Source of the DNA: Haplodiscus bocki
Taxonomy: Eukaryota
Length of the DNA: 64,000 nt
Direction of reading: 5' to 3'
Assembly: GCA_965655095.1 (NCBI GenBank)
Contig: OZ296652.1
Coordinates: 19,840,001 to 19,904,000 of the forward strand
The notes beneath the pieces are model-generated. The model was not told the origin of the DNA and searched no databases. It saw only the letters and a list, made by a program, of their open reading frames with translations. The position numbers and the translations under genes are program-made. Of the stretch, positions 1 through 64,000 are shown one piece after another. Each line of letters opens with the position of its first letter. The first letter of the stretch is position 1.

Positions 1-802
1 AGAAGACGGATTGGAATTGAATGAAAAATTATACGAAGTACATAGTCACGCGCAAGCCACAATGGGGAAAAAACAACGAAGACAGCGTGATTATTTCAAT
101 AGAAAAGTACACGGCGATCCATTTAAACCAGGTGAAATAGTCTGGCTATTTGAGCCCCATAGAGCAAAGTCGCGAAAATTTTATTTACCGTGGCAAGGCC
201 CTTACGAAGTGCTGAATAGAACCAGTGAAGTGACGTACAAAATTTGCAAGAGAGGTCGGCCCGAGAGATGGACAAAAGTCGATTTCAATCGGCTAAAACC
301 GTACATAGGCGAAAACGAAGTACGTCGGTCGAAAAGAAACGCAGCGAGACCGATGCCGTTGTACGAGGAAATTCCAAGCGTGAGCGATGAGTCAGATAAA
401 GAAATGGAAGACCGCCCCTTCCATGTTTTTAGTGGTACTTCGGCCGAAACACGAGCAAATTGTAATAGACCGCGCGTTACCTTTGAAAAGTTACCAGTCG
501 TAATAGAAGAAAGTCAAAGTGAGAATGACGACCGAGAAGTTAGTCACCCGTACGAAGAAATACCCCCTAGTTTACCTTCCCCTCCGATAGCGACATATCA
601 ACCAATCGACGAAAACGACAGTGACGATAAAATACCCGACGATAATAGACCCCGAGTACCCTCAGAAAAAGCTAGAGAGAGGCCAAAGACTTTAGCGATA
701 AGTGATGTTGAGGAGTCGAACTCCGATGTGCCATCCGGCAAATCACGACGTCCGCCTATTCGCTTTGGAATAGATGAGTACGTCACCAATCCATCTAGAT
801 AA
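1..802 (+). CDS. pol: C-terminal part of Ty3/Gypsy Pol: integrase C-terminal GPY/F (SH3-like) module plus acidic, low-complexity tail; 5'-truncated by window edge
   Basis: Translation contains RDYFNRK...FKPGEIVWL...KFYLPWQGPYEVL...VTYKI...VDFNRLKPY, the typical Gypsy integrase C-terminal pattern, ending RRPPIRFG. It is followed by an env-like gene, PPT and LTR. Confidence 0.9.
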   Translation, partial: EDGLELNEKLYEVHSHAQATMGKKQRRQRDYFNRKVHGDPFKPGEIVWLFEPHRAKSRKFYLPWQGPYEVLNRTSEVTYKICKRGRPERWTKVDFNRLKPYIGENEVRRSKRNAARPMPLYEEIPSVSDESDKEMEDRPFHVFSGTSAETRANCNRPRVTFEKLPVVIEESQSENDDREVSHPYEEIPPSLPSPPIATYQPIDENDSDDKIPDDNRPRVPSEKARERPKTLAISDVEESNSDVPSGKSRRPPIRFGIDEYVTNPSR

Positions 803-1104
803 AAGCCCGACTTTGGTCGACTGTCATGCAAGCGCAGTCGTTCTTCCTCAATAAGCTCGCCGAACGCGAATCTTTATCTCTCTTTGCGTTCCATTAGTCA
901 TAACGTCATCATCAACAAAATAAAACACGATTGCTTTCCAATCGGATTCTTAGTCATAAGTAACCTTACTCATAACCGATGTTAAAAGATTCCGTTTTCA
1001 CTTGTCATTCTCCAAGCAACTTTTATACAACTCAGTCGCAAGTGCTGTGCTCGTTGCAGTGAGAAAATTATTTAACAACTTAAAATTTCCGGAACCCAAG
1101 AAAA

Positions 1105-3341
1105 ATGCAGAGTTTACCCAAGTTCCTCTTTTCTTTGCAACCGTTGTTATTAGCAATTGCTTCAGAGGACGACGCTTTCGATAGGTGGGCTTTCCAACGA
1201 CAACAGGGCGCTCAAGAATTTGTAAACGGGTCTCACTCGATTTCCGGAGCCGCGTTCACCCCGGAATCCCCAGTCGTGTTAGTGAAAGCAATTAAAACTA
1301 TCTGGACGTATATTCCTCTTCCCCCGTTACCCCGGTTAGACCCAAAACCGTTGAACTCTACTCTAGAAGACGCGCTACGTCGACTAACCGATTTAGATCT
1401 AAGAATGTTCTAGAAAGAATGCGCAGATGTGCAATTGTTTACTTATTGGAAGCAGTTACTTGAAGATAATTTGGCAGAAGTTTTTCAGAGTCAGAAACTG
1501 TTTGAAGTGGATCTGCAAGGCATGAAAAGAGCGATGATGGTTTTTCTTAACCATACTATTGACGATATTCCGCTAGAGAATCCGAACAGATACCGCCGAA
1601 ACATTATCGGAGCTGTGGTAGGGTCAGTAATAGGAAGCGAGTTATCTAGAGTCTTCGTTCGACCCCTGACGCAGCCGTTAGTAGACAAATTTTCGTGCTT
1701 CGTGGATAAATTAGTGCCGTTCGGTTCGATATGTCAGAATGACCAACGCAAAACGATTGAAAAGTTATCCCAAGAAGTGGAATTTTTGGAGGATCAAGTA
1801 TTTTTGCTGAAAACACGCCTATTAGAAGCCATTATGGTCAAAATGCCGGCAGACGTTGAAAATCGGAAGTAAGCCAGGCTGGGAGATACGTTAGAAGAAA
1901 ACGTGCAAATGTTGAATAACACCATAAACACCGCTATATATGAAGTTACGGATTTTGTTGAGAAAGGAGAATGCACGGCTCGCTACATTCAAGACCGTCA
2001 CAGAAACACTCTAATCATCGCCGCCAATTTTTGAAATTTCACAACGCAGTATCGAAGAATTATTAACGACATAAACCAGAGACGAATTTCGTTAGCGAAT
2101 ATGGCTGCAACGATGCAGGATGCAATGTCGTCGCTTGTACACGGTTATTTACCGATTTCGCTCATACCACCGGCTACACTAAAGGAAATATTGAATAATT
2201 TTGAGTTCTTTGGTCTGAATGAGGCGATCCCGCGGAAGTTAATAGCGGCCTAATATACGTTTGAGGTGGTTACGGATGCGTATGTATCCGATGAGGGGTT
2301 GCATTTGTTATTAGAAATCCCCTTAAACTCGGGACATGGGGTGCAAGAAGTTTTTAGAGCCACCCCGATTCCCCAACCAATCCCCAACACCGAGCGAGCC
2401 ACCCAGTATCAACTCAGCAAGACGCACCTTCTAATGTCGTGGGACAAAACCAATTTTGCTGAGATAACAGAGCAAGAACTTTCCACACACTGCTGGGGCT
2501 CCCACCGCTTAAGACTCTGCAAAGAGCCATTTTCCACCACCCGATCGCAGAAAACCACTTGTCTCACGGGGCTCTTTTTCAATCTCCCGCTACTGTACTG
2601 AAATTATGAGCACAAGAAGTCATAGCCCTCCCACAACACCCACAAGCCCTCTATCTATACGACTCTACCTATTTGTTGACGTCCGCCAGGGGAGATTTTG
2701 TGATACAGAACGTCACACCTTCGGGAGACTTCAAAATGCCCGGGTGCCAAAGTTGTCTGGTTCGAACAACGTGCAACGGACGGCTGCAATTGCCGAACGC
2801 AGGGTTATTTTTGACACCCGACCCACTGTCGTGTTTGATGGAGAGTAGTAAAGTAGTCCGTATTCTCCCAACCCCTCTTTTACGATCGTTATTTGACAAA
2901 ATAAAAGAATTTGAAGAAGTTGTTGCTCCCGAGTTGATGGGAGATATTCATCAAGAGTTACTCATGCATTTGAAATTAAATTTAGCTGGATTGCCAGACC
3001 CTTCCGTGACCGACGAGATGCTTGAGTTGATTGCGCAGCCATTCCTGCAAGAGTTGAAAACAGTACATACAACACTCATCAGGAAGGTGTGGCCTGATGT
3101 CATGCTGCCGTGTCTGGCTACAATGTTGATGTTAGTCCTGGCTGCAGCTGTCACCTGGGCTGACAGAAAAGGGAAATTGTATGCAGTCCGTAGATTCATC
3201 GAAGGAACACGAAGAGACGAAGGCGCCGCGGTTCCCCTGGCAGACGTAGTACCATCCGCGACAAAAGGAGAAGACGACGTATCGCAGCCCCTAGCCAAGA
3301 CCACCCCTGGGGAAGCAGCTGCTAAAACAACAGCTAAGTAA
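1105..3341 (+). pseudogene. env: env-like class I fusion glycoprotein (baculovirus F / errantivirus Env-like), disrupted
   Basis: ORFs 1105-1413, 1429-1872 and 2266-2601 share one frame, separated by stops at 1411, 1870, 2032 and 2251. A frameshift near 2588 and a stop at 2607 join this to ORF 2673-3341. Features: signal peptide (MQSLPKFLFSLQPLLLAIA), furin site RYRR followed by hydrophobic NIIGAVVGSVIG, heptad-like region, GYLPISLIPPATLKEIL motif, Cys-rich ectodomain, C-terminal TM (VMLPCLATMLMLVLAAAVTW) and short tail. Confidence 0.85.
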
Positions 3342-3685
3342 AATAACGAACTTAAAACATTCTGCTCTTTCCTGGAGACCTATTGTCGAAAACAAAAAAA
3401 AATCCCCACCTGTATTTATTTGCCTTTTCGGAAAAAAACGAGTTATAATACCATTCTGCATTGACCAATTCCAAACGTGCACCATCAGGTTTCTCCCACT
3501 TGGACGAAGTCGGAAAATAATCTAAATGTTGCTGAAGGGTACACAGTATGTGTAGATAAAGATCAATTACTTTGAAAGTGAATTGGAGGTGAAATTATCT
3601 GTACATGGATAGCGATTAGCGAATTAGAACGATGAAAATATTTTTTTTTCTTCTTCTCAGCAACTACTCAAGAGAGTAGTAGTCC

Positions 3686-3701
3686 AAGTGGGGGGGGGGA
3701 A
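3686..3701 (+). other. Polypurine tract (PPT) of the Gypsy element
   Basis: Purine-rich AAGTG(11)AA run about 350 bp after the env stop, just before TGGAAAAA. Confidence 0.8.
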
Positions 3702-3702
3702 T

Positions 3703-6488
3703 TGGAAAAAATACTATATGATTTTTATTTGTATTGAATCCTGAGCAGTATTATGGATGAAGGAAGTACTGTTAAAGTGATAAATATTAACTCGAAGAGG
3801 TTGAAGAGCTAAAATTAAGGCCGATGAATATTTATTATTTATGAATAATAGGCGGAAAGTGAATATTGAACTGAATAAACACTGCGTTGGAATGTGAACA
3901 AGCAGCGGAGCAAGTATTAGTTATTTTGGAACGACCTTGTCACGTGTATTAACATTGCAAAGCAACAGCAGCACAAAATATAAAAGTTGGTCTAATTCGA
4001 ACCCCAAATTGGACGTCCATTTTCTCAAAGACTATTATCGATAGAGCAAAACGGTTTTCACCAATGAAAACTACATTCCAAGACGAACAAGTTGGGTGAT
4101 TTTTACCGCATTCTGAAAATTAAAAGTTGTCGAAAAATAAAAACGAAAATTATTACGGTCCGGAAAATGGTAAAATTGTGATTTCACAGTTCAGTTGCAA
4201 CTTTAGAGTCGCATAAAAGTGAAACCCAAATTGTTATAAAGACAAAAGGAATAAAATAGGAGTGATTTTGGAATGAATTTTGACCATGCGCACGGCCGCC
4301 ACCACCCCACGTATTAGCATATTTACGCTCTCGCTGCTCAAAATTAGAGCTGTTTTTTCAATGTTCCCCAATGTTTGCTTGCTTATTTCTCAAAGATGAA
4401 AAAAGATATCGACAAACGGTTTGCACCATTGTAAACTACATCTTTAGGAAAGCTTAAGTTTGGAATATGAGCAAAATCGGACAAATTTAAGATATTCAAA
4501 AATTGCAGGAAACGAAAGTGCACTCTAGAAATTGCCAAATTGGGTTCAGTTGAAAATTTATTCTGAACGAATCACGCATCACAAAAGGCTCGTTTTAGTC
4601 CTAAACGGAAGATACTTGAATGGACTAATGTCCCTGAAAAGATGAACCGATTATATTCAGTCATTTTGAAGAACTGAGTGAGAAATCGCCAAAAAACGCC
4701 CAAAATAGCCTAAAATCGTCAAAAATCGCAGTTTTCCGCTTATTATTTAACGAATGTCCAATAGAAATCGACCATATTGACAGAGATTGAAAGCTCATTA
4801 TTAGGAGGAATGGAAAAGAACAATAGAACAGGCGCAGCAAGCTACAAATGGCCGCCCCACAAAATCACAACTAGCTAAAATCACCGATTTCGGAAAACGT
4901 CGACTTGCAAAATGGCTACCCCCCCGCACCTTTTTGAAGATAGAAAGCTAAAAATTTAACATAATGCTCCTAACAACCTCCCCTAACAAAAGTTCCAAGA
5001 ATTTTTCGAAATTTTGCATTTATGTTGAGAAAATCGACTTTGAAGGTGGACCCAGGTAGTCAAAAATAGCCAAAATCGGTACTTTTGCGGAAAATTGAAT
5101 AACTTTTTTTGAGACCAGCTAGAGAGCTCATCTTTTCGTTAAAATACTTTTACTTGAATGTGCTAACAGGAAAATACCACCCTCGCCCTGGGAATAATTT
5201 ATACGTTGAGAAAAATGACCTCAACTTGACCAAAAATCGACTTTTCGGATATGGAATTATGACCACTTTCAGAAAATCGCATTTTTTGACCATGAATATG
5301 GAAGATAACGATAATAAAGTATACAATGCCAGAAATTACGTTGAATACGGCGTGTATTGATGTGCTCATTATTATTCTACGACGTCTATGATGGACACAA
5401 TTAATTTTTGAATTTTAGACAAAAATTACACCTTTTTTCGGACATTTATTTTTGCATAGATATTATGATGGGAATTGTTAGGGAAGATATTTTAATCACT
5501 TATTTTGGAAGTACTTGACCAGGCAAGACGAATAGAGAAGCTGACACATCAGCCGAAAGAAGTTGTCAATCAGAAATGTGACATTTACGAAGGGAGACGA
5601 AATGTTGAATAAACAGTCACTTGACTTTATTACAGATTTTTAGTCGCGACGACCACCAACTACCTAATCATCATCTTAAACTGGACAATTTACGGATACC
5701 GAAAACGGCCGAAAGCCATTGACTAATACCGAAAGCCAGCGAAAGTCGCTAAAACAGAAATTTCCATTAGTAATAACTGACGAAAAAGAGCGAAAATAGT
5801 AATTTTAAGAAACGACGAAACGGGGACACTCCTGGCGGCAAAAATCGGAGTCAATAGCGCCGAAATCGAAAGACAGGCAAAGAGAGAAGTGCAAAACAAG
5901 AGTGAGTTGAACTGTGGGACAGTTGCTACTTTAGTGGTGCCGGAAAATTCGTTCTTTAACTTAGTCCGGGACTAACGTTAGAGAAATCTCGACAACCCGG
6001 GATTGTCAAACGTTTTTTAGAGATTCGAAATTGCTTGTTCGTGGTCTGGGACCATAAATACAATCTCTGTGTTCGATCAGAGCTGTCAAGTCCGTGTGCG
6101 ATCGGATTTGGAGTAAAGAGAGCGAGAGAGTTGAGATTTATTCTGTGTTTCTGCGACAGTGTTGCTGTGCGATCCAATACTGATCTCGAGTTAAAAATCT
6201 AGAACCGTAGAGAGAGCGGCGAGCGAGAGTACCGTGACTCGCGGTAGCGTCTCGAAACGATTTCTAATTACGCCAATTGAGCGTTCATCAGCTTCAATCT
6301 CTTCGAGATTTCCTTTATTTAATTGTTCTATATTCTGTGTGTGCTATTACTTGTTCTCCAACTACCCTCTTCCTACTATTTGATGCAACTTAATAAATGC
6401 AACATATTATCTCCAATATTCAAACCTATTTAAACTCATTTATTCATTTCATAACGTATTTACCCGTTGAATAATACACTTTCCTCCA
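3703..6488 (+). mobile_element. 3' LTR of the env-bearing Gypsy element, interrupted by a nested repeat
   Basis: Starts TGGA right after the PPT; plausible end ...TTTCCTCCA at 6488 (TGGA/TCCA termini). Contains AATAAA signals and CGAAA-rich short repeats at 5698-5830. The right end is unverified because the 5' LTR is outside the window. Confidence 0.6.
3932..5499. mobile_element. Non-autonomous repeat (probably Helentron/HINE-like) nested in the LTR; boundaries approximate
   Basis: Internal direct repeats TTTCTCAAAGA...AAACGGTTT.CACCA.TG.AAACTACAT at ~4021 and ~4386. Composition resembles the 38.8-39.7 kb element. An 11-bp direct repeat TTATTTTGGAA lies at 3921-3931 and 5500-5510. Confidence 0.5.
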
Positions 6489-7500
6489 AAGATTCAAATA
6501 AAACATTCTTTGTTGCGAATCATTGTTTCCCTTCACACCTCATCAAGCAAGAGCCTAGAAAAACAGCAACGAGACACCCTGTTGAGCGATCGTTTAGAAA
6601 TCAAAGGGTTAGGCATATATTTTGCAAAAGAATCCCCACCGCCCTCAAGTCGCAAATTCACCCGCGTACCTTGAGTTTATAAATTTTTGTGGATCTCAGC
6701 CGTGCTCCCCGTCTCGTGAGCAACGGTACTACGGTTTAATTGAGTTGAAGCCTAGAACCCCCGTTCGAAAGTTTTTCAAAATTCTACAATAGAGGCTGTT
6801 GTGATATTATAAATTTTTTCAATCTCTTTTAGAATGTTGGCGAAAAATGTTGGTCAAATCTAAAAACGAAATTGATTTTCGGCTTTTGGAGGATTTCACC
6901 GTCCAACAATGATTTTCTTGTAATGAAATTTATTAAACTGATCTAAAAGCAAAAAATGATAGATTTATAGATCCAAAATTATTTGGAAAGTTTTTTGAGT
7001 TTGTTTTTCCCGAGATTTTGATGTAAAAACTCCGTTGACGTAAAATTTTTCTATGAAACTTTTTGTAAACTGTTTCGCCGACTACATTTTCTGCTAATTT
7101 GTTTTTGTTATTGTCATTTCCTGAAAATGAAAGCGCAAAAGGAGATTCCTCAACACTGATCAATCTCTTCTGACCAGTCAGCTCTGGTAAGTCTGCCATT
7201 TTCTGTTTGTGGCCATTTATCTCAGTGTCTCCTCAAATGCTGCAGCGAGAGAAACACCTTTACAATGTTAAGAAATTTTTTCTTTATTTAACACATCTAA
7301 TGTGATATGTAGATTGCAAAACTTTTGATATTTGACTTTTTCAAAGTTGGTTAATGTGGCAAAAGAATTAGACAGTCAATCCAAATGAATCACGAGTACT
7401 TCAAAGAATTCACGCAGCAATCAAAATATAGACTCGTGAATGAAATTAAATCTAAAAGCTAAAGGAGAAAAGGAACGAGTCATAGTTTGTCAGTAACATA

Positions 7501-8272
7501 CAGTGGTGATTTTAATTAAAGCGACAACTTTAATGCATAAATCAACTTTAAGCACGAATAACTTCGGGAATAATAATTTTGGACAAAAGTACCTGAAACA
7601 AAATTTTTTGGGAAGTTTTCGGAGATTAATATGGTGTTTGTTAGAAAAATTTCGAACGAAGAGCAAAAACTGGAAAAAGCGTTTTTGACCAAATTCTCCA
7701 TTCTTTTGAGAATTTCTAACTTTAAAAAATTAAAAAATGAAATTTTACTTCATCAATAGATGCTTCTGATGTTTCTGTGACAACTGATATCATCTGTCGT
7801 TGGAGAAGTTTTCAAAAACTTTTCCAAAATTCATCTTGAATCTACTAAATTTGAAAATCAATGTATTAAAATAGGATGTTAAAATTATACTTTTACTTTT
7901 TGTAATTTCTTCTGAAAATTCGAAGTTGTGAAAAAAGTGTTAAAGATAAAAGCTCTGGGGAATAACCAAAACTAACAAATTATATAATTTGTTTCTTGCT
8001 ATTTTGCGTCACTGTCAAGATTTTTTACGAAAACTGCCAAAATTAGTCAATAATCGCAATGCTTGCATGATTTATTTACTCAACTTTGGGACGCGATTTT
8101 CTACTTTTTTGAAGTACTTGTTTTGGCAAATAAAATAGCCATATCGTAGTCCTTGCAATGAGCTTTCTCAGAGTACCTTTGTTTACCCTGATCTCCAATT
8201 ATTTACTGCTGAACTTAGGATTTTGTAAAGCGTATCAAAATTGCTTAGTCTCATTAAATAGAATCACTACTG
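7501..8272. mobile_element. Tc1/mariner-type MITE
   Basis: TA|CAGTGGTGATTTTAATTAAAGCGAC ... GTCTCATTAAATAGAATCACTACTG|TA: imperfect ~25-bp TIRs with TA duplication. A second copy lies at ~18811-19557. Confidence 0.8.
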
Positions 8273-8449
8273 TATTACGCCGTGCATTGAACGGCACGTT
8301 CAGCAATTGAGAGGCGATGGATTCTTAAAGGCACGCCAGTCTTAGAGTCAAGCTGAAAAAAATAAGTTATTGGGCCCGTGGGAGATTAATTTCAAAACTG
8401 AGAAAAGGTTGTAATTTTGGAACGAAGCTCTTAGGAAGTGTTCATAGCA

Positions 8450-10450
8450 AATGAAACTTGATGATTCTTTCATCCTTTCACTGCGTTACTTGTAGTTGTC
8501 AAGGTTTTACTATTGGTCTCTTAGCAACACAGTTTTCCGTCCTTACCTCGAGTATTCTCGCACGACCGTCGTTTTCCTTGAAAACTTTCTGGATACCAAA
8601 AGTCGGCATCATGTGGCAAAAACATCATGATAACAACTTCGGAGCAAACAACGAGAATCCATAACGAGAAGACACTTTTTGATTCTATATTTAGAGTCAG
8701 ACATTGTAAAACAAGTCTTGAAGTATTTTTTCCATAATGGTGGTGAAATAAACAGTCCCGTCATGGAAGACTGTTTTAACTGCGAACAAAATTGACATAA
8801 GAAACTTTTGCAAAAGTCAATATGAGAAAACTTTCAAGACTGATTTCATTTTCTTATCGCTTTTGACAGAAACTTCTTGGATGGTGCAGTTAAAACACGG
8901 CATATTGCATATTGTCATAAAAGATTCTGCAAATCGTTGAATTTTGAAAAACATATTTTCCCAGAAAAGTTCACTATGTCAAGCCGCTGATAAAAATGCC
9001 TGCAGTCACCAGTACACCAGTAAACCGTATTAAGAGGCTTTGGACAGCAGGCAAAAATCACGCTTCCAGCCAACTTTTCACCTAACCTTTTTTCTCCAGC
9101 GACCATCAAAACATTACTTAAACAAGTTTGCACTATTTTCGCTAATTCGATTTTGGCACCGTTATTACTGCCAGCAATACGAAACTGTAGTCCTTCAGGT
9201 CCGTTGTCAGTTCCATGTGGCCTAGCCAGATCAAATTTTCCAACTCATTTGATACTGCCTTCAGCTAGCTTATCACTATGGGCGTCGTTTTTTGTTACTC
9301 TTTTTGTGAAGTATTTCACTTCAACATTTACCTCAATACCTTTTTTCGGTAAAATTTGTTTCAAAAGGTTTGTGAAATTTCATGCTTTTTCCGGTTTCGA
9401 ATTTTTGAGTTTTGCTTTTCAGTTAGCTATCAAAAATTCCATTTTTCAGTGATTTTTTGTCAACCTCAACTGTTTCATCATCCAATTGAATTCGAATATC
9501 GTTTGAATGTCATTTTTGCTGAAGTGAAAGGTATCTTTTCTTGCATTCCTTTATTCATAACATCTTTTAATCCAAGAAATTCTGCCGGAAAACAGTGTAA
9601 ATCCCAATATTTATTCACCAACGATTGTAATTGTCTCATGTTGATTGTTTTCGGAACTTCCTTAAGATTATTGTTAGTGATGACCACGAGTCGATGATTA
9701 AATTCAATTCATGGATCTTTTCTGAGCTCTTAATGTGAAAAAAATCCTTTCTGAATATTTACAGTCTAAATGGTGGAAACTATTCGATTTTTGGTCATTT
9801 CCATTCCGCTTTCTTTCATTGGAGTTCAGACTGACCTTTCTCGTCGCATTTTTTTTGGCAGGGCAATTTTATTCTGGCGTCCAATAAACTCCAATCACAG
9901 TTTCTACAATTTCGAATCTTTCTTTGTTGCTTTCCTTTTGTTTACCTTGTTTTTTGCATCTATTTGCTGTTTAATTCTACCTTTCATATGTCAATTCCTT
10001 GATAAGTGTCATTTCGTAAGATTCTAAGATAACCTCTAATTTTATCTGCTTTCCCAAGCTCATCTAATGAGTCTGTATTTTCCAAAACTGACCTCAAGTG
10101 TGATTTTGTAGCTTTTGCGGCTAAAACTATCCAACTGGTATCATCTTTACATTCGGTAAACAAATGGCAATTTGTATTCAAAGAACAATTTGGTTGAATT
10201 TGTGTACAGTGGAATGGTGAACGTGTAAATCGCTATTGTTCAATAATCTTTTTGTGGTCTTTTGTTACAACAACTGAAGAAACGCAACAGGTGGTGATAG
10301 ATGCAATTGATCCTGAATTAGGAAAGTCAATACGATTTTGTCGCGTCGCTTTTTCGGTAATTCTGGTTTCCGAAGACCAAAAGAAAACTGATATTTGTAC
10401 TGGGAAACCTTCTGCAAGTAAAAATCTGTCAACTGAGACATCGATACGTG
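8450..10450 (-). pseudogene. Heavily decayed non-LTR retrotransposon (APE endonuclease + RT remnants)
   Basis: Minus-strand remnants occur in LINE order across frameshifts: NRIDF and DHKKI (EN, ~10340-10250), KDY...LAKIVQTCL (~9195-9120), LSAA-DIVN (~8990), FTTIMEKIL (~8740), LFA..VVI (~8650). Confidence 0.45.
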
Positions 10451-11614
10451 AAATGATATAAAGATAAGTGCCCTCGATAATCGAGAAATATCTTCAAGTA
10501 ATTGTATTTTTCGACATTGTGACTCTATTGGGTTGCTACGATGGAAAGAAGTCCGAAACAACTTCTATCGATACAAAGGTGACAAGGTAAAAATCTACTT
10601 ATTGAGAACCTAATGGTAGAAAGTTTACCTGTACTTCTGGACATAAACGAGTTTAATATAGCGCAAACCTTCAAGTTTTGCATTAGTTTTCTATATCGAA
10701 GTATCTAATTTCCTTTGTATAAAAAACAACGATAACTTCCTTGGAAAACATTTTGCAAATAGACAATTGTCGAAAGACGACACCTTGACAGAAGAAACCC
10801 AACCCGTAGTTTTGGGGGAAAGTTGTTCAAGAATTAAGAAACAGTTTCTTTATTTATGAGGAAAATTAGAAAGAAACTAATTACAACTTAGCCACTTTTA
10901 GTCAATCAAATTGTCCATACAAGGATCCAAACTGATTTCTATAGAAAACACTTGCAGGTAGGAATTGAGGCCTTGATTTAAGAAATTCATTGTGTACTTT
11001 GGAAAAAAACGAGAATCAATATCCCATATCGATAAATTCATAACCGATTCACTATTTCTCATTTTTGGATTTACAGGTTTTCCATGCAAGGAAAGACACC
11101 GGAAAACAAAGACACACAATATTTTCCCAAAGTAGATATCTGCCGATTGAGTACTTGAGAAACGACATCCAACTGGTTGTTTTGTAAGCAACTGAGTTTG
11201 CATATTTAGATAAATCGTTCAATTCGCTTAGTTTGGCACATTGGACCTATCGGATCATCCATACAACGACATTAACTCACGATGATAAAATTATTTTTTT
11301 CTCTGCGAGCAGAAGTTTCTCAGTTCAGCCCTTGAGTGAGAAATCCAAAGTGTAGTTTTGGAAGAAGAAAGGTAGATTATCGAAAACAATTATTGTTATG
11401 AAGAAATTTGGGCGCTTTTGGTTAAGGAGATTTGGAGTGCAAAAATCAACACCATTAATAATCTTTCTGGAAATAGAATTACAAGTCAGCAAAACTCGTC
11501 TTTTTATGTTAAAAAAATTGCCAAAAATCCCATGAAATAAAAAAACAGCCTTAGAAAAAAAATTAGACCGAAACATTGGAATAGAACACTTTCGGCAAAT
11601 CTTTCAGGAAAAAA

Positions 11615-11972
11615 AACAAGATGCTTGACTAACTCCGCGAGATATCCCGGCTTCCACATTACGGAAGAAACGTTAAAATGCGGTATCTGAACTAAAAATA
11701 TCATGAAACAGGTGCAAAAAAAACGTCGAAATCATTTTGTTTTTCTTTTCATTTTCCCTAAAAGTTTATTTTTGGCAAGAAAATTATTTTCTCAAAAACC
11801 ACTATGCCAGAAGCATTCCAAGAGAAACTTGGGGAAAATGGGGGAAAATAGGATTTTCATTGCAAACACTTTTTGTTTCATCAAGAACTTGGGAAACTTG
11901 ATGTAATAAAACCTGTATGTAGAACGAATGATTTTCCTTGCACATATGAAGAAATGGGCGGAAAAGAAAAAG
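11615..11972 (-). mobile_element. Degenerate HINE-like family member
   Basis: On the minus strand: 5' end TTTTCCGCCCATTTCTTCATATGTGCAAGGAAAATCATTC and 3' end ...CATCTTGT, resembling the termini of 50404-50926. Confidence 0.45.
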
Positions 11973-13693
11973 TATCTTCAGAAAAAAATTTGAAAAGTGG
12001 CTCACAGAAAGATTCTAATCCGTAACCTTTGAGCTATGTAACCGCTTTATAAATGCGTTTCGTATCGGGCGTGGCCACAGGCGCAAATCTGCAGTGCTAA
12101 CTGTAAGTGCTATGTAATAAACACAAGAAACTAACTGAAGACGGTGTGTTAAGTGTTATTTCCGGAAGAAGAAAAAACTTCATTACTGAACTGAATAGTT
12201 TCGTTTCATAAAAAATTGAGACGGCACATAACAATAAAAAAAATTGATTTCCCGCTATGAATATATAAACCCGCAGAAAACAACCAACTCGACGCCGACA
12301 AGAAGGCTCAGTAAAACTCGTAGAAGCTTGGCTTTGGTGCTCAGAAAACATCTAGTTTATCGGGAAAATTTGTGAAAATTTGTGATATTATAATTTTGTA
12401 AGGAAACGCTTTCTCAAAGCGCAGAAAACTTGTTTCCGAAGAATACATTTCGCTACGTTATACACTCCCTTTGATAGGTTCTACCTTCAGTTGCAAACAA
12501 ATTTTCAATATGCAAAAGGGTGGAAGTATCACATAAAATTTTGGCACTGACTTTTTGGAAAGATTTAGGTGCTGGAAAAAATAGATTATCACGAAAAAAT
12601 TTCGAACTGAATGTCCAAAGGTTTTTGGGAAATACAATCGCGGGTATCGCAATAACATTCAGTATTTGCATTCTGGAAATTTTTCGAACTCAAAAGGGGT
12701 GTCAAGATTGATTTTTTTCGTTTTCTGCATTTTCAAAGTAAACAAGTCAGTTTGAAAAACTAAGTACTGTAATGGTCGGATCTGTCAATAGAATTGCTAA
12801 AGACGAGAATATCACGACCAACAAATCACTAAAGTTCAGGGAACGTTTGAATTACCTATCAATCACCCAGAAAAATTGTGGCGAAGAATAGAGGTCCAAG
12901 AAAACTTCATGGGGTGATAAATAGTTAGCAGACGTTCGCATTATGAGCTATGTTAGCCGGAAATAATAACTTTTTATTTATTGATGTTTCACAAATTAGC
13001 ACAAACCGACACTTCTCATTGCTCAGATATTCAGTCCCCCGGCACTCTAGCATCCCCCACAATCACTTCGCAACCCGTATTGTACCTGGCAGTGTCTTAC
13101 CATGAAGTAAAAGTTCTCATAAGAAAGTATTGAAAACATTAGGAAAAAAATTCACAATCGCAGTAGTGCGTGAGCGTGAAAAGCACAATCATGAACTAGC
13201 CCATGATATTAGCATTACACCAATTGGCCAGACATCATATTGTGAGTCAGCCCTACCGGAGATATCCATCAACTAGTGACATCGGTGAAACCGTAACAGT
13301 ACAAATCTTGAAAAAAATTTGTGAAATCTTACCGAAGGGATCAAGAACCCCTCGTATTTTCCTCTACCTGACATACATTAAACTTGACAAGAAGATTTTG
13401 AAACAATGACTCTCATGCTCGCATGAAGGATATACTAATCTATATAAATATTTTATGGATTTACCTTATGTCCTATTATGAAGCCGTTACAATTATAAAG
13501 TATCACTTAACATCTACGAACATATGCAGCATTATATATACCTGATATGAAACCCACTATGGCAATTACTTCCTCTCCAATTAAAATGAATACGATTACG
13601 TAATACTTATAGACGCGGAAAATGACGCAACACACACCTCAACTGACGACAATCCCACCACGTAACACAATCATTAAACGAGAAGATCAATGA

Positions 13694-14187
13694 GAAGTGA
13701 GCTAAAGTCCACCTCAGTTCACTGCAGTTAAATAGTACAGTATCAGTTTTATTATTTAGAGTAACCCGTAATGCACCTCGCTCGAAATTCAGTCTAGTTA
13801 AACAGTTCAGAAACTATATTCGAGAGTAGGTCGTATGACACATCACTCTAGTGCTATCTAAATTCATCATCACCGAATGTCATTGTTTAGAGTGAGCCTT
13901 AACACACCTCACTCAAAGTGCAGTTAAATTCTACAATCACGAAATTTTTTTACCGACAAGGAGCCGTACCACACTTCAGTATAGAACAACGAATGTACAC
14001 TGCATCAGAGGATCAATTTTGAAGCTGAGCTCCACCAGACTTCACTCTAGTGCATTTTAAATGTATGAGCGCTGGAACAACTTCGAAGTGTGCTAAACAT
14101 AAACTTATCCTCTTTTATCAAGTATTTACTCAAACGGTGCGAAGCAAACACGCTCATTTATAGTAAGCCGCACATGAGTTCACTATA
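13694..14187 (+). repeat. Array of 8 palindromic units (AGTGA-N13-TCACT), ~65-bp period, inside solo LTR 1
   Basis: Units start near 13694, 13757, 13822, 13888, 13955, 14020, 14084 and 14159; inter-unit sequences are poorly conserved. Confidence 0.8.
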
Positions 14188-14628
14188 GTCAAATAGACAA
14201 TTTGCAACCGACGCTTCCTCTAGCTTGATTTATTGAAGTAATTATATGATGCGAGGCCTTTATCGAGGCCATTAGCCATAAAAAGATCACATCCGCGGTC
14301 AAATTATTAAGTTAAAATGTAAATCAATGCAATTCATCAAAAATCTGAATTTTGAATGAAATTTTGCTGCTAGTTGATGAAGCAGGTACAGATGTGAGAA
14401 TGAAAACCAATGAGAAGCACTGAAACAATGACGTAATTTAATTGTGTCCGCAAGTAAGCCTCGGTCACCTCGCACAACTATACCTTAACACAACTTCTTG
14501 TCACTAGCTAGGATCACGACATCAGTCTAGCAATGTCGACTTTGTCAATTCATAACTTACTTTTGCTTGTATGTACAGACCGTTCTCAACAAAATGAAAT
14601 ATTTACGCCGGACAATCGTTTCTAGTTA

Positions 14629-14920
14629 ATGTTCAGCGGAGTTGAAAATAGCGCAAAAACACACGATAGCTCTACTGATTCTATCGAGTCAAAACACAAC
14701 CAGGAACAAAAAATGGCTACTCAAAAAAGGTTTCCAATGAGGTTACAAGCCAGTCAGTGAGCGCGCAAATGAAGCTGGCAACCGAGCCTATTCTCAGGCA
14801 AGTTGAGAAACTGTGCGCTTTATTTGCCGAATGGAACGACTTAGAAACTGTTGGAAACAACGAAGCTACCGGCTCGATGTACTGATACAACTGCAAGCTC
14901 ATCTGAAAACCAGTGCAACA
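14629..14920 (+). pseudogene. Frameshifted gag-like N-terminal ORF at end of solo LTR 1
   Basis: TAGTTA-ATG context as in copy 2. EVTSQSVSAQMKLATEPILRQVEKLCALFAEWNDLE aligns with ELTLGSVDEWIKQATDLILRRVDELCVLLAGRNEME of 58410-58721. Confidence 0.65.
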
Positions 14921-15421
14921 ATCGGCAATTGCTACGATCTGATCTGAGTTGTTACTCCTCTGAATATAGCAGCTGAGCGCAACTAATTACTTTTTCTATT
15001 CACAACACAATTTCCAATTTTTCAACTTCATATTTATTTAGATGGTTGCTATTATTTTTGTTTATATTTAAAGGTACACTACACTTGTAATTTTTTTTCA
15101 TCTATCTCAAAAGCGGAATTAGGTTTTTACAGTTCAGCAAGAAGGATTTTTGCCATTCTCATCGGAGGTCTCTCTGTGGTCAGAGAAGCTGGCTAGGTCT
15201 CTGGTGATATGAACCAATTTGGAGGGCCAGTAGAAAATTCAGAGAACAGCAGAGCAGGAAAAGAAGCATTGAATCGACTGAAAGGAAAAGAATTTGGCAG
15301 TGGACATTTGGCAAGTGGCTCCTTGCTTATACTTTAGTAACAACGTGTCCAGATGACAGCAGCAGTTTATTTTGGGCGGAGATGTATATGTGTAGAAATG
15401 TCAGCTCAACCAATGTCATTG

Positions 15422-15478
15422 CTTTCTTTCTCTCTCTTTCTCTTTTTTTTCTCTCTCTCCCTCTCCCTCCCTCCCTCT
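15422..15478. repeat. CT-rich microsatellite / polypyrimidine tract
   Basis: (CT)n and (CCCT)n run seen directly. Confidence 0.9.
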
Positions 15479-17074
15479 ACTTCTAATTCAGTAGAATCTG
15501 TTGTGGTTTGTTGCTTTCTAAAGTAAGACTTGCAAGCAGCCAATATTGGTGTGTTAATGGCATGAATGAAAAACATTTGCCCTATCGGCGCAATCTTGAC
15601 CAAATTTCGTCAACTTCTTGATCCGCCCGCCTGGAGCTCACAAGACCGTGGCAGCACCTATTTACTTAACAAATAGCTGGTGTCCTGCTCCTAGATCGGG
15701 CAGCAGGCCGCCCCAGCACTGCCAGTCAGTTACATATAATATTTTATATTATAAGTTAAGTTATATAACATAACTTATAAGTGGAATCATATAAAGAACA
15801 AACCTCAGTGGGAAAGCAAGTATTAGCACCGTATTCATTGTTGGCATTGGACGCACTTTTGCTTGCACCACAGTTTGATTGACAGCTTCATCCGGGGAAG
15901 GAAGCCAACGTGTGGGAATTGTGTCATATTAGTGCCCCCGTTGCAAACAAGAGTGCCGTGCCTGAGCCAAATATGTCAAACAAGTTACTTGGTAAAAGCT
16001 TCTGTCAGATCAACTCTGTTTAATCAGCCGCTGCAATTTGGCCACAAACTGTCACCCAGTTTATTCAAAGCGATCAGCAATACATGTACAAGAAAGTACT
16101 AGCTCAAAGCAGGGCCAACACCACAGTCTAAATTTAGGTCCACGACGGATTTTGGTTTCCCGAACTCTAGAACCCAACCAAACATTCACCAATTACTGAA
16201 AGACTGCTGGCCACCAGTTAAATCCGAAATTCGCTCCACTGCTTTGATTTCAATTTCATTTAAGAGAGAGTATGGTATTTATTTAACCTTGTTTCCTTTT
16301 TAAGAAAAGACGTTCAAGCTTACGATAGAAAGAGGATCATAAGAAATTTGTTTCCAAGTCCTGCAAGTTTCTGGCATCTCAATGCGAAAACATTGGCGCA
16401 AAAAAAATTGCACTTGAGCTTCGAGTATAGGCACCCAAGACCGAGGCACGAGCCTGGGATCTGGCAAACAAGGCTCAATAACCAGCTAGAGAGGGTAGTC
16501 ATCAAAAGAAAATGAAAGAGCTAAGGAGATGAAACTTTTCGATCGGGAACACTTTTGCAAAAATCAGTTCCCCAAAAAATCTGTCAGTGGAAAGATTGCT
16601 GCCAATGAGGAAGCAAATCGATTTGAGTAAGGCCTAATGAAGCACCTGCGCCAACGAATGACGGAGAAACAAACTATCTTTCGAATACTTTCATATCACA
16701 ACTTTGAATAAAGAGAAAAAAGTCTGGGTAAAAATTTTTTCGTCTAAAAGTTTCGGCTGTCCAAAAAGGTTCCGCAATACGTTCTACTAAAAATAGTTAC
16801 CGGAGAAACATATAACAACTCTTAAACCAATTTTTGTAATACTGGCCAGCATGGTTTCGCGTTAAAGTCCAACATATATGTTCAGTTTATGAAAAAAAAA
16901 ATGTTTTGATTGATTTTCGGCCTTAACAAGAATTTTGGGGAAAAAATACGTAAATGAAAGCGGAAATATTCATTGAAAGCTTCAGTGGGTGCCAGGTAGG
17001 ACCAATCCAACTAAGAAATTTCAGGCGTTAAAACAGAATGCCAAAATATCCAAAAGAAGACTTTGGAAACTTAC

Positions 17075-17236
17075 CGACATTTTCTCTCCGGCGGATATTA
17101 TTTCGACAATGCTGCTGAGTAACGTTTTAGTCCGCCCGATACCATTAACTAGCAAACCCATCTGCCAGATCCGCAGATTAAGTTTTCCATCTGTCCAAGA
17201 CATTTGAGACACTTTCGGTTTCGATGTCACATCACG
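17075..17236 (-). other. Candidate orphan exon (162 bp, phase 0-0)
   Basis: Minus strand has acceptor CTCTTTCCATCCAG and donor G|GTAAGT, with one open frame (RDVTSKPKVSQMSWTDG...AGEKMS). No recognisable domain. Confidence 0.2.
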
Positions 17237-18810
17237 CTGGATGGAAAGAGCAGTTGAGTGAATGATGCCTTGACAGACTCATTCTCTTTCTTCTTTTGGC
17301 ATTATCATTACAAATCCAGAGCCACAACACAAATGCTGGTTTAAACTAGTTCACTTTATTTCATTAGTTCACTTTTTTCATTTGCTTGCTTCGTTCCTTC
17401 GGTAATGAGGTCAGAAAAAAATGCTTATGAAAAATCGAGACATCGTTTTTTATCTCCATAATGTACACTAGCCGACAAAAGTAACTGTCAGTCAAGTCGA
17501 ATTATCATAGACAAATTCTTTGTTATAGTCATATTTTTGGTGCTCTTTGTTGGAAATTCGGGCTTTTGCTTGAGAAATTACGATACTCTAATTTTCAGAT
17601 GCAGTTGATCACTTTTGGAAATTTTCGTCAAAAATTTCATCATACATGAAATATATAGAAAATTTTTCTGGTGATTTTTTGTCGCTCTGGATCTCTTCTA
17701 AAACGTTTGAATTTACAAACCGTTGAGAACCAAACCATTGAGTAGCAGCAGAACTAAAAAGGTGAAGCGACATCTGAGCCGCCATGTATTAAAATAAGGT
17801 ATTGCGAACATTGTTTACTTTTTGCTCCAAGCAATTGTTTAAATTTCTGCTGCTGAAAGCACTAGAAATGTTTTTGATATTTTTTGTGTATGATGAGAGT
17901 TCTGACGAAAATTTTTAAAAAACGGTCAAAGGCATGCACATATTCGGGTGGGGATCAAAATTTAGTTTCCAAAGATTTTTTCATCTCACAAATTCAAAAG
18001 GAAGAGGAAGCCACTGTCCTGCGTTACGTCTTATTTTGCAACCATGGCTTTTTAGTATCGATCAGGGTTTTTACTTGCAGTCGTGGCCAATCACAAAACA
18101 GGGGCTAACAAAAACTGATTGAGACTTGAGTTGAAATTGAGATGCAAATAATTGGTAAATGAAAAATTGAATTGCAATTAATTGATGAGAGAAACAATAT
18201 ATTGCAATTAATTTCGATTATTTGGTAATTTTTGTATGCCTAAATTAACTACCAATCAAATGTTTTCTTGTCAAGAACCAATGGTTCACCTACAGAAACA
18301 GCTGCATTTCTAAATTCTTGGGTAAAAATTTTTTTCTGTCCTCATTGAGGGCAGACTGTCAATGGTCTCACAAAATACTAAAGTTAGCTGCAGAAATCCT
18401 GCATCTGAGTCAGTTTTTGAAGTTTTTGTTTTCCAACTTTCGTCTCAATCGCGAGAGAAGTCTCTTTCTTTTTCAAGCGTTTGATCATAGCTTTCTCGGC
18501 AGCAACTCCTTCGCAATTTCATTCTCAACGCGTTTTTGTCAAAACTTGCATGTATTTCTGTTATGGGCTAACGAGAGATGAGACTCTGAATTTTCTACTA
18601 TTGAAAACAATTAAGTATAACATGTGTATTGGGCTATAAAGGTTTTTTCTCAACTGATGTTTTAAAACTATTGCTAAAATAGCTTAGCTAACGGGAAATT
18701 TGTTTGGTGTCGTGGGCACATACTGTAAAACTTTGTCTTGATTTCAGTTCGTAAACTAAATATCGTTGTAAACTGCGTAGAGCATGGTGTAAAATATTTC
18801 AAATAGACGT

Positions 18811-19557
18811 TAATAAAACGTTAAATTTAAGCAAGAGTAACTTCGGGAATAATCATTTTGGACAAAAATAGCAAAAACAAAGTGTTCTCAACACTTTTAG
18901 AAGATTATAAAGCTGTTTTTTTTTTTGAAAATTTCCAACAAATGCATCAAAAACTGGAGAACGCGTTTTTGGCCAAATTTTCCATTTTCCTGAGAATTTT
19001 GTAACTTTAAAAATTAATTTTGGAATTTTATTTCATCAGTAGATGCCCCTGGTGTCTATCTTACAGCTGATGTCATCTGTCAGTGGAAAAGTTTTCAAAA
19101 ACTATTCCAAAATCCATCTTGAATCTACTATTTTTGAAAAACAATGTATTGAAAAAGGATGGTAAAATTATACTTTTACTTTTCGAAAATTGTTCTTGAA
19201 AATCCATACTTTTGGGAAAAAGTGATAAAGATAAAATCTGTGGAGAACAAGCAAAACCAACAATTTATCTCATTTCTTTTTTGCTATCCTGCGTCATTTT
19301 CAAGATTTCTACGAAAACTGCCAAAATTAGTCAAAATACGCAATGCTTGCATAGTTTATTAGCTCAATTTTGGGACCCAATTTTCTACGCTTTTGAAGTA
19401 CTTCTTTTGGCAAATAAAATAAACAATCTGATAGCCCTTTTAATGAGTTTTCCGAAAGTACCTTTGCTTACTCTGATCTCGTTTTATTTACTTCTCCATT
19501 TAGAATTTTGTAAAGCGTATTAAAATTGCTTAGTCGCATTAATTTAAATCATGACTG
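18811..19557. mobile_element. Second copy of the 7501-8272 MITE (left TIR not recognisable)
   Basis: Colinear similarity over ~740 bp (TAACTTCGGGAATAAT.ATTTTGGACAAAA ... TTGCTTAGTC.CATTAA); ends ACTG|TA. Confidence 0.8.
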
Positions 19558-20679
19558 TAGAGACTAATTCCTAGCTACTGCAACAATTTTAGTATTTCTT
19601 GAAATTGAGCTTAAATTAGCGTATTTTTGTGCTAACTCTTTTCCCACAAATGGCAGTAAGTCTTGGCAAATCCAGTCGATCCAGCCGAAAATGCTTTGCC
19701 CCTATCGAGTATTATAATCACCCGACTAGAAAAAATGATGAAAACGGTAATGACCTTAAGTCTCAAAATAATAGTGGGAAAGCACACTGATGTTTTGAAA
19801 AATTTTGCTATAGCCGTTCAAAAATTACATACTTTTCAATTTTTGTCGATTCGTGAAAATTTCCGTAAGGTAACTTTACAGTGGGCTCACAGTGCCAAAA
19901 ATATTCATCTGGTACCTTTTAATCAGGCAAAAAGTTCTGGTTTTGCATTTTTTCCGTTCTACTGCCCAAATTTTCAACTCATTAAACGCTGCTATGCAGC
20001 GTTTAAAATTCAGAGTTTGAAACGAAGAAAAAAATACAAGAATAGGCCTTAAGCTTCTATTAAATAATCTTCAAAAAATCATAAACCGAACAAAACTCTG
20101 ATTTATTCGGAAAAATAACTGATTCTCAAATGAAAATAAAACAGTTCAGAAAGAAACATTTGAGGCTGAATATCTTTGCTATAAAATCTCGCGTTTTGTG
20201 GTTTTGGATCGAGGTCTTAAATTGCCTCATGGCCAATGATGTCAACCTAAAGGCACCGAAATCACCAAATTCTCATTCTAAATTCCATTCTATGTTAATG
20301 GACGACCAATTCAACAGCGAGTGAAACAACTCTTTTGACCCATATTATATCGACTGACAAAACCAATTCTCTAATGGGCAAATTCAGCTGATTGCGCATA
20401 TATACTTTCTGATTCATCTATTCAAAGCGAGAGGAGACAGACATTAGGTAATGGCATTCTAAGAAACGAGAGGAAAAATAGCCCAAACATTAGATAAGCC
20501 CCACTTCTCCGCTTGGAACCGAAAGCTGTGGCGAGTGTGAAGCAAACAAGGAGAAGTTGGGCATCGGGGCAAAAGACAGGCTGGTAGAGAGTTCAGAAAA
20601 CAATTGATCACTTTGTTCAAACAAGCAAAGCCTCAAACTCCAACTGAAATATTCACACAGCAATAAACTTGTTTGAAAA

Positions 20680-20938
20680 GATGCGAAAATGCATCGAAAA
20701 CCGATTTTTATACAATTCTTTCTCGCAAAAAAACAAGCTAAAATTTGGCAACGAAAATTTCATTATGAGAAAGACCATTATACTAGACGCAATCTGTGGG
20801 AAATTTTAAAAAGCTGGTGAAATAAATCTTTTGCGTGCACTTTTGGTTCATCGTGAATTGGGCAAACTTGATATTAAAAAATCTGACAAGTGAATGAATG
20901 ATTTTCCTACCAAATATGGAACATTGGGCAGAAAAAGA
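20680..20938 (-). mobile_element. HINE-like family member, homologous in inverted orientation to 49027-49290
   Basis: The reverse complement matches 49027-49290 (GGAAAA...CATTCA...CAGATTTTTT...ATCAA.TT.GCC.AATT). Confidence 0.6.
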
Positions 20939-21199
20939 GTTAGCGTCCATTGTGAAGAGAGGACGTTTATTCATGTAATCAGGAAAGTTTAGTAAAAAGA
21001 GCCCTCGATCAAGAGTGGCCGTCAGAAAACTTTTCTAGCCAGGGGTCTTCAAAATGATCCAAACGACCCAAATAAAACAAAAAACGCAGTCGCACTGCGA
21101 TATTTTCCGCGACAAGAGAGCACAAATGGTTGATAAAAAACATTAAACATTTCTCACAAAGAGACCTATCTTTCAGATTTTTCAAAAAAAATGTCGATG

Positions 21200-24100
21200 G
21201 AGATGTTTATGGAAGAATTCAAGCCTATAGGGTTTCAAAAAAGGAGTTTGAAGACCTAAAAAAGAAATAGACTGAGATTTATTCTCAAATTCGGCCATCA
21301 GGACTCATAATTGAGGAACGAAAGAGGAATTATTCAATCAAATACTAATCTACAAGATCAAAACTTTCAAATAATATCTTCACGGAAGAACTCAAACCTG
21401 TAGTTTTTGAGAGAAATGAGTTCGAACATCGAAATAAGTTTCTTTAATTTCACAATTTGGAAAGTTGTGACTTCCGCCACGGAGTCTGACTTCGGAGTCG
21501 GACTCAAGTTCACAACTTTTAAACTCCTATAGTCTTCTTCAAGTACAGCCGTCTAGATGAAGACCTTGATGGAAAAAAGTGAAGCAGGTGGTGTTGGAGA
21601 AACATGAGTTCGAGGAGAAACGAAATAGGTCATCAAAATGAGCTTTTTTAGGAGATTTTGTACTATCAGGACTCCGATGCAAAGAAGAGAAACGCTATTT
21701 TATTTTCAAAAGCAGAGAATTCTCACGGAAAAATGTTTCCAATTGAGACATTCATCTGAAGAATCAAGCCAGTACTAAAGAAGTAATATGAGTTTGAACA
21801 CGGAAAGATGATTTTTTTAAGCAATTCAGACAATTTCAGATATTCAGAGTTCAGACGGATGACAAAGTGTTATTGAGTTTTCAATTGCAGAAAACCATGA
21901 TATTGACTCTATCGGTTGAGAACATGGTTGAATAAAATTAAGTGGAAATTTTTGAGAAATGTGAGTCTGAGTACCTAGAATTATCAGAACTAACAGCACT
22001 TCCTTTGCATTCCGAACAAATTTCATTCCGATGAAAAAAACAAACACAACCCTTATCTGATCGCCTAAACGTCTTCAAGTAAAACTCTGTCGATGAAGAC
22101 TTTGATGGAAGAAAGTAATCAAGCTGTGTTGAAGAAGGAAAGTGCGTTTTGGTCAGCGAGATTTGTCAAGAATAGCATCAATTTTTGCATTTTTCGAGAG
22201 TTTTTCTGAAAACCTCACCACATTCAGAAAAGAGTTGATTGATACCTTGATGAAAGAAATCAAGCCTGAAGTTATTGTGTACAATGGAATTGAAAATGGG
22301 AACATAAAACACATGGCCTTCTTTGGCAAATTCGTATTATCAGAAATCAGTCGAATGGATGAAAATTATCGATCTGAAATTGAGATATCTTGGACTTTTA
22401 AATGTTTAATCTTGAATTTTCTGTAATGCACAAGCAATGTTTTGATCATTGAGATACATCAGAAAACTTACAAACTTTGTTCCAAATATCGAACCACCGC
22501 AATTGCGATGTGAGGGTGAAAGTCTGTTTTTTTTGTATATACTAATCCTTTTCAGGTGATAATTGCCGTTTGAGATCGCGATGCATGGAGTGAAGTGTGT
22601 AGTTTCCCAGAAATTTGAGTTTGAAAAACGAGGTAATGCTATTCTGGGTTTTGGAGATTCTGTGGACTGTCAAGATTCAAACGCTGGGAAAAAAAATTCA
22701 CGAATTTCTGTTCAATCAATCAACTACAGAAGTATAATTTTACATTGCTACCTTGCTCGGAGAATTAGAACTTAAAGTTACTGATTATTTGAGTTTGAAA
22801 GTCGATTTATGGCAAAATTAACGGAACTTTTTTGGCAAATCTTGTCCATCAGAAACCTTAATGCCAGGCAAAAATCGGTAATTTGTTAAACATGAAGGCC
22901 CTTTTGAGAAAAAATGGTCACCTGGTAGCGTTCTTCTTTGAAAGAATCAAGCCTGTGTTAATGGAAAAATATGAGTTTGAAAATCGGAATGTGTTGACTT
23001 TAACTGCGTTCATTTATTTTTTCAGACAGTCAGGACTTAGAAACAAGTATCAAGATCAAGGGTTTTTCAAAGTAAACCTTCTTCTAGAGGGAAAAACATT
23101 GCATTGAAGCCTAGATGGAAGCTGTGGAAAATGTAGTTGTTGAGACAAATGAGTTTCAAGAAAAAGAAAATCAACGCTTTTTGGCAATGTGGGGATCACA
23201 GACTGACAAGTTGTACTCGAAGTACTTTTTGTGGGACCTGAGATTCTTCAGCGGTAACGTTGTTCACTTTTGGTGACAAAACAATGTGACAACTTAGAAA
23301 ACTTCTATCAAAAAACAGAAAAAAATTGAATTCTAAGAAATAATTTTGAATTTTTTAATAAAAAATTAAACACTTTTGGATTTTGAAGAAGGCCCGGTTT
23401 TTTCTCAAATAATTGGAAAAATCATGTATGAAGTTCCGTTTGTTTCGGAAACGTCGGAAAACGGAAAACTTTTGAGACAAAAAAGTTCCAACAATGAAAA
23501 AATCGTGAACGTTTTTTAAAGAAAACACTATTTTTTTGCTGATAAAAGTAATAATTCGTCAACGATTATCAAAAAGCATGTACTTAAAAAAGGGCCGCCA
23601 GAGGGCTTTTATTCTAACTATTTGTGGACTACGTAACCGCTGTGCTACCGCACAAACGTGTTATACCAACCATGAACGGTTCTGCTAGGTGAAACGAAGT
23701 CTGCGTGTCGCGGAAAGACAATTTGGGGAAATGGGAAGACAAGAACTGCAGTCTTACCCGAATCGAAATTCAATGAGAGGGCTCAGAAAAAACGGATTGA
23801 TCCTTTAACAATCTATTTTCACAAAACTTCACAACAAACGTGAATTTATCCGGAATTGGACCGAGTTGAATGAAATTATATCCCCCTAATTAAGCTAAAA
23901 AACTATGACTTTGAAAATCGACAAACCAACCAAATTATTTGCACTTTCCGACATTTGTGGCCCATGATTGGTATGATACTCGAGGGCAAATCAAAAGGTC
24001 TGAAATCGAACAATCCTCTAGAGAAAGTTAGTTTTCAACTAACACCTTGATAGGATAAATTAAAACAAAGTTAGGGAGAGGTTTGAAGTGGAACACCGAG

Positions 24101-24950
24101 TTGAGCCAAAAACCATAGCACTTGGCAACTTAAATTTTCAAAATTCCGTCGGAGAGAACACGGACAAGGATTTTGTTATTGAGCTGTTCTCAAGCAGAAA
24201 AGTGTTGAATGAGCCCTGGAAGATGTCAAGCTTGTAGTTTTGTAGATTTATGAGTTTAAATTTGAATCCCTGTCAGTACTAATAACAATTTTTGCATATT
24301 ATGGATTTTTTTCGCATGGTTCTTAAGAAATTAGAAGCCGTCAATTACCAACATGATGGAATAGGTCCAGAGGATTGTCAAAAAAATGGGAAATCTGAGA
24401 TTTGTCGAATTTATTAGCCCCTGGTAGTTTTGGAGAATCAGGTTTCTGACGCAAGGGAATACTTAATTGTTTTTCGGAAAAGTCATGCCTTTGGAAAATT
24501 GTCTTGACGGAGGCGTTGGTGGAAGTAGACATGGAGACATTAATTTTGCAGAAAACTGAAATCGAATAAAAAGACTTGTCAATTTTTTTTAGCAGTTCTT
24601 GACATTCTCGGACAATCAAAATTCTCAAGTTAGAACCAAATTTCAAGATTTCCACTCCAAATAAAATTACAAAAGCAAAATGTTACTCATTGCGACATTG
24701 ATTGCAGAAACATCAACACCAAATTTTTGGGGAAATATGAATGTGCGTATCGAGGATTGTAAATTTTGATGGCTTTTGAAGGCTTTTTGTACCATCAGAG
24801 TTTCATCGGACGGGAAAAACTTGACGAACGTTCTCTTGCATAGTCTTCGTCAACTAAAAAAATTGTTCATTGAGACTCTAATGGAAGAAGTCAACTTCTG
24901 GTTTTGCAGAAATATGATAATGAATACCAAGCCAACTGCTAATTGAAGTT
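21200..24950 (+). repeat. Old degenerate tandem array, ~170-190 bp period
   Basis: Core GAAGAA.TCAAGCCTGTAGTT...GAGAAATATGAGTTTGAA recurs near 21212, 21385, 21572, 21758, 21927, 22108, 22251, 22587, 22759, 22939, 23117, 24218 and 24883. Related units occur at ~31030-31260. Confidence 0.65.
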
Positions 24951-27900
24951 TTTGGCATTTTGGGCCCACCATAGTAAAAACGCAAAAAACACACCTGATG
25001 ATTCGGGATAGGAGCTGTCCTGTGAACATTACTGTTTTTACCAATTGAACACGTGGATCATCTGGGAACGTTTCCGGACTGTCCGGAAAACATTGAATTT
25101 TGAAAAAAATTATCTAATTTTGGAAGTGGCCGTGCTAATCTTCTTTTTGCTCGGCTGAACTCATGGGAAAATTTTTTGAACACTTTTTTTCCGAAATTCC
25201 TTGAAACTGATGTAATCCTCATTCATCCAAGGGCGAATAGTGTTTCATGACGTTCGTCATTCTTTCCGCGCCGACATACTGACAAACAAAAATGTACCGA
25301 ATAACTAAATTCTATAAAAACTATTTTTAACTTTAATTGCATACGTCATCGAAATGAATTCTTATTACAGACAGTGCATGCAAAAATAGCTCCAAGATTT
25401 TTTGAAATTAGTCAGACAGATATTAAACTAGGCACGTTCCTAGCGCGCTGCTCGTTTGCACTGACAACCACTAGTACTGCTCCGGAGAATTTCCGTATTC
25501 AACTAGTAGCATATAAGTAGCGGAGGACAAGAAGGATTAAAAAATGCAGTGGAATAAAATCCGTGTTCTTTTCGGCTTGAACTGCTTTAGCTTAACTGTA
25601 TCAGCCAAGTAATGAATTAATGACGTCACTAGACTAGTAGTGACAGAACAAACACTTACGGCGCAAATATTCAATCAGTAACTCTCTATTATTATATTTT
25701 AGTAGCTTTGGCACAGCTATTTTACAATTTTTTTTAATGGTGTTATCTTCTTAGTCAGTTGATACATTTCAAAGCTTGAAATACATGATGAAATAGGTAA
25801 ATAAAGTAAATATAGCAAGTTTCAGATGATAATAATAGGGACTCAAATAACTACTACTCTCTTCCGTACCTGCCCATCCTATCTTGCACAGAATAAGAAA
25901 AAAGTGATACGTTGATATAGTATGAATACGAGATAAGAAAAATGAAAATGAATATAGGATTTTTTCACTGAAGAGTTCTTATGGGTGTTAGGGGGATATT
26001 CTTTTTGCAGGAATGATCTGTCTGCAGGCTGTGCAGATGTGCTGCAACAAACCTGGAACAAACACATGATAAAGCGTTGCAATTCAGCAAGATGTTGGGC
26101 AATGCATTGCAAAACTTGATAAGGATGTAAGGATGTTACCAAAATCATTGATACTTATTCCAGAAAAATCGCAAATCACCTTTTTAATCTGGAAGTCCTG
26201 CATAAACGGCTTCAATGCAACAGGTGCCGGGAATCGCTTCCGAAGCTATCAATCATTGCAAAACTTCGTTACTGCGAAAAATCTTACAACACAAGCATAT
26301 CATAGAGATGCATAGTACATATGTTAGAGGCTTCTCATGAGTTGACCCTTCTCATAGAGTTCCACGAAACGTCTCATTTTCGAACAAACCTCGAACCGAG
26401 AGAATCGGTGCTTTCAATATTCAACAAACGCATAGGCGAAGCGGGAACTTCGAAACACTTGCTGATCGAAATGCGATCAGAATCCATTTTATGAAATATG
26501 CCAAATTCATTGCGAATTCTCAAAAGATTTCGAGGAAAACCAACAAGATTAATTACCCCAAGTCAATTGCAATTGAGAAAAATTGTTGAAAATGGGCAAG
26601 TTCTCAAATATGGTCATTATTGGAACATTTTTCCAAAATCAAATACAAACTTATGTACCAGAAAACCTCTAGATGCTAGGGGGCTCGATTAAGGTGTAAT
26701 TGGAAAGTGGGTATTCATGGATTTTTGAGCAATATTTCTCGTAAATAACCCGAAAATCTTTTTCCTGCAGACCACGTCTTACCATACTTAACATTTGAAT
26801 TATGGCTCAATAACCATAATGCAAGAAGTTGTTACTGAGAAAAATTGTTCTGAATACCAATAATGTCTACAAAATGTGTTTTCTTGAAATTAAAAAATAT
26901 GCTTTAAAATGAAAATGAAGCGCAAATACCTGTTCCTCTAGATTGCTTTTAACTGCAATCAAATCACCTGTCTGTTAAAGATCCGATGAACAAATTGCAA
27001 TGTGAATTAACCGAGGAAAGCTTTCTTAAAAAAAATAAATAAAAGTCTATAAAAAAGTGATTTTTGTCATTTCGATCAAAATCTTCTCCGAACCTAAACC
27101 GAATACAATAATCTGCCACTCTGTTTTGTCTTTTTAACATAGCTAGTTATCGATCAAGGTCTCGATGAGCACAATCGAATAGGCAGTTACCGTGAAAAAT
27201 TTTTACAATTCAGTCAAAGTCTACAGTGAGTCTTCTGACAGAAATAAAGTTTTTTTGAAAAATCGAACATCTAAGACAAAAATTTTTTCGAGTGAATTTT
27301 TCCCCCAAATATGGCCGTGTTTCAGAAAAATAATGGTTCAATTTGAGGAACGACATGGTTTTTCTTAATGATTACTAATAACTATTGAACTGAAGAAAAT
27401 GGCAAAAATTCAAAAAGGGTCAAGTCGCTGCCACACTCAAGACTCAAAATACTCGTATGAGAGAAGGAGCTTTGGTGTTACGAAAATGCCTCATTTCTTG
27501 GAATTTTGGAAACGCTTGTATTTTGGAATTTTGGAAACACGGAGTAATTTTGTGAGGAAGGTTTTCCTCTCAATGTGGAAAAAATTGTAATAGTGTTCTT
27601 TGCTACCGTATTGTTTCTGGGCAACTCAGTTGACAAAAAATGGATTAAGCAAATAAATGGGAGGCGGTATCAGGAAAAACTTTGATACTTGCTTTCAATA
27701 AAGTTCGGTGTTAGAGAGAATGGGGCATCACACCCAATGTTCAATTTTTTTGAAAGACAATTGTAGGGGATACGCCGAAAAAATTTCCTTGCGCCTCCTC
27801 GAATTTTTTTGGATTCAAAGTGGTGGGGGTGTCGTCCTTTTTTCCAACAAAATGAATAATCCAAATCGCGATATTTAAAAATTTGTCATCTGCCTTTGTA

Positions 27901-28052
27901 ATACTTTTTGTTCTCGGGTTTTGGTACGTCTTGGAATTCGTAATGTGGTAGTCAATTTTTGAAAAACCAACTCCAAAGTTTTAGGTTTGGTGATTGTCTT
28001 TAAGAGAACATTTTTTGGTTTTTGCCTCTGAAAAAATTTTGATGTTGCTGTT

Positions 28053-28368
28053 TGTCGGACGAGAGTTCCGTACCTCCAATTGCTGTTCCCGGCAAAATTC
28101 TAGAGGTTCCAGCTTCTCTACTGAGCGTGGATTCATTTTGCGGACGATGAACACGGGGACCTGCCGTCGGGGTATTCTTAGATGAGTTGTCTTGTATTAT
28201 TTGATTCAAAATTTGGTTTAGCGTCGAAATCTAAGGGTGGAGAGGTTCTAGATAGGCTCTGATCATTTACTTGATCAAATCAGATGAAACACCGGTGATG
28301 GTTTTGTCAGCCCTGACTACGTTATGTTTTTAGCGTGCATCTATGGTGCTTTCGGTATTGACGGCCAT
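28053..28368 (-). pseudogene. gag-like N-terminal ORF with three stops at end of solo LTR 3
   Basis: MAVNTEST...SDLIK*MIRAYLEPLHP*ISTLNQILNQIIQDN...TELSSD stays in one frame up to the terminal CA. Its position and amphipathic helix pattern match copies 1 and 2. Confidence 0.55.
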
Positions 28369-29959
28369 TTTAGGATGTAGTTTTTCGCTGGATTTCTTAA
28401 CGTTTTTCAAAGTTCAACAGTCAGGCGAAAAGCTAAAACAAATAGTGGAAGGTTAAATTTATGCTTTCAATTGATAATAGTTTTATTGTAAGGCAGCATC
28501 TATTGACATTTCAAGTGGGGAAGCGAACGGAGCGATGCAAGTGACCTAAGTAAACGTTACTATCCTGTTAGTATTGGCTAACACTGGTTCGCACTGGTTA
28601 ATGAATAGTGCGATTTTCTTTTAACGGACGGATTTCTGCAGTCACGTTACCGATGACAAAACGCAATTCTAACCATCGGTGAGCTCTTATTGGCTCGTTG
28701 ACCGTAATGTTAATTGAAGAATTAACATCTGAACCCAAAATCAGCCGCGAGAGTGTCAAATGCATAAATTTCTCGCAAAAAATGCTCATTTTCATGAATA
28801 AAGTAATTATGGCATAAATGATCGTTCAACTAACAAAAAGAAGCATTAAACATGACATTGGTATGATAATTCAGGTTCAAGTAACAAAATGAGGAAACCT
28901 TGCTCCGTTTACGATATGCATCGGGAAATCGTCGCAAGCTAGATTGCTGATGCAGTTTGATTAGCACAGACATAGGAAAATGTCTGTGCACTGATGTATA
29001 AGCTAGTTCGGTTGGGGGATGTAATCTCTCGTCACGGTCCTTCTGAGACATCGGAAAATGTGTTATGAGGTGATACTGCGGCTAATATTGAGTCTAAAGT
29101 TTCTCCACACTCCGACATCAAAAACATCTATGTTAGCGGCATTACATGTAGTAAGTAAACTAGGCATAGAAAAATTCTTTTTATGCATTACCATGTCAAT
29201 TTTATGCTGAGACATTGAAAAAGTTTGGGCTTTGAGGCAAGCCTACCTTCCGACTGAAACCGATGTCTTATATCGTGTTTTTACTTGCGTGTGTTTCAAC
29301 CATCGGCTGCTGTCGGTATACTAGTTACAGGGGTGTTATTCAGCGGTTTGCATCCTGGATGGAGAAAAACCGATAAATTCCGAATACCTTCTCCCAAATA
29401 CTTTCTGCTTGTATTCTATTTATTGCTTGCAGGAGTTTTTCCCTTCCTGTTGAGAGTTTTTGTGTTTGCTTACCGCAGAATGGATTGCGGAGTGAAAATA
29501 TAAATACGAGTGTTTTCCGATGTAGCGTAGATTCAGCTCATTTATAGTTTGAGTAATGGATTTACTGCTTTACAGAAGGTACCTGTAATAAAGCAACTTT
29601 GCGGTTGAAGTTTTCTAATGTCTGTTTGTGTCCTAAACCATATCTTCACTTTTTGAGCTTCAGTCAGACTCTAGCGCCTAAAGATTTCACGTTTCTGGTT
29701 ACTTCTGCACTGTTAGTTTGATCTAATGTAGCTGCTAGTTTATAAAATGCTCAGCAATACTTTTTTATACATACTACATATTGTGTTATATAATATATAA
29801 TCGCTTTCTTATTGGGGGTAGAGGGTAAGTAAAATGACTTTGTGGCTACAAAACTTGCATTAAGATCCTATTTACTGTAGCTGCTTCATGAATATAGAAC
29901 ATGGACGTAGTTTTATGGATATGAAGATAACTCAGTATTTCCCTCATGTCAGTATGACA
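28053..29959 (-). mobile_element. Solo LTR (related subfamily, copy 3)
   Basis: The minus strand begins TGTCATACTGACATGAGGGAAATAC...CCATGTTCTAT..TCATGAAGC (similar to copies 1 and 2) and ends TCCGACA. Flanks are CTGTT/TTGTT (5-bp TSD, one mismatch). CCAAT box at 28689-28693. Confidence 0.75.
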
Positions 29960-32900
29960 TTGTTATATGTTATATGTATTTCGGTTCTTTTCGGCACATT
30001 CCACAGTTCTGGGGATTGACAGCAGTGAATTCGTAGCATTTTGTCAGAAAGAGAAACATCGTATACAGTGTGATTTCTCCGGTCATCAAAAATGCTAAGT
30101 ACTCTAATAGTCGGGCTTTTCAGTAAAATTACTAAAGTGCTGAATAAAAATATGAATAACGCATAAGACGTTAAATTTTTCCAAAAATGACAAATTTCCA
30201 CCAGCAGCATGACGTTCACTAAGTAATTGACGTAATCTTGTAATGATTTAACGAGGAAACCTCTGAACATGGAAACAGAGCTTGTAACGTAACGAAACAT
30301 CAGTACAAACTCATGTCAAACTAACGCTGCCAGGCCTAAAAGAACGGACACGGCCACCATCGAATAATATTCTCAATTTCGGGGGGATATTGAAAAAGAA
30401 ATTTTGAAGTCTTTAAGAAAAATACAGGATGGTTTCGAGAGAACAGGTTGTGCTTGGCAGATCCCAATAAAAAATGATCTAATGCATATGTGTTTTGTTT
30501 TAATTGCATCACCTGTTTAAGAAAACTGCGAGACACTGACCTTGGGGGAATCCCTCGCAGAGAGAATCAATGACCCGGAATTTCTGTCGACAAAAAAGAT
30601 CGAATGTCTTCGCTAACATTAGTATCATTTTAGAGTAAACAATCAATTAAATCAAGTTAATAAAAAGCACAGTCCAACTGCGACACTTTCCGTCAAATGG
30701 GTGTAGAAATATTTGAGGGAACATATAAGAAGTAGTTTTCGATTGAAAACTTGTCGGAAAATCCCAGCCTCTCTTTTATCCTTTAATTCCTCAATTTGTA
30801 ATTTTCTATTTTATTTAACTTATGATAAAAACTCAAAAAAATTGCCGGAGCAGTCTCATATCGTAGAAGACTTTAGGAAATTAACAAATTGAATATCGAC
30901 AGAACAACAAAAACAGTTGCACTTTTCGGCGTTTTAGGCCCAACATGAAAAGTTTGTTTATTGAGCAGAAATCGCACGATTTCACGTTCAAAAACCTTCT
31001 ACGGATAAAACATTAACAATTAACACCTTGAGGGAAGAAGTCAAGCTAAAACTTACGGAGAAATGGAAATTTGATCACAGGGACATGTCGAAAATATTAG
31101 CAAATTTTGAATTTTGGTAACAAGATTCGGTAACAAAAATCAGAATCTATCATGTTTCAATGGAATTGTGCCTTTCAGAAAAAAGACGTTGCTTGAGCTC
31201 TTGTTGGGAGAATTCAAGATCGTAGTTGTGGGAAAATATGACTTTGAAAACCTCGATGTAGTTACTGATGAAAGTTGTGGCTAGTTCAGTCGGTCACGAA
31301 CCGGAAGCAAAGAGCAAACAAACACAAAAAGGCTTCAATGCTAGGCTCGGACAAAACTTTTCCGAAAATGCAAAAAAATGCCATCACTTTTTAGGATACA
31401 ACCTCGGTGCTTCACAGATTTGAAATAATTCTAAGCCTTTGAAAAGTATTGTACCGGATCAATTTTAGTTTTTTGGAGAAAACCCATTCAAAAACATTTT
31501 GACTGCAACTAAAACGAAGTTGGTGATACGCTGGTGTGTCTTTGATGATGCAAAACCAAATTGGCTTCTTCTTCTATCCTTGCTTTTAAGATATAGGAAC
31601 GAATATTCACAAAACCATCAACTGGCCAACATATACCGATCTGGAAATTTCTTTTCGTTAAAATTTTTTTAAAAAAATTTGGACCCAAATAAATTAGTTA
31701 AAAATAGAACCTATTTGTTACAAAAACCGAGAAATTCGGTAATTCTTGGACGCAACTGACCCAAGACAAGGAGGTTTGAGAAAAATTCAAAAAATCAAAA
31801 TTATCCCGATTGTCACGTTCTGTCAACAAAAATCGTACAAAAACTTTCTCTCATCCTAACCACAAAATAATAGATAACACACGGAAGCCCCTTGTCATTC
31901 CGATGGAGAATATGAGTTGTTTTCAGGCCTATTTTTCAAGACATAGTACTTAGAATGTCGGAAAAAGATCAAAAAGGCTGACAAAAGCTCGATTTCAGGT
32001 TTCTCTTGGTGAAAAACATGTCGAAAGTTTTCATATTTTGTGACCGCAGCCAAATGGTAAAATACAACCAATTAAGTTTTTTCATTGATCTTTGGGAAAA
32101 ATGTAGTTTTTTTGTGGGTTTACTTCGAGAATATAATACTTCAAAATGACAAAAAATGTCAAAAAACTGTGTTTTCAAAACTTTGCGCAAAAAATACCTT
32201 CCGAGAAAAAATGACACCAAAATGAAATGCTACTATCTCAAGAATGGGATTTTTAGTTTGCAGTTATGCAAACTTCGAGTAAGTTGGAGGCTTAGGCTTA
32301 AAAGAAAAGACTGAAAATTGAGAAATATTTTCGGAACACCGATATAAGTTGATTTTCAAAAATTGGTTGTTGACAAACCTATCAAAAAGTTCTGTATTGT
32401 GTGACCGCAGCAGATTTGTAAACCACTATGTTCACTTCCTCAGGTATTATAGCTTGAAAGTCATTTCCACAAGCGGGAGGTCTCAAAAGAAGCATAGACG
32501 ACTCTTAATTGCTCCACCATTCAATCTTCTTTCGTTCTCTCCCCTCATCCTTGATTACATTTGCGCTGACGCTTTGCCTGGCATTATTCCAGATTTTGCT
32601 CATAACTCGGCAGAGGAAAAAGAAATTAGAGCCAAGGGTATTAAGCGAAAGCGAAAATGATCTCGTCACATTCTAAAAAAAGCCAAACACAAAGCAAAGT
32701 TGGAGCCGCCCATCAGTTGGGACGAAAATTTGGGTAAACCACGGACGCTGTGTTGTGTCACTGTGTCATATTAGTGAAATTATTTGACGAATTCAAAAAC
32801 CGAGCCGAACGAACCAAGGATGAGAATGAAAAGGGACAATTTCAGTTTAAAATATGTGAAGTAGAGGTAATGGAGTTTGGTGAAGTTATAGAGTAACCAC

Positions 32901-33779
32901 ATTTTTGCAGTGCGAATTACTGGCCATTGAAGAAGGAGAAAATTTCACTACGAAGAAAAACAATTCGGAGAATGACGTTGAAGCGAACTCATCTTGGAAA
33001 GATGTAACCCGTAGTTTAACCCTTGCTAAAAAGAAAAAAGTTGATTGCATAAATAAATTTGTTCCATTCCCTTCAAACCGAATCGAACCGAACCGCGAAG
33101 TTTTTCCCCAATCGCCTAAAATCTTCATTTTCTGACATTTGCGATACAAGTTCGATGTCGAAATTACGTGCGCTAATTCAATATCATACCTTATTAATTT
33201 TGTGCGTGAGCATTAGGGAGTTTCCGCCAATACACGCTACTCAAAGTCTCCGAGATGACGTTTCTGACCAACGGTACCGCCGATCAAAATTCCCTAGTAA
33301 TGTTCAACAATCGACATTTGAGCCCGCCAGGTTGAAAAAGCTTATAGACGAAGAAAGTCCATTTATACAAAAAAGGCAAAACCACAGTATGCTGACAATT
33401 CAGTAAAAATAGGTCTTGGCGTCGCGTGGCTCGAGCATCGAAGCGAGTGAATTAAAAAACGATCCTTGATATTTATATTTCTACTGCTTTTGTCAATTTT
33501 AAACTCTGTAAAACAGCTTTCTTAAACTATGTATAAACTTCCAACAAGTGATATTAAGATAGTCAGAAAAAGGAGGAGCGGAGAAAACCTCGTATAAACT
33601 GACAGACTAAGTTCAGCAGACAAATTTCAATGTTTTCAAAATTGCAGGACAATTGAAAAGCTTGGCAGCCACAAGAAAGTGCTATGAATTACTTAGCATC
33701 CAAAGAAAGCAAACCACTACAAAAAGTTCGATAAGACTTCAGAGGTAAAAAAAAAGACAGAGGTTTGCTTGTTAAGGTA

Positions 33780-34510
33780 TATTTGCCGAAAAGAATGAAT
33801 GTCCCATCCAGAACTTGTCAAAAATAAAGACAAAATTATACCAAAAAAAGTCATGTACCAAAATTTGGTGACATCTTTTTCCATTTATTGACATTTTTGA
33901 AGAAGAGATCAACTCAAAATATTCGCGAGATCCCCTTACTTAAACTGAAACTCTCCAAAGGAAACCAGAAAATTTCCTGATAATATTGCGTGCTACACAA
34001 AAAATTACAGTAACGGTTAGACATACCAAAAATTTCCCGTTATCTTTTTGCTTACGCCGATAACTTTCAACTTTTAGTGACATTCAACCAACACCCCCAA
34101 ACATTTATTACTTGTATGCGGGAGAATTAATTTTTTTAAAAGAAACAATCAATACAATTGTGAGACCCCTTTGAAAATCAGAGCCTCATCCTGGTTTGTT
34201 AAATTTAAGTTAACTATACAAGTACAATTTTGAGGTTTAGGATGGATATTCCCAAAGCAGTTAGTACACACAGAATGAATTTGGCACGACTGCAGTTTTA
34301 CCTTTCATGGCAGATGATCGAGTGACAGTCAATCGAGTGCTGAATTTTAAAAGTTTACAAAATTGACATTCAAGTCGGGTAATTAAGTGTCAAGATTCTG
34401 AGCCTAATGTTTACATATAACTGAAAACAGGTGCTGCGTTGAACCACCTAAACATTTCCTGATTTCACAATTTTGACGTTCCGAAAATAATTATAAGATG
34501 TCTGAAAAAA
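33780..34510 (+). pseudogene. Possible decayed non-LTR RT fragment
   Basis: KIIPKK...QN (~33835) and LPFMADD (34298-34318, YADD-like) occur in the expected order; the rest is unrecognisable. Confidence 0.25.
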
Positions 34511-36226
34511 ATTAGGAAGCTCGCTTCTCGAACAGAAAGCAAGATTGTTGACAAGAATGAACCTTCAAGAACCTAATTAGAGCAACTGCCGGCGCGTTTT
34601 ATTGTATTTTTTTGCATTTGCAGCACGAAAACTGACTTGGAAGGCAAAAGAACGAAACTTCGAAGAAACGTTAAATTCAAGTTTTTTAGTTGTCTGTGAA
34701 GCATTGAAATTTCTTTTATGGACGAAAATTTCATTTTAATAAAGTGGAAAAAACTTTCAATTTGTACAAAATTGGGTTGGCTGCTTAGACGGAAATTGGA
34801 TTTGAAAAGCAGAAGAGCAAACATTTCGAAACATTAGCTGCCTTGGATGACTCCAAGACACTAAAAATCACTTTTTCCGTGAAAAAAGAATGCTGTAAAA
34901 AAACGTCTACGTTGGCAACACTTGTTGATACGCCTAGAGCTGAAAAGGCGTATTAGAAGACCAGACTACGAGAAAAGTTTGTTGAAAAGTTTAAGCTAAT
35001 GTTGGCTGATTTTAACGTAACATAAACTCCTTATAAATAAGAATTTTAGAAATACACTGGGAAAATCTTCAACATCCAGAGATTTGTTCTTTTGCATCGT
35101 ATTAGTTTCCGTTATTAGCTACGAAACTTACATAGATGAGAAAATTGAACAAGTTCAGGAAAACCATAATCAACTACTTTGAAGCGACCAGACACCATTG
35201 TTCAGGCAATAGTTTTCAATTTAACAAAACATCTACAAAAACTAACAAATTGTATTGATTGGTGCTGTTTGGGTTTTTGAATAGTCTGTTGAAATGGCAA
35301 AAGTAAAAAATTCGGAAAAACCAAAACTTCCCAGTGTTGTACATTAAAGAACACAAAAACTAGTATTTTATTCAACAAGAAGGTGTAGTTTTTCAAAAAA
35401 GATATGCTTGCCTTGCTTTGAGTTAGATTTGGGTAAAATCTTCTCCCGGCAGGCAAAAAATACAAAACTTTGCGCAATTTTTTTCAAAACAGAACGGCTT
35501 GTTCTAAAAATTTTGTTCTAAAAAGTTTGAGCGACTCAATACTTTTCACTTGTACACACATATTTTAGCTTTTTCGGGAGTAAAAAACTCAATTTTACTT
35601 GAGACTGAAAAACCATATTACCTTGAGCAAATTCGGAGCAAGAGGTTACTTTGGTGGGCCAAAATCGTAATAATTGCGAAAACTAGCCAAAAAAAACGGG
35701 CGGAAATCGCAAATTCTACTCAAGCAAAACGGGGGAAAATTGTGTTTCTTCTTTTGATTTACATCACTTTATTCGTTTCCTTGAAGTATCGCAACTATTT
35801 AACATGACGTATTGGGTATTGGTTTAGTCTGAACTTTTAACAACAAAAAAAAATTGTTTTTGCCGCAAAAATTCAAAAACAGTCCAGTTTGGCGTATTTG
35901 AAACCACTTTGAAAAAAATTTTCCTGTCAGCTTTTTTAAAGTTCCAGGAAAAGTGCAAGATTATGCTTTTGCACGGTGTTATTATGTTTCGGCAGCTGGG
36001 GAACTGATTGATATGGCAAAAAAAAAGAAAATTGTCCCAAAATTACAACTTCAGCTATTTTCCCCTCACTGAAGGCGCTTTAACTTAGTATTTTTGCATT
36101 TATCGTAGAACTCGATATCAGAAACATTTACGTTTTTGTACGAAATTTTGCCCTTAGCTAGTTTAATTTCCGGCGGTAGGTACCAATTCACACTAAGCAA
36201 CCGCACCCGTTTAAAACTGAACACCT

Positions 36227-36592
36227 TTGCTGCGAAGCAGAATATACCAGTGAAAAATGTAGTTTCACTACGACCCATGGTCTACATGTAGCGTGTTGGC
36301 CTCGGATTCCAAGTTCAGAGGTTCGAATCCCGCTCAGGTCAAAATATTTTCTTTTCCATAAAATCTCAATTGACCTTGAAAAAGTCTTGCTATCGATTCA
36401 AATGTATTGTTTACTGATATTGTTAACTGTATATTTGTTATTTTGCCAGTTGGCAGATTTTGTTGTGATGAATCAAACCTTATTCGGGGCGGAACTGAGT
36501 GCAGAAACACACTGAAACAAATAGTAGTCAGACACCATCTCTACAAAACGAGCTGCAGAAAGCCTAAAAATTTACAGCTTTTCATGGTGGCC
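36227..36592 (+). repeat. ~365-bp dispersed repeat with internal tRNA-like segment (left arm of inverted pair)
   Basis: Reverse-complement match to 37414-37777. tRNA-like segment at 36272-36341 with GACC/GGTC stem and B box GGTTCGAATCCC (36320-36331). Confidence 0.85.
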
Positions 36593-37280
36593 ATAGAGAG
36601 GTTCGAGTTCATACACACAATTAGATCTCATTCTCGCTGAAGAAATTACTCAGCAAACACGCAAATATTTGGACTAACCAGAAATTTGCAAGTAGAACAT
36701 ACATTCAGAGTTGTGTCAGTGGTTTTGTGATGAACGACAAGGCCGTATGGCCAGCGCGACTAACAACTCTGGATTTGTGGATTCTGTGCTCAAACTGTGC
36801 GTGCCGGAGTTTTTAATTGGCAGATATCAGCAGGAGCCATTTATATTGGAAGATATAGGACAGTGATTGACTTCCCAGTTTTATTGATATGCGAGTTACA
36901 TTTTAACATGGTTGGCGGGACTGACCAGTCTTGCCGTGTGGGGCTGTGTTGGTTGCCGCTCTACTTCAATCATAGATAGAATATAGCTAGCTAGTATTTG
37001 TCTCCTGCCATGTATTTTGTATTGAGGTATTCTAGTCGGTTGTCCAACTGTCATTATTGCTAATGTCATTATATCATGGCCAATAAATATGGTTGGCCGG
37101 ATTAACTGATTTGTATTGCCGTATGGGGCTGTGTTGACTGTCGTTCTACCTCAATCACAAACATTTCTCTGTTTGATGCCCAACCCGTTTTCTCCGCCGC
37201 AACTACAAACAACAGAAAAAACACCAACACCAAATCTTGTGGGCATAGCGAACAATTGGGACACTCCGACATTGCTGCGT

Positions 37281-37372
37281 TGCCCGAAAATTGAAACTGC
37301 GTACCCATCAGCTGTGTTTGCAATGGCGTGTAAAATTGCTGACATGGGGAAGTTGAAGCTGAGTTTTTCTGC
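37281..37372 (+). pseudogene. Decayed LDL-receptor class A (LDLa)-like repeat
   Basis: CP..(frameshift)..NCVPISCVCNGV*NC*HGEVEAEFFC fits the LDLa pattern C-x-x-x-x-x-x-C-[DN]-G-x-x-[DN]-C-x-x-G-x-D-E...C. Confidence 0.55.
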
Positions 37373-37413
37373 TTTTCCCGAAGCCTCATTGTGGATAGAA
37401 CGAGAATAATAGC

Positions 37414-37777
37414 GGCCACCATGAAAATCTGTAAATTCTTCGGATTTTACAGCTTGTTTTAAATAGACGGCATCTGAAAATTATTTGTTTCAGTGTGTTT
37501 TTGCAATCAGTTCTGCCCCGATTAAAGTTTGATTCATCAGAACAAAATCTGGCTACTGGCAAAATTTTAAACACACATTTAACAATATCAGTAAACAATA
37601 CGTTTGAATCGATAGTAAGACTTTTTCAAGGTCAACTGAGATATCAAGAAAAGAAATTATTTTGGCCTTAGCGTGATTCGAACTTCAGACCTTAGAACCT
37701 CAGGCCAGCAGGCTACCTCTACACTCTCGGTCCTTGTAAAAGTACAGTTTTCTCTGCTATATTTTGCTTCGCAACAA
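37414..37777 (-). repeat. Right arm of inverted pair (tRNA-containing repeat)
   Basis: Reverse complement of 36227-36592; the parallel spurious ORFs MFTDIVNCIF and MFTDIVKCVF reflect this. Confidence 0.85.
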
Positions 37778-38754
37778 CATTCACAGAGGCTAATTAAGGC
37801 TGGATGTCCCACACAATAGTTTTATTTACCGAAAGGGTATCCATGATCCCAAACGCAACAACAGGATTAGCCACAGCAACTCACTCAGTTCTTGATCTGT
37901 TCGAGCAGGGCTTCTAGTTCTTAGCTGTTCTGTTCGAACCACTGTCTTTTACTAAGAAATGAGATCGCCCACAAAGAAATCAATAAAAGTCAGCAATGAA
38001 AGGCTCTTTACATGAAAGTCGACAAAAGACAATAACCAAGGTAAATATTATGTTTGGACACACAATTGCTTGAAGATGCAAAGAAAAAACAATGGCTTGG
38101 AGTCGAGTCTCAGTTCACGTTCAAGGAAGTTTTTTTTCTTTCTGTCTGACGGACATTTACTGAGGTTCTCAACCTTGAAAGTCCCAAAAACAATCATTGG
38201 GTCTTCTAGCACGACTAGACGATTTCTTTTTCTCTCTATCTCGGCGCAACTCTCTCGGTTTACCGCTCCCGGTTTCACTGTTTTTTTTCTCTCCGCATCG
38301 TTGTTCAATTCGCTCAGCCAGTGCTCTGCGTCATTGGTGCGTTCCCCTGGCGGTACGGCTTTTTTCAGTTCATTTGGTACCTGCGTTTTTTAAAAATCGC
38401 CATCCCTTCGTTTTCACAACGACTGTCATCGTCTATTGTTCCCATTGTCTTAGTATCGCTTGCGTTCGCAGCTGTAGAGACACTTTTTTGTTGTGTTTTT
38501 TGATCGGCCGGCAATAATTTATTCCTTTTGCTTTAAAAAAGACAGGATAGTTCTCATTAAAAATGCAAATGTTAGTTCAGACGGAACACTCTGTTCTTTT
38601 TACAGCTTAAAGTGGCTGAGTCACACCTTACGGTTAATGAATTTTCAATTAGGCATAGCTTGCCGATCGGCTGAAAGAAGCCCAGAAGCAGAGCTGCTCT
38701 GGGGAAGAATTGAAGCATGAAATTGAAAAAAAATTGGTTCTTAACCTTAACAAA

Positions 38755-39705
38755 TAGGCCGGTGGAAAGAGGGCTGGTCACGTCGGCGTGTTGACCCAGA
38801 GGTCAAAAACAAACATGGGCTGACAGATGGGTCCACGGGGGTACTGCAACCTTGCAAAGGCAAACTCCTGGCCACTCGTCTTCATGTTGGAAAAAGGGGT
38901 TTGGATATGGGGGGTTTATGGGGTCAAAAAGTGCCAAAACTGCTAATTCTGGATAGCGCAGTAGCATTTTGGGGTGGCGGGTCTCAAAATTGGTCAATTT
39001 TTTTTGGGTGTAGGTTCATATACCCCTTTGATTGATTTTGGGTCCATGCCTCCGCTTATGCGTGGTTGAAGGGGTAAAAGTTAGAAAAAATTTCAAAATT
39101 TTGCATGAACTCAGTCTTCTTGAACTTTCAGAACCCAGATCTCGGCTTTGAAGAAAAATATCAAAAAAGTGATCTACAGTTTTATGTATAAATGCTCTGA
39201 GAGCAATCATCCAAATTTGAACAAAATCGGGCTGATTTTGAGCAAGGGGGAGAGCAGGTTTTGCCAGGTCGGCAGTTTATCCTTTTTTTCGGATTTGACC
39301 AATTTTGAAACCCTATATCTCGACGCAGGGAAAGATATCAAAAATTTGTACGACAGTTTTATGTATAAAGGTCTTGAGAGCAATCATGCCAAGTTTGAGC
39401 AAACTCGGGCTCATTTTGAGCAGTAGGGGAGAACAGGTTTTGCCAGGTCGGCATTTTTGAAGCTCCCACGATTTGACCTTTCTTGCCCTTCCCTTCGGTG
39501 GGGGCGTACGGGGGTAGTCCAAAAGAACCCTAGCTGAAAGCCTTTTCTTGTTAGTTTGCAAAGGTTAAAACCGCTTGCACCTATCTTTCTTAGTTCTCGA
39601 GAAATTGAAGTTTTTCTGTGAAAAAACGGGATTTTCGTTGTGATGTCCGCTTTAATACATTGTGTCTTAAGAGTGGGCGGCCTTCGCGTATAGGAATCAC
39701 TTGCT
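38755..39705 (+). mobile_element. Non-autonomous element (Helentron/HINE-like) with internal ~180-bp tandem duplication
   Basis: 39150-39275 and 39330-39454 are near-identical (ACAGTTTTATGTATAAA...GAGAGCAATCAT.CCAA.TTTGA...CAGGTTTTGCCAGGTCGGCA). Short sub-terminal inverted repeat AGGCCG/CGGCCT; ends CACTTG. Confidence 0.55.
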
Positions 39706-40349
39706 CAGTTGGGTGCCGTTGCTGTGCAGTTGATTTTTTTTCACCTGCACTTTTTCATTATTTTCATTAACATTCGTACTCGGCTTTGCTAGTCATTCCT
39801 CCTTGGAGTGCTTTTCAGACCGCGTCGCTGCAGCTGATTAACAGCGCAGCGGATTAGATTATGTGGCGACTAAGTAAATAGGTCAGAACAGTCCGCTCGT
39901 CTAATATTCTTTTTATTCTTTGCGGACGCATTCGCTGGAGAAAAGAAACTTTTCTATAGTTTTCGAGTCAGTTCAGCTGGACATCTACATTGGGAGCAAT
40001 AGAGTCAGTATTAGAAGTCTTACCCGCTTCGGTTGCTCGCTTCTACAGAACCCCTAAATTTATGTGATAAAAATATAGGTGTTCACTCGCTTGAGTCACT
40101 CACCTTCTTTGAAAAGTCAAGACATGTCACCAGAGTAACAAAAACTATAGACTTGACATTTTGCAAGATATAAGACATGGTAAAATTAAGAGAGGGTTGC
40201 ATACATAAAGAATGGATCGAAAGAAAAAAGGCTTTCCGTGGTTTTAACTATTGAAACGATAAAATGCAACCAAAACTCAATCAGTAAACGACTGCACTCC
40301 TCTTGTCACTCAATGCAAAACTTATGTCATTAGAAGCCTAAAAAGATAT

Positions 40350-41460
40350 CGGGCCTCAATCTTCAAAAACGAAGACAAATCATCTCGATTTCCAGTTTCT
40401 TCCACAAAAAAACCTATCAGAAAAGATTCCGGACCGCACCAGAAACTTCCAAAAGTAAACAAAAGATCTTTTATTTCATTCTATGTACAAATTTTTTGGG
40501 TGGAGGTTGAGTTGCCATCAAAGCGGAGTTTGAAGACCGAAGTTTTTTTTAAAAAAAAAAACTCAGCTGGACTTCGAAGTTTTTCTCACCAAAACACCCA
40601 TCGGAAAAGTTCAGACAGCACCTAAAAACAATTAAGTTCACGAATGGACATCTTAGAGCTCACCGAGAAATTGAAGTGATTGGGAGATTTATCTAACAGG
40701 ACATTGGTTCTCAACTGTGGCATGTCCCATGAAAAAACCAAAATCATGTCGACTTTGTTATTTCGTTCGCAAAAAGTTCTATTGCAAAACCTTCAGACCA
40801 AAATCAAAAACAATAAGTAATAAGTTCAACAATGGGTTCCCCTTGTAACTTCTAGGACAAACTCCGGTGATATGGAACTCTAATTGCCACCATAAAGGAT
40901 TTCGAACACTGAAATTTGCAAAACTAGCCAAAAAAGTTCAAATCTTCAATTTTTTTCTCAAAAATGACCCTTTGCATTCTTGTCAGACTATATTGAAACT
41001 TATTTGGCATCCATTTGAACTCTTCTTGCCACTAGCAAACACCGGTCAGGTGAAAGTCTAACGGGCGAAGTACAAAATTTCGAATCGGTAACATTCATTA
41101 AAATAGCCTACTTCAAATCGACAAACCGATTTTGGACGTTTGTTCCGCAAAAACACCTATAGCGAACAATTTCCACTTCACTCGAAAATTATCAAGTCGT
41201 CAATGGACTCCTTCGGGAACTTCAAAGCAAAATTCAGGTGAGTTGGAACCCTAGATTCCAAGACATGAGATTTCAAGCCCCCAAAAAGTTGCAGAGATAG
41301 CTCGATGTTAACGTATCAGAATCGTTTGAGAAGTTTTTTTCTGAAGAAGACCCCTTGCAAAAATTTCTGACCTCACTAAAAAACTATCAGGTCACCAATT
41401 GGTATCTCCTTGTAATTTATTTGCAAAATGCAGGTAATTCGCAGGTCTAGATGCAATAAT
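40350..41460 (+). repeat. Old degenerate tandem array, ~185-190 bp period
   Basis: A motif TTCAGAC..CAC..AAAA..ATCAAGT...CAATGG... recurs near 40427, 40610, 40791, 40981, 41171 and 41364. Confidence 0.5.
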
Positions 41461-44181
41461 ATAGGACATCATTCATGGACAAAACGGGACAAAATGGGAC
41501 ACGACCTCGGTTTAATGATATCTTCGCATTCGACTTCGATATTGAATTGTCAAAAAAGTCCGCTTCTCCTACAAAAGCGCTGATTAAGAATTTGAATGAA
41601 GATGATCTTGTTAGTTTTTACCGTTGCATTATTGTCTTGAATTCATCGCCAATTTTGTTGTAAGTTTGTCATTAAACGATGTCACTCATCGTCGAGCTCG
41701 GAAATATTGTGTTGGGGATAACATCATATAATATTTCTTTCTGATAAATGTTCTCTTAAAAGTCTGAACATTCAGAATCGAAATCTTCTGGAAAATTGAT
41801 ACCGTAGTTGCGGAAACCTCATGCTGTTCTTTAAAATCAAAGTGGCACTGACTTTCGAAAAGACTTTGGGACAGTGCATAATTTGGAAGGCTACAAGACA
41901 AGAAAGTCGTGGGCTCATTTTCATCAAAATTTAGATTATTTTCCACTCTCTTCTCAGTGAATCAAAGTAAAACCACATAGAGAGGAGATTTAACATTTAT
42001 GATTGAAAGAAACGACAGTCTACTTGAGTATTCTTTATAGAAAAATTGAGAAAGCATGACGACCATACTTCTATTACGTAGAGGGAAGAACGAAAAAATG
42101 GCCGGCTTTCCCCGCAGCAAAAAGACCAGCCTTTCCCATGGCTGCAACAGAAGAAACTTTCTACCACGATATCTAAAAAGCGGGTGACATTGTTCTAGAA
42201 GTTCGTTATGACTTTACAAACAAATAATGTGACATGCTTGCAGATGATTTATCGACGAAAAAAATCATGAACAAAATTTTTGTACCCGGATGCACCCACA
42301 TAAATTACTTTTTTATGCAGAACGGGGATACATGTAATTTATATCAACTGTAAATAAAGTACACGAGGTTAGAACTTCCCTGTAAGTCTGTTGTTGAAAT
42401 TTCAATTTACCCTCCGGGTTATGACGTCATAATTACATACGTTACTAATTTGTTCCCTACTTTCATGCCCAGGTAACTCATCTAGCCTCTTGACACAAAC
42501 ACAATGGTGCCTAATTAATTTAATCAGCAGATTCAGGCCCTGTTAGGATCCAGGTTAACCCAGTTTCATACTTGAAAACAAACGATACCGACAAATATCA
42601 ATCCACTCGTAACTACAGTTTCATGCATATATATATTAGTTGCATTCATTCAATGTATACGAGTCATTGAAAAAAAAGTAGAGCGTGCAGCATATTCAAC
42701 AAATAATCAGTTTCTTTTTTGTCATTGATGCCCTGAAGAAACGGGCCGATAACAAAAAAACAGTCAAATTTGATTAATACATTAAAAAGTGTTAACGCCA
42801 ATACTAATTGAATATAACATGGATATAAATGAAAAGAGAAATTTCTCCGTGCTATTGTGGAGCTATAGAACAGCGACAAAAAGAAATTATTTTTTTCCTT
42901 TTCCCTCAATTTCTTTATTTGGGGGTGCTGGCTTTGGGGTTAAGTATATAAGCTAAGAACGGACAGACAGCAACAGTAGCGCTATCCGTGGCCGTCAATA
43001 ATTGTAGCCCGGCGGGTGGTGGGGTATTTCTACAGTATCCCCGTTCTCGTTTCCTGTTTTTTTAACCTCCTAGCTTGAAATCTTCCATTTTCCAATACGG
43101 TGCACAGCAGTATGAGAGAAGCAGAAGAACCAGGAGGATGATGTTCTATGTTTGAACGTACATCATATTTTCTCCATCCCCTTGTCCTTTCTGCCTACCT
43201 ACCTATCTTTCAATCCATGCAAAAAAACAGGAAGACAGACAGAGAGTTAAAATGGGAAAATGGAGGATTAATTGAATCGCATTTCCTGTGTTCATCCCTT
43301 GTACATAAATACAATTCTTGTATTTTCTTTCTTTTCCGCATTTTTTCTTCTTTTTTCCATTCCCATTTTACATTCTTCTTTCCCCCTCAGGGCCTTAAGC
43401 AACACAATGAGCAGCAAATCTTTCACAAGTCAATTTCGACGTTAAGTCTACAGTCGATTGCCTTCAAGTAATACATACAAACATACAATGCAACAACACA
43501 TACGTACTATGCACACACTGAAAGCAGCAACATAATACCTCCCAGCTAAAAAATCGACCACTCGAAAAGCACCTATCAAGAAACTACCACCACTTCACAG
43601 GTGTGGTGGTGTGGTCTGTCGAAAAAAATATCAAACTCCAAATTTTTATTTCAATAGTCGAAAGTTAGGTGAAATTCTAAAATAACGTTGAAAATAAATC
43701 TTTGGGAAAAACATGAGACTTAAAGAAGTCGAATATAACAATCGAAAAAAAATTCACACAAAAACTATTCGGTTTTAAACAGGTTGATAATTTTGAAACT
43801 TCAGTTGTTTTCCAAACAAAAACATTGAAAAATGCGACAAAGAAAGATTCCAAAAAAGCAGAAAACTTCAATTTATTAATCGATGTTTTGAGTTAATTGC
43901 AAAACTTATGGTAAAAATTAAATGCTCTGGAGCAATTATTCAAATGTGCCGAGATATTTCGAAGAAAAATTCGAAGACCGTTTTTAGAGAATTTGCGAAA
44001 ATTCACTCAAAAATGTCTGAAAAAACAAATGATCAATTCCCAAAACAATTTCATCAAATGAAAAATTTGGCAAACGCTGGAATCAAAGTAGTGGCGCAGT
44101 TTACCAACGATCTAATTTTGAAACCAATCCAATTAAACAAGGGAAAATGCAAAATAGTTTTTCACAACAATCGGTGACTTG

Positions 44182-44395
44182 TTAAAAGTCATCAATGAGT
44201 CAGGGCGTGTTCAAAATTGACATTGGACAGGAAACTTTGAAAGAAGACTTTGAGAGAGAATCAACCATTTATTTTTTTGCGATTTAGCAAGCCAGCTCCA
44301 AAGGCGCCTATTTCATCTCTTAAAAAATGTATGTCCATTTCTTCCGAGAAAAAAATGAAATAGTAACATTCCATAAGACGACCATGTTAAAAAAA
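44182..44395 (+). repeat. Dispersed repeat, copy A
   Basis: Matches 49834-50045 (TTAAAAGTCAT.AA.GAGTCAGGGCGTG...AAACTTTG..AGAA.ACTTTG). Confidence 0.65.
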
Positions 44396-45449
44396 TATAA
44401 GCATTGCCATTATGTTAAATCATGGAAGAGCTCAAATTGGAACCAGCCGACGACTCGCGTGGCTGTGTTCAAACTTTTATTTACTCCCCCAGTCTCACAA
44501 CTAATCATTGGATACATGGTTGATGTTTACTTTCTTTTTGGTTTAATTCAGTTGAACTAAATGCATTAAAAGTTCATTTGACAGAATCTTAAAATTGTAT
44601 AACTTTCCCATGAATAATTTGTAATCAATTTTCAAAATATGGTAAACAACTACTCACTGAAAGTTGCATCTTTTTGAATGGAAAGTTTCAATATTAAAGT
44701 GTTCAATGAAGGAATGAGTCACAATGACTCCGACGAAACATCCATCCCCCCAACGAATTGGACTACTGAGTAAGTGAAAAAGTTTTAAAAAGTTCTTCCA
44801 GCCACAGATCGGTGGAAAACTCTGATACAGTGCGGCAGCTTTGTGCCTGTGGGCACTACCTCTACGTGCCCGCGTTCAAGGGGAAAAAGTCTTTAGGGCA
44901 ACCGAAAATTATGCCATTACATGAAAATTTTCAGTTGAAGTTTGTCAAAAAAACAGAACGTCGTTTCAAGGCGGATTTGCAGTTCATTATGCACCAGTAA
45001 CAACTCCAAAAACTTTTGTTTTTCCAGAAATGACTTTTCAAGTCCAGAGGATCATTTTGAGCGAGTGTCTTGAAGGATTCTTGAAATGTATTTCTGGTTT
45101 TGCGCGGAGAATTTTTGGATCTTCTAAATTTTTTCTGAGCTTTCCCAATTTATTTCTACTGTGTTATGTAGTTTACTTTACTACTGGTACAATGGTATAA
45201 GCACATTCCAACGCAGAAGGTACTTAACATAAAACGGGGAGATAATTCAACGTTAAGATTGCACAGCGTTCGTAAGAAATGGTAAAGCAGTACTAAATGA
45301 TACTTAAACACTTGAAAGATCGTCTGTCGAAAATTATTTGGTACGTCCTTAATGTAAAAAGTAAAAGACTCGAGTACTTCTCCAGAAAAAAATGAAACTC
45401 AAATTTGTCAGTTAGATTTGCAGTAAATCGTGGCAAAAAACTGGGAAAG

Positions 45450-46650
45450 AGTTGAAGATATCGCTCCAGCTTGGACCATTCTCGACTGGTTATTCGCTGT
45501 TGGGCAAGCGAATTTTCCAGTTGGGATTTTTCAACTGGCTCGTGCGGTACTCATGTGATAAAAACGCATTTGACAACTCAAAAATCGCCTTGCTCACATT
45601 GATAATACTTATACCAAAATGTTGTTTCCTCAATCGCAAGCAACTATTTTTGAAATCTTTCTTAAAAGATTGCACGACTAACCGCGGCGACATCCGGACA
45701 AAATGCAAAACACACGAAAGTTGTAAAAAGCTATGAAACTTTGCAATTAAAATCGAAAAATTATCATTGAACCATTTTTTAGTCGGCGCTTTACAATTTA
45801 GTAAAAAAGCCCGACTATTACACTGGCCAGTTTTCAGTTTTTTCCACCAAGTATTCGACGAAAATGAAGAGTCGATTTCGTGCACTCCGAAAAGAAGAAT
45901 GGTCGTTAAGAACGGCCATATACTACTCCTAACCTGTACAAACAATACAAAAAAAAAGATGTTATTAACGTTCTTATACAAGAAAAAATTTTGGATCTTG
46001 ATACCCTCTTACAAATGGCAAAACTTTTTTGCAAAGGCAAATAGCATTAATGTCTGAACTACTCACTTCCTCAGGCAATAAATATTGTAACAAAGAGTCC
46101 CTCTACTAATTTTTCAGCGCTGTGCGACCAAATGTTCTAGACAAAATGTGATTATACCAAATTTTTGTTTGTTAGGAAATGCATAATTTTTCAAAAAACA
46201 ATGGACCCCATTGCTATTTCGAGCTTTACGTGCGGCGCCGAATTGCTTGTTAATGTAGACTTAGCGGTTCCTTGACGTCCTACGCCTTGTATTACCTGAA
46301 CTACTGAACATAAAAGCTTTCTTGGGAGAAATACACCAGTGGAAGTAATTTTCTCGAGAAGCCACTCAATTTGATTGAATGCAGTAGCAATCTGGAGTCA
46401 TTGATTCTGGAAAGATTTGTGCCCCAAGCTAAACTTGCAAATCGATGGCATAGAAGAACGAAACAAAAACCATATATAGAAATGCAAAATGGATGGTTGG
46501 CCTATGTTGAAGTTTCACCTATTTTCAACACGTCGAAAAATTTCAGCCGCAACAATTATTCGCATACGAGGTAATCCTAAAATTTACTTATACCGAATTC
46601 AACAATTTGCAGGCGCCAGGCAGACTCCTGGATATTTTTGCCTTCCAAAT
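45450..46650 (+). pseudogene. Heavily decayed LINE (APE endonuclease to RT start)
   Basis: Ordered remnants: QLGFFN (GDFN-like), LNHFLV (IDHILV-like), IDGIEE, and W...EVSPIF.......NNY (WK.A.I.PIFK......NYRPI-like). Confidence 0.35.
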
Positions 46651-48539
46651 TAGAGAAGAGACGTTAAAAGCAGTCGTTCGAACAAAAAAAGTCAGGAAAA
46701 GTTGCAAAATGGCATTGAAAGTGGAACAATGCTGCAAATGAGGATATTTGTCCAATATTTTTGTTTTTTTTTTGAAAAGTTTTATCCAAATGGCCTTCCA
46801 CTGCTTTCATCTTTTTATATAGTGGAAAAGTTGATGAAATAATTTGCATTCCGTTTTTCATATTCTGCATGACATTGATGTTTCCCCTTCGCTTGCTAGT
46901 GACAAAAGTCTGATGTCAATTATAGGCTGTCGCGTTTTCTTTTTCCTTGCTTTTTTCCCAAAACAAGGAAGAAAAAGCTTCATAGGAGGAAATAGGGCGG
47001 TGCATGTTTTAGGAGGTACTTAAGCTTCAAGTACTGTTTGGCAAATTGTGTGTGTAATAAACGCAGGGGGATGGTGCTACTAGAATAGAAAAGGACGGGG
47101 AAGCAATTTTCATTTTCATCAGTTGATGCAAAATGGGGAAAGGGGTTGGGCTGACTGGCTTGGATGTGCGTGCTGGCTGAGGAGTAGAGGAAACAGAACA
47201 ATTGCACAAAGTGCTGCTTTTCAATTAGACACAAGCCTGAATTGCATTAGCAACTCGCAGCAGAAAAGCCTCTTAAGAAAGATTAGCTAATTGGCTCGCA
47301 ACACAAGCGAGAAAAGCACCAGCCACCCAAAAAACTATAAAAAGAAGAAAAATAACACAGCAGTTAAGAAAAGAAAGACAAAGATTGAATTGTTGACTAT
47401 TCACTAACTGTTGACTATTTTACAGTAGTACCAGAAGCCGGAGGTTCTGAGTTTTGGGATTTAAGAAGGAAAAATTGACGGAGAAAAGTAGGAAAAAATA
47501 TGGAAAAAATTGAAAGACAAAAAAATGGGAGGAAATTAACGCAGAAATCATATTATCTTCTGCTATTCTACTTCATGTATGGAAAAGCTAGTATTTCAAA
47601 GACAAACGACATATAATCCAATCCCTGCGAAGAAAAACGCACCCACGTGTGAGAGTCGAGGGACTTACAGCCAACAGTCAAAATAACGTTGAAAAAACAT
47701 GCGGTGAAAACATCGTAATTCGTGGATTGAAGCTAAATACCGGAAGCAGATAGTCGGAGTTGAGTCAAGGTCAACTAGAAGATTTCTGAAATCATAGGAA
47801 AAACGGAAAATAAAAACGGTTACACTGAGACCAATTTCTTCCGACAGAGATTGGAAAAAAATCAAAGCACTCAAGGATCGCCATACAAGTCTTTTTGGGA
47901 GCTGAGACAAACTTTTTTTCTACAAGAATTCGCTACAACCGCTTCGGGTATACGATATTCATCACCAACAACCGAAAAATTCTATTAAGAAAACAAGATT
48001 TTTTTCCATTTTTACCCGGATTAAATCCTCCTACAAAATGTAGCCACTGAATCACAATAATATAAGTTATAGCAAAAGTCTTGGCGATTACTGAATGCAT
48101 TACAACTCCTAATAATTATGAGTCAGTTGGTCAGTTGGCTCAGAGGTTGAGTGCAGCAGTTTATTTAGGTATGATACTTTTTTTGTACAACTCTAGAATC
48201 ATATGACATATGCTATATATTTCCTGTTTTACACAAAATTTTCGTTATACCACTCACTCAAAAAATGATCGATGTCACACACCATTTTGCAAAGTACAAT
48301 ATTCTCGATAAGATCACAGCGCGATGGAAAAAATTCAATATGAAAATGCCAGAAATTGCCAAAATTCGAAATGATTTCGTTGAATTTTGATTTAAAAAAA
48401 ACCGTCCTAGTTAAACTGTCCTACTTTTTCACATTTTTTCTGTTGCTGTTACACGAACCATCAAATTTCGCTAATTTCGTAAAAATCATATATTTTTTGA
48501 TCTTGTCGTTTGGACTTATTTATATTCGTACAATGTATA

Positions 48540-49021
48540 CCCGGGTTGACGTGCTTACTACTTTCAGCGATAATCGTAATCATAAAATATTTCGAGAAAT
48601 TTGAGTTTTTGCTGTCATTTTGCAAAAAATTGGGAAAATTTACATTATTTAAATACCAATAATGCCATTTTAATGACCACTTTATGCGTTTTCACCACTT
48701 TTGACTACGTTATCATAATTTGATCTCAATGTGTAAAAATCAGAGCTGATTGAGGTTAAATTAGCGTTAAATCATCATTAATCAGCGCTGAAAACCAAAT
48801 GCTTAAGTCAATTAGCTGAACAGCTCTGATGGACAGCTGATTCTTTCTGAAACACCACTGTACAGCCCTGATTGGCGTTGAATTTTTCAGTTCTGAACAG
48901 CGCTGCTTCAGAGAAGATTAGAGCTGATCAGCTATGAAATAGTGCTTAACAGCGTTGAAAAACGACAAATCTCTGAAACAGCCCTGCTCAGCGCTGAACA
49001 TCTCTGGGACTTCAATTCGAG
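48540..49021. mobile_element. TA-flanked MITE with CAGCGCTG/CAGAGCTG palindromic sub-repeats
   Basis: TA|CCCGGGTTGACGTGC ... GGACTTCAATTCGAG|TA (10/15 TIR match); many (T/A)CAGCGCTG(A)-like palindromes at 48740-49000. Confidence 0.6.
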
Positions 49022-49026
49022 TAAGC

Positions 49027-49290
49027 GTGATTATTTTCCGCCCATATTTTAAATATATGGAAGGAAAAGTGTTCATTCAACATTCAGATTTTTTTTACAT
49101 CAAATTCGCCAATTACACGATAACTCAAAGCGCAAGCAAAAAAAATTGTTCCACCATTTTTTTTCAATTTCGCGTAAAATGCGTCGAACATAGTGGTCTT
49201 TATCAGAAAATAGTTACTGTTGCCAAAATAAAGGTTTATTTGCGAAAAAAATTGAAAAAAAATCTATTTTTGGTGCAATTTTGCACCTTT
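49027..49290 (+). mobile_element. HINE-like family member (5' part)
   Basis: 5' end ATTATTTTCCGCCCATATTT...ATATGGAAGGAAAA as in 50404; body matches 20680-20938. Confidence 0.6.
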
Positions 49291-49833
49291 TTACATAATT
49301 TTTGAATAAAATTACGGCATTCCAACGTTTCTTCTGTAATTTGGAAGCCGGAAATTATCGTTGAGTTACCCGGGCGTATTGTTTATATATTTTTTTGTAA
49401 ACCGTATAGCATATGCAATACCCTGGAGTGCATGCAGGTCTCTTATGCTTCCGCTTACGAGATCAAATCCCAATCTAGCCAATGGCTTTGTCACAAGAGT
49501 TCGGTTTGCTGAAGGCTAGCGACTCTGAGAATCTCTGAGAGGAGAAGCAATTACAAACGACTCCCGTAACTCAATGCCATTGAAGGTTATGACTCCAGAA
49601 AATAAATTTTTGATCCATATTCTCATTATGGGAAGACTTTTGCTCAGCACCATCGGGGATATTGGTGAGTACTTTGAGCGTTACAGGTAGCGCTGACCTA
49701 AACCAACCCCGGTTTGCTTGGCTTTATGGTTCTCGGAGGACTTCTCATAGATTCGAATCGTTAATCGACCACATTGGAGCGAATGCAATAACAACCAAAC
49801 AATAACGCCTAAATTTTCCACCGAACGATGTCT

Positions 49834-50045
49834 TTAAAAGTCATTAAGGAGTCAGGGCGTGATCGAAAGCATCATTTGTAAGAAAACTTTGTTAGAAAAC
49901 TTTGTACGAAAACCTGCCTCTTATTTTTTAGCGATTGAGAAAGACAGCTGTAAAGTCATCCCTTTCATTTTGAAAAAAAAACATCAATTTATTTTGAGAA
50001 AAAATTGAAACATCCCATTTTAAAAGACAACAATGGTTAAAAATT
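49834..50045 (+). repeat. Dispersed repeat, copy B
   Basis: Matches 44182-44395. Confidence 0.65.
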
Positions 50046-50403
50046 TAGTATACTTTATTAAAAACAGGTCACCACTGAAAATTTTCACTTTTTGGAATTT
50101 TGAAAAGATGATTTTATTGAAGTGCCCAAAGAAGGAATGATTGTCATTAACTCCAACGAAGCATTCCCCCCAAACAACGCGTACAATCAAGTATGTGAAA
50201 AAGTTTTCAAAAAATGTTCCCGTCACATATCGGTAGACAAATTTGTTAACGCATGGCTGTTGTCTACCCATCGGCGTTTTTGCTTCACCTCGGGCGCTAC
50301 GTACCGTCGTTCAAGGGCAAAAACTCCCTAGAACAGAAAACTGCAATGTGTTAACATATAATTTTAATGAGTGCGTATGTGCGTTACATACCTATGGCAT
50401 GGA

Positions 50404-50926
50404 TTTATTATTTTGCGCCATATTCTTAAGAATATGAAAGCAAAATCTTCCACTCAAATGGGCCATTTCCGACGTTTTTTTACCCGATGTTTGCCAATTG
50501 CGTTCACACTAAAACGATGTTCAGTCACGTTTCTTAACGTGAAATTTTCTTCTCACTAAATTGTTGCAAATTTGCTGTAAAAAGCGACTGGAATAGTAAG
50601 AATTCTCAAAACGTTCAAATTTTGGGGTTTTTTGGGAAGAATAGATGGGTTTTTTTGAAAAAACCTTGAAATTTTTCAAAATCGCTACATGTGGCAAATT
50701 TTTTCTAGAATGCGTCGCAAATGGTATTTTTTCTTGAAAATGTCTTTCCACCTTATTTTTGAGGTTTTTTTGGCAAAAATCAGAAAAAAAAAATAAAGTT
50801 GGAAAAGTTAGAAAATACGATGAAGAAACAAAATATTTTGAAAAAAAAAACGCTTTCATCCTTCTAAAAGGCATCTTTAACAATGTTGGAGGGCGCAAAA
50901 TATCCCGGAGGTAGCCGGTTGTCTTG
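50404..50926 (+). mobile_element. Complete Helentron-associated (HINE/DINE-1-like) non-autonomous element
   Basis: T-rich 5' end, sub-TIR ATTTTGCGCC (50410-50419) paired with GGCGCAAAAT (50892-50901), 5' hairpin CATATTC/GAATATG, 3' stem-loop CCGG-N6-CCGG, end CTTG|TT, no TSD. Inverted copy at 56005-56506. Confidence 0.75.
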
Positions 50927-52439
50927 TTCTCAAATGCGCTCAAAAGTTATTCCTGGTCACCAACTTTATTAATATTCGTCTTTTTTGCATTTTATAGCAG
51001 GAAAATGTTCATAACTGCATTCAGCCTCTATCAAAGAAGGCGGAAGTATAAATTTCATGCTATGAAACAACTCAAAGTTCACATTCAATTGTTAATTCAT
51101 TCCTACTGATTCGCCAATTTTCTGATAAATGAAAAAACAGTTACTCAATTTTTTTTGGTTTGGAAAAAAAACATTGGAATATTTTTTCAAAAGAATTACA
51201 AAAGCATTATTTTCCGTGAAAAGCATGAAATTACAAGATAAATTGCATTTGCTGTTCATCTCAAGAGCTGGCATCTAGCAGTGGAAAACAACTGAGATGT
51301 GCATTTAAGAGTGTTAAGCATGCAAACAGAGTGACAGGGTAATAAATTATAAATTGAAATGGGCGGTCAGAGGCAGACAAAACTTTACACATTTTTTTGT
51401 GCCATTTTCTTCTATTTTTACAACACAAATTAATATTCTACAAAATGTATTATTAGTCCGTCTTCCATTTAACATGACACAATAGCGGGTGCTGATTAAG
51501 AGTTGATTGGCGTGTTTCGTCATGCTATAATCGTACATTGACCTTAGTTGTAACTGGTTGAGTGAGATTGTGTTTGACACTTCTCTCTAACTCACTTCAG
51601 CGTGATACTTTCATTGTATGATTAATTCACATTCTCCAAAAGTGCACGTCGCGAAGTTAATGGAGAGGGAAAAATCAACTGAAGAGGCTGCAAAGTAATT
51701 CTTATTTTTGTCATAAATAAAAAGAAATTGAATATAAATCTGCAGCAGTGCACACATGTTAATGATAGAAAAATACGATCCGGTGGTGCACAAAAATAAT
51801 GAGCAGGGGTTGTGCATTTTGATTTTAAATTGACAAATAGGACGTCCGACGACCCATCGGCATATTTTCCGCTCTCTAAATTTGTTAAAAATGACTTTTA
51901 GAAGAGAGACAGCGTTTTCATGAAATAAAAACTATCTGCTCAAGTCACGATAGAATAAAGCATCGGATCACGTTTCTATTATCCCCCATAACGCATTACG
52001 CATTAAGGTGGAAAATAGGAAACATGGTTTGAAGTAGCTCAAAATTACGTCGACATCACTGTCAAATGAACTGGAAATTATGAATTATGTGGGCATCTTA
52101 GAAACGTGCATAGAAGTGATGTATTCTCATCAGATATGCGTTGTCTTTGTAATTATACAAAGAAAATTACAGTCATTTTCGTGAAAACTGGGTGCAGTTT
52201 ACTGTATTTTTCAATCAATGGAGCTACAAAAGCTACTGAGACAGCTCTTACGCAAGAAGATAACCTAAACAATGGGTTTCCTAATTATCACAACGCCTAC
52301 TTCAAAAACACAACTGAAAGAACTACGAAAAAGTTTAGATTATTTTAGTATTAGCATTCAGAGCTAGGGGGAAGTTAGAGACTTGGCGCACATGGGAAGG
52401 GAGATAAAAATCATAGTCCAAAGCAATTTTAAGAAATGT

Positions 52440-52702
52440 TAACACATTTTAAACGCTTTCAACATCAAATTTCCAAATTTCCCGATTTTGAAAAAAAAAA
52501 ACAATTTTCTTCCTTAAAAAACCTACTTTCGTACCCAGTCGAGAATTGTTGCCATTCCCTTTGCACTCTACACAAAATTTGGAATGATTTGTTGTTAAAA
52601 AACTCTCAATTTCAAATCGTGCAATTGACTAGTTTGCGTTGGAAAAAAGTGGCGTGTGGATGATTTTCTTTCCATATTGTAACGTGGGCATAAATTAATA
52701 AA
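52440..52702 (-). mobile_element. Degenerate HINE-like family member
   Basis: Minus-strand 5' end TTTATTAATTTATGCCCACGTTACAATATGGAAAGAAAATCATCC resembles the family 5' end. Confidence 0.45.
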
Positions 52703-55700
52703 AGATATCATCCCATTTTGAATCAGCAATTATTAAATTGTCTGTGATTTTGAATTCTTTTCACTAAAAAAACCAGGTGAAAAGATGGTTTGGTATTTAC
52801 AGCAGGTAATTTTTGTGATTACAGTATTTCTGAAACATGTTGCCATTAACAACAAGTGCAATTAGGAACTAAAGTACTGATTTTAATTAAATGAACTCCT
52901 CAACAAAACTTGAAAATCTTTGGAGCTTATTTTCTTAAAGAACAACGATTTTACGAGAAACTAGTAAAAAAAGTTTCCTAAATTTCCCATAATATTTTAT
53001 TGTTGTTTTGTGTTTTAAAATTGGACCAGTAAATGAAAAAATCTGACCAATACAAATTTGGTCATTTTGGATCACACTTGAGGTTTTTCTCGATAATCTC
53101 ATAAACTACAAAAGTATAATACAAAAGTACAATAAAACGCTCAGTTACATTTTTAAACCTTTGAATCCTACAGTTTCCTAGAAAACAAAGTCCTTGAATT
53201 TTTACCTTACTTAACTGAAGTAAATTTTCTATATTAAGTTTTAGGAGATTTTCAAGGCTGTAAAACGGTGAATACTCTGTTTTTCTACCTCTTTTTAGTG
53301 TTGAGATTTTAAAGTTTGAATGCATCTTTAACAAGACATCACAATCCTGGTCGTAGGAGCAATTTCAATAAAAAAAAACGAAATTTGAAATTTGGGCCAA
53401 ATTTGCTTATAGTGGCTTCGGGTGGATTCTAAAATTTCACTCGAATTCGTCAAACTATCTAGATTGTTCATCCATTTAGTCGATTAAATTTTGCATAAAG
53501 TCTGAAAATGGTTTCAAAAAATAACCACAATGGCGATCTCAAACTCTCTGAATATACCAAACAAAAATCTTTGTAATGTAAAGAAAATTCTGTTATAACT
53601 TTTGTTTTTACTTTTTTCTAAATTTTTAGTTTATGAGATTTTGAGCTTCAAAAACGTCAATGTTTACTCAGGAGTTCCCCTAATTATAATTTTTGCTGTA
53701 GATGGAATCAAAGAAATGAAAATCCAGCTGACGACATCAAATTTTTATTTATGTCCATATTAGCGTCAGCGTTTTTGAAGTACTCAACAGTTTGAGTAAC
53801 AGGAAATTTCTGCTCACAATAAAAACTGGTTGATTTCATTTTGATTGAGCCACAAATTCTATACAGCAAAAATTTTGGTCTTTTATAGAAGAAGTTATAG
53901 TTTTTAAAAATGTTCGGTTCTTAATTTCCATACCTGTACAGCCTATTGAAAGTAAGCCCATTTTGGAGCAGTTTAAAACGCTAGAAAAAAATTGAAATTT
54001 TGAAAATATTTTCTGAACAAATTACACAAAACAAGAGTTCATCTCCCGGACAACAATAGGATGGGTCTAAAAAGAAGGGAGTTTTAAAATTCAACATTCT
54101 AACCAACAGGTAATAACACCTCAAACCATATTTACACGTATAATAGGCGGTGTTGTGCTACAGTGGAGCTTATGCTTTACTGAGAATCCAGTTTTGATGG
54201 CGAAAACTGACTTTGTCATGTTCCATTCCGTAATATTAGGCGGCATTAATAAGAGGGATGGCAGCTGAATATGACGCTTAGAATTACCCGTGACACTCCC
54301 ATTTATCAAGTTCAGAATTTATCGAAGTAACCGGTTTATAGAGTGATCAAAGAACATGCAACGGACGTCCAGAAACAGAGCACGACAAAGCAATTGCGAT
54401 AAAAATTAGTCTAAAGATGAGAAAGCTAAACTTCTGTGACAACTTAGGCATCAAGTATTCCAATCATTAAGCGCTTAAGAAATTAGCATATATTCGTCCA
54501 TCAAACTCAAACACGGTATCAATGGTTGACGACAACTTCCGCATTCAGCCACAAAAACTGCTCTTCTCCAATCACCTGTTCCGAACCTTGTCCATAATTG
54601 CAGCCTCAACTCTAGACGTTGCATTTTTTGGGTCGCCGAGTTTTAGATAAATTTCCCACAAAATCATGATGCCTGTGGGAGACTTTTTCCAATCTGCATG
54701 TAGGAATGACAGCAGCAAGATAACTATATTATACTTTCCAAGTTTTTTGGTCTGTTTTCGAAGCAGTAAATTGATGGCGGAAAATCAATGTGTTAAGAGA
54801 CTGAAAACAGGAAAAGTGAAAACAGCTTTCAATATTTTCATTTCAAAAGATGATGTAAAATTTTCATAGCGTTGAAAACATGTAGCTCATTAACAGTAAG
54901 AAATCCAAGAAACATTTTAAACCAAATACCTTTACAGAAGTTCTGTGGTGCTCTGGCGTTTTAGTTCAGGCTAGCTGGCATCTTTCTACATTACCGTTTT
55001 CAGCCAAACAAGCCGACAGGCAAAAATTTGAGGGTTTAACAGAATCGCCAGAATATCGGTTTAGAATCCTCCGTCCGATAAGCAACTCAGTATCAAAGAC
55101 CACTCCAGTCTAAAACAAAACAAAGCAAAACAATTCCAATAACTTTTTTCATGAAAAATGTATGCCTGAAGTACTCTAAACTCAATGATGGAGACCCTTT
55201 TTATAATTTAATATTTTGAATTATAATTTTTAAATTTATAATTATAATTTATAATGGAGGATAATTTAAATACTCCTATAAATTATCATTATTAGTTTTA
55301 ACTAACAATGCTTAAACTATTTCCATGCATTGGATTTTATTTAGTTTTAAAATTCAAAAGTATCCAAATTTCTTATTTTGGGTCCGATTGCAGATCCAAT
55401 CAATGTCAAATGCGAAAGATCTGATCTAGAAAATTTTGACACGCAGCGGTAAAAAAAGCTATTTATTTGCAAATGTGGATTAAAAATTGCTGAATTCTTC
55501 CATCTGACGAGATTAATGTCGCTATTATTGGCCGATTTTAGGCTTGAAGAAAAAGTAAAAAATTAAGGATTCCTTTAAAATTGAGGATTTTTTTCAAATC
55601 GAAAAAAAAGCTTTAGAAATCAAAAATATAAATCACTGCCTGAAGTCAAAATTGACATCACCTGCAATTGCGACATTTTTCTTTGGGTTTCTACTTATGA

Positions 55701-56004
55701 TTAAAATCCATCCGCTGACTGTTAATTTCAATGGCTAACTACCGCTATCGAAAAATTTGAAACTTTTGAAAGTCATTATTTTTTGTAAAATAGCCAACCG
55801 CTTGCAGGAATCTCTCTCGATTATCACAGCATCGGAGGTTACATGGTGGAAATACCAGAACAACACCACAAGACGTCAAAATACCCCAACATCAAGATAT
55901 CAGAAGATCAAAATACCAGTGTCAAAATACCACGCTTTGAAAAACATTGATGGGCTTTGGCCTAGAACCGTCTCAGTGTACATGTAGTTGAACCTAATTA
56001 GTAA

Positions 56005-56506
56005 CAAGACGGCCGGCTACCACCAACATATTTTCCCTTTTCCCATTTTGGTAAAGATGCCTTTTTAAAAGATGAAAGCGTTTTTTTTAGAATGCTCTGT
56101 TTCCCCATTATATTTTCTAGTTTTTTCCAACAAAAGTTTTCCGATTTTTGACCGAAAAACCTCACAAATAAGATGCAAAGATATTTATAGGAAATAATAC
56201 CCTTTGAGACGCATTCGACAAAAAAATTTCCACATGTAGCAATTTTGAAAAACTTCAAAGTTTTTTTCAAAAATCCCATCTATTTCTCCAAAAAACCCAA
56301 ATTTTGAACGATTCGAGAAATCTTACTATTCCAGTGGCATTTTAAGACAAATTTGCTAAAATTTGGTGCAAAAAATTTCACCGTCAGAATAATGAATGAA
56401 CATCCTTTTTTAGTGTGAATGCAATTGGCAGACAACGGGTAAAAAAAACACATTCATTTGAAGGGATGATTTTCCTCCCATGTGTAATATGGCGGAATAT
56501 AATAAA
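56005..56506 (-). mobile_element. Complete HINE-like element, inverted copy of 50404-50926
   Basis: The reverse complement is colinear over its full length and ends GTAGCCGGCCGTCTTG|TT. Confidence 0.8.
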
Positions 56507-57003
56507 GTTAATTTTGATGATGAAAGCATAGAATATCCACAACGCTCTTTATGCTAATCCCAAAAAGATTGTGCTCCAAAAAAAATCAATCCTGCTGACC
56601 GAAATATTGTCAATGGAATTTTTGGACCACAAAATCTTTCGGAAAAACTAAAATTTCAGAAAAGTTCTAGAAAGAAAGCTTTCTCAGATTTTTCTGAAAA
56701 CTACAATATTTTCAGTTCAAAATTATTTGGAACATAGTTACTGAATTTTTATATACTCAATTTTTTGCGAGTTGCCTGTAAAACACAAAAACAGAGGTAG
56801 CATCACAAAAAACTAGGTGGTACTTTGAAAAAAAGGAAAAAAGGAACTGCAAAACAACCTTCACAAAAACAGATATGATTTTTTTCGAAAAATATAGGTT
56901 CAAACAAGGGCTTAATTCAAACAACCGGAAAAATCTGAATGAAAACGAGGAAACCGAAAATTTTTGGCCACTCTATGAAGACGTTATGTTTTACCTACCC
57001 CGG

Positions 57004-58710
57004 TGCTATGCTCGCATGAAGGAAATACCAACTACATAGTTATACTTTGCGATCAGCCCATGTCCTATTATGAAGCCCCTACATCTATCTAGTATCACTT
57101 TATACATACGAGCGTATGCAGCATTATATACACTTGATATGAACGCCATTATATCTTATTACTCCATCTCCCGACCATATGAACGCGATTAAATATAATT
57201 TATAAATATGGAAAACGATATTATACACGCTTCAAATTATTGATCTCCATGCTACGCACCTTAGCCAAAAATTGGATAATCATTTGGAAGTGAGGTGCAG
57301 AACACCCCACTTCACTGCAGTTATAACCGCACCACATTTAATTTATACATTAGAGTGAGCTGCAAAACACATCACTCTGAAACACAGAAGTTCCGCGCAA
57401 AAAGTGATCATTTAAATTGAGTTAGCTTAACTTCACATCACCACCGTGCTACTCAAACGCATTCGTCAAATATTGTCCATCAATTAAAAGTAAGCTGCAA
57501 TATGCATCACCTCACCGAAAATTGAATCTGTAATTTTGCAATTCATTGATTAGACTGAGCCGACACACGCCTCACTCCAAAAATGCAGGTTGTATAAGCT
57601 TTGATCAAAATCATCATTTGAAGTGAACTGTAATACAAATCATTCACAGCTCAGTAAAAAATGAACGCTGTCAAATTTTATTAGCAAGAGTGAACCGTAC
57701 CACGCCTCACTCTCGAACGTCCATATTTTCCCCGCAGCATAGCAAACCTCACTCTAGTGATTTTTATTTAAATACGCGCGTAAATTGCTTTAAAGTGTGT
57801 TAGACGAAATACCAGCATCATTTGAAGTGTTTGTTCAGCCAGTGCTAGGAATACACGACCAATTACAAAGAGCCGCACATAAGCTCACTTCAGCCATCCT
57901 AAAAAAATACAATTGACGCAAATTAGTGCTTTTGGTGATGAATTAATTGTCTTATGTAATTAACGAGACTGTCTCTACATCACGCATGTGCCCAAAACCA
58001 CCAATATTAATTTCTAAAGACGGTGCAATATTAGAAATGTGTTAAATAGGATGGAAAATTGGTGCTAGCTAAAATAGTGTGAAGTTTAGGTGTGAAGACG
58101 AGATCCAATGAGAAACACCCAAATAGTCACGGGACTTAATTGCGTCCGCAATTAAAACACAACCCACTCGGTGTAAAAAACCTCACCAGCACCTGATAGA
58201 ACATTGACTTCGACGCAACCAGTGTTACGTTGCTACGAAATTTTTGTGACTTCAAAATGAAAAATCTTAACCTCGCTTATAATACACTTAGTCTTTGACT
58301 TAGTTTCTATACTTCTACTTTCTGCTTGCTTCGTAAACTCACTGTAGGTAAACCATTGCCTACAATCGAAATTCAATACATCAACATTAACAAGACCTTT
58401 CTTTAGTTAATGAGTGAAGAAACAGAAATCGGCACTCAGACATCAAATAGTTCCTCTGAAACAATTGAACTAAGATTCAGAAAAGAGTCGGAGACTGACA
58501 CTCCCGGTACCGAAACATCCATTGGTGAACTGACTCTAGGATCAGTTGACGAATGGATAAAACAAGCGACTGACCTAATCCTCAGACGAGTGGATGAATT
58601 ATGTGTTCTGTTAGCGGGTCGGAACGAAATGGAATCCGCTGAGAACAGTGAAGTGTCCAGTTTGAGGCGTAATCGTGAGTCTATTAGCCCCTCACGTAAC
58701 CGGTACAACA
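57004..58710 (+). mobile_element. Solo LTR (copy 2), intact termini
   Basis: TG...CA termini flanked by a perfect 5-bp TSD CCCGG (56999-57003 and 58711-58715); CCAAT box at 58105-58109; homologous to 13411-14920. Confidence 0.9.
57287..57891 (+). repeat. Array of ~10 AGTGA-N13-TCACT palindromic units inside solo LTR 2
   Basis: Units near 57287, 57351, 57417, 57486, 57551, 57619, 57686, 57745 (half), 57791 and 57866. Confidence 0.8.
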
Positions 58711-58721
58711 CCCGGGGTTGA
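58410..58721 (+). CDS. gag-like N-terminal ORF starting inside the LTR and running past its CA end (103 aa)
   Basis: Open from ATG 58410 through the LTR end at 58710; protein-level conservation with copy 1 and weaker similarity to copy 3. The gag assignment is inferred from position. Confidence 0.55.
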   Translation: MSEETEIGTQTSNSSSETIELRFRKESETDTPGTETSIGELTLGSVDEWIKQATDLILRRVDELCVLLAGRNEMESAENSEVSSLRRNRESISPSRNRYNTRG

Positions 58722-59101
58722 GAATTTCGGAAAATTATTTGCTGCACGAATTTGAAATAAAATGAAATTTGTTGTGGTACGTCAGTTATTGTTAGCAGTT
58801 TGACAGTTTACTTGCTAATGATTAATAAAAATCAGGCGCCTCTCCGACGCACTGGTTTAATTGTAAGAAATAACTAGTGGTTAAAAGTACTACCCAACCA
58901 ACTAAGCTCACCAACTGTGATATTTGGCCCTCCGATATTTTGTCTCCGTGGTATTCTGACTTTGTGGTAATTAGACGTCTGGTTCTTCTGAATTGTGGAA
59001 TTTTAACCTGAATCGAGAGCACGAATAATATCAGAAAGGAACTAGCAAAAACCCTATTCGAGGCCAAAAGGTGATTCGTACTAACTGTGAAAAAGTATAA
59101 A

Positions 59102-59290
59102 CAAGACGGCCGGCTAGCACCGGCATATTTTTCGCCCAACTACAAATATTTTGATCAACTTTGTCAAACGGTTAAAAACAAAACAACTGTTTTGATAATA
59201 AATTTCAAAGAGTTTTCACAAATATCAATTCCACTACTGATTTCTGTACTTTATGCAAAAGGGTATCACGATTTTCCGTTGAGAAATTTT
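59102..59290 (-). mobile_element. 3' terminus of a HINE-like element adjoining the satellite
   Basis: CAAGACGGCCGGCTAGCACCGGCATATTTTTCGCCC matches the terminus at 56005 (stem-loop GCCGG-N6-CCGGC plus sub-TIR). Confidence 0.75.
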
Positions 59291-62200
59291 TGCCTCACAG
59301 TGCCGAAAGCATTCGTCGAGAAACCCTTCTGTGTTTCAGAAAATTTCTGGTACCGAAAAATGTTAAGGATAAGAGAGGGGGCGGGTATCGCGATTTTTTG
59401 TCAAAGTTGTTGTCTCACAGTGCCGAAAAACTTCGTAGCGCAAGCCTTTTATGTTTCAAAAAAATTCCAGTATCGAAAAAGTTTATGAATAAGAGGGGGG
59501 AGGAGGAGGAATCGAGTATCACAATATTCTGTCGAAAATTTTTTCTCCCACAGTGCTGAAAAACTTCGTAGAGGAACCCTTCTGTGCTGTGTTTCAGAAA
59601 ATTTCTGCTAGCAAAAAAGTGTACGGACAAGAAGGGGGGAGGGGGGAGTATCGAAATTTTCCGTCAACATTTTTTTGTCTCAAAGTGCCAAAAAAATTCG
59701 TAGGGGAAGCCTTTAGTCTTTCATTAATTTCGGGTGTCGAAAAAAATTATGCTTCAAAGGCTTATGTCACGACTTTCTATCGAAACTTTTTTGAATCACA
59801 GGACCCAGACATTTCGTAGAGGAACTCTTCTGTGCTGTTTTTCGGAAAATATCTAGTAACAAAAAAGTTTACGGATAAGAATGGGGGGGAGTATGAAGAT
59901 ATTCCGTCGAAAATTTCTTCTCTCACAGTGTCTCCCCGTAGCGGAACCACTTAGTATTTCACTAATTGCGGGTATTGAAAAAAATTATGCTTCAGAGGTT
60001 TATTTGCCAATTTTCCGTCAAAATTGTTGTGTCTCAAAGTGCCGAAAAATGCCGTAGGGGAACCCTTTAGTCTTGCATTAATTTCGGGTATCGAAAAAAT
60101 TCATGCTTCAAAGGCTTATGTCACGATTTTCTGTCGGAAACTTTTTGTCTCACAGTACCGAAACATTTCGTAGAGGAACCCTTCTGTGCTGTGTTTCAGG
60201 AAATTTCTGGTAGCAAATAAGTTTACGGATAAGAAGGGGGGAGGGGGGAGTATCGAAAGTTTCCGTCGACATTTTTTTTGTCTCAAAGTGCCAAAAAATT
60301 TCGTAGAGGAAGCCTTTAGTCTTTCATTAATTTCGGGTGTCGAAAAAATTTATGCTTCAAACGGTTATGTCACGATTTTCTATCGAAAACTTTTTGTCTC
60401 ACAGGACCCAAACATTTCGTAGAGGAGCTCTTCTGTGCTGTTTTTCGGAATATTTCTAGTAACAAAAAAGTTTACGGATAAGAATGGGGGGGGGGAATAT
60501 GAATATATTCCGTCGAAATTTCTTGTCTCACAGTGTCTCCCCGTAGCGGAACCCCTTAGTATTTCACTAATTGCGGGTATCGAAAAAATTTTAGCTTCAG
60601 AGTGTTATGTGACGATTTTCCGTCAAAGTTTTTTTGTCTCAAAGTGCCGAAAAATGCCGTAGGGGAACACTTTAGTCTTTCATTAATTTCGGATATCAAA
60701 AAATTCATGCTTCAAAGGCTTATGTCAAGATTTTCTGTCGGAAAAATTTTGTCTCACAGTACCGAAACATTTCGTAGAGGAACCCTTCTGTGCTGTGTTC
60801 CAGAAAATTTCTGGTAGCAAAAAAGTTTATGAATAAGAAGGGGGGAGGGGGAGTTTCGAAATTTTCCGTGGACAATTTTTTGTCTCAAAGTGCCAAAAAA
60901 TGCCGTAGGGAAACCCTTTAGTCTTTCATTAAATTCGGGTATCGAGAAAATTCATGCTTCAAAGGGTTATGTCATGATTATCTGTCGAAAATCTTTTGTT
61001 TCACAGTACCCAAACATTTCGTAGAGGAAGCCTTCTGTGCTGTTTTTCGGAAAAATTCTAGAACCGAAAAAGTTTACGGATGCGAATGGGAGGTGGAGTA
61101 TAAAAATATTCCGTGGAAAGTTTTTTGTCTCAAAGTGCCGAAAAATGCCCTAGGGTAAGCCTTTAGTCTTTCATTAATTTCGGGTATCGAAAAAATTTAT
61201 GCTTCAAAGGGTTATGTCACGATTTTCTAACGAAAATTTTTTGTCTCACTGTACCCAAACATTTCGTAGAGGAACCCTTCTGTGCTGTTTTTCGGAAAAT
61301 TTCTAGTAACGAAAAAGATTACGGATAAGAATGGGGGGGGAGCAGGAAGATTATCCGTTGAAAATTTCTTGTCTCACAGTGTCTCCCCGTAGGGGAACCC
61401 CTTAGTATTTCACTAATTGCGGGTATCGAAAAAAATTATGCTTCAGAGGTTTATTTGCCAATTTTCCGTCGAAATTGTTGTGTCTCAAATTTCCGAAAAA
61501 TGCCGTAGGGGAACCCTTTAGTCTTTCATTAATTTCGGGTATCGAAAAAACTCATGCTTCAAAGGCTTATGTCACGACTTTCTGTCGAAAATTTTTTGTT
61601 TCACAGTACCCAAACATTTCGTAGAGGAAACCTTCTGTGCTGTTTTTCGGAAAATTTCTAGAACCGAAAAAGTTTACGGATGAGAATGGGAGGGGGGGAG
61701 TATGAAGATATTCCGTCGAAAATTTCTTGTCTCACAGTGTCTCCCGTAGGGGAACCCCTTAGTATTTCACTAACTGCGGGTATCGGAAAAATTTATGCCC
61801 TCAGAGTGTTGTGTGACGATTTTCCGTCGAAGGTTTTTTGTCTCAAAGTGCCGAAAAATGCCGTAGGGGAACCCTTTAGTCTTTCATTAATTTCGGGTAT
61901 CCAAAAAATTTGTGCTTCAAAGGGTTATGTCACGATTTTCTATCGAAATTTTTTTGTCTCACAGTACCGAAACATTTCGTAGAGGAACCCTTCTCTGCTG
62001 TTTTTCGGAAAATTTCTACTAACGAAAAAGTTTACGGATAAGAATGGGGGGGAGTATGAAGATATTCCTTCGAAAATTTCTTGTCTCACAGTGTCTCCCC
62101 GTAGGGGAACCCCTCAGTATTTCACTAATTGCGGGAATCGGAAAAATTTATGCTTTACGGTGTTATGTGACAACTTTCCGTCGAAATTGTTTTGTCTCAA

Positions 62201-64000
62201 GGTGCCGAAAAACGCCGTAGGGGAACCCTTTAGTCTTTCATTAATTTCGTGTATCAAAAAATTTCATGTTTCAAAGGGTTATGTCACGATTTTCTATCGA
62301 AATTTTTTTGTCTCACAGTACCCAAACATTTCGTACAGGAACCCTTCTCTGCTGTTTTTCGGAAAATTTCTAGTAACGAAAAAGTTTACGGATAAGAATT
62401 GAGGGGAGTATGAAGAAATTCCGTCGAAAATTTCTTGTCTCAGAGTGTCTCCCCGTAGGGGAACCCCTCAGTATTTCACTAATTGCGGGAATCGAAAAAA
62501 AATTATGCTTTAGGGTGTTATGTGACAACTTTCCGTCGAAATTGTTTTGTCTCAAGGTGCCGAAAAATGCCGTAGGGGAACCCTTTAGTCTTTCATTAAT
62601 TTCGGGTATCGAAAAAATTTATGCTTCAAAGGGTTATGTCACGATTTTCTAACGAAAATTTTTTGTCTGACTGTACCCAAACATTTCGTAGAGGAACCCT
62701 TCTGTGCTGTTTTTCGGAAAATTTCCAGTAACGAAAAAGTTTACGGATAAGAATGGGGGAGGGGAGTATGAAGATATTCCGTCGAAAATTTCTTGTCTCA
62801 CAGTGTCTCCCCGTAGGGGAACCCCTCAGTATTTCACTAATTGCTGGAATCGAAAAAATTTATGCTTTAGGGTGTTATGTGACAACTTTCCGTCGAAATT
62901 GTTTTGTCTCAAGGTGCCGAAAAATGCCGTAGGGGAATCCTTTAGTCTTTTATTAAGTTAGTGTATCAAAAAAAATCATGCTTCAAAGGATTATGTCACG
63001 ATTTTCTATCGAAAATTTTTTGTCTCACAGTACCCAAACATTTCGTACAGGAACCCTTCTCTCCTGTTTTTCGGAAAATTTCTAGTAACGAAAAAGTTTA
63101 CGGATAAGAATGGGGGGGGAGTATGAAGAAATTCCGTCGAAAATTTCTTCTCTCACAGTGTCTCCCCGTAGCGGAACCACTTAGTATTTCACTAATTGCG
63201 GGTATTGAAAAAAATTATGCTTCAGAGGTTTATTTGCCAATTTTCCGTCAAAATTGTTGTGTCTCAAAGTTCCGAAAAATGCCGTAGGGGAACCCTTTAG
63301 TCTTGCATTAATTTCGGGTATCGAAAAAATTCATGCTTCAAAGGCTTATGTCACGATTTTCTGTCGGAAACTTTTTGTCTCACAGTACCGAAACATTTCG
63401 TACAGGAACCCTTCTCTGCTGTTTTTCGGAAAATTTCTAGTAACGAAAAAGTTTACGGATAAGAATGGGGGGGAGTATGAAGAAATTCCGTCGAAAATTT
63501 CTTCTCTCACAGTGTCTCCCCGTAGCGGAACCACTTAGTATTTCACTAATTGCGGGTATCGAAAAAATTTTTTGCTTCAGAGGGTTATGTGACGATTTTC
63601 CGTCAAAATTTTTTTGTCTCAAAGTGCCGAAAAATGCCGTAGGGGAACCCTTTAGTCTTGCATTAATTTCGGGTATCGAAAAAATTCATGCTTCAAAGGC
63701 TTATGTCACGATTTTCTGTCGGAAACTTTTTGTCTCACAGTACTGAAACATTCCGTAGAGGAACCCTTCTGTGCTGTGTTTCAGAAAATTTCTGGTAGCA
63801 AAAAAGTTTACGGATAAGAAGGGGGGAGGGGGGAGTATCGAAAGTTTCCGTCGACATTTTTTTTGTCTCAAAGTGCCAAAAAATTTCGTATAGGAAGCCT
63901 TTAGTCTTTCATTATTTTCGGGTATCGAAAAAACTCATGCTTCAAAGGCTTATGTCACGACTTTCTGTCGAAAATTTTTTGTTTCACAATACCCAAACAT
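59291..64000. repeat. Satellite array of ~110-130 bp related monomers with higher-order repeats (~355 and ~600 bp); continues past window end
   Basis: About 40 monomers, each starting TGTCTCA(C/A)AGT and containing CGTAG(A/G)GGAACCC; four distinguishable variants recur in a regular order. Confidence 0.97.

Follow-up and report, generated by a model that had tools for sequence, protein, structure and literature searches.

Palindrome arrays in the long terminal repeats of an old Ty3/Gypsy family and a candidate antisense zinc-finger partner

The window analysed here, a 64,000-nucleotide stretch of Haplodiscus bocki contig OZ296652.1, holds two solo long terminal repeats (LTRs) of Ty3/Gypsy retrotransposons, each with an array of short palindromic sites. 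The first is a decayed copy of subfamily A1, 1510 bp long (13409..14918, + strand), delimited by boundaries common to its homologues, with which it shares sharp ends and 66-75% identity; its own 5-bp flanks match at 2 of 5 positions only. The second belongs to subfamily B (L068; 57004..58710, +) and sits within a perfect 5-bp target duplication. The two LTR copies mentioned in a sequence-only reading of the window do not form an LTR pair: each is a solo LTR from a different subfamily, with 43.6 kb between them and different flanks.

A profile scan of the first LTR placed nine 25-bp dyads at 13620..14185 (+), at steps of 63-75 bp. Unit 1 (13620..13644; 14.8 bits) is degenerate, and it is followed by unit 2 (13695..13719; 20.5 bits), unit 3 (13759..13783; 21.2 bits), unit 4 (13824..13848; 17.7 bits), the best preserved unit 5 (13890..13914; 36.6 bits), unit 6 (13957..13981; 18.7 bits), unit 7 (14023..14047; 21.1 bits), the nearly lost unit 8 (14086..14110; 5.7 bits) and unit 9 (14161..14185; 13.7 bits), all on the + strand. 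The array had previously been put at 13694..14187, a range that excludes unit 1; its existence stands, but its start moves one unit upstream to 13620, with nine slots in all, the one at 14086 almost gone. The same scan of the second LTR found eight clear units and a partly deleted one (57288..57890, +). Downstream of the first array lie a CCAAT motif (14407..14411, +) that is likely part of the sense promoter, found in the same alignment column in 9 of 19 A1 and 25 of 37 B copies, and, in the 3′ part of the LTR, the decayed start of a gag-like frame (14713..14918, +), broken by stops and frameshifts. Because both of these features lie downstream, as does a TATA-like box relative to the dyads of young sister elements, the array is probably in U3. 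The gag frame begins inside the LTR in families A-D (at 14713 and 58410 in the window) and reads through the primer site in full elements.

Scans of the window, the genome and the collected LTR copies, each set against controls, bear out the recurrence of AGTGA-N13-TCACT palindromes. In the window 27 dyad matches were counted against 6.6 expected (0 of 100 shuffles), and across the 1.5-Gb genome the pattern RAGTGAGC-N11-TCACTY has 1074 matches versus 26 for its reversed control. Of 87 LTR heads 4 were left out as near-identical, and a profile made from the remaining 83 copies detects a mean of 8.6 units per 1.3 kb in them versus 0.025 in 40 shuffled copies, and 424 of the 631 unit-to-unit intervals measure 63-69 bp. 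The 13-nt arm spacing noted earlier in nearly all units also holds: the exact N13 gap has 198 occurrences in 74 LTRs, a minority of which had been gathered with an N13 pattern, followed by N18 with 24 and every other gap with at most 3. For the unit statistics 74 LTRs were kept, once those with fewer than six units had been removed along with L049, L052 and L092, which are truncated or duplicates. Among sampled genome-wide pattern loci, which are partly redundant, 25 of 29 fall on an LTR alignment and the remaining 4 lie close to 2-6 units. The array reads identically in contigs that span it from two DNA runs. Tandem Repeats Finder did not detect the array in the window, and Rfam gave no match on it, its single weak match in the window, to MIR408 (26 of 64 bits), lying outside the array.

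The LTRs end in TGTCA...CGACA-like sequences and are flanked by 5-bp target duplications. Flanks of 48 copies match at 0.70 in this register versus 0.24 and 0.25 in other registers, which sets aside a 6-bp duplication. In full elements the LTR pairs are 75-91% identical and spaced 11-14 kb, the primer site matches tRNA-Leu(CAG) at two of five loci, and a purine run precedes the 3′ LTR; old copies have RNase H before integrase, and young sisters the complete order of protease, RT, RNase H and integrase. Paired LTRs, primer site, purine tract and the placement of RNase H before integrase together identify these elements as Ty3/Gypsy, and the paired LTRs, primer site and pol rule out that the 1.5-kb repeat stems from a Helitron or a TIR transposon. 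The retroelement LTR context recognized beforehand is therefore correct, on the evidence of the LTR pairs, target duplications, primer site and pol, and the first array is part of a dead and decayed solo LTR from an old Ty3/Gypsy family. At five further old integrase loci, LTRs were found at two (L171, L173), neither with an array, and none at three. CpG dinucleotides have an observed/expected ratio of 0.97, and CpG transitions stand at 0.0036 versus 0.0035 in young copies. Neither CpG depletion nor CpG hypermutation was found in the window or the LTR alignments, and these figures give no sign of the host methylating these elements.

Comparison of units within and between LTR copies separates what was kept from what was free to change. 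In subfamily B, the same unit compared across copies is 0.84 identical in the arms, 0.76 in the core and 0.77 in the spacer, whereas different units are 0.80 identical in the arms, 0.53 in the core and 0.495 in the spacer, with 0.456 for shuffled spacers. Net divergence between units is 0.03 for arms versus 0.41 for spacers, and between subfamilies 0.03 versus 0.11-0.17. Both the AGTGA arms and the 13 bp between them were thus under selection, and the spacers drifted, in agreement with the earlier proposal that dyad symmetry and spacing, and not the spacers, had been maintained. The spacers are orthologous between copies and between subfamilies; for B against A2 the best match lies on the diagonal. 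Taken with the between-unit and between-copy identities and the net divergence, this indicates that the spacers are old, diverged tandem copies passed on by descent and not acquired sequence.

These observations weigh on the possibility that the units form an array of a CRISPR-like kind or of recombination sites, its spacers being acquired or its transcripts giving phased small RNAs. A palindromic repeat alternating with a variable spacer of 38-44 bp does look the part. However, the spacers are inherited by descent, as their 0.77 identity between copies attests, and they find no outside source in the 1.02 Mb of other DNA searched, where 15 of 500 real spacers versus 9 of 500 shuffled ones had matches (16-20 nt among the matches listed). 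Nor was any nuclease or recombinase family present in the ORFs scanned. We consider such an array extremely improbable, and neither the repeat-spacer acquisition nor the recombination-site-like elements entertained in the sequence-only reading are upheld. Helical phasing of the units at about six turns is rejected as well, as the period is loose, with class periods of 63-69, 73-75 and 56-57 bp around a rigid internal gap. Constant sequence and gap together with a loose period suit a dimeric binder and do not suit a phased array; a dimeric DNA-binding protein, one of the options first raised, is the best general reading.

Array growth can be followed in the young sister family C, whose LTR pairs are 95.7-99.8% identical and whose 62-bp unit has a longer dyad. 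The first 100 of 274 exact matches fall in 60 LTRs, of which 28 have one unit, 25 two, 6 three and 1 four, and both LTRs of a pair agree in 19 of 22 pairs; mutated units drop out of this tally, which took exact matches only. The motif thus accumulates in family C via gain and loss of tandem repeats, and in young sister families the unit number changes during transposition. Elsewhere, subfamily A1 has fewer slots than A2 and B, family D has only three LTR dyads, and family F has one weak unit in its LTR although it possesses the finger described below. In family E (L239, L243, L246) the LTR has a variable number of 37-bp tandem units, each including an 8-bp palindrome. Between the dyads and the TATA-like box, the L163 and L159 LTRs have repeated motifs that we take to be E2F-like (family C) and TCF-like (families C and D).

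Such turnover might produce the array as a neutral, functionless by-product, a palindromic unit being amplified by slippage and its symmetry maintained via template switching. The fast change of unit number in young families would be expected on this account, as would the perfect palindromes of both left-arm and right-arm type in clade C. Template switching, however, keeps symmetry and not one particular sequence over units whose spacers are near saturation, and the copies scattered through internal regions (see below) are left unexplained. We judge a neutral origin very unlikely.

The clade also encodes a candidate DNA-binding protein. Behind pol, young families C and D have antisense ORFs with a CxxC-x16-H-x5-H zinc finger, 30% identical between the two families. 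The domain belongs to a large family (977 representatives at 50% identity); in 41 sequences C23, C26 and H43 are invariant and H49 is present in 90%, and a predicted structure has two strands and a helix (pLDDT 69). An antisense finger, now decayed, is also found in subfamily B, where the ligands survive as Cys in 17, Cys in 15, His in 17 and His in 16 of 28 old copies (duplicate locus L229 left out), all four together in none. Its frame has a third-position excess (0.265/0.226/0.380), and its profile matched 18 of 149 finger proteins at E<0.05 (best 6e-6) versus none for the reversed profile; in single-copy searches one reversed control reached E 0.005. These signatures indicate that the antisense finger frame of the clade, including that of array-bearing subfamily B, was under purifying selection. 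The finger is known from the internal region of subfamily B, the sister of the window's A1, and from the young families.

Several weak matches concur on the affinity of the finger. Atlas leads were SPIN-DOC/FAM200/zf-BED at 0.91-0.92, and hAT dimerisation, weakly, at 0.84-0.85 for the last antisense piece. With the predicted finger model, Foldseek ranked the ZBED1 BED domain first and ZBED2 fourth (E 0.25, none significant), and VIA ranked the RNA-binding TUT1/TUT4/SF3A2 fingers first, slightly above BED (Z 3.5). Pfam assigned SPIN-DOC to only 2 of 60 finger family members and returned no hAT match in the ORFs scanned, a PDB sequence search gave a single match at E 0.16, and a fold search with a 181-residue model gave nothing clear. 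Protein searches found no longer relatives of the post-integrase frame or of the second antisense frame, which is weak evidence, and profiles of the middle and last antisense pieces in old copies found nothing above the reversed control. The concordant if weak matches suggest that the finger is BED/SPIN-DOC-like and that the antisense gene apparently derives from a hAT-type transposase with its dimerisation region. Pieces of the antisense ORF are flanked by donor- and acceptor-like sites (L163:9637-12981 and L159:9592-13769, both − strand). The pieces are suggestive of one intron-bearing gene, which its antisense orientation would keep intact. A sense ORF with a CxxC motif (L159:14487-15452, +) ends inside the 3′ LTR, and its counterpart in L157 has no Pfam match.

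Dyads also occur outside the LTRs. When seven old elements are averaged, a 1.3-kb stretch behind pol contains the two top dyad sites of the 11-12-kb internal region and three of the top five; this interval was fixed after a prior scan, and 60 permuted profiles give 0.02-0.07 for the concentration. The internal sites occur in both orientations and outside any 66-bp repeat, and keep one strong half with poor pairing. For family C, whose dyad was defined beforehand from its LTR, there are three sites behind pol versus 0.10 expected (0 of 300 shuffles), one right at the start of the finger frame, and none in gag-pol or in six other elements. The family D dyad is found at three places in the front of the LTR, at two near the end of pol and at one between accessory ORFs, and it is confined to D. 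That a dyad is exclusive to the LTR of its own family partly follows from how it was defined; the information lies in the internal sites and in the zero counts for other families. The half-site count behind pol is significant in one of four single B copies and not in family F, whose internal region yielded no significant dyad site. Each family tested thus has its own dyad, in the LTR and, for B, C and D, scattered near or behind the pol end, and the density of a family-specific motif in non-coding parts is clear for B (in the multi-copy test), C and D and not for F. Of nine further elements fetched for pairing finger with motif, seven lacked an RT match and eight a finger match.

The swap of motifs between families bears on another explanation, in which the dyads are sites of a dimeric transcription or insulator factor of the host, forming a duplicated U3 enhancer or gypsy-insulator-like array, and the finger does something else. 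Family F has the finger without the array, and the right half of the dyad resembles what we take to be paired-domain and T-box sites. Fixed arms, a rigid gap and AT-rich variable spacers could be said just as well of the 12 Su(Hw) sites in the Drosophila gypsy insulator, which in the available text of its description likewise belongs to a Gypsy element and has about a dozen conserved protein sites with variable AT-rich DNA between them (PMC2374998). Those sites differ in lying in the 5′ UTR, within 340 bp, and in being non-palindromic 12-bp motifs for a host protein (PMC2374998). Against a host factor, the sister families replace the motif as a whole, and do so in concert in the LTR and behind pol, and the sampled genome-wide matches lie in or beside these arrays. 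We regard a host factor as unlikely.

Base pairing within the units invites a different interpretation, that of hairpins, formed by RNA or single-stranded DNA and situated either at the 3′ end of genomic RNA or in an antisense transcript. A protein would read them, perhaps the same finger acting in a Rev/Rex-like manner, with a role in export, packaging or stability. Single units fold at -4.9 to -6.6 kcal/mol on the plus strand and -7.0 to -8.5 kcal/mol on the minus strand, compared with -2.6 to -2.9 kcal/mol for shuffled units. The outermost pair, 1-25, flips between A-T and G-C, and pair 10-16 flips once; mismatches are G-U on the antisense strand in 19 of 22 cases (P 0.009 if independent, 0.09 at half weight); inner pairs of the clade C dyad covary, G-T included (AG/CT, AA/TT, GG/TT); and the finger model also resembles RNA-binding fingers of the U1/matrin type. 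Template switching at palindromes can, however, mimic covariation. Over 16 class states the AGTGA arms keep the same standard pairs in 77 of 80 cases, with no double-sided swap at positions 2-6, so that the covariation of outer arm bases described earlier is true of the outermost pair and not of the AGTGA arms. The arms never swap, the loop length is invariant, positions 8 and 18 are both C in 15 of the 16 class states, the internal sites pair poorly, with one strong half and in both orientations, and whole-region folding equals that of shuffles (z 0.03 and 0.44). We likewise regard hairpins as the functional form as unlikely.

The antisense finger gene, together with a different site in each sister family, points to the array as a likely landing pad for the element's own regulator and not a CRISPR-like memory. 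In the form that we favour, and to which we give about even chances, the array is a platform for a zinc-finger protein made from the antisense strand of the element, which would activate or shield its own family. The chain of events would begin with dyad sites in the LTR of the old Ty3/Gypsy family, of which the window copy is a dead solo LTR, and with a dyad-bearing unit of about 62-66 bp that is gained or lost whole and inherited by both LTRs, as seen in the young sister and presumed for the old family. Duplication would add sites and selection would keep them, fixing the AGTGA arms and the 13-bp gap as the spacers drift. The clade, subfamily B included, has the selected antisense CxxC-x16-H-x5-H frame, which would supply a putatively BED/SPIN-DOC-like finger of hAT-type transposase origin, whose dimerisation region would suit dyad sites, and each family tested has its own dyad in the LTR and, for B, C and D, near or behind the pol end. 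As candidate final steps, the finger protein would bind the dyads as a dimer, and binding would activate, de-silence or insulate the LTR promoters. It is co-occurrence that pairs finger and dyad and makes the finger a candidate binder. A broader scenario, which we put forward more tentatively, is that a Gypsy clade took up a hAT-transposase gene in antisense and retained its finger as a private transcription factor, finger and dyad then diversifying as lock-and-key pairs in a VANC-like self-recognition, with hundreds of solo LTRs as ready-made target arrays.

Repeated U3 elements that answer virus-encoded transactivators occur in HTLV-1, with the 21-bp repeats responding to Tax, and in foamy viruses with Tas. 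These are vertebrate retroviruses, and differ in their unrelated proteins and few repeats. A closer likeness is to the VANC proteins of VANDAL elements and TnpA of Spm, described in the accessible portions of two reports as binding dense family-specific motifs that grew by tandem duplication (PMC5735166; bioRxiv 10.64898/2026.08.24.746577): here too an element would encode a protein matched to a family-specific motif that is dense in non-coding parts, tandem-grown and diverging between families. Those systems differ in being plant DNA transposons with 8-10-bp motifs and demonstrated DNA demethylation (PMC5735166; bioRxiv 10.64898/2026.08.24.746577), whereas the system in the window is a retrotransposon with a 25-bp dyad, a BED-like candidate finger and no CpG-decay signature. 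Because CpG decay is lacking, a VANC-like demethylation role as such is unlikely, and if copies were shielded, DNA methylation would not be the obvious threat. The word retrotransposon is absent from the main text of the TnpA/Spm preprint (bioRxiv 10.64898/2026.08.24.746577).

Plant Gypsy elements of the Retand/Tat group also combine antisense ORFs, encoding TRP28, with repeat arrays, whose function is called unknown in the available text of PMC11963269. Their arrays are internal, their domain is TRP28 and that text reports no match of motif and protein (PMC11963269), whereas the present clade has an LTR array and a zinc-finger domain. As regards the finger, the available description of Hermes has two BED domains binding a quasi-palindrome with AAGT cooperatively (PMC10368747); the RAGT with which each arm begins here is comparable to that AAGT core. 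Hermes differs in that its sites are 4 bp and adjacent and its protein is an active transposase (PMC10368747); the half-site here, at 12 bp, is longer than the 4-bp site of a Hermes BED domain. The term BED is absent from the main text of a survey of transposon-captured domains (PMC3597677), and the open-access literature, as far as its available text goes, yielded no description of an LTR dyad array combined with an antisense finger, which is not proof of absence. Element-encoded, sequence-specific self-activation has so far been shown for plant DNA transposons. In the present clade a candidate protein and a candidate site coincide in several families whose motifs differ, young ones included, and the question is thus directly testable. 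If the proposed pairing is true, it would represent a new route by which retrotransposons borrow DNA-transposon parts for self-control, and solo LTRs would be predicted to respond in trans to active relatives.

Other repeats were noticed along the way. A 2373-bp tandem repeat at L035 (G000:C3108), with units 99.9% identical and an array-bearing LTR in each, is an LTR-derived satellite, and the tRNA-Leu(CAG) 3′-end motif recurs at multiples of about 424 bp at G000:C1:161.09-161.14 Mb, probably as a tandem tRNA array. Within the window, a fragment at 25004-25216 (−) resembles the gag start of young family C, and dispersed repeats form one direct pair of 80% identity and two inverted pairs of 82% and 76% (7544-8274/18823-19559, 36227-36592/37414-37777 and 50404-50928/56003-56506). 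The end of the window, 59284-64000, is a satellite-like tandem array with periods of 116-120, 240-249 and 355 bp.
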